A stretch of 64,000 nt of DNA, taken from NCBI GenBank assembly GCA_965224195.1, contig OZ245040.1, positions 1,920,001 through 1,984,000 of the forward strand, read 5' to 3'. The position numbers were made by a program, and so were the translations under genes. The stretch is from Nitrosopumilus sp. (lineage in GTDB: Archaea; Thermoproteota; Nitrososphaeria; Nitrososphaerales; Nitrosopumilaceae). Positions 1 to 64,000 of this stretch are shown one piece after another (position 1 is the stretch's first letter; each line of letters opens with the position of its first letter). The notes beneath the pieces are model-generated. The model was not told where the DNA came from. It did not search any database and saw only the letters and a list, made by a program, of their open reading frames with translations.

Positions 1-1
1 A

Positions 2-802
2 TTAAATTATAAAGTAGACGATACTGCAATAATTACACTATCAGGAAAAGCATCTGAAATTATTAGTTTATTAATAATTGATCCTTCAGATAAACCAAAA
101 GGAGATGCAATATCCATTACATTACAACCAGACGGACGTGGAACACATTCCATAGAACTTGATGGATATGCATCTGGCGTTTATACCGCAGTTATTAGCA
201 AAGGTAGTGCTCAAAATACAGAGATTTTCACAGTTGGACTACAAATAGGCTCTGGAGAAATTAATGTGAATACCACAAAAGAAAGCTACAATCCAGGAGA
301 TTCAATATTAATTTTGGGAGATACCGGAGAAAATGTTCTTCTTACATTAACTCTGATCAATCCAAATGGTGATGAAATTAAAGTTAAAGAGACATTTTCA
401 GATAAAAGTGGGAAAATTTCTGAGAGTTCATTCAGGATTCCTTCAGATGGGATTACGGGATCTTGGACAATTAATGTAAAAAGTGGGGCAAATTTTGATA
501 ATGCTGAACTTGAAGTACTTGCAACAACATTAGAAGGAATGATAATATCAGTAGAAGATGGTGCAGAGGTTCCAGGATTTGGAAAAACAATAAGCATTAA
601 GGTGTTTGGAGCCAAACAAACCACTACCATAGAAATTGTTAATGCAGATGGAGAAACCATAGAAGAACTATCATTCCCAGCATCAAACCAAGGAGAAATA
701 AATCAACCATGGGTTATTCCTAAAGATACTGAACCTGGAACATATACTATCAAAGCATCAGATGCATTCAACAATGCAACTGCAACTTATGAGATTCAAT
801 AG
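2..802 (+). CDS. C-terminal part of a large Ig-like repeat surface protein (5' end outside window)
   Basis: Frame is open from position 2 (LNYKVDDTAIITLSGK...) into the 266..802 ORF; repeated beta-sandwich motifs (G.W/YTI.A/V). Confidence 0.7.
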   Translation, partial: LNYKVDDTAIITLSGKASEIISLLIIDPSDKPKGDAISITLQPDGRGTHSIELDGYASGVYTAVISKGSAQNTEIFTVGLQIGSGEINVNTTKESYNPGDSILILGDTGENVLLTLTLINPNGDEIKVKETFSDKSGKISESSFRIPSDGITGSWTINVKSGANFDNAELEVLATTLEGMIISVEDGAEVPGFGKTISIKVFGAKQTTTIEIVNADGETIEELSFPASNQGEINQPWVIPKDTEPGTYTIKASDAFNNATATYEIQ

Positions 803-840
803 AATCAAACAATTTTATTTCACCTAATTTTCATCAAATT

Positions 841-1353
841 ATGAATCTTAAAGATAAAATAGTAGATTATCCAAATTTTCCAAAAAAAGGAATTCTATTT
901 AGAGACTTTAGTCCAGTTTTGAAAAATCCATCAGCATTATCTTATATTGCTGATGAATTTGCAAAAATATTCCATCCAAAAGATATCGATGTTTTTGCAG
1001 GAATTGAATCAAGAGGATTCATTTTAGCATCAATTCTAGCCTCAAGATACAACAAAGGCATGGTAATGATTAGAAAAGCTGGAAAACTTCCTGGAAAAAC
1101 TACAAAATTAGCATATACGATTGAATATGGAAAAGATACCATAGAAATTCAAAAAGACATCATCAAAGAGGGAGAAAAAATACTCATTTGTGATGATTTA
1201 CTTGCAACAGGTGGAACAGCAAAAGCATCTGCAAAATTAATTGAAAAAGTGGGAGGAAAAATTGTAGGATTTGCATTCATCATTGAGCTAGTTGATCTTA
1301 ATGGAATCAAAGGAATTAACAAATACAATTGTAAATCATTGGTGAAATATTGA
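841..1353 (+). CDS. apt: adenine phosphoribosyltransferase
   Basis: [27 protein letters not shown] and PRPP motif [11 protein letters not shown]. Confidence 0.95.
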
Positions 1354-2144
1354 TGGAAAAAGATGTAGAAATTGGAATTTTCGGTGGAACCGGAATTTAT
1401 GATTCAGGGCTACTTGAGAACGCCCAAGAAATAGATATTGATACACCTTACGGAAAACCTTCAGATACAATTACTGTAGGAACTTTCAAAGGAAGGAAAA
1501 TTGCATTTCTTCCAAGACATGGAAAAAAACATACCATTCCACCACATAAAATTAATTTTAAAGCAAATATTTGGGCATTCAAAGAACTAAGAGTTACAAG
1601 AATTATTGCACCATCTGCAGTTGGAAGCCTAAAAGAAGAATTAGCGCCAGGTCACTTTGCATTACCGACTCAGTTCATAGACTTTACAAAATCTAGAGAT
1701 GGTTCATTTTCAGAAGAAGGCAGAGTGATTCACATATCAGTAGCTGATCCTTTTTGTCCAGAACTACAATCATCAATTCTTCAAGTAACAGATAATCAAG
1801 GCTTGGAGATGCATAAAGATTGTACTTATGTCTGTATAGAAGGACCACGATTCTCAACTAAAGCTGAATCAAAATTCTATAGAACAACAGGTGCAGATAT
1901 TATTGGAATGACTCTTGTTCCAGAATGTCAACTAGCAAGAGAGGCACAGATGTGCTATGCTTCAATTTCAACAGTTACAGATTATGATGTTTGGGCTGAT
2001 AAACCAGTCACAGCTAAAGAAGTTATTGAAACACTAACAAAAAATGTAGAAAAAACAAAGAAAATTCTAACAGAGTTAATTGATAAAATTCCTAAAACAA
2101 GAAGCTGTTCTTGTGAAAAAGCATTAGCAGAAGCTGAATTCTAA
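1350..2144 (+). CDS. mtnP: S-methyl-5'-thioadenosine phosphorylase
   Basis: [44 protein letters not shown] motifs. Confidence 0.93.
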
Positions 2145-2425
2145 TCATCAACAAAGGACTCTTTTGTGAGTCCTTCAGGAAGAGTCAAATCACCTTGAAG
2201 TAGATTTCTTTGAAGTAAATCTATTACTTCATCAACATTATAGCCTAATTTTTCCAATTCTTTCTCAGTAATTTGAGAAAGTTTAGCACCAATGTTTTGT
2301 CCACCTATTCTACCAAAGGCAATAGCTGTAAAACGAAATTCATTTTCCTCTATCGTAAATTTACCTGTAATCTTTGCAGCCATTTGGCTTCCATGAATAT
2401 TATTAATGTGAACTTTAAGATCCAT
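2141..2425 (-). CDS. conserved hypothetical protein
   Basis: 94-aa ORF, tightly packed with neighbours. Confidence 0.7.
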
Positions 2426-2433
2426 TTCAAAAA

Positions 2434-2832
2434 TTAAATTTCTACAGCTTTGTTAACATTGTCATCAATTAGAAAACTCCAATGTTTTTCATCTTCTACC
2501 TTGAAATCATTAATTTTAAGAGGAATTATTTTTTCATCAAGACATTCATGTTTTATTTCCCCAGTTTCTTTTAATTTTACTAATTTCCATTTGTATCTGC
2601 CTTGTTGTAATTTACATACAGTTACTCCCCATTTTGCATCAGCATCAATTTTTGGCATCCCTACTGTTTCAGCAATTTCTTCAATTCCAAGTTGTTTTTC
2701 TTCACAGAATTTTTTCTTACAAACTCCACATCTCCAAACATCAACAGAACCAATAGTTCTTTCATCAATATTGATGTTTATCACACCAAAATAGATTGGT
2801 TGATGTTTACAAGTCTCAGTATCAATACTCAA
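2434..2832 (-). CDS. hypothetical protein with Cys/His Zn-binding motif
   Basis: CKH...CGVC motif; operon-like spacing. Confidence 0.7.
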   Translation of the reverse strand: MSIDTETCKHQPIYFGVININIDERTIGSVDVWRCGVCKKKFCEEKQLGIEEIAETVGMPKIDADAKWGVTVCKLQQGRYKWKLVKLKETGEIKHECLDEKIIPLKINDFKVEDEKHWSFLIDDNVNKAVEI

Positions 2833-2854
2833 TGTTGTTCACCAAGTTTTGGTA

Positions 2855-3208
2855 TTATTTAGTTCTTGCATCATCATAGGGTTTTTCTAAAATTACCCCA
2901 ATATTATCAACAATTTTGTTTCGTTTAAATTCAATATTTTCTCTCTCACACATTTTTCTGTACATGTTTACTGCAGTAAATCTAGGATGCATAGCCTCAA
3001 ATTCTGTAGGAGTGATATCAATAAAAGCACCAATGTTCATTAGATCTTTTGATGCTTTTTTTGCATCATCAATAGAAATTTTTAGTTTTTCAGCAATTAA
3101 CTCAGATGGCATTTTCCCTGAGCAAGTAATCAACAAAAATACTCGTGCCTGAATAGAATCTAAATGGATTTCAGATATTAAATCATGTTCAATTCCAGAA
3201 TATGACAT
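2855..3208 (-). CDS. TrmB-like winged-HTH protein
   Basis: L.S.QARVFLLI...G.M...IAEKL helix pattern followed by FEAMHP. Confidence 0.6.
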   Translation of the reverse strand: MSYSGIEHDLISEIHLDSIQARVFLLITCSGKMPSELIAEKLKISIDDAKKASKDLMNIGAFIDITPTEFEAMHPRFTAVNMYRKMCERENIEFKRNKIVDNIGVILEKPYDDARTK

Positions 3209-3252
3209 TATTTCTAAAAGAAATTGTTAAGACATAAAACATGATCTATGAA

Positions 3253-3486
3253 TTATTTTTTAATTAGAATTTTTTTAGAAATTTTCAAAGAAAATCCCAT
3301 TGCAATAAAATGAATAATTGCACCCAATATTGCAGCATATAGCATATTATCTAAAATTTTCCAAGTAATAACAAAAGACATGATTGATGGAACTGTAATA
3401 ATGACTGCAATTATAGTTCCCCTTAATGCAATTTCACGAATTGTAAGTTTATATTCCGTACTATCAGACAACAAGGAAAATTTCAA
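3253..3486 (-). CDS. small two-TM membrane protein
   Basis: two hydrophobic segments. Confidence 0.6.
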   Translation of the reverse strand: MKFSLLSDSTEYKLTIREIALRGTIIAVIITVPSIMSFVITWKILDNMLYAAILGAIIHFIAMGFSLKISKKILIKK

Positions 3487-3542
3487 AAATGGTAATAAAA
3501 ACCAAAGATACTTTATATTTGGAAGACATTAATTTTTACTGT

Positions 3543-4001
3543 TTGTCGAGTTATAAAGGAGCATATTCAAATGATCAATCACTAAATTTTGTAATTCCCA
3601 TCATTGTTATTTTATTTTTAGGAATTATTTACATTATGACACAAAGAGCAGATTCAGGATTTGTTAGTTTTATTCTAATTGGCGCAGCAGCAATTACAAT
3701 GTTTTATTGGGTTAAGGTTTTAAAGAAAATGGCTAAAGATCAAAAACCTACATACACACAAGCTAGAGAACAAGAAACAAAGAACTGGGTGTATGATTTG
3801 ATTAAAGGTGATGGAGAATTTGTTTTTGTCGCAGAAGTTCCAGGGCCTGAAGATAAAATTGCAGTTAGATTAGTAGATGGTATTCTATACATTCGTGGAA
3901 CATCAGGATTTTCAAAAGAAGTTCCAATAGAAGGAGTAAATGAAATGCAAATATTTGATTTCAAATATAGAAATGGTGTATTGACACTGCGAATTAAATA
4001 A
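3543..4001 (+). CDS. membrane-anchored Hsp20/alpha-crystallin protein
   Basis: two N-terminal TM segments, VAEVPG and C-terminal YRNGVLTLRI; likely TTG start at 3543. Confidence 0.8.
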   Translation: MSSYKGAYSNDQSLNFVIPIIVILFLGIIYIMTQRADSGFVSFILIGAAAITMFYWVKVLKKMAKDQKPTYTQAREQETKNWVYDLIKGDGEFVFVAEVPGPEDKIAVRLVDGILYIRGTSGFSKEVPIEGVNEMQIFDFKYRNGVLTLRIK

Positions 4002-5129
4002 TTAAAGACTTTTTGCTAATTCTAATTTTTGTGGTAGATATTTGTCAGTAATATTTGTTAGACCATATTTTGAGAAAGCCTCTAACTCAGCCTTTCTTTT
4101 CAATTTTAGAAACACATCAAGTTCTTTTTTCCAAATACCATCTTGATATCTAGGATCCTTTTGTAAATCATAGCATCTCTTAATATCAGATTCAGTCATT
4201 GGAATTGTTGGTAACTTGTATTTTTCAATATCAGTAGCCCATACTCCAACCCATTTTGCATTTGGAACTGTTAGTTCTCTAAGATGAGCAGCATTTGCTG
4301 AACCAGATTTAATTACCATTGCAATATGTTCTCCATACACATCTCCATCAGTTAAAACAATTACAGGCAATTTCATTTCTTCATGTAGTCTTTTCAATAA
4401 AGTTCGAGTTGAACGAGGTGCTTGTCCACCGGTATTGATGATAATAGATTTAAATTTTTTATCAACTTGTTCCTCAACAAATCTAGTAAAGAGACCACCT
4501 TTTTCAATTGCAATAACAATTTCAGCACTAGTATCCACCAATTCAGCAGTGGTTAGACTAGGACCAATGGAATATCCATCAGGATGATTTGATAAATTCA
4601 TAGTTTTTCCCTCATATCCAGGAATAGTATATTCGATTGTCAAATCTCCAAAAATAGAGCTTCTCTCTTCAGGGAATATGTGGAAATCTTCTCTAGGCTT
4701 AGAGGTTACAGCCTCCAAATCTACAATGATATTATCAGATTCAGATTGATCTTCAAATTCAATTGCAAAAGCTTGTGATGAATAATAAACATCTCTTAAC
4801 GTAGATGACTTTTTTTCATGAGTTAGTCTGTTTGCAAAAAATGCCAACCACATTAGTTGTGTGAAAGATCTCAACTGTGCAGAGTTTCTGGAACTTCTAA
4901 CTGCAGTATTAGTCCCAAGAATATACTGTCTAAGTTTTTTATCATAAACAATGTTACTTACTGATCTACTTGGAATAGAAAATTTTGGAAATTGTCCGTT
5001 TTCCAAGTCATCGTATATTTTTGCACCATGACTCTTAAGCATCTCAAGAATATTCTTTTGTTTTTCATCAGCTTTTTTGCTTCGTTCTTTAATCTTAGTT
5101 TGTTCTTTTTTACTTGTTGCCAATTTCAT
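4002..5129 (-). CDS. top6A: DNA topoisomerase VI subunit A
   Basis: STLRDVYY catalytic Tyr, IEKGG, TOPRIM DGDVYG, KAELEA. Confidence 0.96.
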   Translation of the reverse strand: MKLATSKKEQTKIKERSKKADEKQKNILEMLKSHGAKIYDDLENGQFPKFSIPSRSVSNIVYDKKLRQYILGTNTAVRSSRNSAQLRSFTQLMWLAFFANRLTHEKKSSTLRDVYYSSQAFAIEFEDQSESDNIIVDLEAVTSKPREDFHIFPEERSSIFGDLTIEYTIPGYEGKTMNLSNHPDGYSIGPSLTTAELVDTSAEIVIAIEKGGLFTRFVEEQVDKKFKSIIINTGGQAPRSTRTLLKRLHEEMKLPVIVLTDGDVYGEHIAMVIKSGSANAAHLRELTVPNAKWVGVWATDIEKYKLPTIPMTESDIKRCYDLQKDPRYQDGIWKKELDVFLKLKRKAELEAFSKYGLTNITDKYLPQKLELAKSL

Positions 5130-6981
5130 TTTCCCCCTCTACTGATTGTTTAGATTCAACTGCATTTTCTTCTAATAGTTTCTTGTAATTAGGTTCTTTC
5201 TTATTTCCAGCAAGCTCTGTACAAAATTCTGCAATTTGTGGTAAATATTTTGCATAAAGATTTGCTCTCTTTTTTGCCATATCAGCTTGACCTCTTTTCG
5301 ACATGTATGCTGCCAATTTTCTTGACAATAATTGTAATCCAAGTCTTAATTCTCGTTCAATTTCAGATCTATCGGCAACATTTTCCTTTCCTGCAGTTTT
5401 GTATGGAATTCTTGTTGAACAAATATGAGATACGATGATGAATGGGGGTTCTCCTTTTACTTTGTATCGTCCCCAATCAGTATCATTTACAACTTTTAGC
5501 ACAACATCACTTCCTTCATCATAAAGTAATGGAATTCTATTGGCATATCGATAAACATGTGGTCCGCCTGATTTTATATCCCCACCATAAGCAATACCCA
5601 TCTCAATAATGAATGGGAATCCTGAATATGCAGATGCTGAGCGTTGAACGACCGCAGTGAAATCAGGATTGAAGAATTTTTTAATTCCTTTTTCCAAAGG
5701 GGCTTCTCCTAATGGTGCTAAACAACTAGAATCAGGTACCATGAAATCTTCAAATTTTTGAAGTGCGTCACTCAAATTGACTAATTCTTGATTCGATAAA
5801 GTTCCCATTCTTTTTTCAGGTTTGAATCCTGCAAATTCTGCAAATTTTACAGCAGTAGTAGGTCCAATTCTTTGAAATCTTTTTGTAAGAAATGTTGTGA
5901 GCGGTTCTCCTTGTACAGTATTAGTTAGCTGTTTGTAATACTGACTTTCAGGATCCATATCTACTGATTTTGATTGTGAATCACCAAAATCCCAGTAAAA
6001 CAATTTTTTATTTGGCATATCTATATCTTCAATTCTAATTTTGTTTAATTTTTCAAAATCCATTTTTAAAAATGACATCAAAGCTATTACAACTCTAACT
6101 TGGCGTGGAAGTGTTTTCCATTTTTTCTTTGCTTTGTCCATAATTGCAGTGAAACTAAGATTTTTTACAGACAGGCCTAGATCTTTTCTAACTTTTTCAA
6201 TCATTGCATCATCAATAGTAGGGATTTCAAATTGAGATTCTACAATCATTCTTCTAATTCTTTCAACATCGATTCCATGTGGATGAGGTCGAATAATAGT
6301 TGGAGGTGGAGGGATTTCTTTTACAAATCTTGGATGACTGAATTTTTGTTCCTTTGGATCATCAAAAGTAATTGAAGCATAAGGAGTGATTAAAGATGTT
6401 TCATAAACATAATCTCTAATTTTAGTTCCTGCTTTTGAATAATCTCCCTCTAAACAAATACTTACACTAAGTCCTTTTTTTGAAACTTCTTTAGTTGTAT
6501 GTTTTACAATTACAGGTTTATTTTTTTGAATATCAAGTAATAATTCAAATGAATCTTGAGTAGCACCATCTACAGAGCTTTTTACAATTACCGGCTTGTT
6601 AGTAGTAATTTGCCCATAAAGAATTGCCATAGTTGCACCTAAACCAAACATCCCTCTTGCTTGTTTAAGTCCAAATTTAGAACCATAAAGTACAGTTCCA
6701 AAAGCCAATGGAATGTACTCAGCATCTATTCCAGGGCCATTATCCTTTACAATTAATATGTATGGCTTAGGATCTGGCTTGTCAGGATCAACAGCCTTGA
6801 TTGTCAAATGTACATCTGGAAGAATCCCTTTTTGATCACACGCATCTAAAGCATTTTCAACAAACTCTCGTACTGCAGTGTAAAGAGATCTTGTAGGATT
6901 ACTGAAGCCAGCTAAATCACGATTACTGTAAAAGAATTCACTTGGTGAAATTTGGTTAAATTTTTCTTTAATAGAAGACAT
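5110..6981 (-). CDS. top6B: DNA topoisomerase VI subunit B
   Basis: GHKL motifs REFVENALDA, DNGPG, RGMFGLG; RYANRIPLLYD. Confidence 0.96.
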   Translation of the reverse strand: MSSIKEKFNQISPSEFFYSNRDLAGFSNPTRSLYTAVREFVENALDACDQKGILPDVHLTIKAVDPDKPDPKPYILIVKDNGPGIDAEYIPLAFGTVLYGSKFGLKQARGMFGLGATMAILYGQITTNKPVIVKSSVDGATQDSFELLLDIQKNKPVIVKHTTKEVSKKGLSVSICLEGDYSKAGTKIRDYVYETSLITPYASITFDDPKEQKFSHPRFVKEIPPPPTIIRPHPHGIDVERIRRMIVESQFEIPTIDDAMIEKVRKDLGLSVKNLSFTAIMDKAKKKWKTLPRQVRVVIALMSFLKMDFEKLNKIRIEDIDMPNKKLFYWDFGDSQSKSVDMDPESQYYKQLTNTVQGEPLTTFLTKRFQRIGPTTAVKFAEFAGFKPEKRMGTLSNQELVNLSDALQKFEDFMVPDSSCLAPLGEAPLEKGIKKFFNPDFTAVVQRSASAYSGFPFIIEMGIAYGGDIKSGGPHVYRYANRIPLLYDEGSDVVLKVVNDTDWGRYKVKGEPPFIIVSHICSTRIPYKTAGKENVADRSEIERELRLGLQLLSRKLAAYMSKRGQADMAKKRANLYAKYLPQIAEFCTELAGNKKEPNYKKLLEENAVESKQSVEGENEIGNK

Positions 6982-7540
6982 CTTGATCTTCCCATAATTT
7001 CATTCGTTCTTGTTTTGCTGTTCTGTTTGCAGCTTCCAGTTTTGTGTAAACTGCACCATGCATACTTCCACTTGAAATTGAAGATATAGCATCAACTGCT
7101 AAACGTAATTTACTTGAATCACCAATTATTGAAACAGTTCTCCCATAAACTGAGATATGAGTACCACTAAGATTTTCCATATTTCGTCTTGCTCTACCAC
7201 CCTCTCCAATAATCCTCCCTTTTATCCTTTCAACATTAGCATTAGATTTTCCTGCAAATTCTCTAAGATCTATTACATGTAATGCATTTTCACCTTTTAG
7301 TAAAGTCATTGCATTTTCAGGAGAAAATCCTCTTCCAATTGCTGTAACTATCTCCATAGCTTTGAATGGTTGTATTTTCTCAACATCCCCTTGAGTTCGG
7401 ATAAAAACTTCTCCAGTGTCACCATCAATCTCTAAAGAAACATGGCAAGCTTCTTCAATTTTGGATTTCACATTTCCAGATTTACCGATTAAAACCCCAA
7501 CTCGATCACTTGGAATACGAATTAATTTTTCAAAACTCAT
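6968..7540 (-). CDS. KH-domain RNA-processing protein (Pno1/Dim2)
   Basis: GxxG KH loops (LIGKSG, IIGEGG), AIGRGF, GSMHGAVY. Confidence 0.92.
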   Translation of the reverse strand: MSFEKLIRIPSDRVGVLIGKSGNVKSKIEEACHVSLEIDGDTGEVFIRTQGDVEKIQPFKAMEIVTAIGRGFSPENAMTLLKGENALHVIDLREFAGKSNANVERIKGRIIGEGGRARRNMENLSGTHISVYGRTVSIIGDSSKLRLAVDAISSISSGSMHGAVYTKLEAANRTAKQERMKLWEDQDVFY

Positions 7541-8316
7541 TTTACAATATCCTCAAATATTTTATCTGAATCTTCAACAAGAATTCCTCTTTTATTGAAG
7601 AATCTTCCAATGTTATTAATATCACGTTTAAGAAATCCTTTGGCATTTGGATGTCTAAGATCAACCCCAGAACCCAAATCAAAAACAACTAGGCCTTTTT
7701 CAGTTTTGAAAATATTATACTCTGAAAAATCACCATGAACTAATTTTGCCTTTTTGTATAGATCATCTAAAATAGATATAGTCTGGGCATAGTCACCCTC
7801 ATCAACTTCTGAAGTGAGTAATGACTTTGCAGGAGCACCATTATCACCGATAAATTCCATAGCCAGAACATTATTTGTAACATATAGAGGTCTTGGAACA
7901 GGAATTCCAGCCTCATAACATTGAGTTAGATTTCGATATTCCTTTTTTGCCCACAGATATACAAGATTTTTTGTTCCCTTTTTCAGGTGAGAAAATCGCG
8001 GGTCTCCAAGAATGTATGGTTCACGTTTTTTAAAATTTGCAGTACTAACTAAATAAATTTTTAAAGCAATATCAACATCATGTTCATCAACACCCCAAAA
8101 AAGAACAGATTCCTTTCCTGCACTTACAGACCCATTAACATAAGCAATAACATGATCAGTGATCATTTTGTAAAGAGTCATGACAGTGGGTTTATCTAAA
8201 ACTTCATTGACTACTTTTCCTTTTTTGAATCCATCTTCTAGGGGGGATCGTTTTCGTTTTGATCTTAATTTATTATCTAATTTAGATTCTAATTTTTTAC
8301 TAATTATATCAGTCAT
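7537..8316 (-). CDS. rio1: RIO1 serine/threonine kinase
   Basis: SAGKES, WAKKEYRNL, LVHGDFSEYNI, FDLGS, FLKRDINN. Confidence 0.93.
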   Translation of the reverse strand: MTDIISKKLESKLDNKLRSKRKRSPLEDGFKKGKVVNEVLDKPTVMTLYKMITDHVIAYVNGSVSAGKESVLFWGVDEHDVDIALKIYLVSTANFKKREPYILGDPRFSHLKKGTKNLVYLWAKKEYRNLTQCYEAGIPVPRPLYVTNNVLAMEFIGDNGAPAKSLLTSEVDEGDYAQTISILDDLYKKAKLVHGDFSEYNIFKTEKGLVVFDLGSGVDLRHPNAKGFLKRDINNIGRFFNKRGILVEDSDKIFEDIVK

Positions 8317-8400
8317 TGAAAATGGATACTCCTACTAGATAAAAGAGATTGCTGTTAAAATCTAAAAAAGTTTGTAAAGTAAAAATCAAATCAAACAACA

Positions 8401-8697
8401 TTACATATTAAATATAATTAAAAACGGAACATCAGAAACTGTCTTAACAGCATATTCAGAACCAACACCGAGTTTTAGAGCTAATGATACAGTGTCTTTT
8501 CCAGCCATGTTAATAATTGAAGAACTATTCAATAAAGATTCAGCTCCATCTTTTTCAACAAATCTTTCCCCATAGTAATTTTTACTAATATGCATAGTTA
8601 AATCACCTTCAACAATTTTTTTCCCCAATAACTCAGTGTCACAAATATTGAGCATTGATTGTTTTTGATAATTTGTAGTTTTTACCGAGAATTGCAT
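8401..8697 (-). CDS. DUF424 family protein
   Basis: NICDTELLGK...YYGE...IINMAG...VP pattern. Confidence 0.8.
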   Translation of the reverse strand: MQFSVKTTNYQKQSMLNICDTELLGKKIVEGDLTMHISKNYYGERFVEKDGAESLLNSSSIINMAGKDTVSLALKLGVGSEYAVKTVSDVPFLIIFNM

Positions 8698-9134
8698 TAC
8701 GCATATTTACCTTTCAAAGTAGATTTTGCACCACATGCTTCACATATTAAAAATGATATTCTATTTTCTTTTAAAATTTTTGTATCAGGGCTTTTACATG
8801 TTGGACATTCAAGATAGTCTTTTACATAAATTTGAAATAATCTTGTAAAATCATCAGGAGCTCTTCTACCAACAAACATGGCCTTATCACCAAGTCTTTC
8901 TGCTGGAACTGCAAATTCTTTTGAAAGATATTGTAAAACTTTGTCAGGATCTCTTCGTAAAATCTTTGGAAATTCTGAAAAATTTCTTAAAAATGTCTTT
9001 TGACCTTCCCACATTACATCAACAATTGGAAGCTCAAATCTAGTTTGAGATTCCTTATCAGTGTCACCTAGTTTGTCCTGAATACGTTTGAGTAGATTCT
9101 CGTAATCTGATTTAGTCACTAAAAAATGGTGCAT
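8697..9134 (-). CDS. eif2b: translation initiation factor 2 beta subunit
   Basis: YENLLKR, RFELP, C-terminal CPTCKSPDT...CEACGA; true start may be GTG at 9119. Confidence 0.93.
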   Translation of the reverse strand: MHHFLVTKSDYENLLKRIQDKLGDTDKESQTRFELPIVDVMWEGQKTFLRNFSEFPKILRRDPDKVLQYLSKEFAVPAERLGDKAMFVGRRAPDDFTRLFQIYVKDYLECPTCKSPDTKILKENRISFLICEACGAKSTLKGKYA

Positions 9135-9188
9135 GGTTGACCCTATATGGGTTTTGAAAAAGAGAAATCGTGTGGGTTTTGTTGACGG

Positions 9189-9341
9189 TTATTCTTTTGG
9201 CATTGCACCAATACGGAATACGTTAGTTCCACATGTTGGACATGTACCTTTTACAGCAGGGCGTCCGTTCTTTAATGTAGTTTCTTTAGGATCTTTAATA
9301 TCCCTTTTTGCTCTACATTTTACGCAATATGCTTGAACCAT
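9189..9341 (-). CDS. 50-aa Zn-ribbon protein (DUF5679-like), absent from ORF track
   Basis: MVQAYCVKCRAKRDIKDPKETTLKNGRPAVKGTCPTCGTNVFRIGAMPKE; two CxxC pairs. Confidence 0.85.
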   Translation of the reverse strand: MVQAYCVKCRAKRDIKDPKETTLKNGRPAVKGTCPTCGTNVFRIGAMPKE

Positions 9342-9590
9342 TATGAAATTTGTCAAACTTTGTGGTATTTAGGCAGAGGCTGTGAAAATTATTTCACTAT
9401 AGACTAGATGTGCGTAAATTTTTTTACGCATCAAAATAGCTATTTTACGACTAATTACAAAAAATTCCATCATTTTAAAAAAAATCTTAACAGTATTCTC
9501 AAAAATCAGGCTTTTTCGAATATTTATTTGATAAACAGAAATTTCATGAATTATTACCAATTATAAACTCCTTATTAGTAAAATTATAAA

Positions 9591-10091
9591 ATGGCATCAA
9601 AAAAAGGAATAGCTACAACAGCAATAATTTTAGCGGCAATTACAAGTGCAAGTTTTTTGTTATGGATTATTCCACAAAATGTTGAAACAACTTTTGTCGT
9701 GTCAGATTATAAAAATTATCTAGACGGAGTTAAAAAAATCCATGAAGTTTTAGAAGAATCGATTGAGATTGAATATGAAAATTTAAAAACAGGGGAAATT
9801 TTACCACAAGACTATATTTCAGTCACTGAAGTTACATCATCTCAAGTAACTACACAAATTAGTGAATTTGTAACATCAAAACCATCAGAAGAATGGCAAA
9901 CAAGTTACATCAATTACATGGAGGCTTTGAAATTATTTAATTCCCATATTATAGAAACCAAGGTTTTAGCCAAAATGATTGAAAATAAAAGTACTAAGGA
10001 TGAAATGAGTGAAACTTTGAAAAAAATAGATATGTTAAAAGCTGAATCTATAGAGTTTGTAAAAATGTCTGATCAATCAAGACCAGGCTAG
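9591..10091 (+). CDS. membrane-anchored helical hypothetical protein
   Basis: N-terminal signal/TM segment, helical body. Confidence 0.75.
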   Translation: MASKKGIATTAIILAAITSASFLLWIIPQNVETTFVVSDYKNYLDGVKKIHEVLEESIEIEYENLKTGEILPQDYISVTEVTSSQVTTQISEFVTSKPSEEWQTSYINYMEALKLFNSHIIETKVLAKMIENKSTKDEMSETLKKIDMLKAESIEFVKMSDQSRPG

Positions 10092-10161
10092 CCTCAAAAC
10101 CGAATTTTACTATTCATAGAAGTTGGAAATCGTTAAAAGGTAATTTTGTAAAAGAAATAGA

Positions 10162-11307
10162 ATGTCTCAACGAACAGGTAAAGTTGAAAAGGATGTTAAT
10201 GCATCTACTGCCAATAAATTACTAGTAATTTGCATTGATAGGGATAATGATGTAGGTGAAAAAGCAGGTATTGTTACACCAGTCATTGGTAGAGATGCAT
10301 GTATTGAGGCAGCTCAAAGATTAGCTTTAGAAGATCCTGAAGATGCAGATTCAAATTCTATTTTTGCGGCAATTAAAACATATGAAGATTTAATCAGTAA
10401 AGGATACCAAGTTGAGGTTGTAACTGTTGCAGGGGTTAAAGATAGAGGAGTTCAAGCTGATGAAAAAATTTTAGTAGAAACAAGAAAGGTTTTAGAAAAA
10501 TTTTCGGCAAACGGTGCAGTTATTGTATCTGATGGAGAAGATGATGAAAGTGTAATACCTGTAATTCAAAATGTGCTTCCAGTAGTATCAGTACAACGTG
10601 TAATAATGAAAGTTAGTAGAAGTGTAGAATATTCGTATGCAGTTTTTGGAAAATATCTCAAAATGCTTGCATATGATTCAAAATATTCAAAATTCTTTTT
10701 AGGAGTTCCAGGAATTCTTTTGTTAATAGGAGGTGTTGCAACAGTGTTTGGTTATACCGCAGAAATATTTGCAGTACTAGTAAGTATTTTGGGTGGCGCA
10801 TTTTTAATTAGGGCATTTGATATTGATAGAGTATGGTCAAGTTGGTCAAAACCAACACCGATGGGTTTTATCAGAATGTTTACAATGGTTGCAGGTGTTT
10901 TACTAATTCTTTCATCTGTACCAGCTGGAGTTAGTACAGTTGATCCAGAATTAATAAAAACAGATGCAACATTTGTTTCAACAATTACAGACAAAATGAT
11001 AGTTGGACAATTCGTGTCGGGAGTAATACCAATTTTATGGATTGGGTTAGGTTCAATATTTGCAGGTATATTACTCAGTAATTGGATTGGGGGAATTCCA
11101 AGGCAGATTAGTGATATTTTGAGAATTATTGTATTGGGTGCACTTTACCCAACGGTATTGCAATTTACCAACATTATGATCAATGATGAACCCTCACTTA
11201 CACTGATTCCACCATTACTAGGAGGATTAGCAGCAACTCTAGTCTCAGCTACAATTCTCTTTAAAAAATATAGAAAGCATAAAGATCAAGAAATGATTTC
11301 AGACTAA
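10162..11307 (+). CDS. DUF373 family membrane protein
   Basis: LVICIDRDND, DPEDADSN, VSDGEDDE plus multiple TM segments. Confidence 0.88.
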   Translation: MSQRTGKVEKDVNASTANKLLVICIDRDNDVGEKAGIVTPVIGRDACIEAAQRLALEDPEDADSNSIFAAIKTYEDLISKGYQVEVVTVAGVKDRGVQADEKILVETRKVLEKFSANGAVIVSDGEDDESVIPVIQNVLPVVSVQRVIMKVSRSVEYSYAVFGKYLKMLAYDSKYSKFFLGVPGILLLIGGVATVFGYTAEIFAVLVSILGGAFLIRAFDIDRVWSSWSKPTPMGFIRMFTMVAGVLLILSSVPAGVSTVDPELIKTDATFVSTITDKMIVGQFVSGVIPILWIGLGSIFAGILLSNWIGGIPRQISDILRIIVLGALYPTVLQFTNIMINDEPSLTLIPPLLGGLAATLVSATILFKKYRKHKDQEMISD

Positions 11308-11394
11308 ATTCATTCAAAAATGAATTAATAATTCAAATTTCTGAAAAACACTGATATCTTCTATCAAGTGTAAATTATCAAAGGGTGAATAGAT

Positions 11395-12186
11395 ATTAGT
11401 AAAATCAAAGATTTAATTTTTAAGACTTCAGGACTCTATAAGATCTACAGTAAAAGATTAGAAAATGAAATTAAAAATGGAGACATTCCTAATCACGTTG
11501 CATTAATTTTGGATGGTAATAGAAGATGGGCCAAAGTGCATCTTTCAATGCCAAAAAAAGGTCATTGGAAAGGAGCAGATGCTGTTGAAAATCTTCTTGA
11601 CTGGTGTGAAGAATTTGATATCAAAATTGTTACTTTGTATGCACTTTCTGCAGAAAATCTTGATAGAAATGATGATGAATTGAAATACCTTTATGAATTA
11701 ATTCAAATGAGATTAGAGAAATTATTGAATGATCCAAGAATCCATAGAAGTAAAATGAGAGTTAAAGGGATTGGAAGAATAGAACTTTTGCCTGAATCAA
11801 TTAAAAAAGTTTTACAGCAATTAGATGAGGCCACAAAAGAATATGATAATCATTTTCTAAATATTGCACTTGCATATGGAGGACAAAATGAATTAGTAGA
11901 TGCAGTAAAAAAAATTGGAAGTAAAATAAAAGAAGGATCTCTTAATGTAGAAGACATAAACAAGAAAGAAATTGAATCAAATCTCTATACATCACATTTA
12001 CCACAATCATCACCAGACATGGTTTTAAGAACTTCAGGAGAAAAAAGATTAAGTGGGTTTTTGATGTGGCAAAGTGCCTATAGTGAATTAGTCTTTATGG
12101 ATATTTTTTGGCCAGAATTTAGAAAAATAGATTTAATGAGGGCAATTAGAACATATCAAGTGAGGAAGAGGAGATTAGGAAAATGA
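11395..12186 (+). CDS. uppS: cis-prenyltransferase (polyprenyl diphosphate synthase)
   Basis: IPNHVALILDGNRRWA, YALSAEN, AYGG, RTSGEKRLSGFLMWQSAYSEL; frame is open upstream to ATA/ATT at 11389/11395. Confidence 0.93.
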   Translation: MSKIKDLIFKTSGLYKIYSKRLENEIKNGDIPNHVALILDGNRRWAKVHLSMPKKGHWKGADAVENLLDWCEEFDIKIVTLYALSAENLDRNDDELKYLYELIQMRLEKLLNDPRIHRSKMRVKGIGRIELLPESIKKVLQQLDEATKEYDNHFLNIALAYGGQNELVDAVKKIGSKIKEGSLNVEDINKKEIESNLYTSHLPQSSPDMVLRTSGEKRLSGFLMWQSAYSELVFMDIFWPEFRKIDLMRAIRTYQVRKRRLGK

Positions 12187-12602
12187 TTGAAGAAACATCT
12201 GCAGGAATAGTATTATTTAGAAAAGAGGAATCTAAAAATTTATTTTTACTTTTACACTATCCTTCAGGACATTGGGACTTTGTTAAAGGTAAAATGGAAA
12301 AAAATGAAACAATTCATGAAACAGCAATAAGAGAAACAAAAGAAGAAACTGGAATTACCGATGTAAAATTTTTGGATAATTTTGAAGAATGGATTGAATA
12401 TAATTTTCAATATCAAGGTGAATTAGTCCATAAAAAAGTAGTATTTTTCTTGGCTGAAACAAATACTAAAAATATAGAAATATCTCATGAACATCTAGAT
12501 TACACCTGGGTGGATTATAATACTGCCATGGAAAAAACTACTTTTGATAATGCAAAAACAGTTTTAACAAAAGCACAAGTGTTACTTTCCAAAACTTTGT
12601 AA
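12183..12602 (+). CDS. NUDIX hydrolase (Ap4A hydrolase-like)
   Basis: WDFVKG...AIRETKEETG Nudix box; SHEH. Confidence 0.9.
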   Translation: MIEETSAGIVLFRKEESKNLFLLLHYPSGHWDFVKGKMEKNETIHETAIRETKEETGITDVKFLDNFEEWIEYNFQYQGELVHKKVVFFLAETNTKNIEISHEHLDYTWVDYNTAMEKTTFDNAKTVLTKAQVLLSKTL

Positions 12603-13322
12603 TTGTAATTCTTTTGCAACTTGTGTAGGGTTTTTTGAATTTAGAATTGTTCTTCCAACAATGAGATAATTAGTTCCAGATGAAATTACTTCATTTGCAT
12701 TACCTCCTTGAGTACCAACACCTGGAGAAAAAATACTCAAATTTTTTCCTGCTTGTTTAGAACAGTATTGAATTATTTTTGGAAATGTAGCCCCTACCAC
12801 AATTCCATCAACCTTTGCAGTTAGAGCCCAATTCAAAAATAGTTGGTATAATTGTTGCTTTTTACCCATTTTAATTTCCATGTCATATGATAATTTAGCC
12901 TCAGGTACGCTCATATGACATAATGTGATAATCCCTTTACCATTTTTGTGAGCAGATTTCACTAAATTTTTTAAACTATCAAGACCCATAATTGGATTTG
13001 TGATAACTGCATCAAATCCTAAATTCCACAAATGATCAGCAGTTACTCTATTAGTATTTCCAATATCATTAAGTTTGATATCAGCAATAGTTTGTAATCC
13101 ATATCTATGTGCAGTTTTGTTAATTTTTTGAATTTCTTTTCCACTTAGTGGTAAAAGTAAATGAAAATTTAATTTAATTCCACATAGAAATGGATGTAAT
13201 TGCTTTATGTTTTGAATTGTTTTTGATTCTAAATTTTTAACAGATAGATCATAATCATTGGCAAGAATGACTTTGCCATTAGTTTTTGATACCTGTGAAA
13301 GTCTAGTTTTGAAGGTGGCCAT
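12582..13322 (-). CDS. pyrF: orotidine 5'-phosphate decarboxylase
   Basis: ADIKLNDIGNT, VVGAT, SPGVGTQGG, IVGR. Confidence 0.93.
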   Translation of the reverse strand: MATFKTRLSQVSKTNGKVILANDYDLSVKNLESKTIQNIKQLHPFLCGIKLNFHLLLPLSGKEIQKINKTAHRYGLQTIADIKLNDIGNTNRVTADHLWNLGFDAVITNPIMGLDSLKNLVKSAHKNGKGIITLCHMSVPEAKLSYDMEIKMGKKQQLYQLFLNWALTAKVDGIVVGATFPKIIQYCSKQAGKNLSIFSPGVGTQGGNANEVISSGTNYLIVGRTILNSKNPTQVAKELQLQSFGK

Positions 13323-13983
13323 AATCTACTAGTGGGTGAGTGTCTTTCAATTTTATTATTTTGATATAAGAATATCCATGTTCAGATGGATTTTCTACGA
13401 ATGTTGGTTGTGTTCCATTAGTCGTAGAGAATTTTAAAAATGGATTTTGTGGATCGGAATCTAACACTACATGACAAAAATAAGATGTTCCCTCATCATT
13501 GAAATTCATGAAAACCCCAATTAGCCATTTATTATTATGAGGAAATAAGAATAATGGGAATGGGATCTCTTCTAGTCCCCAAGTAAGTTTTGCAAGACTA
13601 GACATATCTTCTAATTGAATTGGTTGATATCTATCCAAAGTGCCATTACCAGGTTGTAATGTTTTAGGTAATGATTTGATCCTAACAATTGGAGAATAAA
13701 GTTTGCTAGCATCTGAAGTAGTATCAACAATTTCTGATTCTTCTTTACCACCTTTTAATCCATAACAAAGATAGTGACCTTTGTTTTGAAGAGGAGTATA
13801 GTATACAATTGGTTTTTCTTTTAAAACATCCATCTGTACTGATAAAATTTTCTTTCCATCATAATCATGTAAAAATGAAACACGAGGAGCACGCTCTAAT
13901 GCACAAACGAGCCTAGTAAATTCTAAAGTTGAATGGACTTGGATGTAACGTGGTAATTTATCAGTAGTTTGTAACTTGTCCAC
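13303..13983 (-). CDS. conserved hypothetical protein
   Basis: 226-aa ORF overlapping the pyrF start. Confidence 0.75.
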   Translation of the reverse strand: MDKLQTTDKLPRYIQVHSTLEFTRLVCALERAPRVSFLHDYDGKKILSVQMDVLKEKPIVYYTPLQNKGHYLCYGLKGGKEESEIVDTTSDASKLYSPIVRIKSLPKTLQPGNGTLDRYQPIQLEDMSSLAKLTWGLEEIPFPLFLFPHNNKWLIGVFMNFNDEGTSYFCHVVLDSDPQNPFLKFSTTNGTQPTFVENPSEHGYSYIKIIKLKDTHPLVDYGHLQN

Positions 13984-14032
13984 AGGGATTAGCTGTTGGT
14001 TATCAAATTAAACTTATCCAAAACAAAGGAGC

Positions 14033-15034
14033 CTAGTTTCTTCTATCAACAACATCATTGACAGCAGGACCAGTTCCAATAATTGTAACAGGCGTGTTTA
14101 ATTCTTTTTCAATATTTTTAATGAATGCTTTTGCATCTACAGATAATTTATCGTAAGAAGTTTCACCTGCACAATCAGTAAAGAGTACATCTAATTTTGT
14201 TATAGAAATTTGTGTCGCACCATTAAGCATAATTGCACGCCTAGCTAAATCAAAATCAAAATCTGCAACACGTCTTTGACGACCTGTAACCGTACCAAAT
14301 TCAGACCAGCCTTTTTTTTCTGCGTCTTCAAGTGAAAGTTCCTTATCAAGAGGTCCAGTTCCAACACGCGTAACATATGATTTGAAGACAATAATTACTT
14401 CATCTACTTTAGTTGGTCCAAGACCAATATCAGCACAGATTCCTGAAGCAGTAACATCTTTTGATGTTACAAATGGATATGTTCCATGCCAGAGAGAAAG
14501 AAAAGTTCCTTGTGTACCCTCTACCAAGACATTTTCATTTGCATCAAGTGCAGAATTTACCTCTAAAGGCACATCAACGATTAGGGAAGATAATGAATCG
14601 AAATCTTTTGCTAGTTTTAAAACTCTCATAGCACGGTCAGCATTTGCAGGTCCAGTTCCAGAACCAGTACTTCCAATTTTTTCTTTTAATTCTCCTTTTG
14701 AATCTCTGATCAAATGAGTTTCTTCAATAACCCCACAGTGTTTATCAATAAAAGAACGTCCTGTTACATCAAAATCTTGAATTTCTTTGTTAAGAACATC
14801 AGGATTAATTACAACACCAGGCCCAATCATTACTTTGGCATTTTTATTAAGAAATCCACTTGGAATCATTCTTACTTTATACACTTTATCTCCATCTCTA
14901 ATTGTATGACCAGCATTTGGGCCAGCACCACCGCGTACGATTATTTTTGGATTATCTTTAATTGCTAAATATGAGATGATCTTTCCTTTTCCTTCATCTC
15001 CAAAAAATCCGCCAACAACTACAGTTGATGTCAT
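14033..15034 (-). CDS. purA: adenylosuccinate synthetase (short archaeal form)
   Basis: GDEGKGK, NAGHT, EGTQG, YPFVTS, GTVTGRQRR, TKLD. Confidence 0.96.
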   Translation of the reverse strand: MTSTVVVGGFFGDEGKGKIISYLAIKDNPKIIVRGGAGPNAGHTIRDGDKVYKVRMIPSGFLNKNAKVMIGPGVVINPDVLNKEIQDFDVTGRSFIDKHCGVIEETHLIRDSKGELKEKIGSTGSGTGPANADRAMRVLKLAKDFDSLSSLIVDVPLEVNSALDANENVLVEGTQGTFLSLWHGTYPFVTSKDVTASGICADIGLGPTKVDEVIIVFKSYVTRVGTGPLDKELSLEDAEKKGWSEFGTVTGRQRRVADFDFDLARRAIMLNGATQISITKLDVLFTDCAGETSYDKLSVDAKAFIKNIEKELNTPVTIIGTGPAVNDVVDRRN

Positions 15035-15113
15035 ATTGTTAAACGTCTATTTGGTTTATTTAAGCTAAAGTATTTTCCATGATTTTATATTCAACATATA
15101 GAAATTTAGATCG

Positions 15114-15575
15114 ATGGTTGGTGAAAATTTTGTAGGTAATATTATTATCAACTTGGCAAATTTACCGGATTTTCTAAGAAATCCAATTTTAAAAAAAAGA
15201 ATGATAGAATTTTTTTCATTGTCTGATGAAGAAAAAATTGAAGTTATCAATAATGCATTAGAAGCTGGTCCTACAATTCCTTTTCCTAACTTTTCAAAAC
15301 TTTTCAAAACATGGCTCAAAATTTTAACAACATTATCTGAAGAACAAAGAGAAGGGTTATTTTCAGCATATATTACAGAGGTTGCTCGCTCACCACAAAA
15401 ACTAATTGAATTTAATGTTGATGGGATTTTAGAGATATTTTTGACATTAGAAGAAAATGAAAGAGAAATTCTTGCAATTACAATTAAAAAAATAATCAAT
15501 AATTTAGATGAAAATTCAAAAAGACGAATTTTGCTAGTGATACCAGAAAATGCTAAAAAACACTTAAAATTTTAG
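15114..15575 (+). CDS. conserved hypothetical helical protein
   Basis: 153-aa ORF with natural composition. Confidence 0.7.
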   Translation: MVGENFVGNIIINLANLPDFLRNPILKKRMIEFFSLSDEEKIEVINNALEAGPTIPFPNFSKLFKTWLKILTTLSEEQREGLFSAYITEVARSPQKLIEFNVDGILEIFLTLEENEREILAITIKKIINNLDENSKRRILLVIPENAKKHLKF

Positions 15576-15853
15576 GCGCCTGGTCGTTCTTCAGGTTTTC
15601 GGTTATCTTCATTGGTGTAATCAACCACTTCTCCTTCTGGAGACAAAACACCTACAAAGATCTTCTCATGTTTTTTTAATAATTTCCTATGATCCAACAT
15701 AGACATATCAAGTTTCATCTCATTCATTACCATGATTTGATATTCTTTCCATTCAGCCCAACATTTGTTACATGTAGGATATTTTGCTGCAACAACTCCT
15801 AGTTCTTCGTTATCAGGGATAGAATTCTTACATTTGGTACAAGTACGACTCAT
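15572..15853 (-). CDS. Fe(II)-trafficking protein YggX-like
   Basis: MSRTCTKC...CNKCWAEWKEYQIMVMNEMKLD; ATG at 15853 preferred over the track start. Confidence 0.8.
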   Translation of the reverse strand: MSRTCTKCKNSIPDNEELGVVAAKYPTCNKCWAEWKEYQIMVMNEMKLDMSMLDHRKLLKKHEKIFVGVLSPEGEVVDYTNEDNRKPEERPGA

Positions 15854-15930
15854 AAAAAATAAGAATAATGAACTCCTTTTATCTTTTATTGAATGTAAAA
15901 CAATAATAATTATCAAAGAGGTATGGAGGC

Positions 15931-16140
15931 ATGAAGATAAAATGCCCAAAATGTAAAGAAAATGCAGAATTGGCAATGGATTATTCAGTTGTAAAATGTG
16001 GTTCTTGTGATTTGGATATGAGCTATGGAGAATACGTAAAATTTGTGGCTCATAATGAACCAAAATATTCAGATATTTTAGGAGATTATGCAGCTAGTAC
16101 AGAAGGCCATACTTCGGGTTCTTTGGATGAATGGGATTAA
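15931..16140 (+). CDS. Zn-ribbon small protein
   Basis: CPKC...CGSC. Confidence 0.75.
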   Translation: MKIKCPKCKENAELAMDYSVVKCGSCDLDMSYGEYVKFVAHNEPKYSDILGDYAASTEGHTSGSLDEWD

Positions 16141-16200
16141 CAAAATAGTGTAATGATTCATCAGATTAAAATAATTAATTAAACAAGATTCTATTCATCA

Positions 16201-16842
16201 TTGGAATTTTTATTAGAAAATATTCTTAACTTGGTAGGATTTTTGGTAGGACTTGCAATCGGCATAATGTCATATATTGGATTTAGAAATACAGGAAGTC
16301 CAACATTATTTAGATTAACAATTGCATTTTCTTCAATTAGTTTAGGATTTTTTGTCATATGGACAGGGTATATGGTAGAAGACTTTGTAACAAAAACAGG
16401 AAGTGTTGAAAGATGGATTCAAACTTTAGGAATTGCAATTCAAACAGTTGGATATTTTTTTATTGCATTTTCACATAGCATAAAATCATTCTTTCCAAAA
16501 TCTAGTTACTTTAGATCAGTTGGAATAATACCATTATTCCTAGTATCATCGGTTCAGTTGGAACATATTTTCCGATCTGTTTCATTCATCCTATTAGCAT
16601 ATGGTGCAATTGAAACAATGTTATCATATTTTGAAAATAGGAATAAAGGCGCAATATCAATTTCAATAGGATTAGGACTTTTAGCATTAGGAGAATTTGT
16701 AGGATGGTATTCATTTGTATTTCCGGAATCAATTCTGTACTCAGCATCAATGATAATCAAAATTGGAGGATTGATAGCATTATTCATTCCCGTAAGCAAA
16801 GTGCCTCTAACCAAGATAAAATTTGATGAAGATTTAGAATAA
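16201..16842 (+). CDS. polytopic membrane protein (7TM sensor-like)
   Basis: about 7 hydrophobic helices; upstream of a wHTH gene. Confidence 0.75.
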   Translation: MEFLLENILNLVGFLVGLAIGIMSYIGFRNTGSPTLFRLTIAFSSISLGFFVIWTGYMVEDFVTKTGSVERWIQTLGIAIQTVGYFFIAFSHSIKSFFPKSSYFRSVGIIPLFLVSSVQLEHIFRSVSFILLAYGAIETMLSYFENRNKGAISISIGLGLLALGEFVGWYSFVFPESILYSASMIIKIGGLIALFIPVSKVPLTKIKFDEDLE

Positions 16843-16962
16843 TTAATTATCAGGCGCAAGATTTAGAATAATTTCAAATTTGTCAAATTCTTTTATCTTT
16901 TTAGTATATTGGAAAATATCAGTGCCCTCTCATAGAAATTAGAATAATCATCAAGTGTACAA

Positions 16963-17250
16963 ATGGCTGAATATAGAACACATATGAAAATTATTGGAGA
17001 TATTCTAGCAACAACAAGAGATGACTTACAAGATGAAGATGGAGCATCAGTTACTTATCTAATTAGAAAAGCCAATATTTCACATTCAAGGATTTCAACT
17101 ATTTTGAAAACTCTAGTATCTCAAGGACTTTTAGAAAAAGTAGACAATCAAGGTTCAAAGAAATATAAAATTAGTGATCCAGGTAGAGAATTTTTACAAG
17201 CATATTATACATTTACAAACTTTGCAAATGATTTTGGATTAAGCATCTAA
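16963..17250 (+). CDS. winged-HTH transcriptional regulator (HTH_45/DUF4364-like)
   Basis: YRTHMKIIGDIL...ANISHSR...YKISDPGREFL. Confidence 0.85.
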   Translation: MAEYRTHMKIIGDILATTRDDLQDEDGASVTYLIRKANISHSRISTILKTLVSQGLLEKVDNQGSKKYKISDPGREFLQAYYTFTNFANDFGLSI

Positions 17251-17354
17251 TCTGTTACTTCTTCAGATTCAGCTAAATTATCATCAAAATCATCATCAAA
17301 ATCATCATCAAAATCATCTTCAAAATCATTATCCTCATAATCTATAGTTGACAT
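17247..17354 (-). CDS. 35-aa highly acidic microprotein with DDDF repeats
   Basis: MSTIDYEDNDFEDDFDDDFDDDFDDNLAESEEVTD; 12-bp tandem repeat in frame. Confidence 0.5.
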   Translation of the reverse strand: MSTIDYEDNDFEDDFDDDFDDDFDDNLAESEEVTD

Positions 17355-17395
17355 ACTTTTCAAAGAAGTGTCTAAACTGTTAAAAACTTATTCAA

Positions 17396-18031
17396 ATGAA
17401 AATGATAATTAAAGAAAAAAATAATGATAATGTATTGAAAGTAAGTTGCAACAAAGAAGGCATAGAAAAAGCTTCAGAAATAATTAATTATGGAGGAATT
17501 ATAATTTTTCCAACGGATACTGTTTATGGAATTGGATGTAATCCATACAATAAAGAATCAGTAGAAAAAATCTATAAAATTAAATCAAGAAATATCATGA
17601 AATCAGTTCCGGTTTTAACATATTCAATTGAAACAGCTGAAAAAATAGTTGAATTTGATCAATTTACTAAAAAAATTGTTGAAAAATTTTGGCCTGGTCC
17701 ACTAACAGTAATTTTGAAAGTTACAGACAAGAAAATTAAAGAATCATTGCATTTAGAAAATAAAATTGCTATCAGGATTCCTGATCATAAATGTACATTA
17801 GAATTATTAAAAAAATGTAATTTTCTAGTAGGAACTAGTGCAAATATTTCTGGGGATTTATCATATACAGATCCAGAAAAATGTTTGAAAAAATTAGAAG
17901 CCTATGATGTTTTTGTTGATGGTGGTATAATTACAAGTAAAGGAGAATCAACAATAATTGAAATAGAAAATGAACAGATCAAAATAATCCGGAAAGGTTC
18001 TTTAACCAAAGAGGAAATTTTACAATCATGA
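17396..18031 (+). CDS. L-threonylcarbamoyladenylate synthase (TsaC/Sua5 N-domain)
   Basis: PTDTVYGIG, IKSR, FWPGPLT, TSANISG, STII. Confidence 0.93.
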   Translation: MKMIIKEKNNDNVLKVSCNKEGIEKASEIINYGGIIIFPTDTVYGIGCNPYNKESVEKIYKIKSRNIMKSVPVLTYSIETAEKIVEFDQFTKKIVEKFWPGPLTVILKVTDKKIKESLHLENKIAIRIPDHKCTLELLKKCNFLVGTSANISGDLSYTDPEKCLKKLEAYDVFVDGGIITSKGESTIIEIENEQIKIIRKGSLTKEEILQS

Positions 18032-18549
18032 ATCTAATAATTACTTGTCCTAGGCATCTTGAACCAGAAACAGAAGAGGAATTAATCAATATTTTAGAAG
18101 AATTTGGAGATTCTGATGTTAAAGTCACAATCACTAACATGTCAGGTATTTTGACTGCTGAAACAAAACTTGACCCTATAGAAGTTGTAAGAAAAATTAA
18201 GGAAATGCTTCTTGATGAACCATGGAGTGTGAGATATTGTAAAAGAATCATTCCAATACAGAAAGTTGTTGAATCAAATATCGGAGAAATCGAAAAAAGT
18301 GTTGCAGAATTATCAAATCAAATTTTAGATGAGGAGACATATAGGATATCAATTGAAAAAAGAAATTCAGATTTATCAAGTAAAGAAATTATCACAAAAA
18401 TTGCCAATAATATAAAAAATAAAGTTTCTCTAGAATTTCCAGATAGAATTCTATTAATTGAAATTTTAGGTAATAAAACAGGTGTTTCTATTCTAAAAAA
18501 ATTAGATATTCTAAGTACAGAAAAAACCAAACGAAGTATGTCAGAGTAA
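18028..18549 (+). CDS. THUMP-domain RNA-binding protein
   Basis: RIIPIQ, YRISIEKRNS, KVSLEFPD. Confidence 0.88.
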   Translation: MNLIITCPRHLEPETEEELINILEEFGDSDVKVTITNMSGILTAETKLDPIEVVRKIKEMLLDEPWSVRYCKRIIPIQKVVESNIGEIEKSVAELSNQILDEETYRISIEKRNSDLSSKEIITKIANNIKNKVSLEFPDRILLIEILGNKTGVSILKKLDILSTEKTKRSMSE

Positions 18550-19314
18550 CACAGTAGCTTTTTCAACTAAAATATCAGCCAAAGGGTTTTTTGAAATAAT
18601 TGAATCAGTATGTTTTGTTGTTATTTTGAATTGTTTCTTTAGAAAAGACTCATTATTTTTTGAAAACATTGGACTAGATATTGACTTTAATTCAAGATAC
18701 AATGAATTAAGAGTTTTTTTATTCCCAATTGCAATAATAACAAAATTAGTATTAAATTTAATTCCAACATTTTTAATTGCATCAGAAATTTGTGTAATTA
18801 AAGCAAATCTCATTAGAATGTCAGTTTCAAGTTTGTTTGAAAGTAAAATATTATTTTTTTCAGATTCAATAGATAATGAAATAATTTTTTTTAAATGATG
18901 ATTATTTAGAATATAATTACTAGATACAGCTTGAAGTACAACTTTAGGATATTTTTTTCTCAAGTCATCGATGAATTTCACATTAATTGATTTTTGACCT
19001 TTAATTTCAATAACCTGAATTATTTTTTTAGAAAATTCAAAATTAACTTTTTTTGATGATCCACCATGAATCACAGGGATTATACTTACAAGATCATTTT
19101 CTTGTATTATTGTAGATGTACCATACATTGCAGAAGAATCAGCACCATTAATTGCAATTAAAACATTATCAGTATCAAGATTTGGTGTATCTACAGGTTT
19201 TAGTTTCAGTAGTAAATTAATCAATTCATGAATGGTTAAATTAGATTGATCAATTTTTAATTGTTCTACCGGGAAAGATTTTTTTGCACCACCTACAAAT
19301 TTTACAGTAAACAT
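18541..19314 (-). CDS. ubiquitin-like (MoaD/ThiS/Urm1) - Cgi121 fusion
   Basis: beta-grasp N-domain ending IPVIHGG, then Cgi121-like L.SNKLETDILMRFA.ITQISDAIK..G. Confidence 0.85.
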   Translation of the reverse strand: MFTVKFVGGAKKSFPVEQLKIDQSNLTIHELINLLLKLKPVDTPNLDTDNVLIAINGADSSAMYGTSTIIQENDLVSIIPVIHGGSSKKVNFEFSKKIIQVIEIKGQKSINVKFIDDLRKKYPKVVLQAVSSNYILNNHHLKKIISLSIESEKNNILLSNKLETDILMRFALITQISDAIKNVGIKFNTNFVIIAIGNKKTLNSLYLELKSISSPMFSKNNESFLKKQFKITTKHTDSIISKNPLADILVEKATVLL

Positions 19315-19353
19315 ATCTATCTAATTTAAAATTAAGAAATTATATTTAATTTA

Positions 19354-19719
19354 TTATTCGGTTTCTTCTTCAGCAGTCTTAGAAGATATTTCTTCAGTGG
19401 TTGCCTCAACAACTGTTTCGGTTGCTTCAACAGTTTCTACACCTTCTTCTGCAACAACATCTTCAGTCAATTTTATTTCAGATTTTTCTTCAACTTGTTG
19501 TTCATCTTTTGATGCTGTAATTCTAGCCTGTTTAGCTTTTTCTTCACGTACTTCTTTTTTGATAAATTTAGTAATATAACCTGCAATTTCGTTTTTCAAA
19601 CCTTTAGAACGTACTATAGAAACTTGATCTAAGGCTTTTTTGTTATCGGCAAAATCTTCGCCAAATTTGGTTTTATGATCTACTAGAACTTCATATGAAA
19701 GTCGCTTAATTCTATCCAC
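19354..19719 (-). CDS. rps17e: 30S ribosomal protein S17e with acidic tail
   Basis: IKRLS...F..DF..NKK...SKGLKNEIAGYIT. Confidence 0.93.
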   Translation of the reverse strand: MDRIKRLSYEVLVDHKTKFGEDFADNKKALDQVSIVRSKGLKNEIAGYITKFIKKEVREEKAKQARITASKDEQQVEEKSEIKLTEDVVAEEGVETVEATETVVEATTEEISSKTAEEETE

Positions 19720-19741
19720 TAACCGATTACATGAGGGGGGT

Positions 19742-19757
19742 ATTTTATACCTATATT
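19742..19757 (+). repeat. putative attL, 16-bp direct repeat
   Basis: identical to 28105-28120; CTAAAAA follows shortly after both copies. Confidence 0.8.
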
Positions 19758-19911
19758 AGACTAAAAACGTGTTTGTGTAGGCATAAAAATAATAAAACCG
19801 TAATTTCAACCTATAGGACATTATCTTTAATATTATTTCAATGATTACTACAAATAAATAATATTTTGAGGCTTAATTGTACACTAACAAATAAAGTATA
19901 TAACAATATTT

Positions 19912-19961
19912 GGTGCTGTTTCGTTGATGGGACATCTTGTGCCTGTTTTGTGTCGGGACAT
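19912..19961 (+). repeat. left terminal inverted repeat
   Basis: GGTGCTGTTTCGTTGATGGGACATCTTGTGCCTGTTTTGTGTCGGGACAT; GGGACAT occurs twice. Confidence 0.85.
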
Positions 19962-19966
19962 AAAAT

Positions 19967-20269
19967 TTAGGAATTACTTGTAATCACAGCATTAGAATCT
20001 ACAACAGTATTACCTGATTCTTTATTCAAATTACCATTTACAATACTATGTATAACTAACTCTCCTCCCCGATTTGTTACATTTCCTTTAACTATTCCAT
20101 GTAAATCACATTTAGCAAAATTATTAATTATTAAATCACCATTAATGATTTCATTTAGTATCAAATAGGAATTTTCCTGAACAGTTACATTTCCATCTAT
20201 GATTCCTCTTATTCTCAATTCATGTTTTACAAAAAGATCATTATGAATTGTATCATTAATTTCTTCCAT
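19967..20269 (-). CDS. bactofilin/polymer-forming beta-helix protein
   Basis: repeated (I/V)xG(N/D)(V/L)x(V/I) units. Confidence 0.7.
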   Translation of the reverse strand: MEEINDTIHNDLFVKHELRIRGIIDGNVTVQENSYLILNEIINGDLIINNFAKCDLHGIVKGNVTNRGGELVIHSIVNGNLNKESGNTVVDSNAVITSNS

Positions 20270-20274
20270 GTTAT

Positions 20275-20553
20275 TTATTTAAGATATTTCCAAACTATTG
20301 CAAATACACAAGGACTAACAAGAAAATGACTAATTAGATACCCAGTTGTATTACTAACAACAAATGATTGAAAATTAGTTAATCCTGTTACTTCAGGGTT
20401 AAACCAAAGAGTAGTTCCTATGAATACTATAATTGTGGTTATGATTTGCCAAAATAAGTGAATTCTAGCTTTTGATTTTTTGATGCTCTTTGTTTTTGAT
20501 TTCATATTTCTAAAGATTTTTTTCAGCCCATTTGACAGCCTTATATCCTGCAA
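20275..20553 (-). CDS. small two-TM membrane protein
   Basis: basic N-terminus and two hydrophobic helices; likely start at ATG ~20505 (MKSK). Confidence 0.6.
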   Translation of the reverse strand: MQDIRLSNGLKKIFRNMKSKTKSIKKSKARIHLFWQIITTIIVFIGTTLWFNPEVTGLTNFQSFVVSNTTGYLISHFLVSPCVFAIVWKYLK

Positions 20554-20839
20554 ACAAGCCCAAGGCTATGCCTCCAAGAGTAACTAATCCTTTAGGAATA
20601 CCTGTTTCTTCCTCAACATAATTTGAGGCATGATTAATTGTTCCTGATGAAAAATCAGTTGCATTAAATTTGTCAATATGCACATATCCTATTTGAGAAT
20701 CTTTCTCAAATATTGCATGTCTATTACCATATTGCTCAAGTTCTCTAAACTCTTCTTTACCATCAGTTCTGAAATAACTGGTATCTTTCCACTGACCTTC
20801 AATAATTTCAAAACGATAAATTGAATTATTCATTTTCAA
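20510..20839 (-). CDS. hypothetical protein with H/HxD/H motif and C-terminal Gly-rich TM anchor
   Basis: RHAIFE...VHIDKFN...NH, then LGGIALGLFAGYKAV. Confidence 0.65.
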   Translation of the reverse strand: MKMNNSIYRFEIIEGQWKDTSYFRTDGKEEFRELEQYGNRHAIFEKDSQIGYVHIDKFNATDFSSGTINHASNYVEEETGIPKGLVTLGGIALGLFAGYKAVKWAEKNL

Positions 20840-21239
20840 CCATTAACTCCTGTGTTTTTAATTCTGAGGTTTTTTCTTTATCCAATACTAATTGAATTGG
20901 AATTTCTGGTGTTTCATCTTGAATCTTAGTTTTAGCAACTAAGAAAGCGAATTTTTCTAAATGTTGAATTGCCTCAGAATTAGAATTAATTTTATACATT
21001 TTAGAACGACCTGATGTTCTTGTATTGTCTATCAAACCTAATTTTTCTAATTTTGGTACTGCTCGATAAATATGGCGAGTTGAGATTCCAGCATTTCTTG
21101 CAATGTCTGATTCGGAATAATCAAACTCTCTGAAGATCAACAAGAAGTCTAAAATTTTTGCAGTAGACGTACCCAAGAAAAGTTCACCTAATACACCCAA
21201 TTGGGTTTTACTAAAAATGGAGTTATCTTGTTCTGACAT
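20826..21239 (-). CDS. winged-HTH regulator (ArsR/TrmB-like)
   Basis: KILDFLL..REFDYSESDIARNAGIS...TRTSGRSKMYKIN. Confidence 0.85.
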   Translation of the reverse strand: MSEQDNSIFSKTQLGVLGELFLGTSTAKILDFLLIFREFDYSESDIARNAGISTRHIYRAVPKLEKLGLIDNTRTSGRSKMYKINSNSEAIQHLEKFAFLVAKTKIQDETPEIPIQLVLDKEKTSELKTQELMVENE

Positions 21240-21282
21240 AGTAGATCGTTACACTATTTCAAAATCATAAGTATATTTACCT

Positions 21283-21314
21283 TGTCATATCATTATGACA
21301 TGCACGTCATAATG
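21283..21314. promoter_or_regulatory. overlapping inverted-repeat operator candidates between divergent genes
   Basis: TGTCATA-tcat-TATGACA (21283-21300) and CATTATGAC-atgcac-GTCATAATG (21291-21314). Confidence 0.6.
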
Positions 21315-21355
21315 TTTATATCTAATCAAAAGATGAGTAAAGCTGAGGGGAAAAG

Positions 21356-22042
21356 ATGACAGACTATTGTCTTACTGTATTGAGGGTTTTACTCCACTTA
21401 GGTAGAGTAGGAAAGGATACCATTACTGTTAGTCATTTTCTATCTTTTGTGCCTAGTGTAGTTTCTAACAGAATTCTCACTACAATCACAGAATTAGCCC
21501 ATTTAGGATTCATTGAAAGAACATCGGATGATAGAATATCCATTAGAAGAAAACGAAGAGATGATGTTTGTAGATTAATGGATCCTGAACCAGATCCTGT
21601 CATTAAAAGCATAAAACCAATCGAAGATACAATTCCAAAATCATTTGATAAAACTCCATTTTTGATTACAGAAGGAGGTCATAAAGTAAAAGGGGTTGTT
21701 GACAAATATGCATTTCATAAAAATAAATTTGATTCAAAAATTATCGTGTATTTAGTTTCAGATAATCAAAAGAAAAGTACGATTAGAATAGGAAGTTTAA
21801 CTGATAGAAATTCATTGTATAGACGAGCAATTCTTGGAATTAATTCTGAATTTGGTACTACCGTATTTACTAAAGCAATGATGAATAAATTAGGTTCATC
21901 AATAGTAGGAAATAGACAACCAACTAAAGCATTGATAGATATTATGATTTTTGATGGTTATGTAATTCCAATTGATGATAAACATTTTATGAGAACTTCA
22001 AAAGGAGTTCCACCTGCTAACGGTTTAACGATTGAACGTTAA
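21356..22042 (+). CDS. hypothetical protein with wHTH-like N- and C-terminal segments
   Basis: 228-aa ORF; ITELAHLGFIER and LIDIMIFDGYV helix-wing patterns. Confidence 0.7.
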   Translation: MTDYCLTVLRVLLHLGRVGKDTITVSHFLSFVPSVVSNRILTTITELAHLGFIERTSDDRISIRRKRRDDVCRLMDPEPDPVIKSIKPIEDTIPKSFDKTPFLITEGGHKVKGVVDKYAFHKNKFDSKIIVYLVSDNQKKSTIRIGSLTDRNSLYRRAILGINSEFGTTVFTKAMMNKLGSSIVGNRQPTKALIDIMIFDGYVIPIDDKHFMRTSKGVPPANGLTIER

Positions 22043-22298
22043 ATCATAATATCGTTTTTCAATTTATTCTAGATCTATTTTCTGGAAGTGGCGGTGTCTC
22101 ACGTTCCTAATATACCACTTTTTGATTTTGTTGAATGTGAAGGTTCCCCACTTCAAATACTTCTCTTTAGATCAAAATAATTATACCATGTTATTGTTAG
22201 AAAAACCGCTCGTTAAATGGATGATTCAAAAAATGTCATTTATGAAAACTGCTGGACTAAATATCAAAATGGAGATAGTTCACTCATGAAGTTTTCAA

Positions 22299-23423
22299 TT
22301 AACTTTGACTTGCATTTTGAATCAGGGTCTTCCACTTGTCAGAACCCTTCACATCTACTCCACAAGCATCAGCAGGAGTCTTCCCATCCAAAACCATGTG
22401 AGGGCGTACGTAATTATGATAAATTTGGCATCCATCAAATATTGGTGAGTCTTTGCTCTTTACTCCCCTCATTACTTTCTCTCGGTCTCAAAATTCTCCA
22501 TTGAGTCTTTCCATCTTGTTGTTGTTTCTATCTCCTTTCAGTGAGATGTGTCTAATGTGAATTGGTGAGCCTTTCTTTACTGCACCATATTCCTTTTTGA
22601 AAGCGTCTCTGTATGCCTGTAATCCATCTGTAACAAAAACTCGTGGTTTTGTCTCCATCGAGTTCTTTGCCATTTTGAGCAAGTTCCTAGCATCATGTTT
22701 GAACTTGGAATCTGCCACTTCTTGAGCAATCCAGAATCGAGTCTCATCATCCATTAGGGCAAAGAGGTATTTCTTGTCTCCCTTGACTTTGACATATACT
22801 TCGTCTGCTCTCCAAGTATCTCCTACTTGTGGCACGATGGTATCAAGATGGGTTTTCATCAATTCAGTGTATTTCTTTATCCACTTGTAGACAGTAGAAT
22901 GAGCCACATTGACACCTTGCAATCTGATGAATTTCTGAACATTTCTCAAGGATTCTCCTGTAAAGTATAATTGCATGGCAGAAGTGACGATTTTTGGATT
23001 TACTGATAATTTCTCAAATCCTAGATTGAATGAAAATCTATTTTTACAATTTTTACAAGAAAATCTTTGAAGATCATAATTCTTGTTGTGTCTAATTCCA
23101 TGCTTTACAATGTTACATGAAAAGCATTTTGGGCATTGGGAATTATTCACTTCTTCAATTATAATTTTATTTCTAATTCTTACTTCTTCTCTTATCTTGA
23201 TACTGATTTGGATTGCTAGGGCGTGTTTGCAAGTGACCTTTCTATACACATGATCAGGACAGGTACACTTCCAACCAAATTCAGTTGAGAAAATATCATA
23301 GATTCTATTTGTTGCCAAAGATTTCATGTGATAATGATTATCGTTAATTCTGAGAATGTGGGTATTGGGATTATCTAGTAATTTTTGTGCCCTTTCTTCT
23401 CTTGAAATGTACTCTTTTACCAT
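22299..23423 (-). pseudogene. IS6-family-like DDE transposase with SWIM and Zn-ribbon domains; premature TGA at 22488-22490
   Basis: SWIM CTCPDH..CKH, CPKC/CKNC, WRADE, VTDGL, MERLN; frame continues past TGA (DREKVMRG...YHNYVRPH...TPA) to TAA at 22299. Confidence 0.9.
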
Positions 23424-23432
23424 ATATTGTAA

Positions 23433-23484
23433 TAGGTACCTAATAATATAAACATTTAGGTACCTAACATAAAGTAGGTACCTA
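23433..23484. promoter_or_regulatory. three perfect TAGGTACCTA palindromes
   Basis: 23433-23442, 23457-23466 and 23475-23484, between the divergent transposase and AbrB-like gene. Confidence 0.75.
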
Positions 23485-23519
23485 CACTTTATTAGGAACT
23501 TTCAACTAAAAATATTGAT

Positions 23520-23684
23520 TTGAAATTACAAAAACAACTTTCTAGAAAAGTTGGAAATGAGGAATATGCTAAATGGGTTGTTGTTATTCCTCCAGAAAAA
23601 ATCAAAGAATTAGGCTGGGAAGAAGGCGTAGAACTTGAAGTTGATCCAAAAAGTGATAAACTTATTTTGAAACCGAAGAAATAG
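23520..23684 (+). CDS. AbrB/MazE/SpoVT-like DNA-binding protein (54 aa), absent from ORF track
   Basis: MKLQKQLSRKVGNEEYAKWVVVIPPEKIKELGWEEGVELEVDPKSDKLILKPKK. Confidence 0.85.
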   Translation: MKLQKQLSRKVGNEEYAKWVVVIPPEKIKELGWEEGVELEVDPKSDKLILKPKK

Positions 23685-24378
23685 GCTTTTTCAAATCTTC
23701 AAAAAATGTTTCAAACCTAGTTGATAAACTAGTTGAGTACTCTTGGATTTGTTCCATTTGTTTTACTGTTACTTCTAAAATAGGGTATTTCATATCTGAT
23801 TCTTCTCGTGTTTTTTCGACTTCTAAGATATCTGGAATAAACCAAACTTGGGGATTCCCACCAACAGATTCATCGAGATTAAAGTGAATGACATAGTTAA
23901 TTGTAGCAAATGCAATTTTTGCACCCTCAATCATTGTAAGATCTTTATGCCATAATTGTCTTAACAAAAATGAGCCATATGGTTCACCACTTCCTACCGT
24001 GATGTATGTTTTGATTGGTTCTGCAATTCCGTTTGAAGTTGCAATATTGAATAATTCGGCATTCATCCCTGCCCTGATTCCAATTACGACATCCATTCCA
24101 CCACCTCTTGAATAATATCGGTTATGAAGTTCTAAACTTCTATCTTCAACATATTGAAAAAATTCTTTGTCATTTGTTATTTCATCATCTCTAACTTTAG
24201 TTGTAAGCTCATCGGAAAATCTTTCTAAGATGGCACTGGTTCCAGCACCACCCATAATTACATTAGGTAAAATTTTTACGAGTTTTTCTCTATTAGATGA
24301 AACACTACCACGAAAAATTTTTGTATCTGCAACTAAAACAACACCATCAATACATCTCATTCCAATAACATATGTCAT
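23662..24378 (-). CDS. proteasome beta-subunit-like Ntn hydrolase without propeptide
   Basis: M-TYVIGMRCIDGVVLVADTK, EKL, GGAG, TVGSG, DESVGG; start placed at ATG 24378. Confidence 0.88.
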   Translation of the reverse strand: MTYVIGMRCIDGVVLVADTKIFRGSVSSNREKLVKILPNVIMGGAGTSAILERFSDELTTKVRDDEITNDKEFFQYVEDRSLELHNRYYSRGGGMDVVIGIRAGMNAELFNIATSNGIAEPIKTYITVGSGEPYGSFLLRQLWHKDLTMIEGAKIAFATINYVIHFNLDESVGGNPQVWFIPDILEVEKTREESDMKYPILEVTVKQMEQIQEYSTSLSTRFETFFEDLKKPISSVSK

Positions 24379-24450
24379 TTCCTTTTTTATTGGACTTTGG
24401 TACCTAATAAAGAGATCCTTGTTAAACATAGTTTTTAATTAAAACACCTC

Positions 24451-24500
24451 ATGTCCCGACAAAAAACACGAAGAAAATGTCCCATCAATCGAACAACACC
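24451..24500 (-). repeat. right terminal inverted repeat
   Basis: reverse complement GGTGTTGTTCGATTGATGGGACATTTTCTTCGTGTTTTTTGTCGGGACAT. Confidence 0.85.
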
Positions 24501-24843
24501 CTAGCTTGTCATATATGATTTTTGTAAACTGCCCAACCATTGCAGGGTTTGGGGCCTCATCATATCTCTTGAGAGCATGCAAGACTCTCTGATTAATTTT
24601 GTACAAGAGCACAGCCTTTGCATCAATGACACTGCACATCTCAGAATCCAAGTCGCCAAGCGGCGTTTTATTCTCAAGATCAAGTTGTCTTTTCTCCATG
24701 TGAACCTGGTTGTCAGACTTGCCACAGCTTTGGTCTTTGCACCAGTGATCATTTACCTTGTATATGGCATCACCGGCTCTGATTTGTACACTGCAAACCT
24801 TGCACGTGCTATCAAACCTTGAGGCCATAGATACGGCAGACAT
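24501..24843 (-). pseudogene. virus-like Zn-finger protein truncated by the transposon
   Basis: SRFDSTCKVC..I.AGD.I...WC...C motif; the ORF's last ~20 codons are read from the TIR. Confidence 0.55.
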
Positions 24844-24846
24844 ATC

Positions 24847-25140
24847 CTATTGCATCCTCCTCAAAAACTCTAGATATTTTGTTGGCGAGTTGTTGGTTGA
24901 TTCAGGCGAGTAGAACATTTGGATTGTCTCAAGCATCTCATCTGCATAGTCTGTAAACTTTACTTTATGTATGCGGCATTTTCCGTCTTCACATGACTCT
25001 ATGATGACGATTTGATTTGCAATAAAATTTGTCTCCTCATAATGCATAAAGGCATACATTGCAGCCTGCAAATACCACACATCTCGTCGTTTGCCGTAAC
25101 GAAGTTTTCGTGTTGTTTTAAAAATATTGAAAGTGACAAT
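24847..25140 (-). pseudogene. C-terminal fragment of a PD-(D/E)XK phage-type exonuclease
   Basis: FKTTRK...WYLQAAMYAFMHYEETN...QIVII (QxxxY motif); N-terminus missing. Confidence 0.6.
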
Positions 25141-25284
25141 GATATCCAGAGATGAATTTGTGACAGATCATAACAATGGCTATGTAAAATAATACATTAT
25201 AAAAATAATATGATCATAAAAATCAAAATAATCTAGTTTCACTAACATATGTGCAGAAATAAACATTATACCATAAAGTAATAC

Positions 25285-26213
25285 ATGAGTATTTTAATAA
25301 CCAAACAACGCGGTTCTTTATTATTTGAAGAATCGATAAAATCAAAATACACCAAAAAGAACTATACATCACATCTTAACCAATTCTTGACATTTGCAGA
25401 TTTTGATTCTCAAAACCAGTTGTTATCAGTACCACATTTAGAATTACAATACAAGCTAGAAAATTATCTTATAGAATTGAAACGTACTACAAACCCCAAT
25501 TCCATACCCTCAAAGTTTCAGGGCATAAAACATTTTTGTGTTATGAATGAAATTAATCTAAATTGGAATATTATTGTCAAAATGTTCCCACAAAAACAGA
25601 AATCTCAAAGCTTGAGAGCATGCACTACAAAAGAAGTTAAAAATTTAGTATACAGTACAGCAAATCTTAGAAATAAGGCGTTAATTCATTTCTTTGGATC
25701 TACTGGTGCTAGAGTAGGTGTCTTTGATCATGATTTATCAATGAGATATATGATGAAAATGCCCTATGGTTGTACAGCTGTATTGCTCTATGCTGGAGAC
25801 CTAGAAGAATATTGGACATTTCTCACACCACAAGCAACAAAAGTAGTAAATGCATATCATGACTATCGTAAAAATAATGGTGAAATATTTTACAAAGATA
25901 CACCAATATTTGCAACTTGTAAGTTTCATCCTAAACAGATAGGATGGAGTGGTGTTCGTTCTATGATATATAGAACAATACAAAAAAGTAACATTACAAG
26001 ACTAAAGTATGATAATCGTTTTGATGTACAAGCTGATCATAGCTTTAGAAAGCGATACAACACCATACTAAAATTGGATACTCTGTAAACTATAACATTG
26101 CAAAGAAACTAATGGGCCACAAAAATGGTCTTGATGGAGTTTACTTTACCCCAACATTAAAGGAACTATTTATAGAATTTAAGAAAATAATGCATAAAAT
26201 AGAGATCAGGTAA
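25285..26213 (+). pseudogene. tyrosine recombinase/integrase, frameshifted near 26080
   Basis: STGARVG and HSFRKRY; shifted frame gives SVNYNIAKKLMGHKNGLDGVYFTPT to TAA at 26213. Confidence 0.9.
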
Positions 26214-26255
26214 ACTTACAATTAATTAATAAACCACAAATAACAACAACAAATA

Positions 26256-26459
26256 TTGTCTAATGAAAAACCAAATTTTGTTTCTGCTAAAATAACTATG
26301 CCTGACGGTAAAGAATATGAAGTAATATTACCTGCTAAAATTTTTAGTACTGGTCGTGCTGGATTTTATTCTCAAATCCCATCAATGGCATACGATAATG
26401 ATGTTTATGGTGGGCAAATCCAAATTTGGAAAAAATCTGAGAAAAAAGAACAAGATTAG
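26256..26459 (+). CDS. small hypothetical protein
   Basis: 67 aa, KIFSTGRAGFY motif. Confidence 0.6.
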   Translation: MSNEKPNFVSAKITMPDGKEYEVILPAKIFSTGRAGFYSQIPSMAYDNDVYGGQIQIWKKSEKKEQD

Positions 26460-26478
26460 CAAAATTTTAATTGTAGAA

Positions 26479-27180
26479 TTAGTCTAGTTTTACACGAATT
26501 TGACCTGTAAGTAATTTTTGCATTAAACCTTTTTTGAGCCTTTCTAGTTTTTCTTTATATTCTTGATTTTTTTGTATATATGCATCAACTCCTGATAGAA
26601 TTGATGCAATTTTCTTCCGCTCTTTAACATCGTTTGGTACAAAGATTTTTGCATCCGATACAACTGAACTGGTAATTGCAGGATATGCCATTCCTTCCAT
26701 AAATGGAATAAAATTTAATTCAAAAAAATGACTTTTGAAATAATTAAAAAGAAAACCTGTATCAGAAATAATCTTTGATCTTATTACTGTAAATCCTGTT
26801 GAACAAATAAGGTTATGTTTTTCAAATATAATTAATGAAAATGCTTTGAGATAAGGACGGACTGTTGAAACAATAATGTCGTTGTGCTTTATAATTCGCT
26901 GAGCTCTACTAGGTCGTTTATCTTTATTAAATTTTTTCAATTTTGTAACTTGAAAATTCTCTATGGATAAAATATCAATATACTCAATTTTGTCAAAGTT
27001 ATAATTATCTTTGATTTGTTCCGAATTCACTTTAGTTAAATCTTTTATTTGAAATTGTTTCCATTCCTTAGGAATCTCAATCTCTTTCCCAAACAACCAT
27101 TTTACCGTCTTAAATTTACTATGCCCAATACCTCTGGTTAACAGCTTCTGCATCAGCCCTTTCTTCAACCTCTCAGATTT
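26479..27180 (-). pseudogene. hsdS: Type I restriction-modification specificity subunit, C-terminal half (single TRD)
   Basis: LKKGLMQKLLT at both ends, EIPKEW, RAQR, STVRPYL, CSTGF, KIASILS. Confidence 0.85.
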
Positions 27181-27181
27181 C

Positions 27182-27721
27182 TTAACAACTGTTAGGTGAT
27201 AGTGTCTTTATTATTAGCTCTTTGATAGTTGGTTTAGTGTTCTGTTTAGATTTGTAATTGCAGTCAAGGTCAGTTACAGTTCCAGCGACTATATGACTAT
27301 CACATTTTTTAGTTTGAAAGCCTTGTGAACTGTAAAAAGGAATTTGTGACGTTAATTCTGAATTTTTAAGTGGTACCCACTGAATTTCTGTATACATTAA
27401 GGTCTTTGAACTGGGTGTTTGGAATACTTGGATAATCATCATCAGATACCCTAACCAAAATCAACTTTAAATGGAACAGGGTTAAGCATTAATAGGTTCA
27501 AAAAGTCCACCACCTAGTGTGATTATAGAAGCAGGAAGTGGTGTAGAAGATGTGGTAATTATGGTAGGAGGTGGATTTGGTATAGCAGCACCGCCACTAA
27601 AATCTTGAGAATATGCAACATTAGAAAAACCTGTGAAAATCAATAATGTAACTAGTACAGGCAAAACAAACATTCTAAGTGAGATTATAGAAGATTTCCT
27701 TAACATGAAATGATTGGACAT
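27182..27721 (-). pseudogene. fragmented secreted/surface protein
   Basis: signal-peptide ORF 27482..27721 followed by out-of-frame pieces. Confidence 0.45.
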
Positions 27722-27820
27722 AACAGTATTATTTAATTATTGTCATACAGGTTATTATCATCATGCAGGATAATAATTAAATAAAGTCATATTTTTATAT
27801 CATCATATATAGTACAACAC

Positions 27821-27967
27821 ATGCCAAAACGCGTAACAATAATGCTCGATGATGACATTGACAAAAAACTAAGAATATTACAAGCAGATAAGATTAAAAA
27901 ATCACAAAAGAGCGTTAATTTTTCACATGTAATAAATGCCACATTGAGAAAACAGTTAAAATTATGA
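27821..27967 (+). CDS. 48-aa ribbon-helix-helix protein, absent from ORF track
   Basis: MPKRVTIMLDDDIDKKLRILQADKIKKSQKSVNFSHVINATLRKQLKL. Confidence 0.8.
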   Translation: MPKRVTIMLDDDIDKKLRILQADKIKKSQKSVNFSHVINATLRKQLKL

Positions 27968-28104
27968 TCTGCCCAGAGTGTGAGACTATTTACATCGGTG
28001 ATGTAGATAAATGCACTACTTGTGGGTATGATTTTGAACAAGAAAAATAATAAATTGATTTTTAATAATAATATCAAATAAATTTGTCTAAACTATACTG
28101 GAAC

Positions 28105-28120
28105 ATTTTATACCTATATT
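28105..28120 (+). repeat. putative attR, 16-bp direct repeat overlapping the tatD stop codon
   Basis: identical to 19742-19757. Confidence 0.8.
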
Positions 28121-28869
28121 CCTAAAAATGAATTTGAATTCTTTTCCAACATAGATGCCATATCATCAAAAGATTTACCTAGAATTTTTGAAGCACAAAA
28201 AATTACACTCGGAATAAAGCTAATTTGTCCTGATTTCATTTCAAAACATCTAGAAAATCTTACAGGTCCGTCAGTTTCAACAAGAATTTGAGATTCGCTA
28301 GTTTTTGACAATAAAGTTTGCTTGTCATTTGCATAAATCATTACAGGTCCATATGACACAAAAAATCCCATATCCATGGCTCTTTGAAGTTGTTTTTTAC
28401 TTCCATCAAACCAATGTAACAATGCATGTTTGGTATTATATGATGTCATGATTTCAAAAATATCATCAAGGCTTTTTCTTGAATGAATGGATACAGGTTT
28501 GTTGAATTTTTCAGCAAATGATAATAATGTTTCAAATACATGATTTTGTTTTACTATATCTTCATTTTTGTTAACATAAGTTGGATCCAATCCAATTTCT
28601 CCTATTCCAGAAATATGATCATGGTTATCTTCAATTAATTTGGAAATATTTTCAAGTTCTTCATTTACACATTCAGGATGAATTCCAATAAATGGTAAAA
28701 TTAAATTACTTTTTTTAGCAAGTTCTAATGTCTGTATTGAATTATCATAATTCATGGATACACAACACGCTTTAATTTTCAAAAATTCCATTTGTTTTAA
28801 GATAAATTCCATATCAGAAATATACTCTGGATCAGACAAATGTATATGAGAATCAAAATACCAAGTCAT
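28114..28869 (-). CDS. tatD: TatD family DNase
   Basis: DSHIH, GIHP, IGEIGLD, IHSR, LHWF, ETDGP. Confidence 0.93.
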   Translation of the reverse strand: MTWYFDSHIHLSDPEYISDMEFILKQMEFLKIKACCVSMNYDNSIQTLELAKKSNLILPFIGIHPECVNEELENISKLIEDNHDHISGIGEIGLDPTYVNKNEDIVKQNHVFETLLSFAEKFNKPVSIHSRKSLDDIFEIMTSYNTKHALLHWFDGSKKQLQRAMDMGFFVSYGPVMIYANDKQTLLSKTSESQILVETDGPVRFSRCFEMKSGQISFIPSVIFCASKILGKSFDDMASMLEKNSNSFLGI

Positions 28870-28965
28870 TTCTTCATCAATTATTCAAATAGTCTGTATA
28901 AATCGATTCCTTAGTGATATTTTTTCACTCATTATCTTTTTTCGGAAAAAATTAAAACTAAATTC

Positions 28966-29187
28966 ATGAAATCATCAGAATTGGGATTATCTGCAATGTA
29001 TAGAATTCTAAAAAAAGCAGGTGCAGAGAGAGTTAGCGATGAGTCTGCAGAGGAGTTGAGAAGGACAATTGAAGAAATTGCAGATGGTATTGCCAAAAGT
29101 GCAGTAGATATGGCCTCCCATGCCAGTAGAAAAACGGTAAAAGGTGAAGATGTAAAGTTGGCTTCTAAACCATTTAACAAATTCTAA
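28966..29187 (+). CDS. archaeal histone
   Basis: [13 protein letters not shown]...[15 protein letters not shown]. Confidence 0.95.
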
Positions 29188-29226
29188 TCTAAAGAGTTTA
29201 ATTGTTCATTTTGTGTTTTTTAAAAC

Positions 29227-29298
29227 GGTACTCTGGCAGAACGGTTATGCGTGAGCCTGCAAAGCTTATACAAGGGGGTTCGACTCCCTCGGGTACCT
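29227..29298 (+). tRNA. tRNA-Cys(GCA)
   Basis: acceptor GGTACTC/GGGTACC, anticodon arm TGAGC-CTGCAAA-GCTTA, T arm GGGGG-TTCGACT-CCCTC, U73. Confidence 0.92.
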
Positions 29299-29708
29299 TA
29301 TCCTACTATGACTTGACCTTCCATCCAAGGATGAAGTGTGCAAAAATAATCATGGATGCCTTTTTCATCAAAATTAAAAGTGAATGATTCGTATGGATCT
29401 AAATGTCCACTATCAAATAGATCAGAAGGTTCACCATAAAATCCTGAAGTGACACTGTGAAATGCAGAATCTTCATTTATCCAAGTAACTTGATTTCCAG
29501 AATCAATAGTAAATACAGATGGAATATAGCATCTATCGGCCTCCTCACATCCAGGACGAGAAGATTTTGTTGACATTATGATGTCTCCAATAACAACTAT
29601 TTCATGTTCTTCAGAAATTTTTTCGATAGAAGAATCAGAAGTGGTTAAACCAATTATTATGATTACAAAAACTGCAACAATACCAATTATAATTATTTTC
29701 TTTAACAA
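29298..29708 (-). CDS. membrane-anchored blue copper (plastocyanin/azurin) protein
   Basis: N.D...HSVTSG and YFCTLHPWM copper ligands. Confidence 0.92.
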   Translation of the reverse strand: MLKKIIIIGIVAVFVIIIIGLTTSDSSIEKISEEHEIVVIGDIIMSTKSSRPGCEEADRCYIPSVFTIDSGNQVTWINEDSAFHSVTSGFYGEPSDLFDSGHLDPYESFTFNFDEKGIHDYFCTLHPWMEGQVIVG

Positions 29709-29783
29709 ATTATATCATTTCCTTTTCAAAGTTATTACATAATTACCTAATTCTCTAAATATATAGCATATTAGAAGATACAA

Positions 29784-31535
29784 TTGGCTCAAAACGGAAA
29801 TGGATTGTTAGAATACATACCTGGTTCACATACATTGTTAGTTCAAAAAAACTCCAGTCCACCTCTAGAAGGATTTGCAGAGAACATACAAGAAAGTATT
29901 CAAGAATACGCTGAAAATTCAAAAAGTGAAGTAGAAAAAGGGAATAATTTTCTTCAGTGGATTCTGACAAGGGTTTTTGAGGCTACTGAAGATGATGCTG
30001 CAGATGCTATTGTAGATGGAGCAAATGATCTTGGAATTGATGCCTATCTTCCAGTAGATTTTTCAGATAATACTATCAGATTATTCCAATCAAAATATGG
30101 AACATCACATTCTCTAGAAGCTATAGCTAAATTCAAAGAAGATGCACAAAGATTACTTGCAAAAGATGTAGTGAAAATGAGGCCTGAACTTGCCCAACTT
30201 GTTACTAAAATAAAAGAGAAAAATCTAAAAATAAAATGCTGTTATGTTACAGATCAAGATGTAGACTATTCAGATGACCTGGTAGAAATCATTGATCAAA
30301 AAATAATAATTCAAAAATTATGGGATAGAATAAAAAAGCCTGCAGCAGGAAAAAAATCATCAATAAAATTAGAAAGAATGTTAAGACATGAAAACACCAT
30401 TCTGGGAATTCTGAAGCTGCGTGAACTGACAGAATTTGTAAGTAAGAATAGAGATTATGTCTTTGAATCCAACATTAGACAATGGATGCAGTTTAAAACT
30501 ACAGTTAACAAAGGATTAAGAGAAACATTACAAAGTAATCCAGGTAAGTTTTTCTTTTACAACAATGGAATAACGATTGTAGTTAGTGATTTTTCAGAAT
30601 TAGGAGAGAATTTAATTGAATTACATGCACCTCAAATTGTTAACGGAGCACAAACGTCAAACTCTATTCTTGATCATTCAAAGAGAACAAAAAATATGGA
30701 TGGTTCAATGACTGTTACAATAATCAAAGCAAACGATGAAGAAGAACAAAATAATATTACAAAGTATAGGAATTCCCAAAATTCAGTTCGAGGAAAAGAT
30801 CTAGTTTCGTTAATGGATTTTCATAAATCAATTAAATCACAATTGAAAAGTTGTGGTTATTTTTATGAAATTCAAGCAGGTTCTTTTGATACAAAAACAA
30901 AATCAAAACAATGTGAATATGATGGAGACACAATATACAACAATTATCTTCCAGATAATCATAAAAAAGTCATTGTTGCAAAAGATGCAATTCAATCTTT
31001 AGTTGCAGGAATTGAACAAAGACCTACAGAAGCATATAGTTCACCAGCACAATTTCTTCCAAGAGGAAGTAAATACGATGACATATTCAATGATAATCTT
31101 AAAGACGATTATAGAATTTTACTATATCCATATCTTGTAAAAGAATTTGCAAAAAAGTCATTAAAATATGGAAAACAAGGTGGCCATAAAACAAAAAGAT
31201 ATGCAACATTATTTTTTGTTGCAGTGTATTTCAGAATTCTTCATAAAAAAATTCTAGAGTCAAAAGGGGATTTCAAAGGAGACATAAGAAAATTAGAACC
31301 TATTTTTCGCAGTTTCAAACTAAATTCTAGAATTTTAAAAATTACAGATGTGATAGTAACTAAATTTCTTGAAGATACAGTAGTTGATGATGAGATTGAA
31401 ATGGCAAACACTAAACATAATTTTTTCTCTCAACATGTATGGAATGATGCAATGCTTCGAGTAATTGATAAAAAAATTAGACAAGAGGAAGACGAAATTT
31501 TAGCATTAAAGAAACTTACATCTAGTTTATTTTAA
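29784..31535 (+). CDS. AIPR family protein
   Basis: DGANDLGIDA, QSKY, FESNIR, FFFYNNGITIV, QIVNGAQT, NSQN. Confidence 0.9.
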   Translation: MAQNGNGLLEYIPGSHTLLVQKNSSPPLEGFAENIQESIQEYAENSKSEVEKGNNFLQWILTRVFEATEDDAADAIVDGANDLGIDAYLPVDFSDNTIRLFQSKYGTSHSLEAIAKFKEDAQRLLAKDVVKMRPELAQLVTKIKEKNLKIKCCYVTDQDVDYSDDLVEIIDQKIIIQKLWDRIKKPAAGKKSSIKLERMLRHENTILGILKLRELTEFVSKNRDYVFESNIRQWMQFKTTVNKGLRETLQSNPGKFFFYNNGITIVVSDFSELGENLIELHAPQIVNGAQTSNSILDHSKRTKNMDGSMTVTIIKANDEEEQNNITKYRNSQNSVRGKDLVSLMDFHKSIKSQLKSCGYFYEIQAGSFDTKTKSKQCEYDGDTIYNNYLPDNHKKVIVAKDAIQSLVAGIEQRPTEAYSSPAQFLPRGSKYDDIFNDNLKDDYRILLYPYLVKEFAKKSLKYGKQGGHKTKRYATLFFVAVYFRILHKKILESKGDFKGDIRKLEPIFRSFKLNSRILKITDVIVTKFLEDTVVDDEIEMANTKHNFFSQHVWNDAMLRVIDKKIRQEEDEILALKKLTSSLF

Positions 31536-31698
31536 TTTCAAAGGTAGAAGTCTAACCAAGTAAAAATCTTGCAGGAGGTTTACATTGGCCAGACTGTCTA
31601 CCTGAATTGAGTATAAAGCAGTAATATTTAACATAATTTTTCTGACCAGGATTTATTCGAGAATGTTTTTTATATCGAGTTAAAAGAGCGTTGTTACT

Positions 31699-31866
31699 TT
31701 GGGTAAAAAAGAAAAATGTGTGATTTGCAGTGAAACAGTAGAACTTCAATTCAAAGCAATGGAAGAATGGAAAATTGACGGCACATTGTGTGGTAAATGT
31801 TATTCAAAACAACTCAATGAGTATTATCCAGGGGAACACGTTAGAGTAAACAAGCATTTAGATTAA
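31699..31866 (+). CDS. 55-aa Zn-finger protein, absent from ORF track
   Basis: MGKKEKCVICSE...WKIDGTLCGKCYSK...YYPGEHVRVN. Confidence 0.8.
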   Translation: MGKKEKCVICSETVELQFKAMEEWKIDGTLCGKCYSKQLNEYYPGEHVRVNKHLD

Positions 31867-31868
31867 TT

Positions 31869-32453
31869 TTATTCTAATTTTGAAAGTTTATTCACATTAA
31901 TACAATTCCAAACAAGTGGATCATTTTTTACATCTTTTTCTTCTAAAAATTTGATGTCAGTGATTATTTTTTTCTTTTTTAGTAAATTAACTTGAAAACT
32001 TGAAAATTTCTTACAATCACATGAATTAAACAAGCAGACATCTCCATCACCTTCATCATGATCTTGAGCTTCATGACTACAGCTGCATACTGCATCTTTC
32101 TTTACATCATCTAAAAATTTGTCAGCATACACTCCTAATCTTAGATATGCTTCACCGGCATGACCTTTTTTGAATCGTTCATAATTTTCTGATTTTGGTA
32201 ATTCTTTAAAAAAAGATAGATTCGTATCAGGTTTCTGTGAATCCGAACCCATAATGAACCAATAATTGTCATCAAGCTCTAAAAATCGAATTTTAATTGA
32301 GGGATCAACCCAAGAATAAATTGTATCATGCCAAAGAGATGCAGCTTCTTTTCGATCAGTAAATAATGGAACAACATTCATTCTCAAATCATAATATCTA
32401 TACGCAACACCTACAAAGTCATCAAACCAAGGAATAGATGATTGAGAAGACAT
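31869..32453 (-). CDS. conserved hypothetical protein with Cys/His cluster
   Basis: CSCSH...H...C....C.C motif; start MSSQSSIPWF. Confidence 0.75.
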   Translation of the reverse strand: MSSQSSIPWFDDFVGVAYRYYDLRMNVVPLFTDRKEAASLWHDTIYSWVDPSIKIRFLELDDNYWFIMGSDSQKPDTNLSFFKELPKSENYERFKKGHAGEAYLRLGVYADKFLDDVKKDAVCSCSHEAQDHDEGDGDVCLFNSCDCKKFSSFQVNLLKKKKIITDIKFLEEKDVKNDPLVWNCINVNKLSKLE

Positions 32454-32537
32454 TGCACGGAAATTATTCCAGAGCATATTTATCTGATCTGAATTAATGG
32501 TAATACCCTTATATCATAGTTTTAGAATTAATTACAT

Positions 32538-32819
32538 ATGGCTTCCTATAGAACCAGTATGCAAATTGTTGCAGATGTATTAGATGCCACTCAACAGTCT
32601 GGTCAAGAAGGCATTAAAACAACATCCTTACTTACAAAGGCAAATCTATCACATTCAAGATTATCAAAATTCTTGGAAAATTTGACCGGAGCAGGTCTAA
32701 TCAACAAAATAGGATTTGATGGCAAGAATACTTTTGTAATTACATCCAAAGGCAGACAATACTTGGACTCTTACATGAATTTCTCAAGTATTGCAGGTTC
32801 ATTTGGATTAGAACTTTAA
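32538..32819 (+). CDS. winged-HTH regulator, paralog of 16963..17250
   Basis: YRTSMQIVADVL...ANLSHSRL...ITSKGRQYL. Confidence 0.85.
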   Translation: MASYRTSMQIVADVLDATQQSGQEGIKTTSLLTKANLSHSRLSKFLENLTGAGLINKIGFDGKNTFVITSKGRQYLDSYMNFSSIAGSFGLEL

Positions 32820-32822
32820 AAT

Positions 32823-33035
32823 TTATTTTCTAGATCTTCTTTTTGCGTTAGCTGCTTGTCGTTCTTTTCTTTCTTTGTAGGTACTGTATACAAAAATAAT
32901 TATGATTCCGGCTATAGCAGCATAAAATAATGGAATAAGAGGAGGATCACGGAATTCTCCAGATGATGGTTCAACAAACGCAATTGGTATAGTTACAACC
33001 ATGAAAATCAAAATTACTAATAGATACTTATCCAC
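32823..33035 (-). CDS. small membrane protein
   Basis: two TM segments and basic tail. Confidence 0.7.
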   Translation of the reverse strand: MDKYLLVILIFMVVTIPIAFVEPSSGEFRDPPLIPLFYAAIAGIIIIFVYSTYKERKERQAANAKRRSRK

Positions 33036-33092
33036 AAATTTCTTGGTTTACAAAACCATATATCTTTTTGATTTGAAGAAATCAATAGAGAA

Positions 33093-33284
33093 ATGGTAAA
33101 ATTACTTGAAATGATAGGATTGGGCCTTGTTGCAATTATGACATTAGGTTTTGTAGGGGCATTCATACCATATGGGATACAAAATGGGACATCCGAATTA
33201 TTTTGGGGTTGTGCAGGTGCTGCACTAATGATAATCGTCTATAGAAAGATAAAAAATAAAAAAGTAGAAGAGAAAGAAAATTAG
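33093..33284 (+). CDS. small membrane protein
   Basis: two TM segments and basic tail. Confidence 0.65.
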   Translation: MVKLLEMIGLGLVAIMTLGFVGAFIPYGIQNGTSELFWGCAGAALMIIVYRKIKNKKVEEKEN

Positions 33285-33490
33285 AATATTTTAAAAATTA
33301 TCAGTAGTTAATCAATTGTAAATCAACCGACAGATCTATAAAGGACAATTCTGAGTTAATTACAAGGGGAATATTTTGGTAGATCAAACAAAACAATGGT
33401 GGGAAGGTTTAGGAAAAGAACTAGAAACAGATATTGAAACCTTCGATGAATCAGCTTAACAATTATCTAGACATTTTTAAAAATTATTAA

Positions 33491-33564
33491 AGCCTTGAAC
33501 GGGGTACGAACCCGCGACCTAACGCTTACGAGGCGTTCGCTCTACCAGGCTGAGCTACCAAGGC
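33491..33564 (-). tRNA. tRNA-Thr(CGT)
   Basis: GCCTTGGTAGCTCAGCCTGGTAGAGCG-AACGC-CTCGTAA-GCGTT-AGGTC-GCGGG-TTCGTAC-CCCGT-TCAAGGC-T. Confidence 0.95.
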
Positions 33565-33617
33565 ACGTTTTGGTAAATCCATCAGAGTTAATAAAAAGCC
33601 TTTCCGAAATGGACTAA

Positions 33618-34916
33618 ATGAAAAAAACAATTTCAGGGATTAGAGGAATATTTGGAGAAGATCTTAACCTAAAAGACGTATTAGAATTTTGTAATAATTT
33701 TTCATCATTAATAAAATCAAAAAAATGTGTCATTGGAAAAGATACCAGACCATCAGGTTCAATGGTAAAAGACTCTGCAAGTGCAGCATTGATGAAAAAT
33801 GGAATTGATGTTTTTAATTTAGAAACAGTTCCAACTCCAGTAGTTTTCAGAGAAGCAAGAAATTATGGAGCTGGGTTGGTAATTTCTTCATCACATAATC
33901 CATTAGAATGGAATGGGATGAAATTCATCATTAATGGTAGAGGAATAAATGAGCATGAACATCCACAAATCATCCAACATCAAGATATTGTAAAAACAAA
34001 AATAGGTATTGAGACTAAAATTACTACATCATACATAGAAGATGCAAAAAAAATCATAGGCGATTTGGAAAACAAGCCAAAAGTTGTAGTAGATATCGGA
34101 GGAGGGGCTGCTAAAAGTTTCGCTCCAGAATTACTAAGAGAAATTGGATGTGATGTTCAAGTAATTAATGAAAATATTTCAGGATGTTCAAGAGGGCCTG
34201 ATCCAACATCTGATAATTTATCAGAATTAATTACTACAACTAATAAAAAAGACATTGGATTTGCATTTGATCTAGATGGAGATCGATTAGTTGTTGTTAA
34301 AGATAGAAAAAAACAAACACCAGATGTTACACTGGGTTTAGGAGTAGCAAAATCATTAGAGCTAGGTTACAAAAAATTTGTACTAAGTATTGATACAAGT
34401 GTCTCAGTCGAAAAGTTCATCAAAGAAAAAGGAGGAACTGTGCAAAGATCCAAAGTAGGAGAAGCAAACGTGATAGATCTCATGCTAGAAAATAATGCAC
34501 AAGCTGGAGGTGAAGGTAGTAGTGGTGGTTTTATTTTACCAGAATTCAATTATTGTAGAGAAGGGATTCTGACAAGTGGTCTTATTGCATCTATGTTGAA
34601 TGGTTCAAAATTTAATGAGATATTAAATTACATGGAAAGTTATAATCAAATTAGAGATAAAACTAAAATTGATTCAGAATTTCATGATAAAGTTATCGAA
34701 GAAGTGAAATCAAAATTTTCAAAAGACTATTCTGAAATTATTACATTAGATGGAATCAAAGGAATTATTGATGAAAATAGTTGGGTATTAATCAGGAAAT
34801 CAAATACAGAAGACATCATTAGAGTTTCAGCAGAATCAAATAATAAAGAAAAATGTAAAGAGATAGTCAATAATGCGATAAAAATGGTAAATCAGAGTTA
34901 TGAAAAAATTAGATGA
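33618..34916 (+). CDS. phosphomannomutase/phosphoglucomutase family
   Basis: SGIRG, DTRPS, ISSSHNP, DLDGDR, VGE, GEGSSGG, RKSNTE. Confidence 0.92.
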   Translation: MKKTISGIRGIFGEDLNLKDVLEFCNNFSSLIKSKKCVIGKDTRPSGSMVKDSASAALMKNGIDVFNLETVPTPVVFREARNYGAGLVISSSHNPLEWNGMKFIINGRGINEHEHPQIIQHQDIVKTKIGIETKITTSYIEDAKKIIGDLENKPKVVVDIGGGAAKSFAPELLREIGCDVQVINENISGCSRGPDPTSDNLSELITTTNKKDIGFAFDLDGDRLVVVKDRKKQTPDVTLGLGVAKSLELGYKKFVLSIDTSVSVEKFIKEKGGTVQRSKVGEANVIDLMLENNAQAGGEGSSGGFILPEFNYCREGILTSGLIASMLNGSKFNEILNYMESYNQIRDKTKIDSEFHDKVIEEVKSKFSKDYSEIITLDGIKGIIDENSWVLIRKSNTEDIIRVSAESNNKEKCKEIVNNAIKMVNQSYEKIR

Positions 34917-35850
34917 AACATCAATAATTGAAATTTTTCAAAAAGGATTAGGTAAAAAGAAATTTGATTCAGAGGATGTAGAAGTTTTCAATTTAAGTAA
35001 AAACAAAATTGTGGCAAAAACTGACACATTAGTACAAAGTACAGATATTCCATCTAAAATGGAATTATCTGATGCTGCAAGGAAAAGTATTGTAGCATGT
35101 GTAAGTGATTTTGCCTCAAAAGGTGTCAAGCCAGCATATGGAATGATTTCAATAAATCTTCCAAATACCATTTCACGCTCAAAAATTAAGCAAATTGTTT
35201 CTGGTTTTAAAAAAGCATCCAAAGAATTCAATGTTTCAATTTTAGGAGGAGATACAAACGAAGGAAGGGAAATTGTTTTCAACGTATGTCTTTTTGGGAT
35301 TGTAGACAAAATAGTTACAAGAAAGGATTCAAAAAAAGGAGATCTGATATTTGTTACTGGTCCGTTTGGATATACAGCAGCTGGATTAGACATGATTCTT
35401 GGTAAAAAAAGAGGAAAACCAGAATTTGTGAAAAAAGCAATTAATTCAGTCATTAAACCAAAACCCAGACTCAGTTTTGGAATAAAAAATAAGAGATATT
35501 TTTCATCATCAATGGATTCCAGTGATGGGTTATCTACAACATTAAACGAAATGTCAAAGCAAAGCAAAAATAAATTCATGATAACTAAAATTCCAGCCTT
35601 AAAAGATTTGGAAAATTTTGTAAAATCCTATAAATTGAATTTAAATAATTTAGTATTCAACGGTGGAGAAGAATATGAATTTGTTTTCACTGTACCCCCA
35701 AACCATAAAAAAACTATAATAAAGAATGCAAAATCATTAAAAATTCCAATTATAGAAATAGGTTTTGTTACTTCAGGAAAAGGTGTGTATGTTGAAAATG
35801 ATGACGACTTAATTCAGTTAAAAGATAGAGGTTGGAAGCATTTCAAATAA
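34900..35850 (+). CDS. thiL: thiamine-monophosphate kinase
   Basis: SDFASKG, GGDT, MDSSDGL, GGEEYE, GWKHF. Confidence 0.92.
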   Translation: MKKLDETSIIEIFQKGLGKKKFDSEDVEVFNLSKNKIVAKTDTLVQSTDIPSKMELSDAARKSIVACVSDFASKGVKPAYGMISINLPNTISRSKIKQIVSGFKKASKEFNVSILGGDTNEGREIVFNVCLFGIVDKIVTRKDSKKGDLIFVTGPFGYTAAGLDMILGKKRGKPEFVKKAINSVIKPKPRLSFGIKNKRYFSSSMDSSDGLSTTLNEMSKQSKNKFMITKIPALKDLENFVKSYKLNLNNLVFNGGEEYEFVFTVPPNHKKTIIKNAKSLKIPIIEIGFVTSGKGVYVENDDDLIQLKDRGWKHFK

Positions 35851-36171
35851 TTATTCCCCATATGAAAAATCTCGTTCAACATTATTCATAATACTAAAAA
35901 CAGATTCTATAGATAAAACATTCACACATTCAGTGATCCACATTTCATCAAGATGCATCAAGCGCTTAAAATCATCATTAGGGAGTTCATCAGGACTAGA
36001 ATCAGGATACGTTGCATGAATTCTATATCCTTCATTAGCAATCAGTTGACAACTTTGTTCTTGAGGGGATAAACCAGAATCTCCGATCGGAATCAAAAAA
36101 TGAATTGCTACTGAAACCATTAATGCTGTTGCAACTGCCACACTAATTGCCAAGAACAAAATGGATGCCAT
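35851..36171 (-). CDS. membrane-anchored hypothetical protein
   Basis: N-terminal TM segment, paired Cys. Confidence 0.7.
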   Translation of the reverse strand: MASILFLAISVAVATALMVSVAIHFLIPIGDSGLSPQEQSCQLIANEGYRIHATYPDSSPDELPNDDFKRLMHLDEMWITECVNVLSIESVFSIMNNVERDFSYGE

Positions 36172-36287
36172 TTAATGCATCCAGAAGATAGCAGTATATG
36201 AATAGTCATTGAATATGCAATAGTACCCAAATTAAGACAAGTATAGAAAATCAATGTATTTTAAACCCTTTACGACCTGATTAGACA

Positions 36288-36812
36288 TTGTCAGAAGTAG
36301 AAGCTGAGGTTCAAGAGGCACCAGTAGAAAAGACTGAAACTGTAGCAGTAGAGACCAAAGCTGTAGAAGAAGTAGAAACTGAAGCTGTTCAAGAATCAAA
36401 ACCTCAACCAGAGACAAAAAAAGAAGGTCCTGAAAAATGGGGAATTGCCCATATTTACAGTAGTTATAATAATACAATTATTCACATGACTGACCTTACA
36501 AGTGCAGAAACAGTATCCATCAGTTCTGGTGGTGTACATGTTAATGCCGACAGATACGAATCATCACCATTTGCTGCAATGAAAGCTGCTAATGCAGTAG
36601 TTGATGCAGCAAGAACTAAAGGATTCACAGGATTTCATATTAGAGTTCGTGCTGTAGGTGGAGTCGGTTCCAGAGTTCCTGGTCCAGGTGCACAAGCTGC
36701 AATCAGAGCATTAGCAAGAGGCGGATTTAAAATTGGAAGAATTGATGATGTAACACCAATCCCTCATGATACCACCAGAAAGAAAGGTGGAAAACGAGGA
36801 AGAAGAGTCTAG
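36288..36812 (+). CDS. rps11: 30S ribosomal protein S11 with acidic N-terminal extension
   Basis: [45 protein letters not shown]. Confidence 0.97.
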
Positions 36813-37120
36813 TCAGATATTTTTATTTTAATATCACAACCTTTAGAAACAAAATAATCTGTCATGAATTTTACAAATTTTCCTGCTTGATCATTTGCCT
36901 GATATTTATTAATCATGTCAGAGAATTTTTCTTCTATTCCATTTTGTAAATTAGGTTTAATGGCTAATTTGAAAAATGTCCATCCAAATTTGGGTGAAGG
37001 TTCACTTAGAACATATCCATTATAACCAGACACAAGACTTTCCATATGAGATAATGCCTTTTTGATTGTTAATAGATCATCTGCATAATTTTTTGTTCCA
37101 ATTTCTAAAACAATGTTCAT
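36809..37120 (-). CDS. conserved hypothetical protein
   Basis: 103-aa ORF coupled to the PDCD5-like gene. Confidence 0.7.
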
Positions 37121-37536
37121 TACTCATCACCATCATTAGTGGATTGATTACTAAGTTTGTCAGTTAAAGAAACAAACTTTCCATCTTGTTCTACATTGAT
37201 TTTTGTAGCCATTCTAACATTGATACCAACGGATCTAAACAATGTCAATAATTTTCCCCCATCAATACTTTCATTAATTTCACCAGTTTTAATTAATTCA
37301 GATAATTTTTTAATGATCATTTTTGTTTCATTTGGAAATTGAGATTCTGCATTTTGTAAAACTTCTAGTCCACGGAATCCAAGTATTTTGATAAGAGAGT
37401 CTCTTGGATTTTCAGGAACCTTTTCTTTTTCAGTATCAGGAATTGGTTCTGATTCTTGTTTTGTAGAGATATTTTTCTGCATTTCAGCTAACCGTTTAGC
37501 CTTTAATCGTTCTAATTCAGAATCTTCTTCGCTCAA
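37120..37536 (-). CDS. PDCD5-like dsDNA-binding protein
   Basis: DSELERLKAKRLAEMQ...LIKTGEI...IDGGKLLTLFR. Confidence 0.8.
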   Translation of the reverse strand: MSEEDSELERLKAKRLAEMQKNISTKQESEPIPDTEKEKVPENPRDSLIKILGFRGLEVLQNAESQFPNETKMIIKKLSELIKTGEINESIDGGKLLTLFRSVGINVRMATKINVEQDGKFVSLTDKLSNQSTNDGDE

Positions 37537-38981
37537 CCTTTAATCACACCAATAGGCACTAATTTTGCAACTTTTGTGGCAATTCCCAAGTTATGAGAAA
37601 CATTAACTACAGAATCAACATCTTTGTAGGCTTGAGGAGTTTCTTCGACAACTCCATTTTGAGTTAATGCTTTGAGAAATATGCCTTTGTCATTTAGAGA
37701 TTTTTTTACATCATCTTCAGTAAAATTTCTCCTAGCTTTTGAACGAGACATTATTCTTCCTGCACCATGAGCAGTAGAACCAAAACTCAAATTCATTGAA
37801 TTTGGCTGTCCAAGTAAAATCCAGCTAGCAGTACCCATAGAACCAGGAACTAAAACAGGTTGTCCCAAATCACGATATTTGAATGGGACTTCATTTCGAT
37901 TTGCAGGAAATGCTCTTGTTGCACCTTTTCTATGAACTACCAGATTACGTTCTGCTCCATCTACTTTGTGTTTTTCAACTTTAGCAATATTATGAGAAAC
38001 ATCATAAACTAATTTCATATCAAGATCAGATTCTGATTGATTAAATACACGTTGAAAAGAATTTCTCGTCCAATGAGTTAGCATTTGTCTATTACTCCAA
38101 GCAAAATTCAATGCAGAGAACATTGCTTTTCTATAAGATTCGCCTTCTTCAGAATTATTTGGCACACATGCAAGTTCTCTATCAGGTAAATGGATATTAT
38201 ATTTCTCCATAGCTTGCTCTGCCACTCTAAGATAATCACTACAAACCTGATGACCAAATCCTCTAGAGCCACAATGAATTAAAACTGTAATTGTACCTTC
38301 TTCTATTCCCATTCTCTTTGCTGCTTCTTCATCATGGATTTCTGCAACTTTTTGTACTTCTAGAAAATGATTACCAGAACCTAAACTACCAAGTTGAGGT
38401 GCACCTCTTTTTCTTGCTTTATCAGAAACTTTGTTTGGATCAGCATTTTGAATCTGTCCACTTTCTTCACAAACATCAGAGTCATCAGATGAACCATAGC
38501 CATGATCAATTGCCCAGTCTACTCCCCTTACCAAAACTTCATCAAGTTCAGAAGAAGTCAGTTTGATTGCACCTTTAGAACCAACACCCGAAGGGATAGA
38601 GCTAAAAAGATCAGTTACCAATTCTTTTAGTTTTGAACGAACCAAATCTTCAGATAAATTAGAACGAAGCAAACGCACGCCACAATTAATGTCATAACCT
38701 ACACCACCAGGACTAATCATCCCTTCTTCTGCATCCATTGCTGCAACTCCACCTACTGGAAAACCATAGCCTTCATGACCATCAGGTAAAACTACACTAT
38801 GACTAACTATACCAGGAATACAGGCCACATTTTTTGCCTGCATTATTGTTCTATCAGAGAGCATTTTTTGCATTAATGGTTCATCAGCATAGATTCTCAC
38901 AGGAACTTTCATTCCAAGATTGAAATCAGCGTCAATCTGATATTGATTTTCTCCAATTTTTCTGGGTGTACTAGAAGACAT
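37533..38981 (-). CDS. rtcB: RNA-splicing ligase RtcB
   Basis: PDGHEGYG, GYDINCG, GSGNHF, HCGSRG, HRKGA, PGSMG, AHGAGR, EETPQAYK. Confidence 0.96.
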   Translation of the reverse strand: MSSSTPRKIGENQYQIDADFNLGMKVPVRIYADEPLMQKMLSDRTIMQAKNVACIPGIVSHSVVLPDGHEGYGFPVGGVAAMDAEEGMISPGGVGYDINCGVRLLRSNLSEDLVRSKLKELVTDLFSSIPSGVGSKGAIKLTSSELDEVLVRGVDWAIDHGYGSSDDSDVCEESGQIQNADPNKVSDKARKRGAPQLGSLGSGNHFLEVQKVAEIHDEEAAKRMGIEEGTITVLIHCGSRGFGHQVCSDYLRVAEQAMEKYNIHLPDRELACVPNNSEEGESYRKAMFSALNFAWSNRQMLTHWTRNSFQRVFNQSESDLDMKLVYDVSHNIAKVEKHKVDGAERNLVVHRKGATRAFPANRNEVPFKYRDLGQPVLVPGSMGTASWILLGQPNSMNLSFGSTAHGAGRIMSRSKARRNFTEDDVKKSLNDKGIFLKALTQNGVVEETPQAYKDVDSVVNVSHNLGIATKVAKLVPIGVIKG

Positions 38982-39108
38982 GAGTATTGGTAAAAATTCC
39001 CTTCAATCCAATTTAAATCATCAGAAAATTTGTAAAATAATTTCAAATAAATCAGTCAACATGAAATTAATGATCTAATTTATCTATGATTAAATCGTTT
39101 CATTATTT

Positions 39109-39309
39109 GTGGTAAGAAAACAATTAACAGAAAAGGAAATTAAAAAACAAAAAGAAGAGCAATCGTTGAGAGCAAAAGCTTCTCGAGCAGCTAGAAGAAG
39201 CGGCAAAAGTATGAAAACTGAAGGTAAAGTAAGCAAAGCAACTGCAAAGACAAAAGAAAATAGATCATCAAAGAAAGTTGCAGCAATAAAAAAGAGAACT
39301 AGAAGTTAG
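39109..39309 (+). CDS. small Lys/Arg-rich basic protein
   Basis: 66 aa, strongly basic, low complexity. Confidence 0.6.
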   Translation: MVRKQLTEKEIKKQKEEQSLRAKASRAARRSGKSMKTEGKVSKATAKTKENRSSKKVAAIKKRTRS

Positions 39310-39340
39310 ATTTATGTATAAAGTATAAAGAATAGAAACA

Positions 39341-40702
39341 TTGGCAATCCTACCTATCGATAATGGTCGTTACGGCACAAAAGAAATGATGGATATTTTC
39401 AATGAACAAAAGAAAGTAGACTATCAATTAGAAATTGAAGGAGCTGCTGCCATTTCCCAAAGCGAAATAGGGATGATCTCAAAAAGTATAGGTAAAGAAA
39501 TTTACAAAGCAGCAATGTCAGGAAAAATTACTGCGAAAAGAATCAAGCAGTTAGAGGCAAAAAGTGATCACGATACTGCAGCTTTGGTAGAATCACTAAG
39601 TGAGAAATGTAGTAAAAACGCCAAACCTTGGATACATTATGGGTTAACAAGTAATGATTTAGTTGACACAAGTAACTCAATGCAAATGAGAGATGCATTG
39701 CAAATTATTGAACCAAAAGTTGCAAAGATGGCATCGATTCTTGCAAAAAAAGCTGTAAAACATGGGAAGATCCCAGCAGTTGGTAGAACCCATGGTCAAC
39801 ATGCAAGTATCATTTCATTTGGATTAAAATTTGCAAATTGGGCTGCAGAAATGGCAAAACATGTAGAACGTATTGAAGAGATTAAGAAAAGAATTTTGAT
39901 TTGTAAAACATTAGGTGTTGTAGGTACAGGCTCACTAATGGGTGCAAAATCACTTGAAGTGCAAAAAAGAGCTGCAAAACGATTAAAATTATTCCCAGCA
40001 GAAGTTACAACACAAGTTGTTACCAGAGAAAGATATGCTGAATATGTATTTGAGTTGGCATTAATTGGTGCAACATTAGAAAAAATTGCAATAGAGATTA
40101 GAAATTTACAAAGAACAGAAATTGGAGAAGTTGCAGAACAATTCAAGAAAGGGCAGATGGGAAGTAGTGCAGTTCCTGTAAAAAGAAATCCGATTAAAAG
40201 TGAACGAGTATCATCATTATCTAAACTAGTAAGAAGTCAAGTTGCAGTTGCATTTGAAAATATTCCATTATGGCATGAGAGAGATCTTTCAAATTCAGCA
40301 AATGAGAGATTTATTCTTCCAACAGTTTCAATTCTAGTTGATGAAATGTTAGAAACTATGACTAGAATTGTTTCAAACTTGATGGTAAATGAGAAAAGAA
40401 TTGTAGATAACCTATACATCACAAAGGGACAAATATTTGCAGAGTTTGTTTTAGAAGCCTTAATCAAAAAAGGAATTCCAAGATTTGAAGCATACAGAGA
40501 TGTTCAGAGAGTTGCATTTGAAGCAAATGACAAGGGGATGCTCTACAAGGATGCAATTAAAAACGACAAAGCATTTTCCTCAAAGTTAACAGACAAAGAA
40601 ATTGATGCAATATTCTCACCAGAAAAACATCTTGGTGCATCACCTGCAATTATTAGTAATGTAGAGAAATCAGTCAAGAAAACAGTTCAGAAATTCATCT
40701 AG
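39341..40702 (+). CDS. purB: adenylosuccinate lyase
   Basis: HYGLTSND, GRTHGQHA, GSSAVPVKRNP, WHERDL. Confidence 0.96.
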   Translation: MAILPIDNGRYGTKEMMDIFNEQKKVDYQLEIEGAAAISQSEIGMISKSIGKEIYKAAMSGKITAKRIKQLEAKSDHDTAALVESLSEKCSKNAKPWIHYGLTSNDLVDTSNSMQMRDALQIIEPKVAKMASILAKKAVKHGKIPAVGRTHGQHASIISFGLKFANWAAEMAKHVERIEEIKKRILICKTLGVVGTGSLMGAKSLEVQKRAAKRLKLFPAEVTTQVVTRERYAEYVFELALIGATLEKIAIEIRNLQRTEIGEVAEQFKKGQMGSSAVPVKRNPIKSERVSSLSKLVRSQVAVAFENIPLWHERDLSNSANERFILPTVSILVDEMLETMTRIVSNLMVNEKRIVDNLYITKGQIFAEFVLEALIKKGIPRFEAYRDVQRVAFEANDKGMLYKDAIKNDKAFSSKLTDKEIDAIFSPEKHLGASPAIISNVEKSVKKTVQKFI

Positions 40703-41450
40703 TTTTCAGTAAAGTCTTGTGAATTTTAGTACCATATTGCAATGCTTTTTTTTGTTTTGTACAAGAAAGTTCTGGAACGTTAACTTCACTAGCTAATTTA
40801 CGAATAATGTGTTTACGATATAGATCTTCTGAATCATGGATTTTTTCAGATATAGGAACAGTTTTTGCATATTCAATAAATTTTTCTGAGAGTAATGGCT
40901 GGAGTATTTTTACTCCAAATTCAGATGCAACTAGATTTACTGCCTTTATCATTTTCAGTTCGTTATCTAATTTAGATATCATCACTTCATTGATTTGTGA
41001 CTCGCCACCGGAAAATGCTTCTCTGTATGCATTGTAGCCACAAAACAATTCATCTATTCCATTTGCAGTAATTACAGTATCAAGATCTAAAGAGTTTGCA
41101 AGTTTTGAAACATAATGAAAAGCAATACAATTTTCATTCCAAGATAAATTATCAGTCTTTATTGTTTGGTTAATTTTTGAAGAAACAGATACAAATGTAT
41201 CGGGATCAATTTCCAAAATATGATGAGGATATTTTAGAAATTCATTGACATGTTTTGCAAATAAAATATCATGTGATTCTAAAAATCCAATTGTAAGTAA
41301 TGTAACATCAAAATCCATATCTGAGCAAATTTTTGATATTAATGTACTATCAACACCACCAGAAAAAGCAATTCCAATTTTCTTTACTTTGACAGTTTCA
41401 GAAATAGAATTCTGGATATTATCAAGTAATTTTTTGTTCATATCATTCAT
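40695..41450 (-). CDS. asparagine synthase C-terminal-domain protein
   Basis: PP-loop AFSGGVDS, GIDELFCGY, KKALQYG; no glutaminase domain. Confidence 0.88.
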   Translation of the reverse strand: MNDMNKKLLDNIQNSISETVKVKKIGIAFSGGVDSTLISKICSDMDFDVTLLTIGFLESHDILFAKHVNEFLKYPHHILEIDPDTFVSVSSKINQTIKTDNLSWNENCIAFHYVSKLANSLDLDTVITANGIDELFCGYNAYREAFSGGESQINEVMISKLDNELKMIKAVNLVASEFGVKILQPLLSEKFIEYAKTVPISEKIHDSEDLYRKHIIRKLASEVNVPELSCTKQKKALQYGTKIHKTLLKTR

Positions 41451-41522
41451 TTTGACTTACTCCGCACATTCGATATGGGGTAATGAATCAATCTTTTAAT
41501 TTAACGTCAAATGTAGCACAGT

Positions 41523-41801
41523 ATGATGAGATTATCTCAATTAGACATTGAGGAGCAGTTAAAGAATCTCTCAGGATGGAGTGTTGTTAATGAAAAACTA
41601 CACAAGGAATTTCAATTCAATAATTTCAATCAGGCATTTGGTTTTATGACCAGAGCAGCTATGGAAATTGAGAAAATGAATCATCATCCAGAATGGTTTA
41701 ACGTGTATAATAGGATCACCATAGAATTAACAACTCATGATGCTGGAGGTATCACAAAAAATGATGTCAATCTGGCTAAAATTCTAAATTCTTTGGAATA
41801 G
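41523..41801 (+). CDS. pterin-4-alpha-carbinolamine dehydratase
   Basis: [22 protein letters not shown]. Confidence 0.93.
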
Positions 41802-41870
41802 CTACAAATGAAGAATTTTAGGCACAATCATTACAGAATTTATATTATATCCAAAGTCAGTTGACTTCAC

Positions 41871-42686
41871 ATGGCTTCAAGTCCTACAATATTAGATTCA
41901 GATTTTCGATATATCGATAAGAAAGGAAACTTGCTCAAAACTAGAACCGAATTAACAGTAGCACAGATGCTTACATTTCTTGAAGAAGATTATGAATACA
42001 ACCACAAAGTTACGCTAAAAAATGGAACTGAGGTAATAGTGGATTTCAAAACCGAAAAAGGATTGATTGAAGTTATTGACACAGATAAGGATATTGAAAA
42101 ATATAAACAGGTCAAAGAAGATTTCCCTGAAAATAAAGTAATGGCAATAGGACATGCAAAATATGTTGCACAGATTAAAGAATTACAAGATATTGTATTT
42201 TATGATAAAACTCCACAAACAGGATCCATATTTTTAGAGGATGCATCATTCTCATTTGATTATGCACATATTCTTCCATTAGTTGAAAAATGTTCTATTC
42301 TACACGGACATACATCTTCTGTAATGGTTGAACTTATAGGACAGATGAAAGACAATCTTCTTTTAGATTTTGGAGATGCTAAAAAAATTATCAAAGAAGT
42401 AGTCAATGTATTTGATCATAAATTCTTCATCAATAGAAAATATTTGCAAAAAGAAGATGATTCACATTATCAAATTCAATTTGAAGGACTTAAAGGTATG
42501 TTTGACTTGCAAGTTCCTAAAAATACAACATATCTATTAGAAGGTGAAGCTACTGTTGAAAATCTTTCAAGTGAAATTATCAAATTATTAGTACCAAAAA
42601 TGCCATTAAATGTAGAGGCAGTAGGTGTTTACATCTATGAAGGTTACAATAAAGGATCTCATATTATTTCAAACATAGAAAGATAG
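41871..42686 (+). CDS. 6-pyruvoyl-tetrahydropterin/6-carboxytetrahydropterin synthase (QueD-like) with extra N-terminal domain
   Basis: FDYAH, CSILHGH, LDFG, FDHKF, ATVENL, YEG. Confidence 0.85.
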   Translation: MASSPTILDSDFRYIDKKGNLLKTRTELTVAQMLTFLEEDYEYNHKVTLKNGTEVIVDFKTEKGLIEVIDTDKDIEKYKQVKEDFPENKVMAIGHAKYVAQIKELQDIVFYDKTPQTGSIFLEDASFSFDYAHILPLVEKCSILHGHTSSVMVELIGQMKDNLLLDFGDAKKIIKEVVNVFDHKFFINRKYLQKEDDSHYQIQFEGLKGMFDLQVPKNTTYLLEGEATVENLSSEIIKLLVPKMPLNVEAVGVYIYEGYNKGSHIISNIER

Positions 42687-42693
42687 TTAGAAA

Positions 42694-45012
42694 ATGGAAC
42701 CTAAAATATCAGAGAAAGCATGGAATCCAGAATTAGAAAAAGAAATTCTAAAACAATGGGATGAAGAAAAAATTTATGATTTTACACCACAAGATGATAA
42801 TTTCACAATAGATACGCCTCCTCCATATCCATCAGGTAGACCTTGGCATATTGGTGCTGCAGCGCATTATTCACAAATTGATATGATTGCAAGAACCGCA
42901 AGAATGGCAGGCAAAAATGTCTATTTTCCAATAGGAATTGACAGAAATGGACTTCCAGTAGAACTCTACACTGAGAAAAAACACAAAATTAGAATGAGAG
43001 AAACAGAAAGAGGTGAATTTCTAAATCTATGTAGAGAAGCACTAGATGATTTGGAAGCTGAGATGATTCTCATTATGAAAAGTTTGGGTCTTAGTGGTGA
43101 TTTTGCAAATTACTATAGAACAGATTCAGAAGAATATAGGACACTTACTCAGTCAACATTCATTGATTTATGGAAAAAAGGACAAGTGTATCTTGCAAAT
43201 AGGCCAAATAATTACGATTGGGTATCAGGTACAACAATAGCAGATGCAGAAATAATCTATGAAGATTTATCTACAAAACTAGTTTACATGAAATTCAAAA
43301 TTAAAGATACAGATAAAGAAATAATCATTGCAAGTACAAGACCAGAGTTACTTTGTGCATGTAGAACCATCATTGTAAATTCTGAAGATGAAAGATATAC
43401 ACAATACATTGGAAAAAAAATCATTGTTCCAATTACTAATGCAGAAGTTGAATTAAGAACACATCACTCTGCTCAACAGGAATTTGGTTCGGGAGCTGTA
43501 ATGGTGTGTAGTTATGGTGATCAAAACGATGTTGCATTATTTAGAGAATTAGAGTTAGAAAAGATTGTTGCAATTGGATTAGATGGAAGAATGACTAAAG
43601 TTGCTGGTGAATATACAGGATTAAAGCCAAAACAAGCAAGAACAAAAATCATAGAAGACCTGGAAACTAAAGGATTTCTAAAAAAAACTGAAGACATTGT
43701 TCACAGAACACCAGTATCAGAGAGAAGCAAAGCACCAATTGAAATTATTCCAATGGAAGAATACTATTTAAAACAAAAAGAAACAGTTCCAAAAATCAAG
43801 AGTTTAGGACAAGAAATAGAATTTCATCCACCAATGCATAAGCAAATTCTGATGAATTGGCTAGAATCTATCAATATTGACTGGCCAATTTCAAGGAGAA
43901 GATACTATGGTACTGAGATCCCAATATGGTACTGTAAAAAATGCTCAGAACCTCATGTTCCTGAGCCTGGAAAATACTATAAACCCTGGAATGAAAAATG
44001 TCCAATCAGTAATTGTACCAAATGTGATTTCACAGAATTTGTTGGGGAAGAACGAACATTTGACACATGGATGGATTCCAGCGTATCTCCACTTTTCATT
44101 AGCAAGTTTAACAGAGATGACGAATTTTTCAAAAAAGTATATCCTGCATCAATTAGACCTCAAGCAAAAGATATTGTTAGAACGTGGTTGTACTATACAC
44201 TTCTTAGATGTGAACAGTTAACTGGAAAGAAACCATGGTCTGAAGCCTGGGTCATGGGGTATGGTCTAGATGAAAAAGGAATGAAAATGAGCAAAAGTAA
44301 AGGGAATGCAATAGATCCTTTACCTGTAATTGAAAAATTAGGTGCTGATACTTTTAGATTTTGGAGTGCTAGTGAAATTAATCATGGATATGATTTTAGA
44401 TGTAACGAGCAAAAAATCGAATCAACAAAAAAATTCCTCAGTAAATTGTGGAATGTATCAAGATTTTTGTCTAGTTTTCCAGTAATTGAATCAGAAAAAC
44501 CTTCTGCATCAGATGAATGGATTTTATCAGAGTTGGACAAGTTAGTCAAGGAATGTAAAAGAGGATATAAAGAATACAACTTTTTCATTCCAGCAATTGC
44601 AATTAGAGAATTCACTTGGAATGTATTTGCCGCTCACTATATTGAAATGGTAAAAGCAAGAGCATATGGAATTGGATTTTCTGATGAAGAAAGGGATGGT
44701 GCAATATTTACACTACATAAAACATTATCAACAATTTTAAAATTATTAGCACCAATTACTCCATTTATCACAGAACATCTTTGGAAAGAACTGTATTCAA
44801 AAAATAGTATTCATAAAGAAAAACATGTTGAACCTGAAAATATTAAAGAGCAAAGTAATGTTACAAAAGAAATTTCAGAATTTAACTCCAAAGTATGGAA
44901 TGAGAAGAAATCTCAAAATCTATCATTAAAAGATTCAATCAAGATAGAAATTCCAGAATCTTTAGAACTATTCAAGAAAGATTTGAAATCTATGCACAAT
45001 TTGCTGGATTGA
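42694..45012 (+). CDS. valS: valine--tRNA ligase
   Basis: IDTPPPYPSG, HIGA (HIGH-like), WPISRRRYYG, DTWMDSS, KMSKS. Confidence 0.95.
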   Translation: MEPKISEKAWNPELEKEILKQWDEEKIYDFTPQDDNFTIDTPPPYPSGRPWHIGAAAHYSQIDMIARTARMAGKNVYFPIGIDRNGLPVELYTEKKHKIRMRETERGEFLNLCREALDDLEAEMILIMKSLGLSGDFANYYRTDSEEYRTLTQSTFIDLWKKGQVYLANRPNNYDWVSGTTIADAEIIYEDLSTKLVYMKFKIKDTDKEIIIASTRPELLCACRTIIVNSEDERYTQYIGKKIIVPITNAEVELRTHHSAQQEFGSGAVMVCSYGDQNDVALFRELELEKIVAIGLDGRMTKVAGEYTGLKPKQARTKIIEDLETKGFLKKTEDIVHRTPVSERSKAPIEIIPMEEYYLKQKETVPKIKSLGQEIEFHPPMHKQILMNWLESINIDWPISRRRYYGTEIPIWYCKKCSEPHVPEPGKYYKPWNEKCPISNCTKCDFTEFVGEERTFDTWMDSSVSPLFISKFNRDDEFFKKVYPASIRPQAKDIVRTWLYYTLLRCEQLTGKKPWSEAWVMGYGLDEKGMKMSKSKGNAIDPLPVIEKLGADTFRFWSASEINHGYDFRCNEQKIESTKKFLSKLWNVSRFLSSFPVIESEKPSASDEWILSELDKLVKECKRGYKEYNFFIPAIAIREFTWNVFAAHYIEMVKARAYGIGFSDEERDGAIFTLHKTLSTILKLLAPITPFITEHLWKELYSKNSIHKEKHVEPENIKEQSNVTKEISEFNSKVWNEKKSQNLSLKDSIKIEIPESLELFKKDLKSMHNLLD

Positions 45013-45018
45013 GCCTGA

Positions 45019-45558
45019 TTATACCTGTAAAATACCATTTGTAATCAAATACTGAATTCCTTGAATAAACGTAGTATCATCTATTTGGTCATCTGCCCAC
45101 CATCCAGCATTACTCTTAATCCAAGATGGAATTTCAGGTTCTGAGGAAAAAGGATTGAGTGCATCAGTTCCAATAATATCAATAACAGAATCGCCACCAA
45201 AAAATGGGATTACAAGAGTTCTATATTCGGATGTAGAATTTATTTCTGCATAATCTGTTTCAAATCCATCAACTAAAACAAAAAATTCGTCATCTAACGT
45301 GTCAAATTTTGCATCCAATAAGGATCTTGGGATTGTAATCTCAACAGCTCCATCAGAAGAAGCATCCATTGTGAGAATTATTTCAACAAAATCAGGATCC
45401 AGGAAAATTGTGTCAAGAATACCATTTTCAATATTATAATCTACATCAAATGAATCAACAGATACGGTTCCAACATCTCCATATGAGAATTGGAACGATG
45501 TAAAAAGAATAAAAATAAACAGAAAACTCAAAAGATAAGTTGGATTTTTAATATTCAA
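45019..45558 (-). CDS. secreted surface protein with IPxWIKxNAGWWA domain
   Basis: signal peptide, IPRSLLDAK, FFVLVDG, IPSWIKSNAGWWAD...IQYLI. Confidence 0.8.
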   Translation of the reverse strand: MNIKNPTYLLSFLFIFILFTSFQFSYGDVGTVSVDSFDVDYNIENGILDTIFLDPDFVEIILTMDASSDGAVEITIPRSLLDAKFDTLDDEFFVLVDGFETDYAEINSTSEYRTLVIPFFGGDSVIDIIGTDALNPFSSEPEIPSWIKSNAGWWADDQIDDTTFIQGIQYLITNGILQV

Positions 45559-45560
45559 CT

Positions 45561-45812
45561 TTAGTTCCCAGTTATACCTAGATCTTCGTCTAATTCTACA
45601 GAAATTTCATTGCCCGTGGTGTCATCTGTTGTGTCATCTGTTATTGTATCAGTTTTTGTTAATGTACCAGTTCCATCAAGAAACCACATACCAGAAATTT
45701 TACTTTGAGGATTTAAAATTGAAACTTGAGTTGAATCAGTAATTTCACTTATGGGTGAATCAGCATTTAATAAAATTTTGAGCGTAGAATGAACTTCCTC
45801 AATTACATCCAA
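45561..45812 (-). pseudogene. C-terminal fragment of a secreted protein at the island edge
   Basis: no signal peptide; TDDT repeats and acidic EISVELDEDLGI tail. Confidence 0.4.
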
Positions 45813-46031
45813 CTCATCTTAAAACTCAAAAAATTCCCAATTTTGGAACCAAGTACTTGGCATCTAATTTGTTTGGGACTAAAATCATCAGATTATGCTG
45901 AAAATCGTAGTTTTAAGATCGGTTAATTATAAGCAATCTAATACAATAATAAAAAAATACCATACTGTATCAATGTGATATTATATTTGCGATTTGAGAT
46001 CAGATATATCAAAGTTTGATATTATAATACT

Positions 46032-47408
46032 ATGAAACCTCATCTTCTGGCAGCAACAATAGTCTTTTCATTAATACTGCTTGTCCCTGGCGGAGCATTT
46101 GCAAACCAGCTGCCAGGAGATGGCATTTTATCAGTACTAAAACAATATGCAAGTAGCGTCCCACTAGATAACATACAGTGCAAAAACCCAGAACATTTTG
46201 TAGCGTTGCGTGATAATGGCAAGCCAATATGCGCCACAGAAAGAACACTTGAGCATCTGGGGCTGGACATGACATATTACAATCCCAAACCAACCACTAC
46301 AAGTGGCACCATTACGCTTGATGACAAGACACACATTCCTTCAAACCCACAAACAACTAATGCAACTACTGGGATAATTACAAACGACTTGGCAGGACAA
46401 ATAGCAGACGAAGGCTTTCCAATGAAACCATTTTGGCCCAAATATACCATAGAATTCCCAATACAGGTCATGGTAGGTGAGCAATTTAATGTAGTTTACA
46501 ACTATGCCTATGTAATACCAGATGATGAGGGAAGCTATGAGGAGTACGAGTATATATGTGAAAGAGACTATTGTCAGGATGATAAACTATACTTTTCTGC
46601 ACCTGACTATGTAACCATACACAACAATGACCTTGTAGACTATGGTGTTGGTACAAATACAATGTATCTGCCGTTTCAAACATACCAGGGCGGTTTTATA
46701 GAAAATATCTATGATGCCTCTGGCCCCCAGAAAAAAACATTCACACTTGCAATAAATGAGCCAAACACTGGATACCGCTATGGAAAGATTATGGTTACCA
46801 TGAATTCCGGTGATGATACAATTTATTTTCATGTTGATAAAAACGGTAACGTAGAGCTAACACAGGATGTCTTGGAGAATTTTGCAGGTTATAATGAATA
46901 TGCAAGCATCCATGCATTCACTAAAGATGGAAACTATCTCAAATACATTGGTGATGATTCTGATTATGAGCAAGATATGTTATATCAACGAGGCTTCCTT
47001 TCTGAATTGCCATCAGTTAAAGAAAAACGAAGTATAGAGCCACTTGAAGTTCCGCATGATGAGATACTTGAGGGGTTTGCAGACTTTTTGCTAAAATATT
47101 ACCCACATGACAATTACAGGGAATATCTGTTGGAACCTGTCTGGGACCTGGATGCTGCATTTCTAGACCGATTGTTTGAGTTGCGCCCTGATCTGGAACC
47201 ACAAAGATTTTCACCTGTTTTAAATTTTTTATTGCCTCAGGCTTTTGGGCAGATGCCTTCTTTTTCTTATGTTTTTGGTAACCTTGTAAATGAGGATAAA
47301 AACGGCAATGAATATTATGTAAAAAATGCCAAAATATGTGCAGTCGATCATCATATAAATAAAAGCAATCCTGGTTCTGCTAACTTATCGAGGGATAAAC
47401 TAGACTGA
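46032..47408 (+). CDS. secreted protein, probably C-terminally truncated
   Basis: signal peptide, C..PEH.V..R.NGKP.C...T motif; visibly higher GC than the core; ends at an AT-rich junction. Confidence 0.7.
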   Translation: MKPHLLAATIVFSLILLVPGGAFANQLPGDGILSVLKQYASSVPLDNIQCKNPEHFVALRDNGKPICATERTLEHLGLDMTYYNPKPTTTSGTITLDDKTHIPSNPQTTNATTGIITNDLAGQIADEGFPMKPFWPKYTIEFPIQVMVGEQFNVVYNYAYVIPDDEGSYEEYEYICERDYCQDDKLYFSAPDYVTIHNNDLVDYGVGTNTMYLPFQTYQGGFIENIYDASGPQKKTFTLAINEPNTGYRYGKIMVTMNSGDDTIYFHVDKNGNVELTQDVLENFAGYNEYASIHAFTKDGNYLKYIGDDSDYEQDMLYQRGFLSELPSVKEKRSIEPLEVPHDEILEGFADFLLKYYPHDNYREYLLEPVWDLDAAFLDRLFELRPDLEPQRFSPVLNFLLPQAFGQMPSFSYVFGNLVNEDKNGNEYYVKNAKICAVDHHINKSNPGSANLSRDKLD

Positions 47409-47790
47409 ATTTTCCTTTTAACACAATTTTGGAAAATTGGATTAGGTTCTGTAAAGTTATCGAGATCTGAAATATGAATTTTCTCTAAATTGAATTTTCC
47501 TTGTGTAAACTAGCATTTTGAATTTATAATTTTACATCATCTATATTCTGCAAGACTGATAAACCATTAATTTGAATCTTGTATTTTCCCCATTTTTGGA
47601 AATTTTTCTTAAGTTTTGATATGAATTAAATTATCAATTCTCTCATGGTACTATCAAAATCAGGTATTGGCATATTTAATACACACTCAAAATTATTGCC
47701 ACCCATATTATTTATGACAAACTTTGGATTTTTTATTCTTTCCTTAATTGGCCCATTACCATCAGGTTTCAAATCAGATATTGATTTTTC

Positions 47791-48860
47791 TAGATGAGTT
47801 GCGCAATTACAAACAGAAATCTAACTTTTCTGTCATTTAATTCTTAATTTTATGGAATTGCAATGAATTCTTCTTTCCATTTAATCTTGAAATTGACAGT
47901 CCCACAAACAATTTCACTTATCACATCATATCTGCATAATTTGTTTCTAAACACATCGCGATTTATCCGAAATTGCTTGACTTGTGCAATAACATGTTCA
48001 ACTTTTATTCTAATTTTTGACTGCATCTTGTTCCACTCCTTTTGAGTAACAGTCAATTTTTTTCCTTTCTTTTTCTTGTATGGCAAAACACTTGCCTGTT
48101 CTGGAAAGTCTTTTTCCATCCCCAAATATCCAAGATCATAAGACTGCAGCAACCCTTCAGATAATGTTGGATGCTTTGATTTGTAAATTCTGTAATCATG
48201 ATGGCTGCCAGGCGAATGTGCAGATTTGTGGATTGTTATCCCATCAGGATTTATGGCGATTTGATTTTGTACTGCATGCTTTTTCTTTTTGCCTGAATGG
48301 TGTGTCCTTCTTTTCTTTTTGTTTTTTGGTCTTGGGATGGGCTGTTCTGTGCCATCAGTGATTGCAATTAATTCCGGAAAGAATTCTTGCAATTTCTGCA
48401 TGCCGTTAATCTTTTTTGAGTCTGCATATTTTTTGGCAGCAATTATAATGGACTGCTTCACTGCAGGCTCCAAACATCTGATGTTTCTCATTACGTTTGG
48501 TTTGTCCAAATCAAATATCATCCCTGGCATGTCATATGTTGTGTACATTCTGTAGTACATGAAAAACATTAGAATTCTGCCTTTGAAGGATAAGTCAAAC
48601 TTGTGTCCTGCACCAATGTCTCTTTCTCTGTTTTTGGACAATCTCTTTTGTTCTGCAGTTTTGTAATTTTTCTTTATTTCTTTGTATAGGGAATCAAACT
48701 GTGGAACAGTTAGTCCTGCTATTGACAGGAATTGCTTTGGTTTTTTTGCCAGTTTGTGCAATTAAACATGAATTGAAAATAATTCAGTCTTAGCTTTGGA
48801 TCTTATGATTAGAAAATGTTGAGATTATACTCAAATTGGACTGATTGCACAACTCATCTA
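47791..48860 (-). mobile_element. IS5-family (ISL2/IS702-like) insertion sequence
   Basis: TIRs TAGATGAGTTGCGCAAT (47791-47807) and ATTGCACAACTCATCTA (48844-48860), 16/17; terminal TA may be the target duplication. Confidence 0.88.
47850..48769 (-). CDS. IS5/ISL2-type DDE transposase (possible frameshift at the start)
   Basis: ITDGTEQPIPRP, SGKKKKH, HD, YDLGY, RIKVEH; ATG at 48769 is out of frame with the long ORF (TTG 48761). Confidence 0.88.
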
Positions 48861-49018
48861 TTGATGTTGATAATACTCAAACTCTCTTTGTATTATTTGA
48901 TAATCGGCATTCTTGGGCTACCGACAAAAAGATATTGTCAAAAATACAAGAAGAATGGGATGAAGATGGAAAAATAAAAAATTCTGCTTTTGTAATTATG
49001 CCTATAGGCAATCCTGAT
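48858..49018 (+). repeat. 161-bp inverted duplication of 51724-51884
   Basis: near identical; one substitution seen (CCT/TCT). Confidence 0.9.
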
Positions 49019-49111
49019 TCATTCACTAAATGATCAGTTTTGGAATAAGTTGAATGTTGCTTTCAAAGGCATACTACACCCACACCCTTCCTAACTAACC
49101 GATAAGTTTTA

Positions 49112-49432
49112 CTAAGCAGGAATTGGTTCTTGTATCGCTTTCTTCATAGATTGCTTCCCAAGTTCATTATCCAGATCTTTAAACTTCTGGATAAGTGTAG
49201 AATCTGGATTCAGTGCATACAGTTGTGCCTTACCATACTTTCTTGTAGTTTTTAGATATTCAAATTCTAAAATTCCATCCCAAACCTTGTAAAATGTAGT
49301 TTTAGAAATACCAGTGTACTCTATAATCTCTTTTTTAGAATAGTCACTCTCTCTATTTTCCAGAAAGAAGTCTATTATTCTAAGTTTAGGAGTATCTCCC
49401 ATGTACTGTAGGAGTAGTGATTGGTCTTCCAT
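49112..49432 (-). CDS. winged-HTH regulator, paralog of 20826..21239
   Basis: RIIDFFLENRESDYSKKEII..TGIS...TRKYGKAQLYALN. Confidence 0.85.
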   Translation of the reverse strand: MEDQSLLLQYMGDTPKLRIIDFFLENRESDYSKKEIIEYTGISKTTFYKVWDGILEFEYLKTTRKYGKAQLYALNPDSTLIQKFKDLDNELGKQSMKKAIQEPIPA

Positions 49433-49493
49433 GTAATACTATGATCTTAAATGTATTTAAATGTGAACCAATAAAGGTACTGTAAGTGAACAC

Positions 49494-49763
49494 ATGCTAA
49501 TCGACGAGGAAATCAAAGGAAGAATCATACGAAAACTCTTCAGACGTGGAAATTGGGGTGCTAGTCACACCTCATTTGAGAATCTCAAAAAAGGATTCAC
49601 ACAAAGAGATACTGGAAAACAAGGTTCCAAAAAAGTAGACAAAATGGGAGAATCTCTGATCAAAGAGAATCTGATTTTATCAAAACCTACAGGATATGGA
49701 TTAGAGGTCAGTTTGAATCCAAAGATGATTGACAAGATTCAAGAATATTTAGAGAAAGAATAA
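49494..49763 (+). CDS. small wHTH-like partner protein
   Basis: IIRKLFRRGNWGASHT...LIKENLILSKPTGYGLEVSLNP; divergent from the HTH gene. Confidence 0.75.
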   Translation: MLIDEEIKGRIIRKLFRRGNWGASHTSFENLKKGFTQRDTGKQGSKKVDKMGESLIKENLILSKPTGYGLEVSLNPKMIDKIQEYLEKE

Positions 49764-49813
49764 TTTGTTTAATAAAAAAACGAGCCCGTGAAATTGTTGG
49801 AGAATTAAGGGAA

Positions 49814-50580
49814 TACTCTGTCGAACAAATCATTTCTAGCTAACTTTTGATTTCCCTCAAACACTTGCAAATAAATTATACAACTCGACTTTTAATTCCA
49901 ATTCCTTTATCATGTATTTTCTTTTGTGAGCCATGACATACTCACCAAACATCCTTTTGAATGTAGAAAAGACACACTCTACAATCCATCTATTCCCATA
50001 GCTAACGCTGCGCTTCCACAAATCCAAATTATACATTTGAGCCAAAACTGATTTCTTTCTCAGATAACATTTTGTTTTGATAGATGATGTTTTTCTAACT
50101 TTAACTGCAGGCAGTGCATTTGTGTTGTGGTACAGATATGAAAAGTTGTTTTCTGAATCATATGCGCCATCAGCTAGAGCCTTGATTACATTTCCTTTGT
50201 ACAATGCTTGTTGTACTAGTTCTGGCAGATGTGCAGGCATCATGGGATGAATCATCAATTATTTTCAGTGAAACTATTTTCTTTGATTTCACATCTGCAC
50301 CAACATGGATTTTTAGAAACCCTCTCCTCATGTGCCATTTCTGCCTCATCCATTCACCTCTGTTTGCAACCTTGATTCCTGTACTGTCAATTGCTAAAAT
50401 GATTTCGTTGTTATCTCCAATGGAATTATCAATTTTGATGTCAAGCTTGTTTATTCTCTTGTGGACTGGTGTAAAATCCGGAACTGCTGGAATTCTATTA
50501 CAATATGCACGAATCATTCCTTTCTGTTTGTCTGAATGGCAGTCCAAAATAGATTCTCGCATAACCCAATAATTTCATGA
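49814..50580 (-). pseudogene. IS5-family (IS903/ISH1-like) transposase, frameshifted and 5'-truncated
   Basis: DSTGIK..RGEW, KIH, HD / ADGAYDS, YGNRWIVE..FS.FKR in two frames; IS903-like end TACTCTGTCGAACAAATC at 49814-49831. Confidence 0.88.
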
Positions 50581-50747
50581 ATGAATCATGATTACACATC
50601 CAACGTACATCCTAACATCCACCCCATGGGAGCCTACGGCCCCTCACGTTTTTGGATAAGAAAAAATAAACTCAAACAACTATAAATTTCAAAATGCCTC
50701 AAAATCTGATCTTAAGAGTTAAATAATAATTTCATTGTTTTAAAACA

Positions 50748-50951
50748 ATAGTAAAGCCTAGCACTATTTATCATCAAATTGATTATGATATAAATTCTAA
50801 AATCTATACTGGTTATTGCTCAAGTATGAGACCAGTACGATTTTCAGACAAGGATGAATCCAAAGTAAAAGAACTAGTAGAAGATGGAATAGATGTATAT
50901 CTAGAGAAATATCCTAATTTCTTTGATAATTTCAACTCAAAAGAGGTTTAA
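50748..50951 (+). pseudogene. HicB-like antitoxin remnant
   Basis: IDYDINSKIYTGYCSSMRPVRFSDKDESKVKELVEDGIDVYLE; no canonical upstream start. Confidence 0.45.
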
Positions 50952-51008
50952 TTATTTTGTGAATTTAAGATCGTATCTTTAATTAACCAATCTTTACTAC
51001 TAGATAGT

Positions 51009-51242
51009 ATGCCAGAATATGAATTTCAAATACTTTGTCGTGATGGAGATAAAGTGTGTGATGATGTGATGAAAAGTATGAAAAAACAAGATTTTGATAA
51101 AGTAAAAAGAAAAGAATTGTGTAATGCAGATCATAGTGGAATAAAAGAATGTGATAACATTTCTAATGCTGAACAGATATCTAATGGTTTATTTCAAGAA
51201 CATCATGGGAATATTCATAGAGTTACAATTGTACCAAGATAA
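51009..51242 (+). CDS. small hypothetical protein
   Basis: 77-aa ORF with ATG start. Confidence 0.55.
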   Translation: MPEYEFQILCRDGDKVCDDVMKSMKKQDFDKVKRKELCNADHSGIKECDNISNAEQISNGLFQEHHGNIHRVTIVPR

Positions 51243-51301
51243 AATATATACATATCTAAATTACACAATCTATTATCATGCAAACAACACTAAAATCAAA
51301 T

Positions 51302-51679
51302 ATGATCGTCTTTACTCAAAATCAAGCAATTGAGATTGAACAATTTACAAAAGATCTTGAATCTGGAATTGTTGAGTTTGCCTTTGAAGGTTCATTATTG
51401 GAAGGCAAGGAATAGTAGACATTGTGGAAGCTGCCAATAACTAAAAAATTTGTAATTCAACTTATTCGACTATCTCGAGACGATCATAAATTCGTAATGG
51501 ATAATATTAGTTATTTATTAAAAGTTTCTGATGTTGACAAACCTTTTGATATTGTTGATGATTGTGATGAAAAACCTGAGGAAAAACCATTTCCAATTGC
51601 ATTTAAAATTAATTATGATGAACAAATAATTTATCTTATCTCTATTGAAGAACATCTTTTAGATTCTAATAATCATTGA
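51302..51679 (+). pseudogene. short acidic ORF (51302..51415) plus RelE/ParE-like toxin remnant (51422..51679)
   Basis: WK..ITKKF..QL.RL and IAFKIN..EQIIYLISI..H termini of the RelE fold; middle looks deleted. Confidence 0.5.
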
Positions 51680-52095
51680 TTTGACTGGATTAAAAAAAGC
51701 AAGATATCAAACTTTACAAATTTATCAGGATTGCCTATAGACATAATTACAAAAGCAGAATTTTTTATTTTTCCATCTTCATCCCATTCTTCTTGTATTT
51801 TTGACAATATCTTTTTGTCGGTAGCCCAAGAATGCCGATTATCAAATAATACAAAGAGAGTTTGAGTATTATCAACATCAATAGTTAATCTAGGATTATT
51901 GTTTTGTTCACTTTCATATTTAATTTCAAAAATAAGGTCATCACCTATTCCTTCTGCATTCTGTAACATCTGAGGAATTGATATGATGAATTGTTCTTCA
52001 GTGAGAATGTAAAATCTAATGTCTAAATCTTTGTCATCATCTTCAATCGTGGCTGAAATATGTAATTTATGATTGAGTTTTCCTGTATGATTCAC
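51673..52095 (-). pseudogene. truncated GOLD-like beta-domain protein ending at an NDT/TIR-like start (SAFVIMSIG)
   Basis: DIRFYIL...LFVLFDNRHS..TDKKI; shares 161 bp with 48858-49018. Confidence 0.45.
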
Positions 52096-52139
52096 ATGAT
52101 ATGGAATATAGTGAAGTCCAGATTTACCATGTAAGATTT

Positions 52140-52485
52140 CAAAAACAAAAAAGACCTACATAGTAGTAATAACCAAGGATTTTGAGGATGGCGGATTTGT
52201 TGGCAGATGTGACGAACTAATGCAGTATTAGAACGCGATATATTCGGAGATATGATGGAAAACATAAAGGAAGCAGGCTTGATATCTTTGGAAACTTTGA
52301 CATTATTGTTTGATAACAAGCATGTTAAATTCAGTTGAATTTCCACTCTCTTCGGCTACAAACTCTACTCCAGATGATAAGATACCTGCAAAAACAAAGA
52401 TTCACCATATAACTCAAAGGAAAGGAATCATCTGACACTAAGAAATGAAAATATCGTTACGGTGGTATCAGCAGAAAACAAGTGA
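52140..52485 (+). pseudogene. degraded hicB-hicA toxin-antitoxin pair
   Basis: TYIVVITKDFEDGGFVGRCDEL...MENIKEA (HicB) and MIRYLQKQRF/ITQRKG/HLTLRN..IVTVV (HicA) across broken frames. Confidence 0.65.
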
Positions 52486-52570
52486 TTGAGGATTAAAACT
52501 CTGTATTCCATATTGCTATATGCAAACATAAGCAAAGAAAATTTTGTCAAGGATTACAAGAATGTAATGT

Positions 52571-52960
52571 TTGACATTGCTTACAAAACAAAGATCGATG
52601 ATCTTGTTTGAAGAATCAATCAAGTCAAAGCATACCAAAAAGAATTATACATCAGACCTTACTCAATTCGGAAAATTCACAGTATTATTTAATGAAAAGA
52701 AGTTATTGGAAATTCCCATCAATGATCTACAGATAATGCTTGAAAACTATGTTCTGTACTTGAGGCAGCTGCAAACCCTAACTTCATACCGTCAAAGATT
52801 GGAGGAATAAAACACTTCTTTGTGATGAATCGAGTTCATCTTAATTGGGAAATAATCTACAAGATGTTACCACAGAGGCAAAAGACACCTAGCTTGAGAG
52901 CATATACTACAAAAGAAGTAAAAGTAATGCTTGCACATTCCAAAATCCTCAGAGACAGGG
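52571..52960 (+). pseudogene. tyrosine integrase N-terminal remnant, paralog of 25285..26213
   Basis: TKQRS.ILFEESIKSK.TKKNYTS and LNW.II.KM.PQ.QK..SLRA.TTKEVK shared with the island 1 integrase. Confidence 0.88.
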
Positions 52961-53077
52961 AGTGTGGTATGCAGGACAGCATCAATCCGGATAATAACAT
53001 TTTATATATCATATTTATTATACCTATATCTTGGGTAATTTGCAAGTAAAACTGGTAAAAAGTGAGTAGGGATTGCT

Positions 53078-53186
53078 AGCTCAATGTTACGACAAACCAG
53101 AGATAATTGTTGTGTATGATATTCCATCCGAAAAACAACGATTCAAAGACAGCTCAATGCTACGACAAACCAGAGATAATTGTTGT
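53078..53186 (+). repeat. 36-bp direct repeat with 37-bp spacer
   Basis: AGCTCAATG(T/C)TACGACAAACCAGAGATAATTGTTGT at 53078-53113 and 53151-53186. Confidence 0.9.
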
Positions 53187-53528
53187 TGGAAAAAACAAAC
53201 AGGAGATAAAATCAGAATTGGATAAAATTATTGCCGGATATGTAGAGGCCTTTCCAGAATCCAAATTTTTTACAAAAGATATTATGCACAAGGTGGTGTT
53301 TATCTGAAAATAGGCTAGCATCATTTTGTCAGAGTGTTGAGAGTTTTAGGATATGTGCAAATTACAACGACATCTGGTTTTTTGTATTTTGATCATTCTA
53401 TAATGAATAAAGTCACAATCAAAAAACAAAATATCTTGAGACATGATCAAATAATGAGATATCTTAATGTCATACATTTGCCGTTACCATTCTTTGAGCC
53501 AATTTACAAACAATGCGACAAAAAATAA
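53107..53528 (+). other. putative HicB-like (53107..53307) and HicA-like (53334..53528) pair, partly degraded
   Basis: AQCYDKPEIIVVGKNKQEI..EL..II.GY (HicB-like); LRVLGY.Q....GFLYFDH....VTI (HicA-like). Confidence 0.5.
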
Positions 53529-53539
53529 TGGGTGACTCA

Positions 53540-54314
53540 ATTATTCATCACCAAGGCAATAATCAAGCAATAATGAGAAAGTATTTGCATCTCTATTGTT
53601 GTATCTTCATTCCATCTCCTTGATGTACAACAAGAACTTTCCCGGACTCACCCCATGATGCTTTGCCATGTTCTGTTTGACAAAACTCTAAAAACCTTCA
53701 ATCCCATTAATGTACACATCTCCTTTTCCAAACATCTTGCTGTAATCAATGGATAGATGTTTGTAACCATTGAAAATCAACGAGTCATATCCTCTCCACT
53801 TGTCAATATGCGCTAACTTTCGTTCTTGACTTTTTTGATGGTACTTGCAAGAAGAGTAGTCTTTGCTTTTACATTAGTTACAATCTCAACGTGAACCTTG
53901 CCATTTCTCTCTAAAATTCCAAATACGATGGCCCTTGTTTTTAGCACCTCTGCCACGATTTCTCTTTCTTCTGCCTCCAAAATACGCCTCATCAGACTCA
54001 GTCTTCCCTTTTAGTTTCTTGTATGATTCTACCAGATGATACAGATGGCATATCTAATGCAATCAAAAGCATCTAGTGCAGTTGGATAACTGACATTGCT
54101 TCTCTAGCTGGATTTGATATCGTAATATTGATTTTACAAAATGGTTGGGCTCTAGTCAAACCACTTTATCAGAATAAGTGCAAGACATGATGTTCTACTA
54201 GATGGCCTGTAATCTGTTTTGCAATCTTTGCATCTTAATTTTTCTCTTGAGATCCTTCAGCTAAAGTCACGCGTAGAACTTGCCCTTTTCATCCCCAGTT
54301 TGGTGGGAGAGTCC
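53540..54314 (-). pseudogene. IS1595-family transposase, heavily degraded
   Basis: RCKDC, VSYPTA, GKTESDEAYFGGRRKRNRGRGA, VFGILERNGKV, YINGIEGF in broken frames. Confidence 0.85.
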
Positions 54315-54335
54315 TGTGGAATTGAATCTGGTACT

Positions 54336-54719
54336 CTAAAGTGCTACTAGCTTTACCGTATCCATGTTTTTGTTTGTTTGAAAGTTTTTTGTCATTGTAG
54401 ATACTTTTTCTGCATCCCCATCAATTAGAAATAACTCCATGCATTTTTCTTTTTCAATCTTACTATGAAGATGGGTTGTAATTAGATCCTCAAAATTATG
54501 TGTAATTCCAGAAACTACATGATCAAACTGATCATTATGTACAACCAAAAGAATTGCATGAATGTTTCCAGACAAATCTGCTTTTTGTTTTTCTTCAGAA
54601 ACAAATGCTCTAATTCCTGCTCTGATAGTTTCTGATCTACCTGAGAATCCCATTGAAGATTGAAGCTTGTCTAATTTAGATAGAATCTCGTCATTTAGAG
54701 AGACTGAAACTATTGGCAT
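54336..54719 (-). CDS. NikR-like RHH metalloregulator
   Basis: IVSVSL...GFSGRSE.IR; THLHSK...CMELF. Confidence 0.88.
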   Translation of the reverse strand: MPIVSVSLNDEILSKLDKLQSSMGFSGRSETIRAGIRAFVSEEKQKADLSGNIHAILLVVHNDQFDHVVSGITHNFEDLITTHLHSKIEKEKCMELFLIDGDAEKVSTMTKNFQTNKNMDTVKLVAL

Positions 54720-54809
54720 ACGCCTAATGTTATTAATTATCTTATAAGTTTAGCAATAAATTTTATTAAGATTTTATAAATTTATTAATAATCTAGACTG
54801 AACTGCTGC

Positions 54810-55688
54810 GTGAATGCCCAAACTAAGATGGCCATACTTGCAATTGTAATAGTAATTTCATTGACTTCAGTTGTTGTTTATGGCACCAATACCAATCAAC
54901 AGTTTACAAATAATGATAATTCTAAACCTCAAGCCATTTCGTCATTTAATCCACTTCATGAATTTTCTCAAATTGTGAGTGGAGAAAAAATTGATGTAAC
55001 CTTACTTGTTCCAGTTGGAGTCGAACCACATGATTGGGAACCTACAATAAAAGATGTTCAACAAATGCACAGGTCTGATTTTATAATAATTAACGGGATA
55101 GGTTTTGAAAATTGGGTTGATAATTTAATTGAAAATAATTACCAGGGAACAATAGTTGACACTAGTAAGCAAATCCCAATCAAAGAAACAGATCCACATA
55201 TTTGGTTAAATCCAGTTTTTGCAATTAACCAAGTAGGAAATATTGCACTAGCTTTTTCAAATTCAGATCCTGAAAATGGAGAATACTATATGACAAACGC
55301 TGCAAAATATAGTGAAAAATTACATTCACTTGATTCAAAAATTAGAACTGATTTAAAAGATTGTAAACGTGATTTTATTGCATTTCATGATGCATTTTCT
55401 TATTTTGCAGATGAATATAATTTGAATCAACATACTATTGTTGCAACAACTAATTCTCATGGAGAAGCTACTGCAAAAACATTAGAAAATGTAATTTCAA
55501 CAGCTAGAGAATTAAATATTAACATAATTTTTAGCGAAGAAACTGTAAACACAAAAACTTCCCAAATTATTGCAAATGAAATAGGCGGCAAGGTTTTAGT
55601 TTTATCTCCACTTGAGATTGTTTCTGAAGATAACTATATTTCAAAAATGACTCAAAATCTTGAAAATCTAAAGGAGGCATTATGTTGA
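54810..55688 (+). CDS. Zn/Mn ABC transporter substrate-binding protein
   Basis: EPHDWEPT, DPHIWLNP, FHDAFSYFA. Confidence 0.93.
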   Translation: MNAQTKMAILAIVIVISLTSVVVYGTNTNQQFTNNDNSKPQAISSFNPLHEFSQIVSGEKIDVTLLVPVGVEPHDWEPTIKDVQQMHRSDFIIINGIGFENWVDNLIENNYQGTIVDTSKQIPIKETDPHIWLNPVFAINQVGNIALAFSNSDPENGEYYMTNAAKYSEKLHSLDSKIRTDLKDCKRDFIAFHDAFSYFADEYNLNQHTIVATTNSHGEATAKTLENVISTARELNINIIFSEETVNTKTSQIIANEIGGKVLVLSPLEIVSEDNYISKMTQNLENLKEALC

Positions 55689-56404
55689 AAGTAGTAGAAA
55701 TCAACAACTTGACAGTACAGTATCCTGATGTTAAGGCTCTTGATGATGTTAGTTTAGTTGTTAACCAAGGTGATTTTTTAGGCATAATTGGGCCTAATGG
55801 AGCAGGAAAATCTACACTTTTTGCATCAATGCTTGGTCTTAACACCAAATACAAAGGAACAATCAAATTTTTTGATGAGGACATAAAAAAATCAAAAAAT
55901 TATCTGAAAGAACTTGGATATGTTCCACAAAAACCAATCTTTGAAAAAAATTTCCCAGTAACAGTTACTGATGTAGTTAGAATGGGATTAAGAAAAGAAT
56001 CTGATGAGAATAAAATTGATAAAATTTTACAACAGTTGTGGATACATGAACTACGTGAAAGAAGAATAGGTGAATTATCTGGAGGTCAACAACAACGTGT
56101 TTTTATTGCAAAGGCTTTGGTAAATAACCCAAAAATTTTGATCTTAGATGAGCCTGTAACTGGGATTGATCAACAAAGTATTGATTTGTTTTATAGTATT
56201 CTACATGAATTAAATTCTAAACAAAAAATTACCATTATTTGGTCATCCCATGATTTGGATGCAGTAAACAAGCTAGCAAATCACGTGGCATGTCTGAATA
56301 GAACTTTGTTCTTTCATGGCGAATCTGAAAAATTCTTTTCTGATGATGAACTGGTTAAACAATATTCTGAGGCCTCAATGCAGGAACACATGCATCATCA
56401 TTAG
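55682..56404 (+). CDS. Zn/Mn ABC transporter ATPase
   Basis: GPNGAGKST, LSGGQQQR, LDEP, SHD, His-rich tail. Confidence 0.95.
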   Translation: MLKVVEINNLTVQYPDVKALDDVSLVVNQGDFLGIIGPNGAGKSTLFASMLGLNTKYKGTIKFFDEDIKKSKNYLKELGYVPQKPIFEKNFPVTVTDVVRMGLRKESDENKIDKILQQLWIHELRERRIGELSGGQQQRVFIAKALVNNPKILILDEPVTGIDQQSIDLFYSILHELNSKQKITIIWSSHDLDAVNKLANHVACLNRTLFFHGESEKFFSDDELVKQYSEASMQEHMHHH

Positions 56405-56406
56405 TC

Positions 56407-57225
56407 ATGTCTCTTGAAATTCTAACTTTTGGTTTTATGCATAGAGCATTAATTTCCGGAGTTGCAATTGCAATTCTTTGTTCAGTTGTAGGATTGTTTC
56501 TAGTTTTAAGACGTTATTCATTATTTGGAGATGCAATAGCCCATTCATCATTTGGAGGAATTGCTTTAGGATTATTGGCTGGTGTTTACCCATTATGGAC
56601 TGCATATGCTGTTTCTATAGCCAGTGTACTGATAATTACAAAAATTAAAGACAAATACAACATCTCTGGAGATGCATCTATTGCAGTTTTGTTGTCTTCA
56701 GGCATAGCAGTTGGGCTTATAATTATTGGATTGTCTGGTGGATTTACAATTGACATCTTTAGTTTTCTATTTGGTAGCATTCTACTTGTTAGTATAGATG
56801 ATACTGTTCTAGTTTTGGCATTAACTGGAGCAATTCTAATTGTAATTTTGTTACTTTATCGACAACTTCTTTATTCGACATTCAATGAAGAACAAGCCAA
56901 AGTTAGTGGAATTCCTGTAGAAAAAATAAATTACTTGATTGTATTTATGGCAGGAATTACTGTAGTTACATCAATTCAACTTGTAGGCGTATTGTTAATT
57001 TCAGCTCTATTTGTAATTCCTAATGTTACAGCAATAATGTATGGTAAAGGATTCAAACAAACAGCAATTATTTCAATGAGTTTTTCTGTTTTTTCAGTTG
57101 TAGTAGGAATTCTAGTTTCTTACGTCTTTGATATTACTCCTGCAGGAACTATTGTATTAATCGCAATTGCATTACTTGCAGGAACTATGGGGATAAAATC
57201 AGCTGGATTGTTATCTAAGAATTAA
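56407..57225 (+). CDS. Zn/Mn ABC transporter permease
   Basis: LRRYSLFGDAIAH, FLFGSIL, VGVLLISAL. Confidence 0.94.
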   Translation: MSLEILTFGFMHRALISGVAIAILCSVVGLFLVLRRYSLFGDAIAHSSFGGIALGLLAGVYPLWTAYAVSIASVLIITKIKDKYNISGDASIAVLLSSGIAVGLIIIGLSGGFTIDIFSFLFGSILLVSIDDTVLVLALTGAILIVILLLYRQLLYSTFNEEQAKVSGIPVEKINYLIVFMAGITVVTSIQLVGVLLISALFVIPNVTAIMYGKGFKQTAIISMSFSVFSVVVGILVSYVFDITPAGTIVLIAIALLAGTMGIKSAGLLSKN

Positions 57226-59986
57226 TCAAAGAATTTAGTCTTCTTTTATCTTTCACACTCTTCACAAAAAATAATGATGTTGCAATTATTCCTAATGCAA
57301 CCAATGGTGATGCAAGTTCAGTATATTTTATTTCTACACTATTTGATTCTTGAATTTGTGAAATACTAACTGGAATTTCTGTTAACTTTACTGTACCAAT
57401 TTTATTTGATTGTTGTTCAACAAACCAAACATTATCACTCCCATCTGATGTCATAAACTGAACAAATGATGAATTTGTTGGAACTGGTATGTCAATCAAA
57501 TCGTTGTTATCTGGATCATATGCTCCTATATAATCAACTGTATGTTGTGCAAACCAAATATTACCATATCTATCAACAGTCATTCCAAATGGTGATACAT
57601 CATCTCCTGGTATTGAGATTCTTTCAAATGTTTCTAAGACTGGATTAAATCTTGTAATTGCAGAGCCTGTATGTTCGGTAATCCATAGATTTCCTTTATC
57701 ATCAAAGAACAATGCTTCAGGACCTTGTATTGTATCAGTTAGAATTTGGGTAACTGTGTTATCATTAGGATCAATATATCCAATTTTACCATTACCTGCC
57801 ATACCAAACCATATCTTTCCTTCTTGATCTATTGATAATGAAAATGGGAATGTTTCTTTTCCTGGCAATACAATTTCTTCAAAAGTTTCTAATTCTGGCA
57901 AATATTTCATGATTTTATCTTTATTGACTATTGTTATCCAAATATCTCCGTTAAAATCAGCTTGTATACCAAATGGCATGTTTTTTGAAATTAATGGATC
58001 CAGTTTTGGTATTGTTATTGTAGAGATTTTTTTAGTTTCAATGTTTATGAACCCTATTTGATTTCTTGGAGGATCACTAAACCATACATTTCCTTTATTA
58101 TCATATGTTAGAAATGTAGTACCAATTCCATCAAATGAATAAGATAAAAATTCTTGTTTATCTAATGTAAACTGCCATATCCGTGGAGCTGATGGATCAC
58201 TAATCCAAATAGAATCTTTTCCATCGTAAACTGGGAATAGTGGCTTTGCATTTTCTGGTAATTCATACTCAATAACTTGTGTCTGAATATTTACTAGTCG
58301 TGGTTTTACAAGTAAGTTCAACATTATTGATTCATTTGCATTCTCAGTTCTTTGAGCTTCAATCTCTACTAACCATTCTCCTGAAAATCCAAATGTTAAC
58401 TCTCCTTCAAACTTAATTGGATCTGAGAGATTCTTTGTTGATATTGGAACTTCAATAGGGGAAATATTTTTTGATGGATTTGAAATTTTTACTTGAATTT
58501 CTTCTGAATCATAGAGTTGGTTTCCTTCAAAATCACTCACTTTTACAAAAATTGTATTTGTTCCGCTTGAAAATGGAATAATATCTATCTCAAATTTTGC
58601 ATTTTCTGAAAATTGGGTAGTTTTGAAACCATAAATGATCTCTTGCGCATCCACTTTTTGGATTTCTCCTGCGGGTAATGTTCCATTAGTCAGTAGTGCT
58701 ACAACTCCAAGAAGAATTATTCCTAACACTGCTTCAACTTTAAGAGGTTTTTTTAATTTTTTATGAACTGATATTTTACCTGATGAAAAATTCTTTTCTG
58801 CATTTTTTTGAATATTAAATTGTAAAAATCCACCTAATCCAACTATTATTGCAGCAATTGCAATTTTTAGAATAATTAATTGACCAAATACTGATTCAGT
58901 GATTAATCCAACATCACTTTCTAAGAACCACATCAAAGTTGGTCCAGTAATTATTACAATTCCTATAGAAATAATGAAAGCAATTGAAAATCTTGGTATT
59001 ACAAGCAGACTCATTTTTTCTTTAGTAATTTCTTTTAATTGTGAAAATGTTGGAAGCAATGTAAACACAAAATATATGATTCCACCTATCCAAACTGCTG
59101 AAACTAAATTGTGAATGTAATCTAATGCTAAGGCCCCTATTTGCTCACTAGCTGCACCGTGTCCTATCAAACTAGAAGTTGAAATTAGTACTAGAGATGT
59201 GATAAGCATTGGAATTTGATTTTTCTTTGATAATATTTTTTTCCTATCCATTCCAAACCAAATTCCAAGTAATACTATTGTAATTATCATTCTAGCAAGC
59301 CAAACTGTACCAAAATAGGTTTCAATCACATCTAATGGAGATGCTTCTAATCTGATTGTTTGAACAACTATCATCAAAATATCTGAAATGAATACTAGCA
59401 TCAATCCTATACCTGTGATAGACATGAATTTTGCATGATGAAGAATTTCTACTTTGTTTAATTCATCTTTGATTACTAACTTGTTCTGTGTTCCCCAAAT
59501 TAGTAATGAAGCAATTACTGCACCTAAAACAATGGTCTGACCTAAAATTCCAGGAAATCTTGCTGCGGCATAATCATAAAATATAATTTCTAAATCTACT
59601 TCAGGTGGATTTTGATCTTTAATTATTACATCTCCTACACCAAACAAGAATGCACTTGGAACTAAATGTCCATCAACTTTTGAGAGAACTTTAACTGATG
59701 CGGTATAAACTCCATCATCTAGTGAAGAAGTAGTAACAATAAGAGATAATTCATTTTCATGGTAATCGGTATCTTTGTTATCAATTTGATTTCCATTACT
59801 GTCAAAAACTTTGATTTCACTAAAGTTGATATCTACAGGTTCTGAAAAATACACAATTACTTCTGTTGTACCTACTGGTGCGTTTGATCCTAAACTTGGA
59901 ATAGTTTTTTCTGTAAATGGATGTGCTGCTGCAAATGGAATCGAAATGAATGATATGACTAGTAAAATTATTAGAAATTTTCTCAT
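57215..59986 (-). CDS. CopC-CopD-beta-propeller (Vgb/NHL-like) copper resistance/uptake fusion
   Basis: mature N-terminal His (AAAHP), FSEPV, DGH; TM region with GHGAA and WIGG; repeated D..G.IWF.E. Confidence 0.9.
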   Translation of the reverse strand: MRKFLIILLVISFISIPFAAAHPFTEKTIPSLGSNAPVGTTEVIVYFSEPVDINFSEIKVFDSNGNQIDNKDTDYHENELSLIVTTSSLDDGVYTASVKVLSKVDGHLVPSAFLFGVGDVIIKDQNPPEVDLEIIFYDYAAARFPGILGQTIVLGAVIASLLIWGTQNKLVIKDELNKVEILHHAKFMSITGIGLMLVFISDILMIVVQTIRLEASPLDVIETYFGTVWLARMIITIVLLGIWFGMDRKKILSKKNQIPMLITSLVLISTSSLIGHGAASEQIGALALDYIHNLVSAVWIGGIIYFVFTLLPTFSQLKEITKEKMSLLVIPRFSIAFIISIGIVIITGPTLMWFLESDVGLITESVFGQLIILKIAIAAIIVGLGGFLQFNIQKNAEKNFSSGKISVHKKLKKPLKVEAVLGIILLGVVALLTNGTLPAGEIQKVDAQEIIYGFKTTQFSENAKFEIDIIPFSSGTNTIFVKVSDFEGNQLYDSEEIQVKISNPSKNISPIEVPISTKNLSDPIKFEGELTFGFSGEWLVEIEAQRTENANESIMLNLLVKPRLVNIQTQVIEYELPENAKPLFPVYDGKDSIWISDPSAPRIWQFTLDKQEFLSYSFDGIGTTFLTYDNKGNVWFSDPPRNQIGFINIETKKISTITIPKLDPLISKNMPFGIQADFNGDIWITIVNKDKIMKYLPELETFEEIVLPGKETFPFSLSIDQEGKIWFGMAGNGKIGYIDPNDNTVTQILTDTIQGPEALFFDDKGNLWITEHTGSAITRFNPVLETFERISIPGDDVSPFGMTVDRYGNIWFAQHTVDYIGAYDPDNNDLIDIPVPTNSSFVQFMTSDGSDNVWFVEQQSNKIGTVKLTEIPVSISQIQESNSVEIKYTELASPLVALGIIATSLFFVKSVKDKRRLNSLINS

Positions 59987-60072
59987 TTGTTGATAAGATC
60001 ATTTATGACAATTTAAACAGTTTACCTCTTTCTAAATTTGTACCAATTTACATAAAGATAATAACTGATGAA

Positions 60073-60717
60073 TTGTCAATGATGGTCGTGAAGATAGCAG
60101 TTTTTGGTTTAATAGCAATATTGTTTTCAATTGGAATGATTTCACCCTCATTTGCACATACTACTGTACATGTTGAACGATATGCAATTGAAGCAGGATG
60201 GGGAATTGAACCACCTGTAGTTGGTATTAGAAATGATCTTGTTTTCAAAATTACTGAGTCAGGAGAAAAAGAAGGTACATACACAGGAGTTACCAGTGTC
60301 TTCAAAAATATTGATGCTACTGTAATGTATGGTGGGGCATCCAAAAAAGTTGATATTAATTCTGATCCAAGACCTGGATATTATTTCTCACCTATTATTC
60401 CAACCAAAACTGGAAGTTACATGGTTGAATTCAAAGGAGAAATTCGAGGTGTATCTGTTGATGTAAAAATTCCTGTTGAGGATGTAGAGCCTACAGCAGT
60501 ATTAGATTTTCCTCCTTCTTCTAGTGCTGGAAATACTGATATTGCTGCACTAAAAAATGCAATTGCATCATTACAACAAGATGTTTCTAAACTAAATTCA
60601 GGTGAAACTAACATTGATTCTAATGAAGGTCAAGCTTATGACTTTGCAATATTTGGATTATCAATTGCATCGGCAGCTATCATACTTGCAATTATATCAT
60701 TAATAAAAAGAAAATAG
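60073..60717 (+). CDS. secreted membrane-anchored protein with N-terminal His
   Basis: signal peptide ..FAH, GWGIEPP, C-terminal TM segment plus KRK. Confidence 0.8.
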   Translation: MSMMVVKIAVFGLIAILFSIGMISPSFAHTTVHVERYAIEAGWGIEPPVVGIRNDLVFKITESGEKEGTYTGVTSVFKNIDATVMYGGASKKVDINSDPRPGYYFSPIIPTKTGSYMVEFKGEIRGVSVDVKIPVEDVEPTAVLDFPPSSSAGNTDIAALKNAIASLQQDVSKLNSGETNIDSNEGQAYDFAIFGLSIASAAIILAIISLIKRK

Positions 60718-60731
60718 AAAAAGAGGTATTC

Positions 60732-61637
60732 CTAAAATCTTGGAACGACTCTAGATTTTGCAGTTACTGCTACGATGCTTATGATTGCGACAGCTAGTAT
60801 CATCATTGCAATTGTACCAAATTCTGGGACAACGTTTGAGAATACAACTTCTTCACCAATTGGTCCTGTTTTAGGATCATCAACACCATAACCTTGGAAG
60901 GTAATAGTAATGTCTACTGGATCAGAAGAGTCTAATGCTGCTGTAGTATGCATGCCATTTCCATCATGATGATGTGCACCTTCGTCCATCAAAACTTCCA
61001 CGCCGTTTTGTGTAACCATCATATCGTGATTAACATGTTCAGCGTCTTCACCATCTGCACCTTCAAATTCAATAGAAATCTCCATTGCTTTTCCTGCAGT
61101 TGGTGTCGAAGTCCAAATTGAAACCATTGTACCATCTGATAACATACCGGTTGCGGTTGCATCACCTTCAGTCATCATATCGTCATGATCATCCATAGCA
61201 TCATGATCATCACCGTGATCATCGTCATCAGCTCCTACTTCTTGTACTACGATCATACCTGCCATCCAAGGATGGACTATACAGAAGTAAGGTTGTTCAC
61301 CTGCTTCAGTTGGGGACCATTCAAATGAACTTCCTGCCATTGCTAGACTGGAATCAAATACGGCTCCAACAGAATCAGCATCTGATGCTTCACCTGATGT
61401 GAATGTATGTGCCGCACTATCGGTGTTTGAGAAAATTACTTTTCCACCAACATCAACAGTTGCAGTACTTGGAATGAAACATCCTTCTGGAGTTTCTTCA
61501 CATCCTGAAGAACCAGAACCTGCTGTAGGTTCAATTGTAACCTCTGCATGATCTGCAAAAGCAGCTGGGGTCATTGCGACCATACCTGCTGCAATAGCAA
61601 ATAGTACGAAGAATGAGCTAAGTGCTTTAGTCTTCAT
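60732..61637 (-). CDS. blue copper protein with His/Asp linker and PEFG-CTERM
   Basis: AHTFTSG, YFCIVHPWM, DDDHGDDH, VVPEFG plus TM; start MKTKALS. Confidence 0.9.
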   Translation of the reverse strand: MKTKALSSFFVLFAIAAGMVAMTPAAFADHAEVTIEPTAGSGSSGCEETPEGCFIPSTATVDVGGKVIFSNTDSAAHTFTSGEASDADSVGAVFDSSLAMAGSSFEWSPTEAGEQPYFCIVHPWMAGMIVVQEVGADDDDHGDDHDAMDDHDDMMTEGDATATGMLSDGTMVSIWTSTPTAGKAMEISIEFEGADGEDAEHVNHDMMVTQNGVEVLMDEGAHHHDGNGMHTTAALDSSDPVDITITFQGYGVDDPKTGPIGEEVVFSNVVPEFGTIAMMILAVAIISIVAVTAKSRVVPRF

Positions 61638-61693
61638 AGCAAAATTACTTGGTTGGATACATAAAAACCTCACTGGAATTTCCAGCATTAGAA

Positions 61694-62512
61694 TCAGTTT
61701 TTTCTAATCTGGTACATTTTTAGAATTCCAAAAATAGGAATTCCTACATACATTCCAATGTTTAATAGTACTATGGAGATGCCATATCCTAGCATTTCTT
61801 CTTCAGAATTTATCTCAACATGACTAAGTAAAGATAGTGATGATAACATTGGAGTTAATCCCATTTTTACAACTTCTTTGAAAATTACATTTTCTCTTTC
61901 AAAGTCAGCTATTGATGGTGAAAATGAATAATAGAATTGATTAAATCCGTTCATGAATACAGTTCCAGATTTTGTTGATAACACTGTGTTATCTCTAAGT
62001 TCTCTTAGTTGTTGAACTTGTGGTGCCATTTCAGAACCATATGTTGCAGTTGCAATTAAACATCCTCCATTTTCTTTAGGTGGTGTATTATTTCCTGGTG
62101 TAGATGGTTCCGCATGTGCTTCTCCTACTGTAATATCAAATGATACTGTTTCAGTTGGAATTGGCTGAAACAAAATTTTTTCTATTTCAAAATCTATTGC
62201 ATATACTCCATCCCCAAGGTTAAATTCAATTGGAATTTTTACAGACCCAACTGATGTATGAGTTAATGGAATTGGTCCAAACACTTTTTCACCATCTTTA
62301 GAAACAGAAATGGTATAGTCAATATGCTCTTGGATTTTTTGTGTTTGAGGATTTAGAAAATCAATGTTTATTTTTGTTTGAACATTTGGCTCAATAATGT
62401 CATGTGTTAGTTTTACATCAAGTGTACCTTTCTCTGTAGGCAAAGTTTGGGATTCAGCAAATGCTGGAATTACTAATAATGGAATAAGTAATACTGCAAG
62501 TAAAAATTTCAT
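61694..62512 (-). CDS. secreted protein with CFI-box-CTERM domain
   Basis: HIDY motif; GGCLIATATYGSEMAPQVQQLRELRD. Confidence 0.88.
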   Translation of the reverse strand: MKFLLAVLLIPLLVIPAFAESQTLPTEKGTLDVKLTHDIIEPNVQTKINIDFLNPQTQKIQEHIDYTISVSKDGEKVFGPIPLTHTSVGSVKIPIEFNLGDGVYAIDFEIEKILFQPIPTETVSFDITVGEAHAEPSTPGNNTPPKENGGCLIATATYGSEMAPQVQQLRELRDNTVLSTKSGTVFMNGFNQFYYSFSPSIADFERENVIFKEVVKMGLTPMLSSLSLLSHVEINSEEEMLGYGISIVLLNIGMYVGIPIFGILKMYQIRKN

Positions 62513-62627
62513 ATTTTTACTTTTAAAATCGGAAATAAAAGTTGTACTCTGTTTTCTAAATGAAAAAAATTATCACGCGTAGAAATACTGTACCAGCTTT
62601 AAATATGGAATTGGTACAATTTTTGTA

Positions 62628-64000
62628 TTGTATAATAAATTTGCATTATTCATTTCAATAATTGGTATTTTCTCAATTGCTATTATTCTACCTGATGCAT
62701 TTGGACATGGGCTTGGAGGAGATCAAGCCGAACCAATATCATTTGATGGTATGGAAGTAACTGTTCGTACACAATTGAGTCCGTCTGATATTACAGCAGG
62801 AGATGTTGACTCTGCTAACATGCAAGTACGTTTCTTTGACACATTAACTGATGAGAATCTTGACAAAGTCACTTACAGAGTAGAAGTTTGGCAAAGTGGT
62901 GAACTATTAGCTAGAAATTTGTTTTATGACCTGGATGGAAGATTAGATGTTCAAATTAAACCAAAAACTGGATGTGATGAACTTAATCTTCATGAATGTT
63001 CAATTTATTATGGTTCTGAACATGTGAGTGCTCCTGGTGCATTATTTGTACAGGGAGCCGATTGTACTGATGATAATTTAGATATCTGTGCAAGACCATC
63101 AATTACTGGTCCAATTTTTGTTAAAGGTGGATTATACAAAATTAGAGTTGATATTGAAGCTGCTACTAGTCCAAGAACTGTACTAGCCAATTTACTAAGT
63201 TACGAAACTTTTGTAAGTGTTGCACAGGATCAAAATTTTTCTTTCCAAACTGCAAATGCTGAAGAAATTCCAGTTGTAATTAAAACATATTATGACGATG
63301 TTGATAATTTTAAATTTGATAATTCAGATAACTCAATTTCTTTTGATATGCCATTTGATTGGAGTCCAGATTACGTTAACTTAGTACAAGTAGTACATGA
63401 AGAAGTTAGAGTTCCAAAAACATTTGCACCTTATGCAGATGGAAAACAATTCAAGGGTTATGTTAATGGTGTTGAAATTGATCAGAGAGCCTTACTTAAT
63501 GATCCATATTCATCTGAAGATACAAATATTGTTCATTTTTTAATTACCAAAAATGAATTAGAAAAAATTAATGAAACTCTTGGTCCTTCTAATTATAATA
63601 ATTTACAGATGGATTTGAAATTAGTTCCATTAGATGAAGTATCAAAAAGTTTTACTGAATTTTATCTTGTAGATGCTTCCAATTATGAACAACAAGTTCC
63701 AACTACTGTAAATATTTCATGGGATGGAAAATACGGCGCTAACCAAGAAATTCCTTTTGAGTTTACATTCTTTAATGAAAATAGAGAATTAATCAAAGAT
63801 TTGAGATATGGATATGCGGTAATGGATGAATCTCAGCAAGAATTATTTAGATATACTCCTAGTGATATAGCTCTTCCTGGAATTATATCTGTTGAAGGAT
63901 TAGATGTTCAAGAAATCTATGTTCCTTCTGAAGGTTATGTTCAAGTTGATGTTTGGGTATATGGAACCGGATTAGATTACAATCCAACATATGCTGGAAT
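62628..64000 (+). CDS. large secreted surface protein (3' end outside window), absent from ORF track
   Basis: [13 protein letters not shown]...[16 protein letters not shown]...; frame appears open to the window end. Confidence 0.8.

Follow-up and report, generated by a model that had tools for sequence, protein, structure and literature searches.

We have identified a probable decayed member (probability about 0.8) of a passenger-carrying lineage of IS6-related DDE transposons (transporter IS or unit transposons), operating by the mechanism proposed below. It occupies positions 19912-24500 of the 64,000-nucleotide stretch of DNA that was analysed (the window). The proteasome-like Ntn hydrolase gene and the AbrB-like gene of these elements are a conserved core and not random cargo, which is new. 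Intact relatives display the conserved layout, ends of about 50 bp composed of two 26-bp units (the outer one starting GGTTCTGT) and 8-bp target duplications. A family of jumping genes with a transposase, a putative small repressor, a proteasome-like protease and varying extras occurs in several archaeal groups, and literature searches returned no description of these three components in one transposon. The features of the element and its surroundings are as follows.

19742 to 19757: left 16-bp direct repeat, ATTTTATACCTATATT, att-like left border of the island
19912 to 19961, plus strand: cargo-side terminal inverted repeat (TIR), tip GGTGCTGT, then two 26-bp units each ending in GGGACAT
19967 to 20269, minus strand: possibly bactofilin-like ORF, 100 aa, variable cargo (PF04519, E 2.8e-4, 21.5 bits, cut-off 27.9)
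20275 to 20553, minus strand: 92-aa membrane ORF with hydrophobic stretches, variable cargo
20510 to 20839, minus strand: 109-aa ORF with a hydrophobic anchor at the C-terminus, variable cargo
20826 to 21239, minus strand: winged-helix (wHTH) regulator, 137 aa, variable cargo, leading a four-gene minus-strand run
21356 to 22042, plus strand: 228-aa protein, variable cargo, divergent from the wHTH gene
22299 to 23423, minus strand: IS6-related transposase pseudogene, N-terminal SWIM and Zn-ribbon, then DDE (PF13610, 50.7 bits)
23433 to 23485: three TAGGTACCTA palindromes (23433-23442, 23457-23466, 23475-23484) in the spacer of the divergent AbrB-transposase gene pair, predicted to serve as operator and promoter of the transposase gene
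about 23445 to 23452: TATA-like box, TTTATATT, among the three palindromes
23520 to 23684, plus strand: AbrB/SpoVT-like putative DNA-binding protein, 54 aa, conserved core gene
23662 to 24429, minus strand: proteasome-beta-like Ntn hydrolase, 255/238 aa, conserved core gene (PF00227, 57.3 bits)
24451 to 24500, minus strand: protease-side TIR, tip GGTGTTGT
24497 to 25123, minus strand: two-gene module (134-aa and 77-aa ORFs), six further copies (89-94% for five, 79% for the sixth)
25285 to 26088, plus strand: tyrosine-recombinase-like gene of the island, XerA/XerC/XerD matches all far below cut-off
28105 to 28120: right 16-bp direct repeat, right border of the island

Reading of both ends confirmed the 50-bp imperfect inverted repeats given in a preliminary description of this DNA: positions 19912-19961 and the reverse complement of 24451-24500 are identical at 41 of 50 positions without gaps, and in both arms the two GGGACAT copies begin 26 nt apart, at arm positions 18 and 44. 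A repeat search of 18500-26000 ranked this pair first (90-nt arms at 72%; runner-up, 34 nt). The expression GGGACAT-N14-24-GGGACAT, applied to both strands of the ~2.06-2.07-Mb genome, matched only the two window arms, and an nhmmer profile of both arms recovered one further partial copy in the genome (1692402-1692439, E 1.9e-4). Both arms also share G at position 4, which together with the two GGGACAT units is a lineage-specific feature. Homology to the multicopy two-gene module breaks off within 2-4 bp of the protease-side tip; the 134-aa ORF of this module is severed at about codon 115 by the right TIR and ends in TIR-encoded residues. At the other end, just 6 bp separate the left arm from the nearest coding sequence. 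We take the repeats to be, as had been proposed, the termini of an element that is related to IS6 and carries passenger genes.

For the transposase, NCBIfam IS6 (NF033587) outscores every other family by a wide margin, with 116.6 bits for the window copy and 123.2 bits for the intact copy of the relative G297; both stay under the cut-off of 125, the latter narrowly. Pfam DDE_Tnp_IS240 scores the two at 50.7 and 63.8 bits, respectively. The window copy contains an in-frame TGA at 22488-22490, seven residues past the catalytic DDE glutamate, at a position held by arginine in 15 of the 16 other copies and one residue later in the sixteenth. Because the stop codon replaces this conserved arginine, the window copy cannot move itself. 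No target-site duplication was found at it (left flank caatattt, right flank ctagcttg). The copy sits in an 8.36-kb island (19758-28104) bounded by 16-bp direct repeats. The 16-mer ATTTTATACCTATATT occurs exactly twice in the genome and once in five relatives, where S17e directly adjoins TatD, and the island is absent from five of seven relatives examined. A paralogue of the island recombinase-like gene elsewhere in the genome likewise adjoins an hsdS gene. Given the nonsense codon, the lack of a duplication and the position within a larger integrated island, the window copy is not a live transposon; the earlier designation of a mobilising element does not extend to it, and mobility may be attributed to it through its relatives only. 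The island accounts for its presence here: the copy would have come to, or stayed at, this locus within the island integrated between S17e and TatD.

Related units recur within and beyond this genome. In the same genome, a related transposase, single or paired, is enclosed by inverted repeats of 23-68 bp in seven further cases, over spans of 1.2-5.7 kb. The repeats begin GGTTCTGT-like in five of the seven, and two sister elements are flanked by perfect 8-bp duplications (GTAATCTG and AATAATTA). Across this genome and other archaea, related units of 2-5.7 kb have inverted repeats of ~50 bp starting GGTTCTGT, and perfect 8-bp target duplications were found at six units. The Ntn-AbrB-transposase triad is carried by elements of G209 (3294 bp, duplication TGTTTTAG), G297 of another genus (3826 bp, TIRs identical at 50/50, duplication AAATTAGA), Bathyarchaeota L039 (5180 bp, TCTCACCG), Bathyarchaeia L061 (2833 bp, GAAGTTAG), L042 (TIRs 54/54) and L047 (TIRs 51/52, duplication 7/8). 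Ten elements share one arrangement, TIR-Ntn-AbrB-transposase-variable cargo-TIR, in which the AbrB gene is convergent to the Ntn gene and is transcribed away from the transposase gene. They belong to Nitrosopumilaceae, Bathyarchaeia and Micrarchaeota, plus one contig that was binned as Bacteroidales. In G209, G297, L039 and L061 the protease gene starts about 70-150 bp from one TIR and the variable genes lie toward the other. The search for a TIR-transposase-AbrB backbone with variable cargo, suggested at the outset, was thus positive in further genomes, and the AbrB-like and proteasome-like genes, previously counted as cargo, are backbone genes; only the segment from the transposase 3' end to the far TIR varies. 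Identity across elements is 53-83% for AbrB (13 orthologues), 32-57% for the transposase and 25-50% for the Ntn protein. Solo TIR-like copies also occur, in G017, where a transposase fragment adjoins, and at the syntenic site of G003 (L012, L013).

Among 38 Ntn-profile loci on genome contigs, a transposase was nearby at 10, AbrB at 11, either at 16 and both at 5. All 16 belong to the 25 loci with E <= 1e-13. Neither gene was present in the fetched DNA at 22 of the 38, some of whose contigs are short, including 9 of the 25 closer loci. Both genes lay within 1.5 kb at 4 of the 11 non-self Nitrosopumilaceae loci. Linkage of Ntn and transposase genes is kept despite a changed gene order at L048, L050, L053 and L054, and five loci have a linked transposase with AbrB absent. 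At six Ntn-AbrB loci (L038, L041, L055-L058) there was no transposase in the fetched DNA.

Eight or nine ORFs were found between the window arms, in agreement with the eight genes first counted. The PF04519 match weakly suggests that the 100-aa protein is bactofilin-like; its nearest Atlas clusters (0.94-0.95, about 101 aa) include one named as a polymer-forming cytoskeletal family. Family searches (Pfam, PADLOC, PHROG) gave no match for the 92-aa ORF. The 137-aa protein matches TrmB, FUR and HTH profiles, each below cut-off, and other profile searches return generic wHTH. Several profile and family searches assigned no family to the 228-aa protein, so of the divergent wHTH pair described earlier the divergence and the 137-aa wHTH stand, whereas no tool supports a wHTH in the 228-aa protein. 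The gene of the latter, present in 12 of 301 family genomes, is a sporadic accessory gene. The pair recurs in the relative G009 at 86% nucleotide identity, followed after the wHTH gene by an 85-aa ORF whose C-terminus is similar to that of the window 109-aa ORF. Since no TIRs or transposase were detectable around the G009 pair in the 12 kb fetched, this cargo module exists outside the transposon too. PADLOC returned no defence-system match for the cargo proteins apart from generic wHTH, which leaves the proposed defence module unsupported. A sister element of the same genome carries a MunI-type restriction enzyme and an MT-A70 methylase, and defence cargo does therefore ride on this transposon family.

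The 54-aa protein is termed AbrB-like from sub-threshold profile matches (PF04014, 21.4 bits; TIGR01439, 19.5 bits). The TAGGTACCTA palindrome has three matches in the 64-kb window against 0.06 expected, all within the 96-bp AbrB-transposase spacer, and the six relaxed matches in the genome all fall in the two AbrB-bearing elements. The palindrome TTAGGTACCTAA is present in 9 of 9 elements that were compared across phyla. Its copies lie on both sides of a TATA-like box ahead of the transposase gene, and in most of the elements they flank TTTATAT. From sequence, we predict that the AbrB-like protein is a repressor of the transposase promoter. In the proposed mechanism, the transposase would bind both 26-bp units of each end and move the whole 2-5.7 kb unit via an IS6-type DDE pathway, and the AbrB-like protein would bind the TTAGGTACCTAA palindromes flanking the TATA-like box, keeping transposase expression low. 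The threonine protease might act post-translationally on the transposition machinery, removing either the repressor or the transposase. This step is the weakest, and we hold it at well short of even odds.

It is unlikely that the protease-AbrB pair is instead a selfish module (maintenance or conflict) that the transposon carries to secure its own retention, through addiction of the toxin-antitoxin kind or through defence against viruses, with AbrB as the antidote or transcriptional brake of a harmful protease. The AbrB-like protein does match the MazE-antitoxin Pfam family, below cut-off, toxin-antitoxin pairs are described as integral to Tn3-family transposons (PMC7157771), and the restriction-methylase sister element and the six Ntn-AbrB loci noted above would fit. 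However, the two genes are convergent and form no operon, the AbrB protein is a bare 54-aa DNA-binding domain without a toxin-binding tail, the palindromic sites lie on the transposase promoter with none upstream of the protease gene, PADLOC gave no match for either protein, and the protease is linked to the transposase without AbrB at five loci.

The likely start of the Ntn hydrolase itself is the Met codon at 24378; the protein would then begin MTYVIG, with Thr as its second residue. D18 and K32 are invariant in the alignment, as are G129 and G131 in a mostly G-S-G motif (Ser mostly conserved). The fold is modelled with confidence (pLDDT 89.9), and Foldseek and a PDB sequence search both place 20S beta subunits, from archaea and eukaryotes, as the best matches. 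This retention of the fold and active-site residues would suit a host-derived passenger, a spare or specialised proteasome subunit hitch-hiking without function for the transposon, as would the 22 of 38 loci without transposase and AbrB in the fetched DNA; proteasome-beta-like genes are also listed for a thaumarchaeal integrated element, with no adjacent transposase among the rows listed (PMC6563490). We regard this as more improbable still: the protein is 27% identical to the housekeeping beta subunit of the genome, scores 44.9 bits on the archaeal beta-subunit model against a cut-off of 224, is present in about 6 of 300 Nitrosopumilaceae genomes once probable housekeeping matches are set aside, and keeps its place at one TIR from phylum to phylum as the true cargo varies. 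A role for the protease within the element is putative in our preferred reading, that of a passenger-carrying transposon with a conserved protease-AbrB core.

Least probable is that the arms are remnants of independent insertions, or are regulatory repeats, that face each other by chance around ordinary island genes and a simple transposase-AbrB IS: the missing duplication, the enclosing island with its own direct-repeat borders and recombinase-like gene, the solo TIR-like copies (1692402-1692439; L012 and L013 in G003) and the G009 pair favour it, but G209, G297, L039 and L061 share gene order, end type, perfect 8-bp duplications and the placement of protease and variable genes, both window arms share the lineage-specific features named above, and coding sequence reaches to 6 bp from the left arm.

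HslV, Anbu and BPH are cellular Ntn threonine hydrolases of proteasome-beta fold that begin Met-Thr and stand outside the 20S proteasome; to our knowledge, they have no link to transposons. The element protein shares with them the fold and the Thr directly after Met. Its sole tool link to HslV is the PHROG 'peptidase HslV family' (E 6.4e-7), whereas its best Foldseek and PDB sequence matches are 20S subunits.

Small DNA-binding proteins encoded within an element and adjoining its transposition genes have been described. Arc in IS605-family elements is a reported repressor of the element's own gene expression (10.64898/2026.09.24.754181), and Tn3-family toxin-antitoxin pairs (PMC7157771) show a similar placement. 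As described, those elements differ in having HUH and Tn3-type DDE transposases, other repressor folds and no protease partner. ISDsp3 (ISfinder, IS6 family, Dehalococcoides sp. BAV1) is the sole IS6 member named with a passenger gene in the 2021 IS6 review (PMC7986276), and its reported length of 1456 bp is above that of classical IS6 (PMC6807381). Thaumarchaeal IS6 copies have been labelled via ISDsp3 at ~54% identity among the rows listed (Krupovic et al. 2019, supplement file 4). By its description, ISDsp3 is present once, lacks an intact Zn finger and has one hypothetical passenger gene, which might conceivably be the AbrB-like gene. The elements here, by contrast, span 2-5.7 kb, have ends of ~50 bp made of two units and a SWIM/Zn-ribbon N-terminus that is intact, and carry up to eight genes, the proteasome-like protease included. 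Harmer and Hall consider long and archaeal 'IS6' elements not to be true IS6/IS26 (PMC6807381). The long clostridial 'IS6' (clade h/i of Varani et al.; clades VII/VIII of Harmer and Hall; e.g. ISCpe7, ISTet2), compared by description, share an IS6-type DDE core that is extended at its N-terminus by a Zn finger, and a TIR consensus longer than that of IS26, but are 1.2-1.8 kb single-gene IS of Clostridia, with no conserved accessory genes or cargo reported in those descriptions. Classical IS6/IS26 elements (IS26, IS257, IS6100) are described as having K/R after the DDE residues, tips of GG with a cTGTt motif, and target duplications of 8 bp, and the tip and duplications are matched by the sister elements here. 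They are 0.8-0.9 kb long with one gene and TIRs of 14-20 bp (15-20 bp in the family description, PMC7986276, versus ~50 bp here), and are described as mobilising other genes only by IS pairs (pseudo-compound transposons), whereas the genes here ride within one unit that is bounded by long two-unit ends.

The evidence supports placing the element at window 19912-24500 in a branch of IS6-related transposons that combine long ends of two units each with a pair of conserved accessory genes and a bay for cargo. We tentatively hypothesize, at a probability of about 0.3, that in this IS6-related lineage, which extends across several archaeal phyla, a threonine protease and an AbrB-type repressor carried by the element itself may form a built-in transposition control circuit. 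The window copy is an inactive relic within an integrated island.

A repeat search of region 18500-26000 returned a single outstanding inverted repeat (arms 19887-19976 and 24436-24525). Base-by-base reading of the core arms, 19912-19961 against the reverse complement of 24451-24500, gave 41 of 50 identical positions without gaps and GGGACAT at positions 18 and 44 of both arms, confirming the terminal inverted repeats (TIRs), with GGGACAT twice in each, reported in the preliminary description. Each arm is made of two tandem 26-bp units, and the arm tips, GGTGCTGT and GGTGTTGT, which belong to the outer units, have the GG tip and cTGTt motif of IS6-type elements. This two-unit design is also found in related elements (CGGGTCAT/CGGGACAT in G297, a genome of another genus; TTCGGTTGATA twice at locus L042), and the tip in most sister elements is GGTTCTGT, with GATTCTG or TGTTCTG in some. 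A regular-expression search of both strands of the 2,067,682-base genome found double GGGACAT at a spacing of 14-24 nt in the two window arms only. One further partial arm copy (genome 1692402-1692439; E 1.9e-4) was recovered with a profile built from both arms and was rejected as an element, being a solo remnant with neither a transposase nor a protease gene nearby. A search for short TIRs close around the transposase, such as a simple IS of 1.2 kb would have, found none. The arms were also considered as coding sequence for a conserved peptide; they share a reading frame in which 8 of about 17 residues differ for nine base changes, so that no coding constraint is apparent. The window copy has no target-site duplication (TSD), with caatattt to its left and ctagcttg to its right. 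An 8-bp TSD is present in six relatives, namely c6_7 and c2 of the same genome, G209, G297, L039 and L061, and L047 has 7 of 8 positions.

The open reading frames (ORFs) listed between the arms in the preliminary description were recovered as listed, with corrections, one being that the transposase gene is not intact but split by an in-frame TGA at 22488-22490:

Transposase gene of the window copy
23423-22488: first part, 311-aa ORF
22472-22299: second part, 57-aa ORF, in the frame of the 311-aa ORF

The TGA lies seven residues past the DDE glutamate, at a site where 15 of the 16 other transposase copies in the genome have arginine and the sixteenth has it one residue later. A K/R after the DDE is described as part of the IS6 signature in the accessible part of the family review (PMC7986276); it is present in the lineage and absent from the window copy. 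Because the TGA replaces this conserved arginine, the window transposase is a pseudogene. The DDE transposase matches IS6/IS240 profiles. PF13610 (DDE_Tnp_IS240; cut-off 27) gave the window copy 50.7 bits and the intact copy of G297 63.8 bits. By far the best family was NF033587 (NCBIfam IS6), although both proteins fell just short of its cut-off of 125, the window copy at 116.6 bits and the intact 369-aa G297 copy at 123.2 bits. A Zn-ribbon module stands ahead of the transposase core, and the Pfam SWIM match is below threshold.

Related transposase sequence was located by tblastn at about 25 places in the genome. Inverted repeats were sought in the flanks of 13 other transposase copies, and for seven copies or pairs of copies there were inverted-repeat pairs of 23-68 bp with spans of 1.2-5.7 kb, five of the pairs beginning with GGTTCTGT-like sequence.

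Sister elements in the same genome (genome C1 coordinates)
c4 (L016), 786717-789463: 2747 bp, TIRs 54/54 identical
c6_7 (L019), 1423758-1429477: 5720 bp, perfect 8-bp TSD GTAATCTG
c15: 3402 bp, TIRs 47/48, unknown proteins, AbrB-like gene beside the transposase
c12: about 3.65 kb, carries an IS1595-type transposase
c2: about 2.35 kb, perfect 8-bp TSD AATAATTA
c14: 2.3-kb span
c3: 1.2-kb span

The cargo of c4, whose transposase is frameshifted, consists of a MunI-type restriction endonuclease and an MT-A70 methyltransferase, a restriction-modification pair on a single transposon. Within the c6_7 unit lie two IS6-like transposase genes, of which one is split, together with a DUF3800 gene and an IS5-like DDE_Tnp_4 gene; the unit may be a nested or composite form. 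Apart from c6_7 and c2, the seven pairs had no perfect 8-bp TSD.

The architecture is conserved across elements of other genomes. In G209 (same genus) and G297, the protease gene is arranged as in the window, convergent with the AbrB-like gene, which is divergent from the transposase. Recurrence of a TIR-transposase-AbrB backbone with variable cargo, which the preliminary description proposed as a test, was borne out by these two units, which have TIRs, TSDs and differing cargo segments. Relatives of the protease are few: a 5.8-billion-protein index gave 20 matches, all unnamed or hypothetical, none occurred among the viral contigs searched, and 12 of 301 Nitrosopumilaceae genomes had a match at E <= 1e-10, five of the 12 resembling housekeeping subunits. 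Both transposase and AbrB genes were near the protease gene at four of 11 non-self Nitrosopumilaceae loci; in the family genomes G102 and G160 they lie within 1.5 kb of it.

A protease-profile scan of one genome per prokaryotic species yielded 38 loci, for which neighbors were counted in the DNA fetched. A transposase was nearby in 10, AbrB in 11, either in 16 and both in five (L039, L042, L046, L061 and L062); neither was present in the fetched DNA at the other 22, 13 of which were the weakest matches. The positive loci are labelled Bathyarchaeia, Micrarchaeota, Pacearchaeota, Nitrososphaerales, Nitrosopumilales and Nitrosomirales. TIRs or duplications were located for four of the scanned loci, listed here with the units of G209 and G297.

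Units bounded by TIRs in other genomes
G209: 3294 bp, imperfect TIRs of about 50 bp, TSD TGTTTTAG
G297 (L037 2827-6652): 3826 bp, TIRs 50/50 identical, TSD AAATTAGA
L039: 5180 bp, TSD TCTCACCG
L061: 2833 bp, TSD GAAGTTAG
L042: TIRs 54/54, clean duplication not found
L047: 1966 bp, TIRs 51/52, TSD 7/8

At four loci (L048, L050, L053 and L054) the protease is linked to a transposase in other gene orders and without AbrB, which argues for a functional link rather than inherited synteny. Two loci with protease-transposase linkage have bacterial bin labels, Bacteroidales for L046 (2.2 kb) and Chloroflexia for L053 (44.6 kb), and binning may err; they are either mis-binned archaeal DNA or true bacterial members, and the relative ISDsp3 comes from Dehalococcoides. 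Four Bathyarchaeia loci (L055-L058) have protease and AbrB genes with no transposase in the fetched DNA, and may be decayed or domesticated copies; at L057 the protease ORF appears N-terminally shortened and a TrmB-like regulator follows AbrB. Remnants of a related element were also seen at a syntenic site in two relatives; the site has a Dam-like methylase region close to the amo genes on one side and a gene for a B12-binding-type regulator on the other. G017 has a TIR-like sequence followed by a DUF3467-like 110-aa ORF and a transposase fragment 81% identical to that of the window (L011 3079-3933), and G003 has a solo TIR (L013 4596-4647).

Between the 3' end of the transposase and the left TIR, the window copy has five ORFs, and the segment from transposase to far TIR differs in G209, G297, G017 and c15. 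The reading of the element as a transporter IS or unit transposon holds up, in that the passenger genes share a TIR pair with a single transposase gene.

Contents of the variable bay, 19967-22042
228-aa protein, divergent from the four-gene run
Four-gene run: wHTH regulator; 109-aa protein with C-terminal anchor; 92-aa hydrophobic protein; 100-aa bactofilin-like protein

Among the cargo, tools supported the wHTH regulator and, weakly, the bactofilin (PF04519, 21.5 bits against a cut-off of 27.9; Atlas neighbors at 0.94-0.95, one cluster being a polymer-forming cytoskeletal family). The 228-aa protein, previously called a second wHTH protein, had no detectable family and no named match in the Protein Atlas; it occurs in 12 of 301 family genomes. 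Together with the wHTH gene it is 86% nucleotide-identical to a stretch of the relative G009, where a different small anchored protein comes next. The G009 locus had no convincing TIRs in 12 kb; two GGTTCTGT matches there were rejected as TIRs, lying inside long ORFs about 8 kb apart. A defence module had been suggested, and PADLOC-DB 2.0 found no defence system in the cargo: it returned generic wHTH matches (137-aa protein) and one chance-level match (E 0.002), and no match for the protease, the AbrB-like protein or the 228-aa protein. We propose that the bay is a small regulated membrane-associated module, and assign it no further function.

The AbrB-like gene and the transposase are separated by a spacer (23424-23519) with three copies of TAGGTACCTA, which are all that the 64-kb window contains (0.06 expected). 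A relaxed form of the palindrome occurs six times in the whole genome, always within two AbrB-bearing elements. The comparison covered nine elements drawn from four phylum-level groups; all nine have TTAGGTACCTAA or close variants two to four times in this spacer, and in most of them a TTTATAT box lies between two of the palindromes, about 20-30 bp ahead of the start of the transposase gene. Promoters are predicted at this TATA-like box and also within the protease-side TIR. This conserved 12-bp palindrome is the predicted repressor site. The AbrB-like proteins are 53-83% identical across elements, the transposases 32-57% and the proteases 25-50%. From this conservation we infer that the AbrB-like protein is a repressor of the transposase promoter, which it would shut through the conserved TTAGGTACCTAA sites; its predicted fold comes from best matches that are sub-threshold (PF04014, 21.4 bits against 24.7; TIGR01439, 19.5 against 28.3).

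Gene callers start the protease at MTYVIG (238 aa). It scored 57.3 bits with PF00227 (cut-off 22.4), and it has the profile, the beta-subunit fold, the N-terminal Thr and the Asp17/Lys33 equivalents of a proteasome-type Ntn hydrolase. Among 19 aligned family members, Thr follows Met in every row that reaches that point, and D18, K32, G129 and G131 are invariant, the two glycines framing a mostly conserved serine. Foldseek with the AlphaFold model (mean pLDDT 89.9) and a PDB sequence search both ranked 20S beta and alpha subunits first, the top Foldseek matches being 20S beta subunits (E 1e-12); those subunits have nothing that corresponds to the C-terminal helix of about 50 residues in the model. 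The archaeal 20S beta equivalog TIGR03634 gave 44.9 bits against a cut-off of 224, and identity to the genome's other, housekeeping beta-like copy is 27%. From sequence and model, the protein is probably an active threonine hydrolase.

Conserved linkage and position point, more tentatively than for the repressor, to the possibility that this protease acts on the repressor or the transposase. It might destroy the repressor and so license a burst of transposition. Alternatively, it might strip the transposase from the strand-transfer complex, whereupon replication could finish the cointegrate; in bacteria, host unfoldases strip transposase from the strand-transfer complex. Complex prediction for protease and AbrB scored 0.00 in two runs without controls, which speaks neither for nor against binding, and enzyme-substrate pairs seldom pass by the tool's own remark.

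The outer tip of the right arm lies within 2-4 bp of the homology break of a 627-bp two-gene module (24497-25123; a 134-aa Cys-rich ORF and a 77-aa ORF). Five other copies are 89-94% identical and a sixth 79% (genome C1 at about 282972, 794457, 1156267, 1511483, 1624723 and 1696730), and their flanks vary. The module resembles a cassette conserved in mosaic mobile elements. The 134-aa ORF of the window is cut at about codon 115 and reads on into the TIR. A plain insertion with duplication into this ORF was rejected, in that the 3' part which the ORF lacks, known from module copies a, b, c and e, could not be located to the left of 19912. Since the missing part does not lie across the element, either DNA next to the copy was lost after its insertion or the copy underwent rearrangement. 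Adjacent deletion or rearrangement is typical of replicative intramolecular events in IS26-type elements.

The transposon is nested in an 8.36-kb island between the S17e and TatD genes, as it lies within a segment bordered by a 16-bp direct repeat, ATTTTATACCTATATT, at 19742 and 28105, the only two places in the genome where this sequence occurs. Segment 19758-28104 is absent from five of the seven relatives examined (G015, G012, G003, G005 and G004), where the S17e gene lies directly beside the TatD gene and tRNA-Cys and the 16-bp repeat is single. With its border repeats and an uninterrupted site in relatives, the island is an integrated element with att repeats. In the remaining two, G017 and G014, the match ends at the same point and other, unrelated sequence follows, and a shared promoter region may thus serve as a hot spot of integration. 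Also within the island are small ORFs, a partial hsdS gene and a tyrosine-recombinase-like gene, the last a weak assignment (42 bits with the XerA model, cut-off 220). The recombinase-like gene, a 67-aa ORF and hsdS occur together twice, at window 25285-27168 and at genome C1 about 1092000-1103300, where several hsdS pieces and two recombinase copies resemble recombinase-driven type I specificity shuffling. Outside the island, past tRNA-Cys and a plastocyanin-like gene, is a 583-aa AIPR (abortive-infection-type) gene (29784-31535). Rfam returned tRNA-Cys alone over 19000-29500. None of the sequencing runs listed as containing this stretch was an RNA run. Contigs from four sequencing runs of four studies were compared with 19300-28400; identical pieces came from three studies besides the best-matching one, two of them spanning the left TIR junction, and no contig joined across element or island, a comparison in which contigs are unable to show absence.

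IS6-type elements are minimal one-gene IS, and other genes are moved only by pairs of them. The accessible part of the family review (PMC7986276, 2021) gives TIRs of 15-20 bp with GG tips and a cTGTt motif, places Zn-finger extensions in clostridial clades only, names ISDsp3, with one passenger gene, as the single passenger-carrying member and lists no thaumarchaeal members. In the portion available of Harmer and Hall (PMC6807381), ISDsp3 is 1456 bp without an intact Zn finger, and the authors argue for removing long and archaeal elements from IS6/IS26. Excerpts of Krupovic et al. (2019, PMC6563490) report 244 IS in 20 thaumarchaeal genomes, typically of one or two genes, IS6 copies labelled by about 54% identity to ISDsp3, and a proteasome-beta-like gene beside ParB-like genes in one integrated element; passenger genes are unmentioned in the accessible part of a 2026 archaeal IS survey. 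We did not find this branch, a transposon-borne proteasome homologue or cargo-bearing thaumarchaeal IS6 elements described in the literature searched, which lay outside ISfinder and most subscription journals. Within that literature, if the proposed circuit is true, there would be no earlier case of a proteasome homologue borne by a transposon or of a prokaryotic DDE transposon under protease control, and the intact copies with identical ends (G297, L042) make the model directly testable.

Compared with IS6 (TIRs of 15-20 bp, about 0.8-1.7 kb, transposase as sole gene), the window element departs on all three counts, with TIRs of about 50 bp in two 26-bp units, a length of 4589 bp and eight or nine ORFs. 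The finding points to a differently designed branch, whose members occur in ammonia-oxidising archaea, Bathyarchaeia and Micrarchaeota and are marked by a Zn-finger transposase, long ends of two units each, a pair of conserved accessory genes and a variable bay. For archaea whose mobilome catalogue consists mostly of integrase islands and IS of one or two genes, the branch offers a route of gene flow, and it presents a testable case in which a selfish element would have recruited a protease of the proteasome family.
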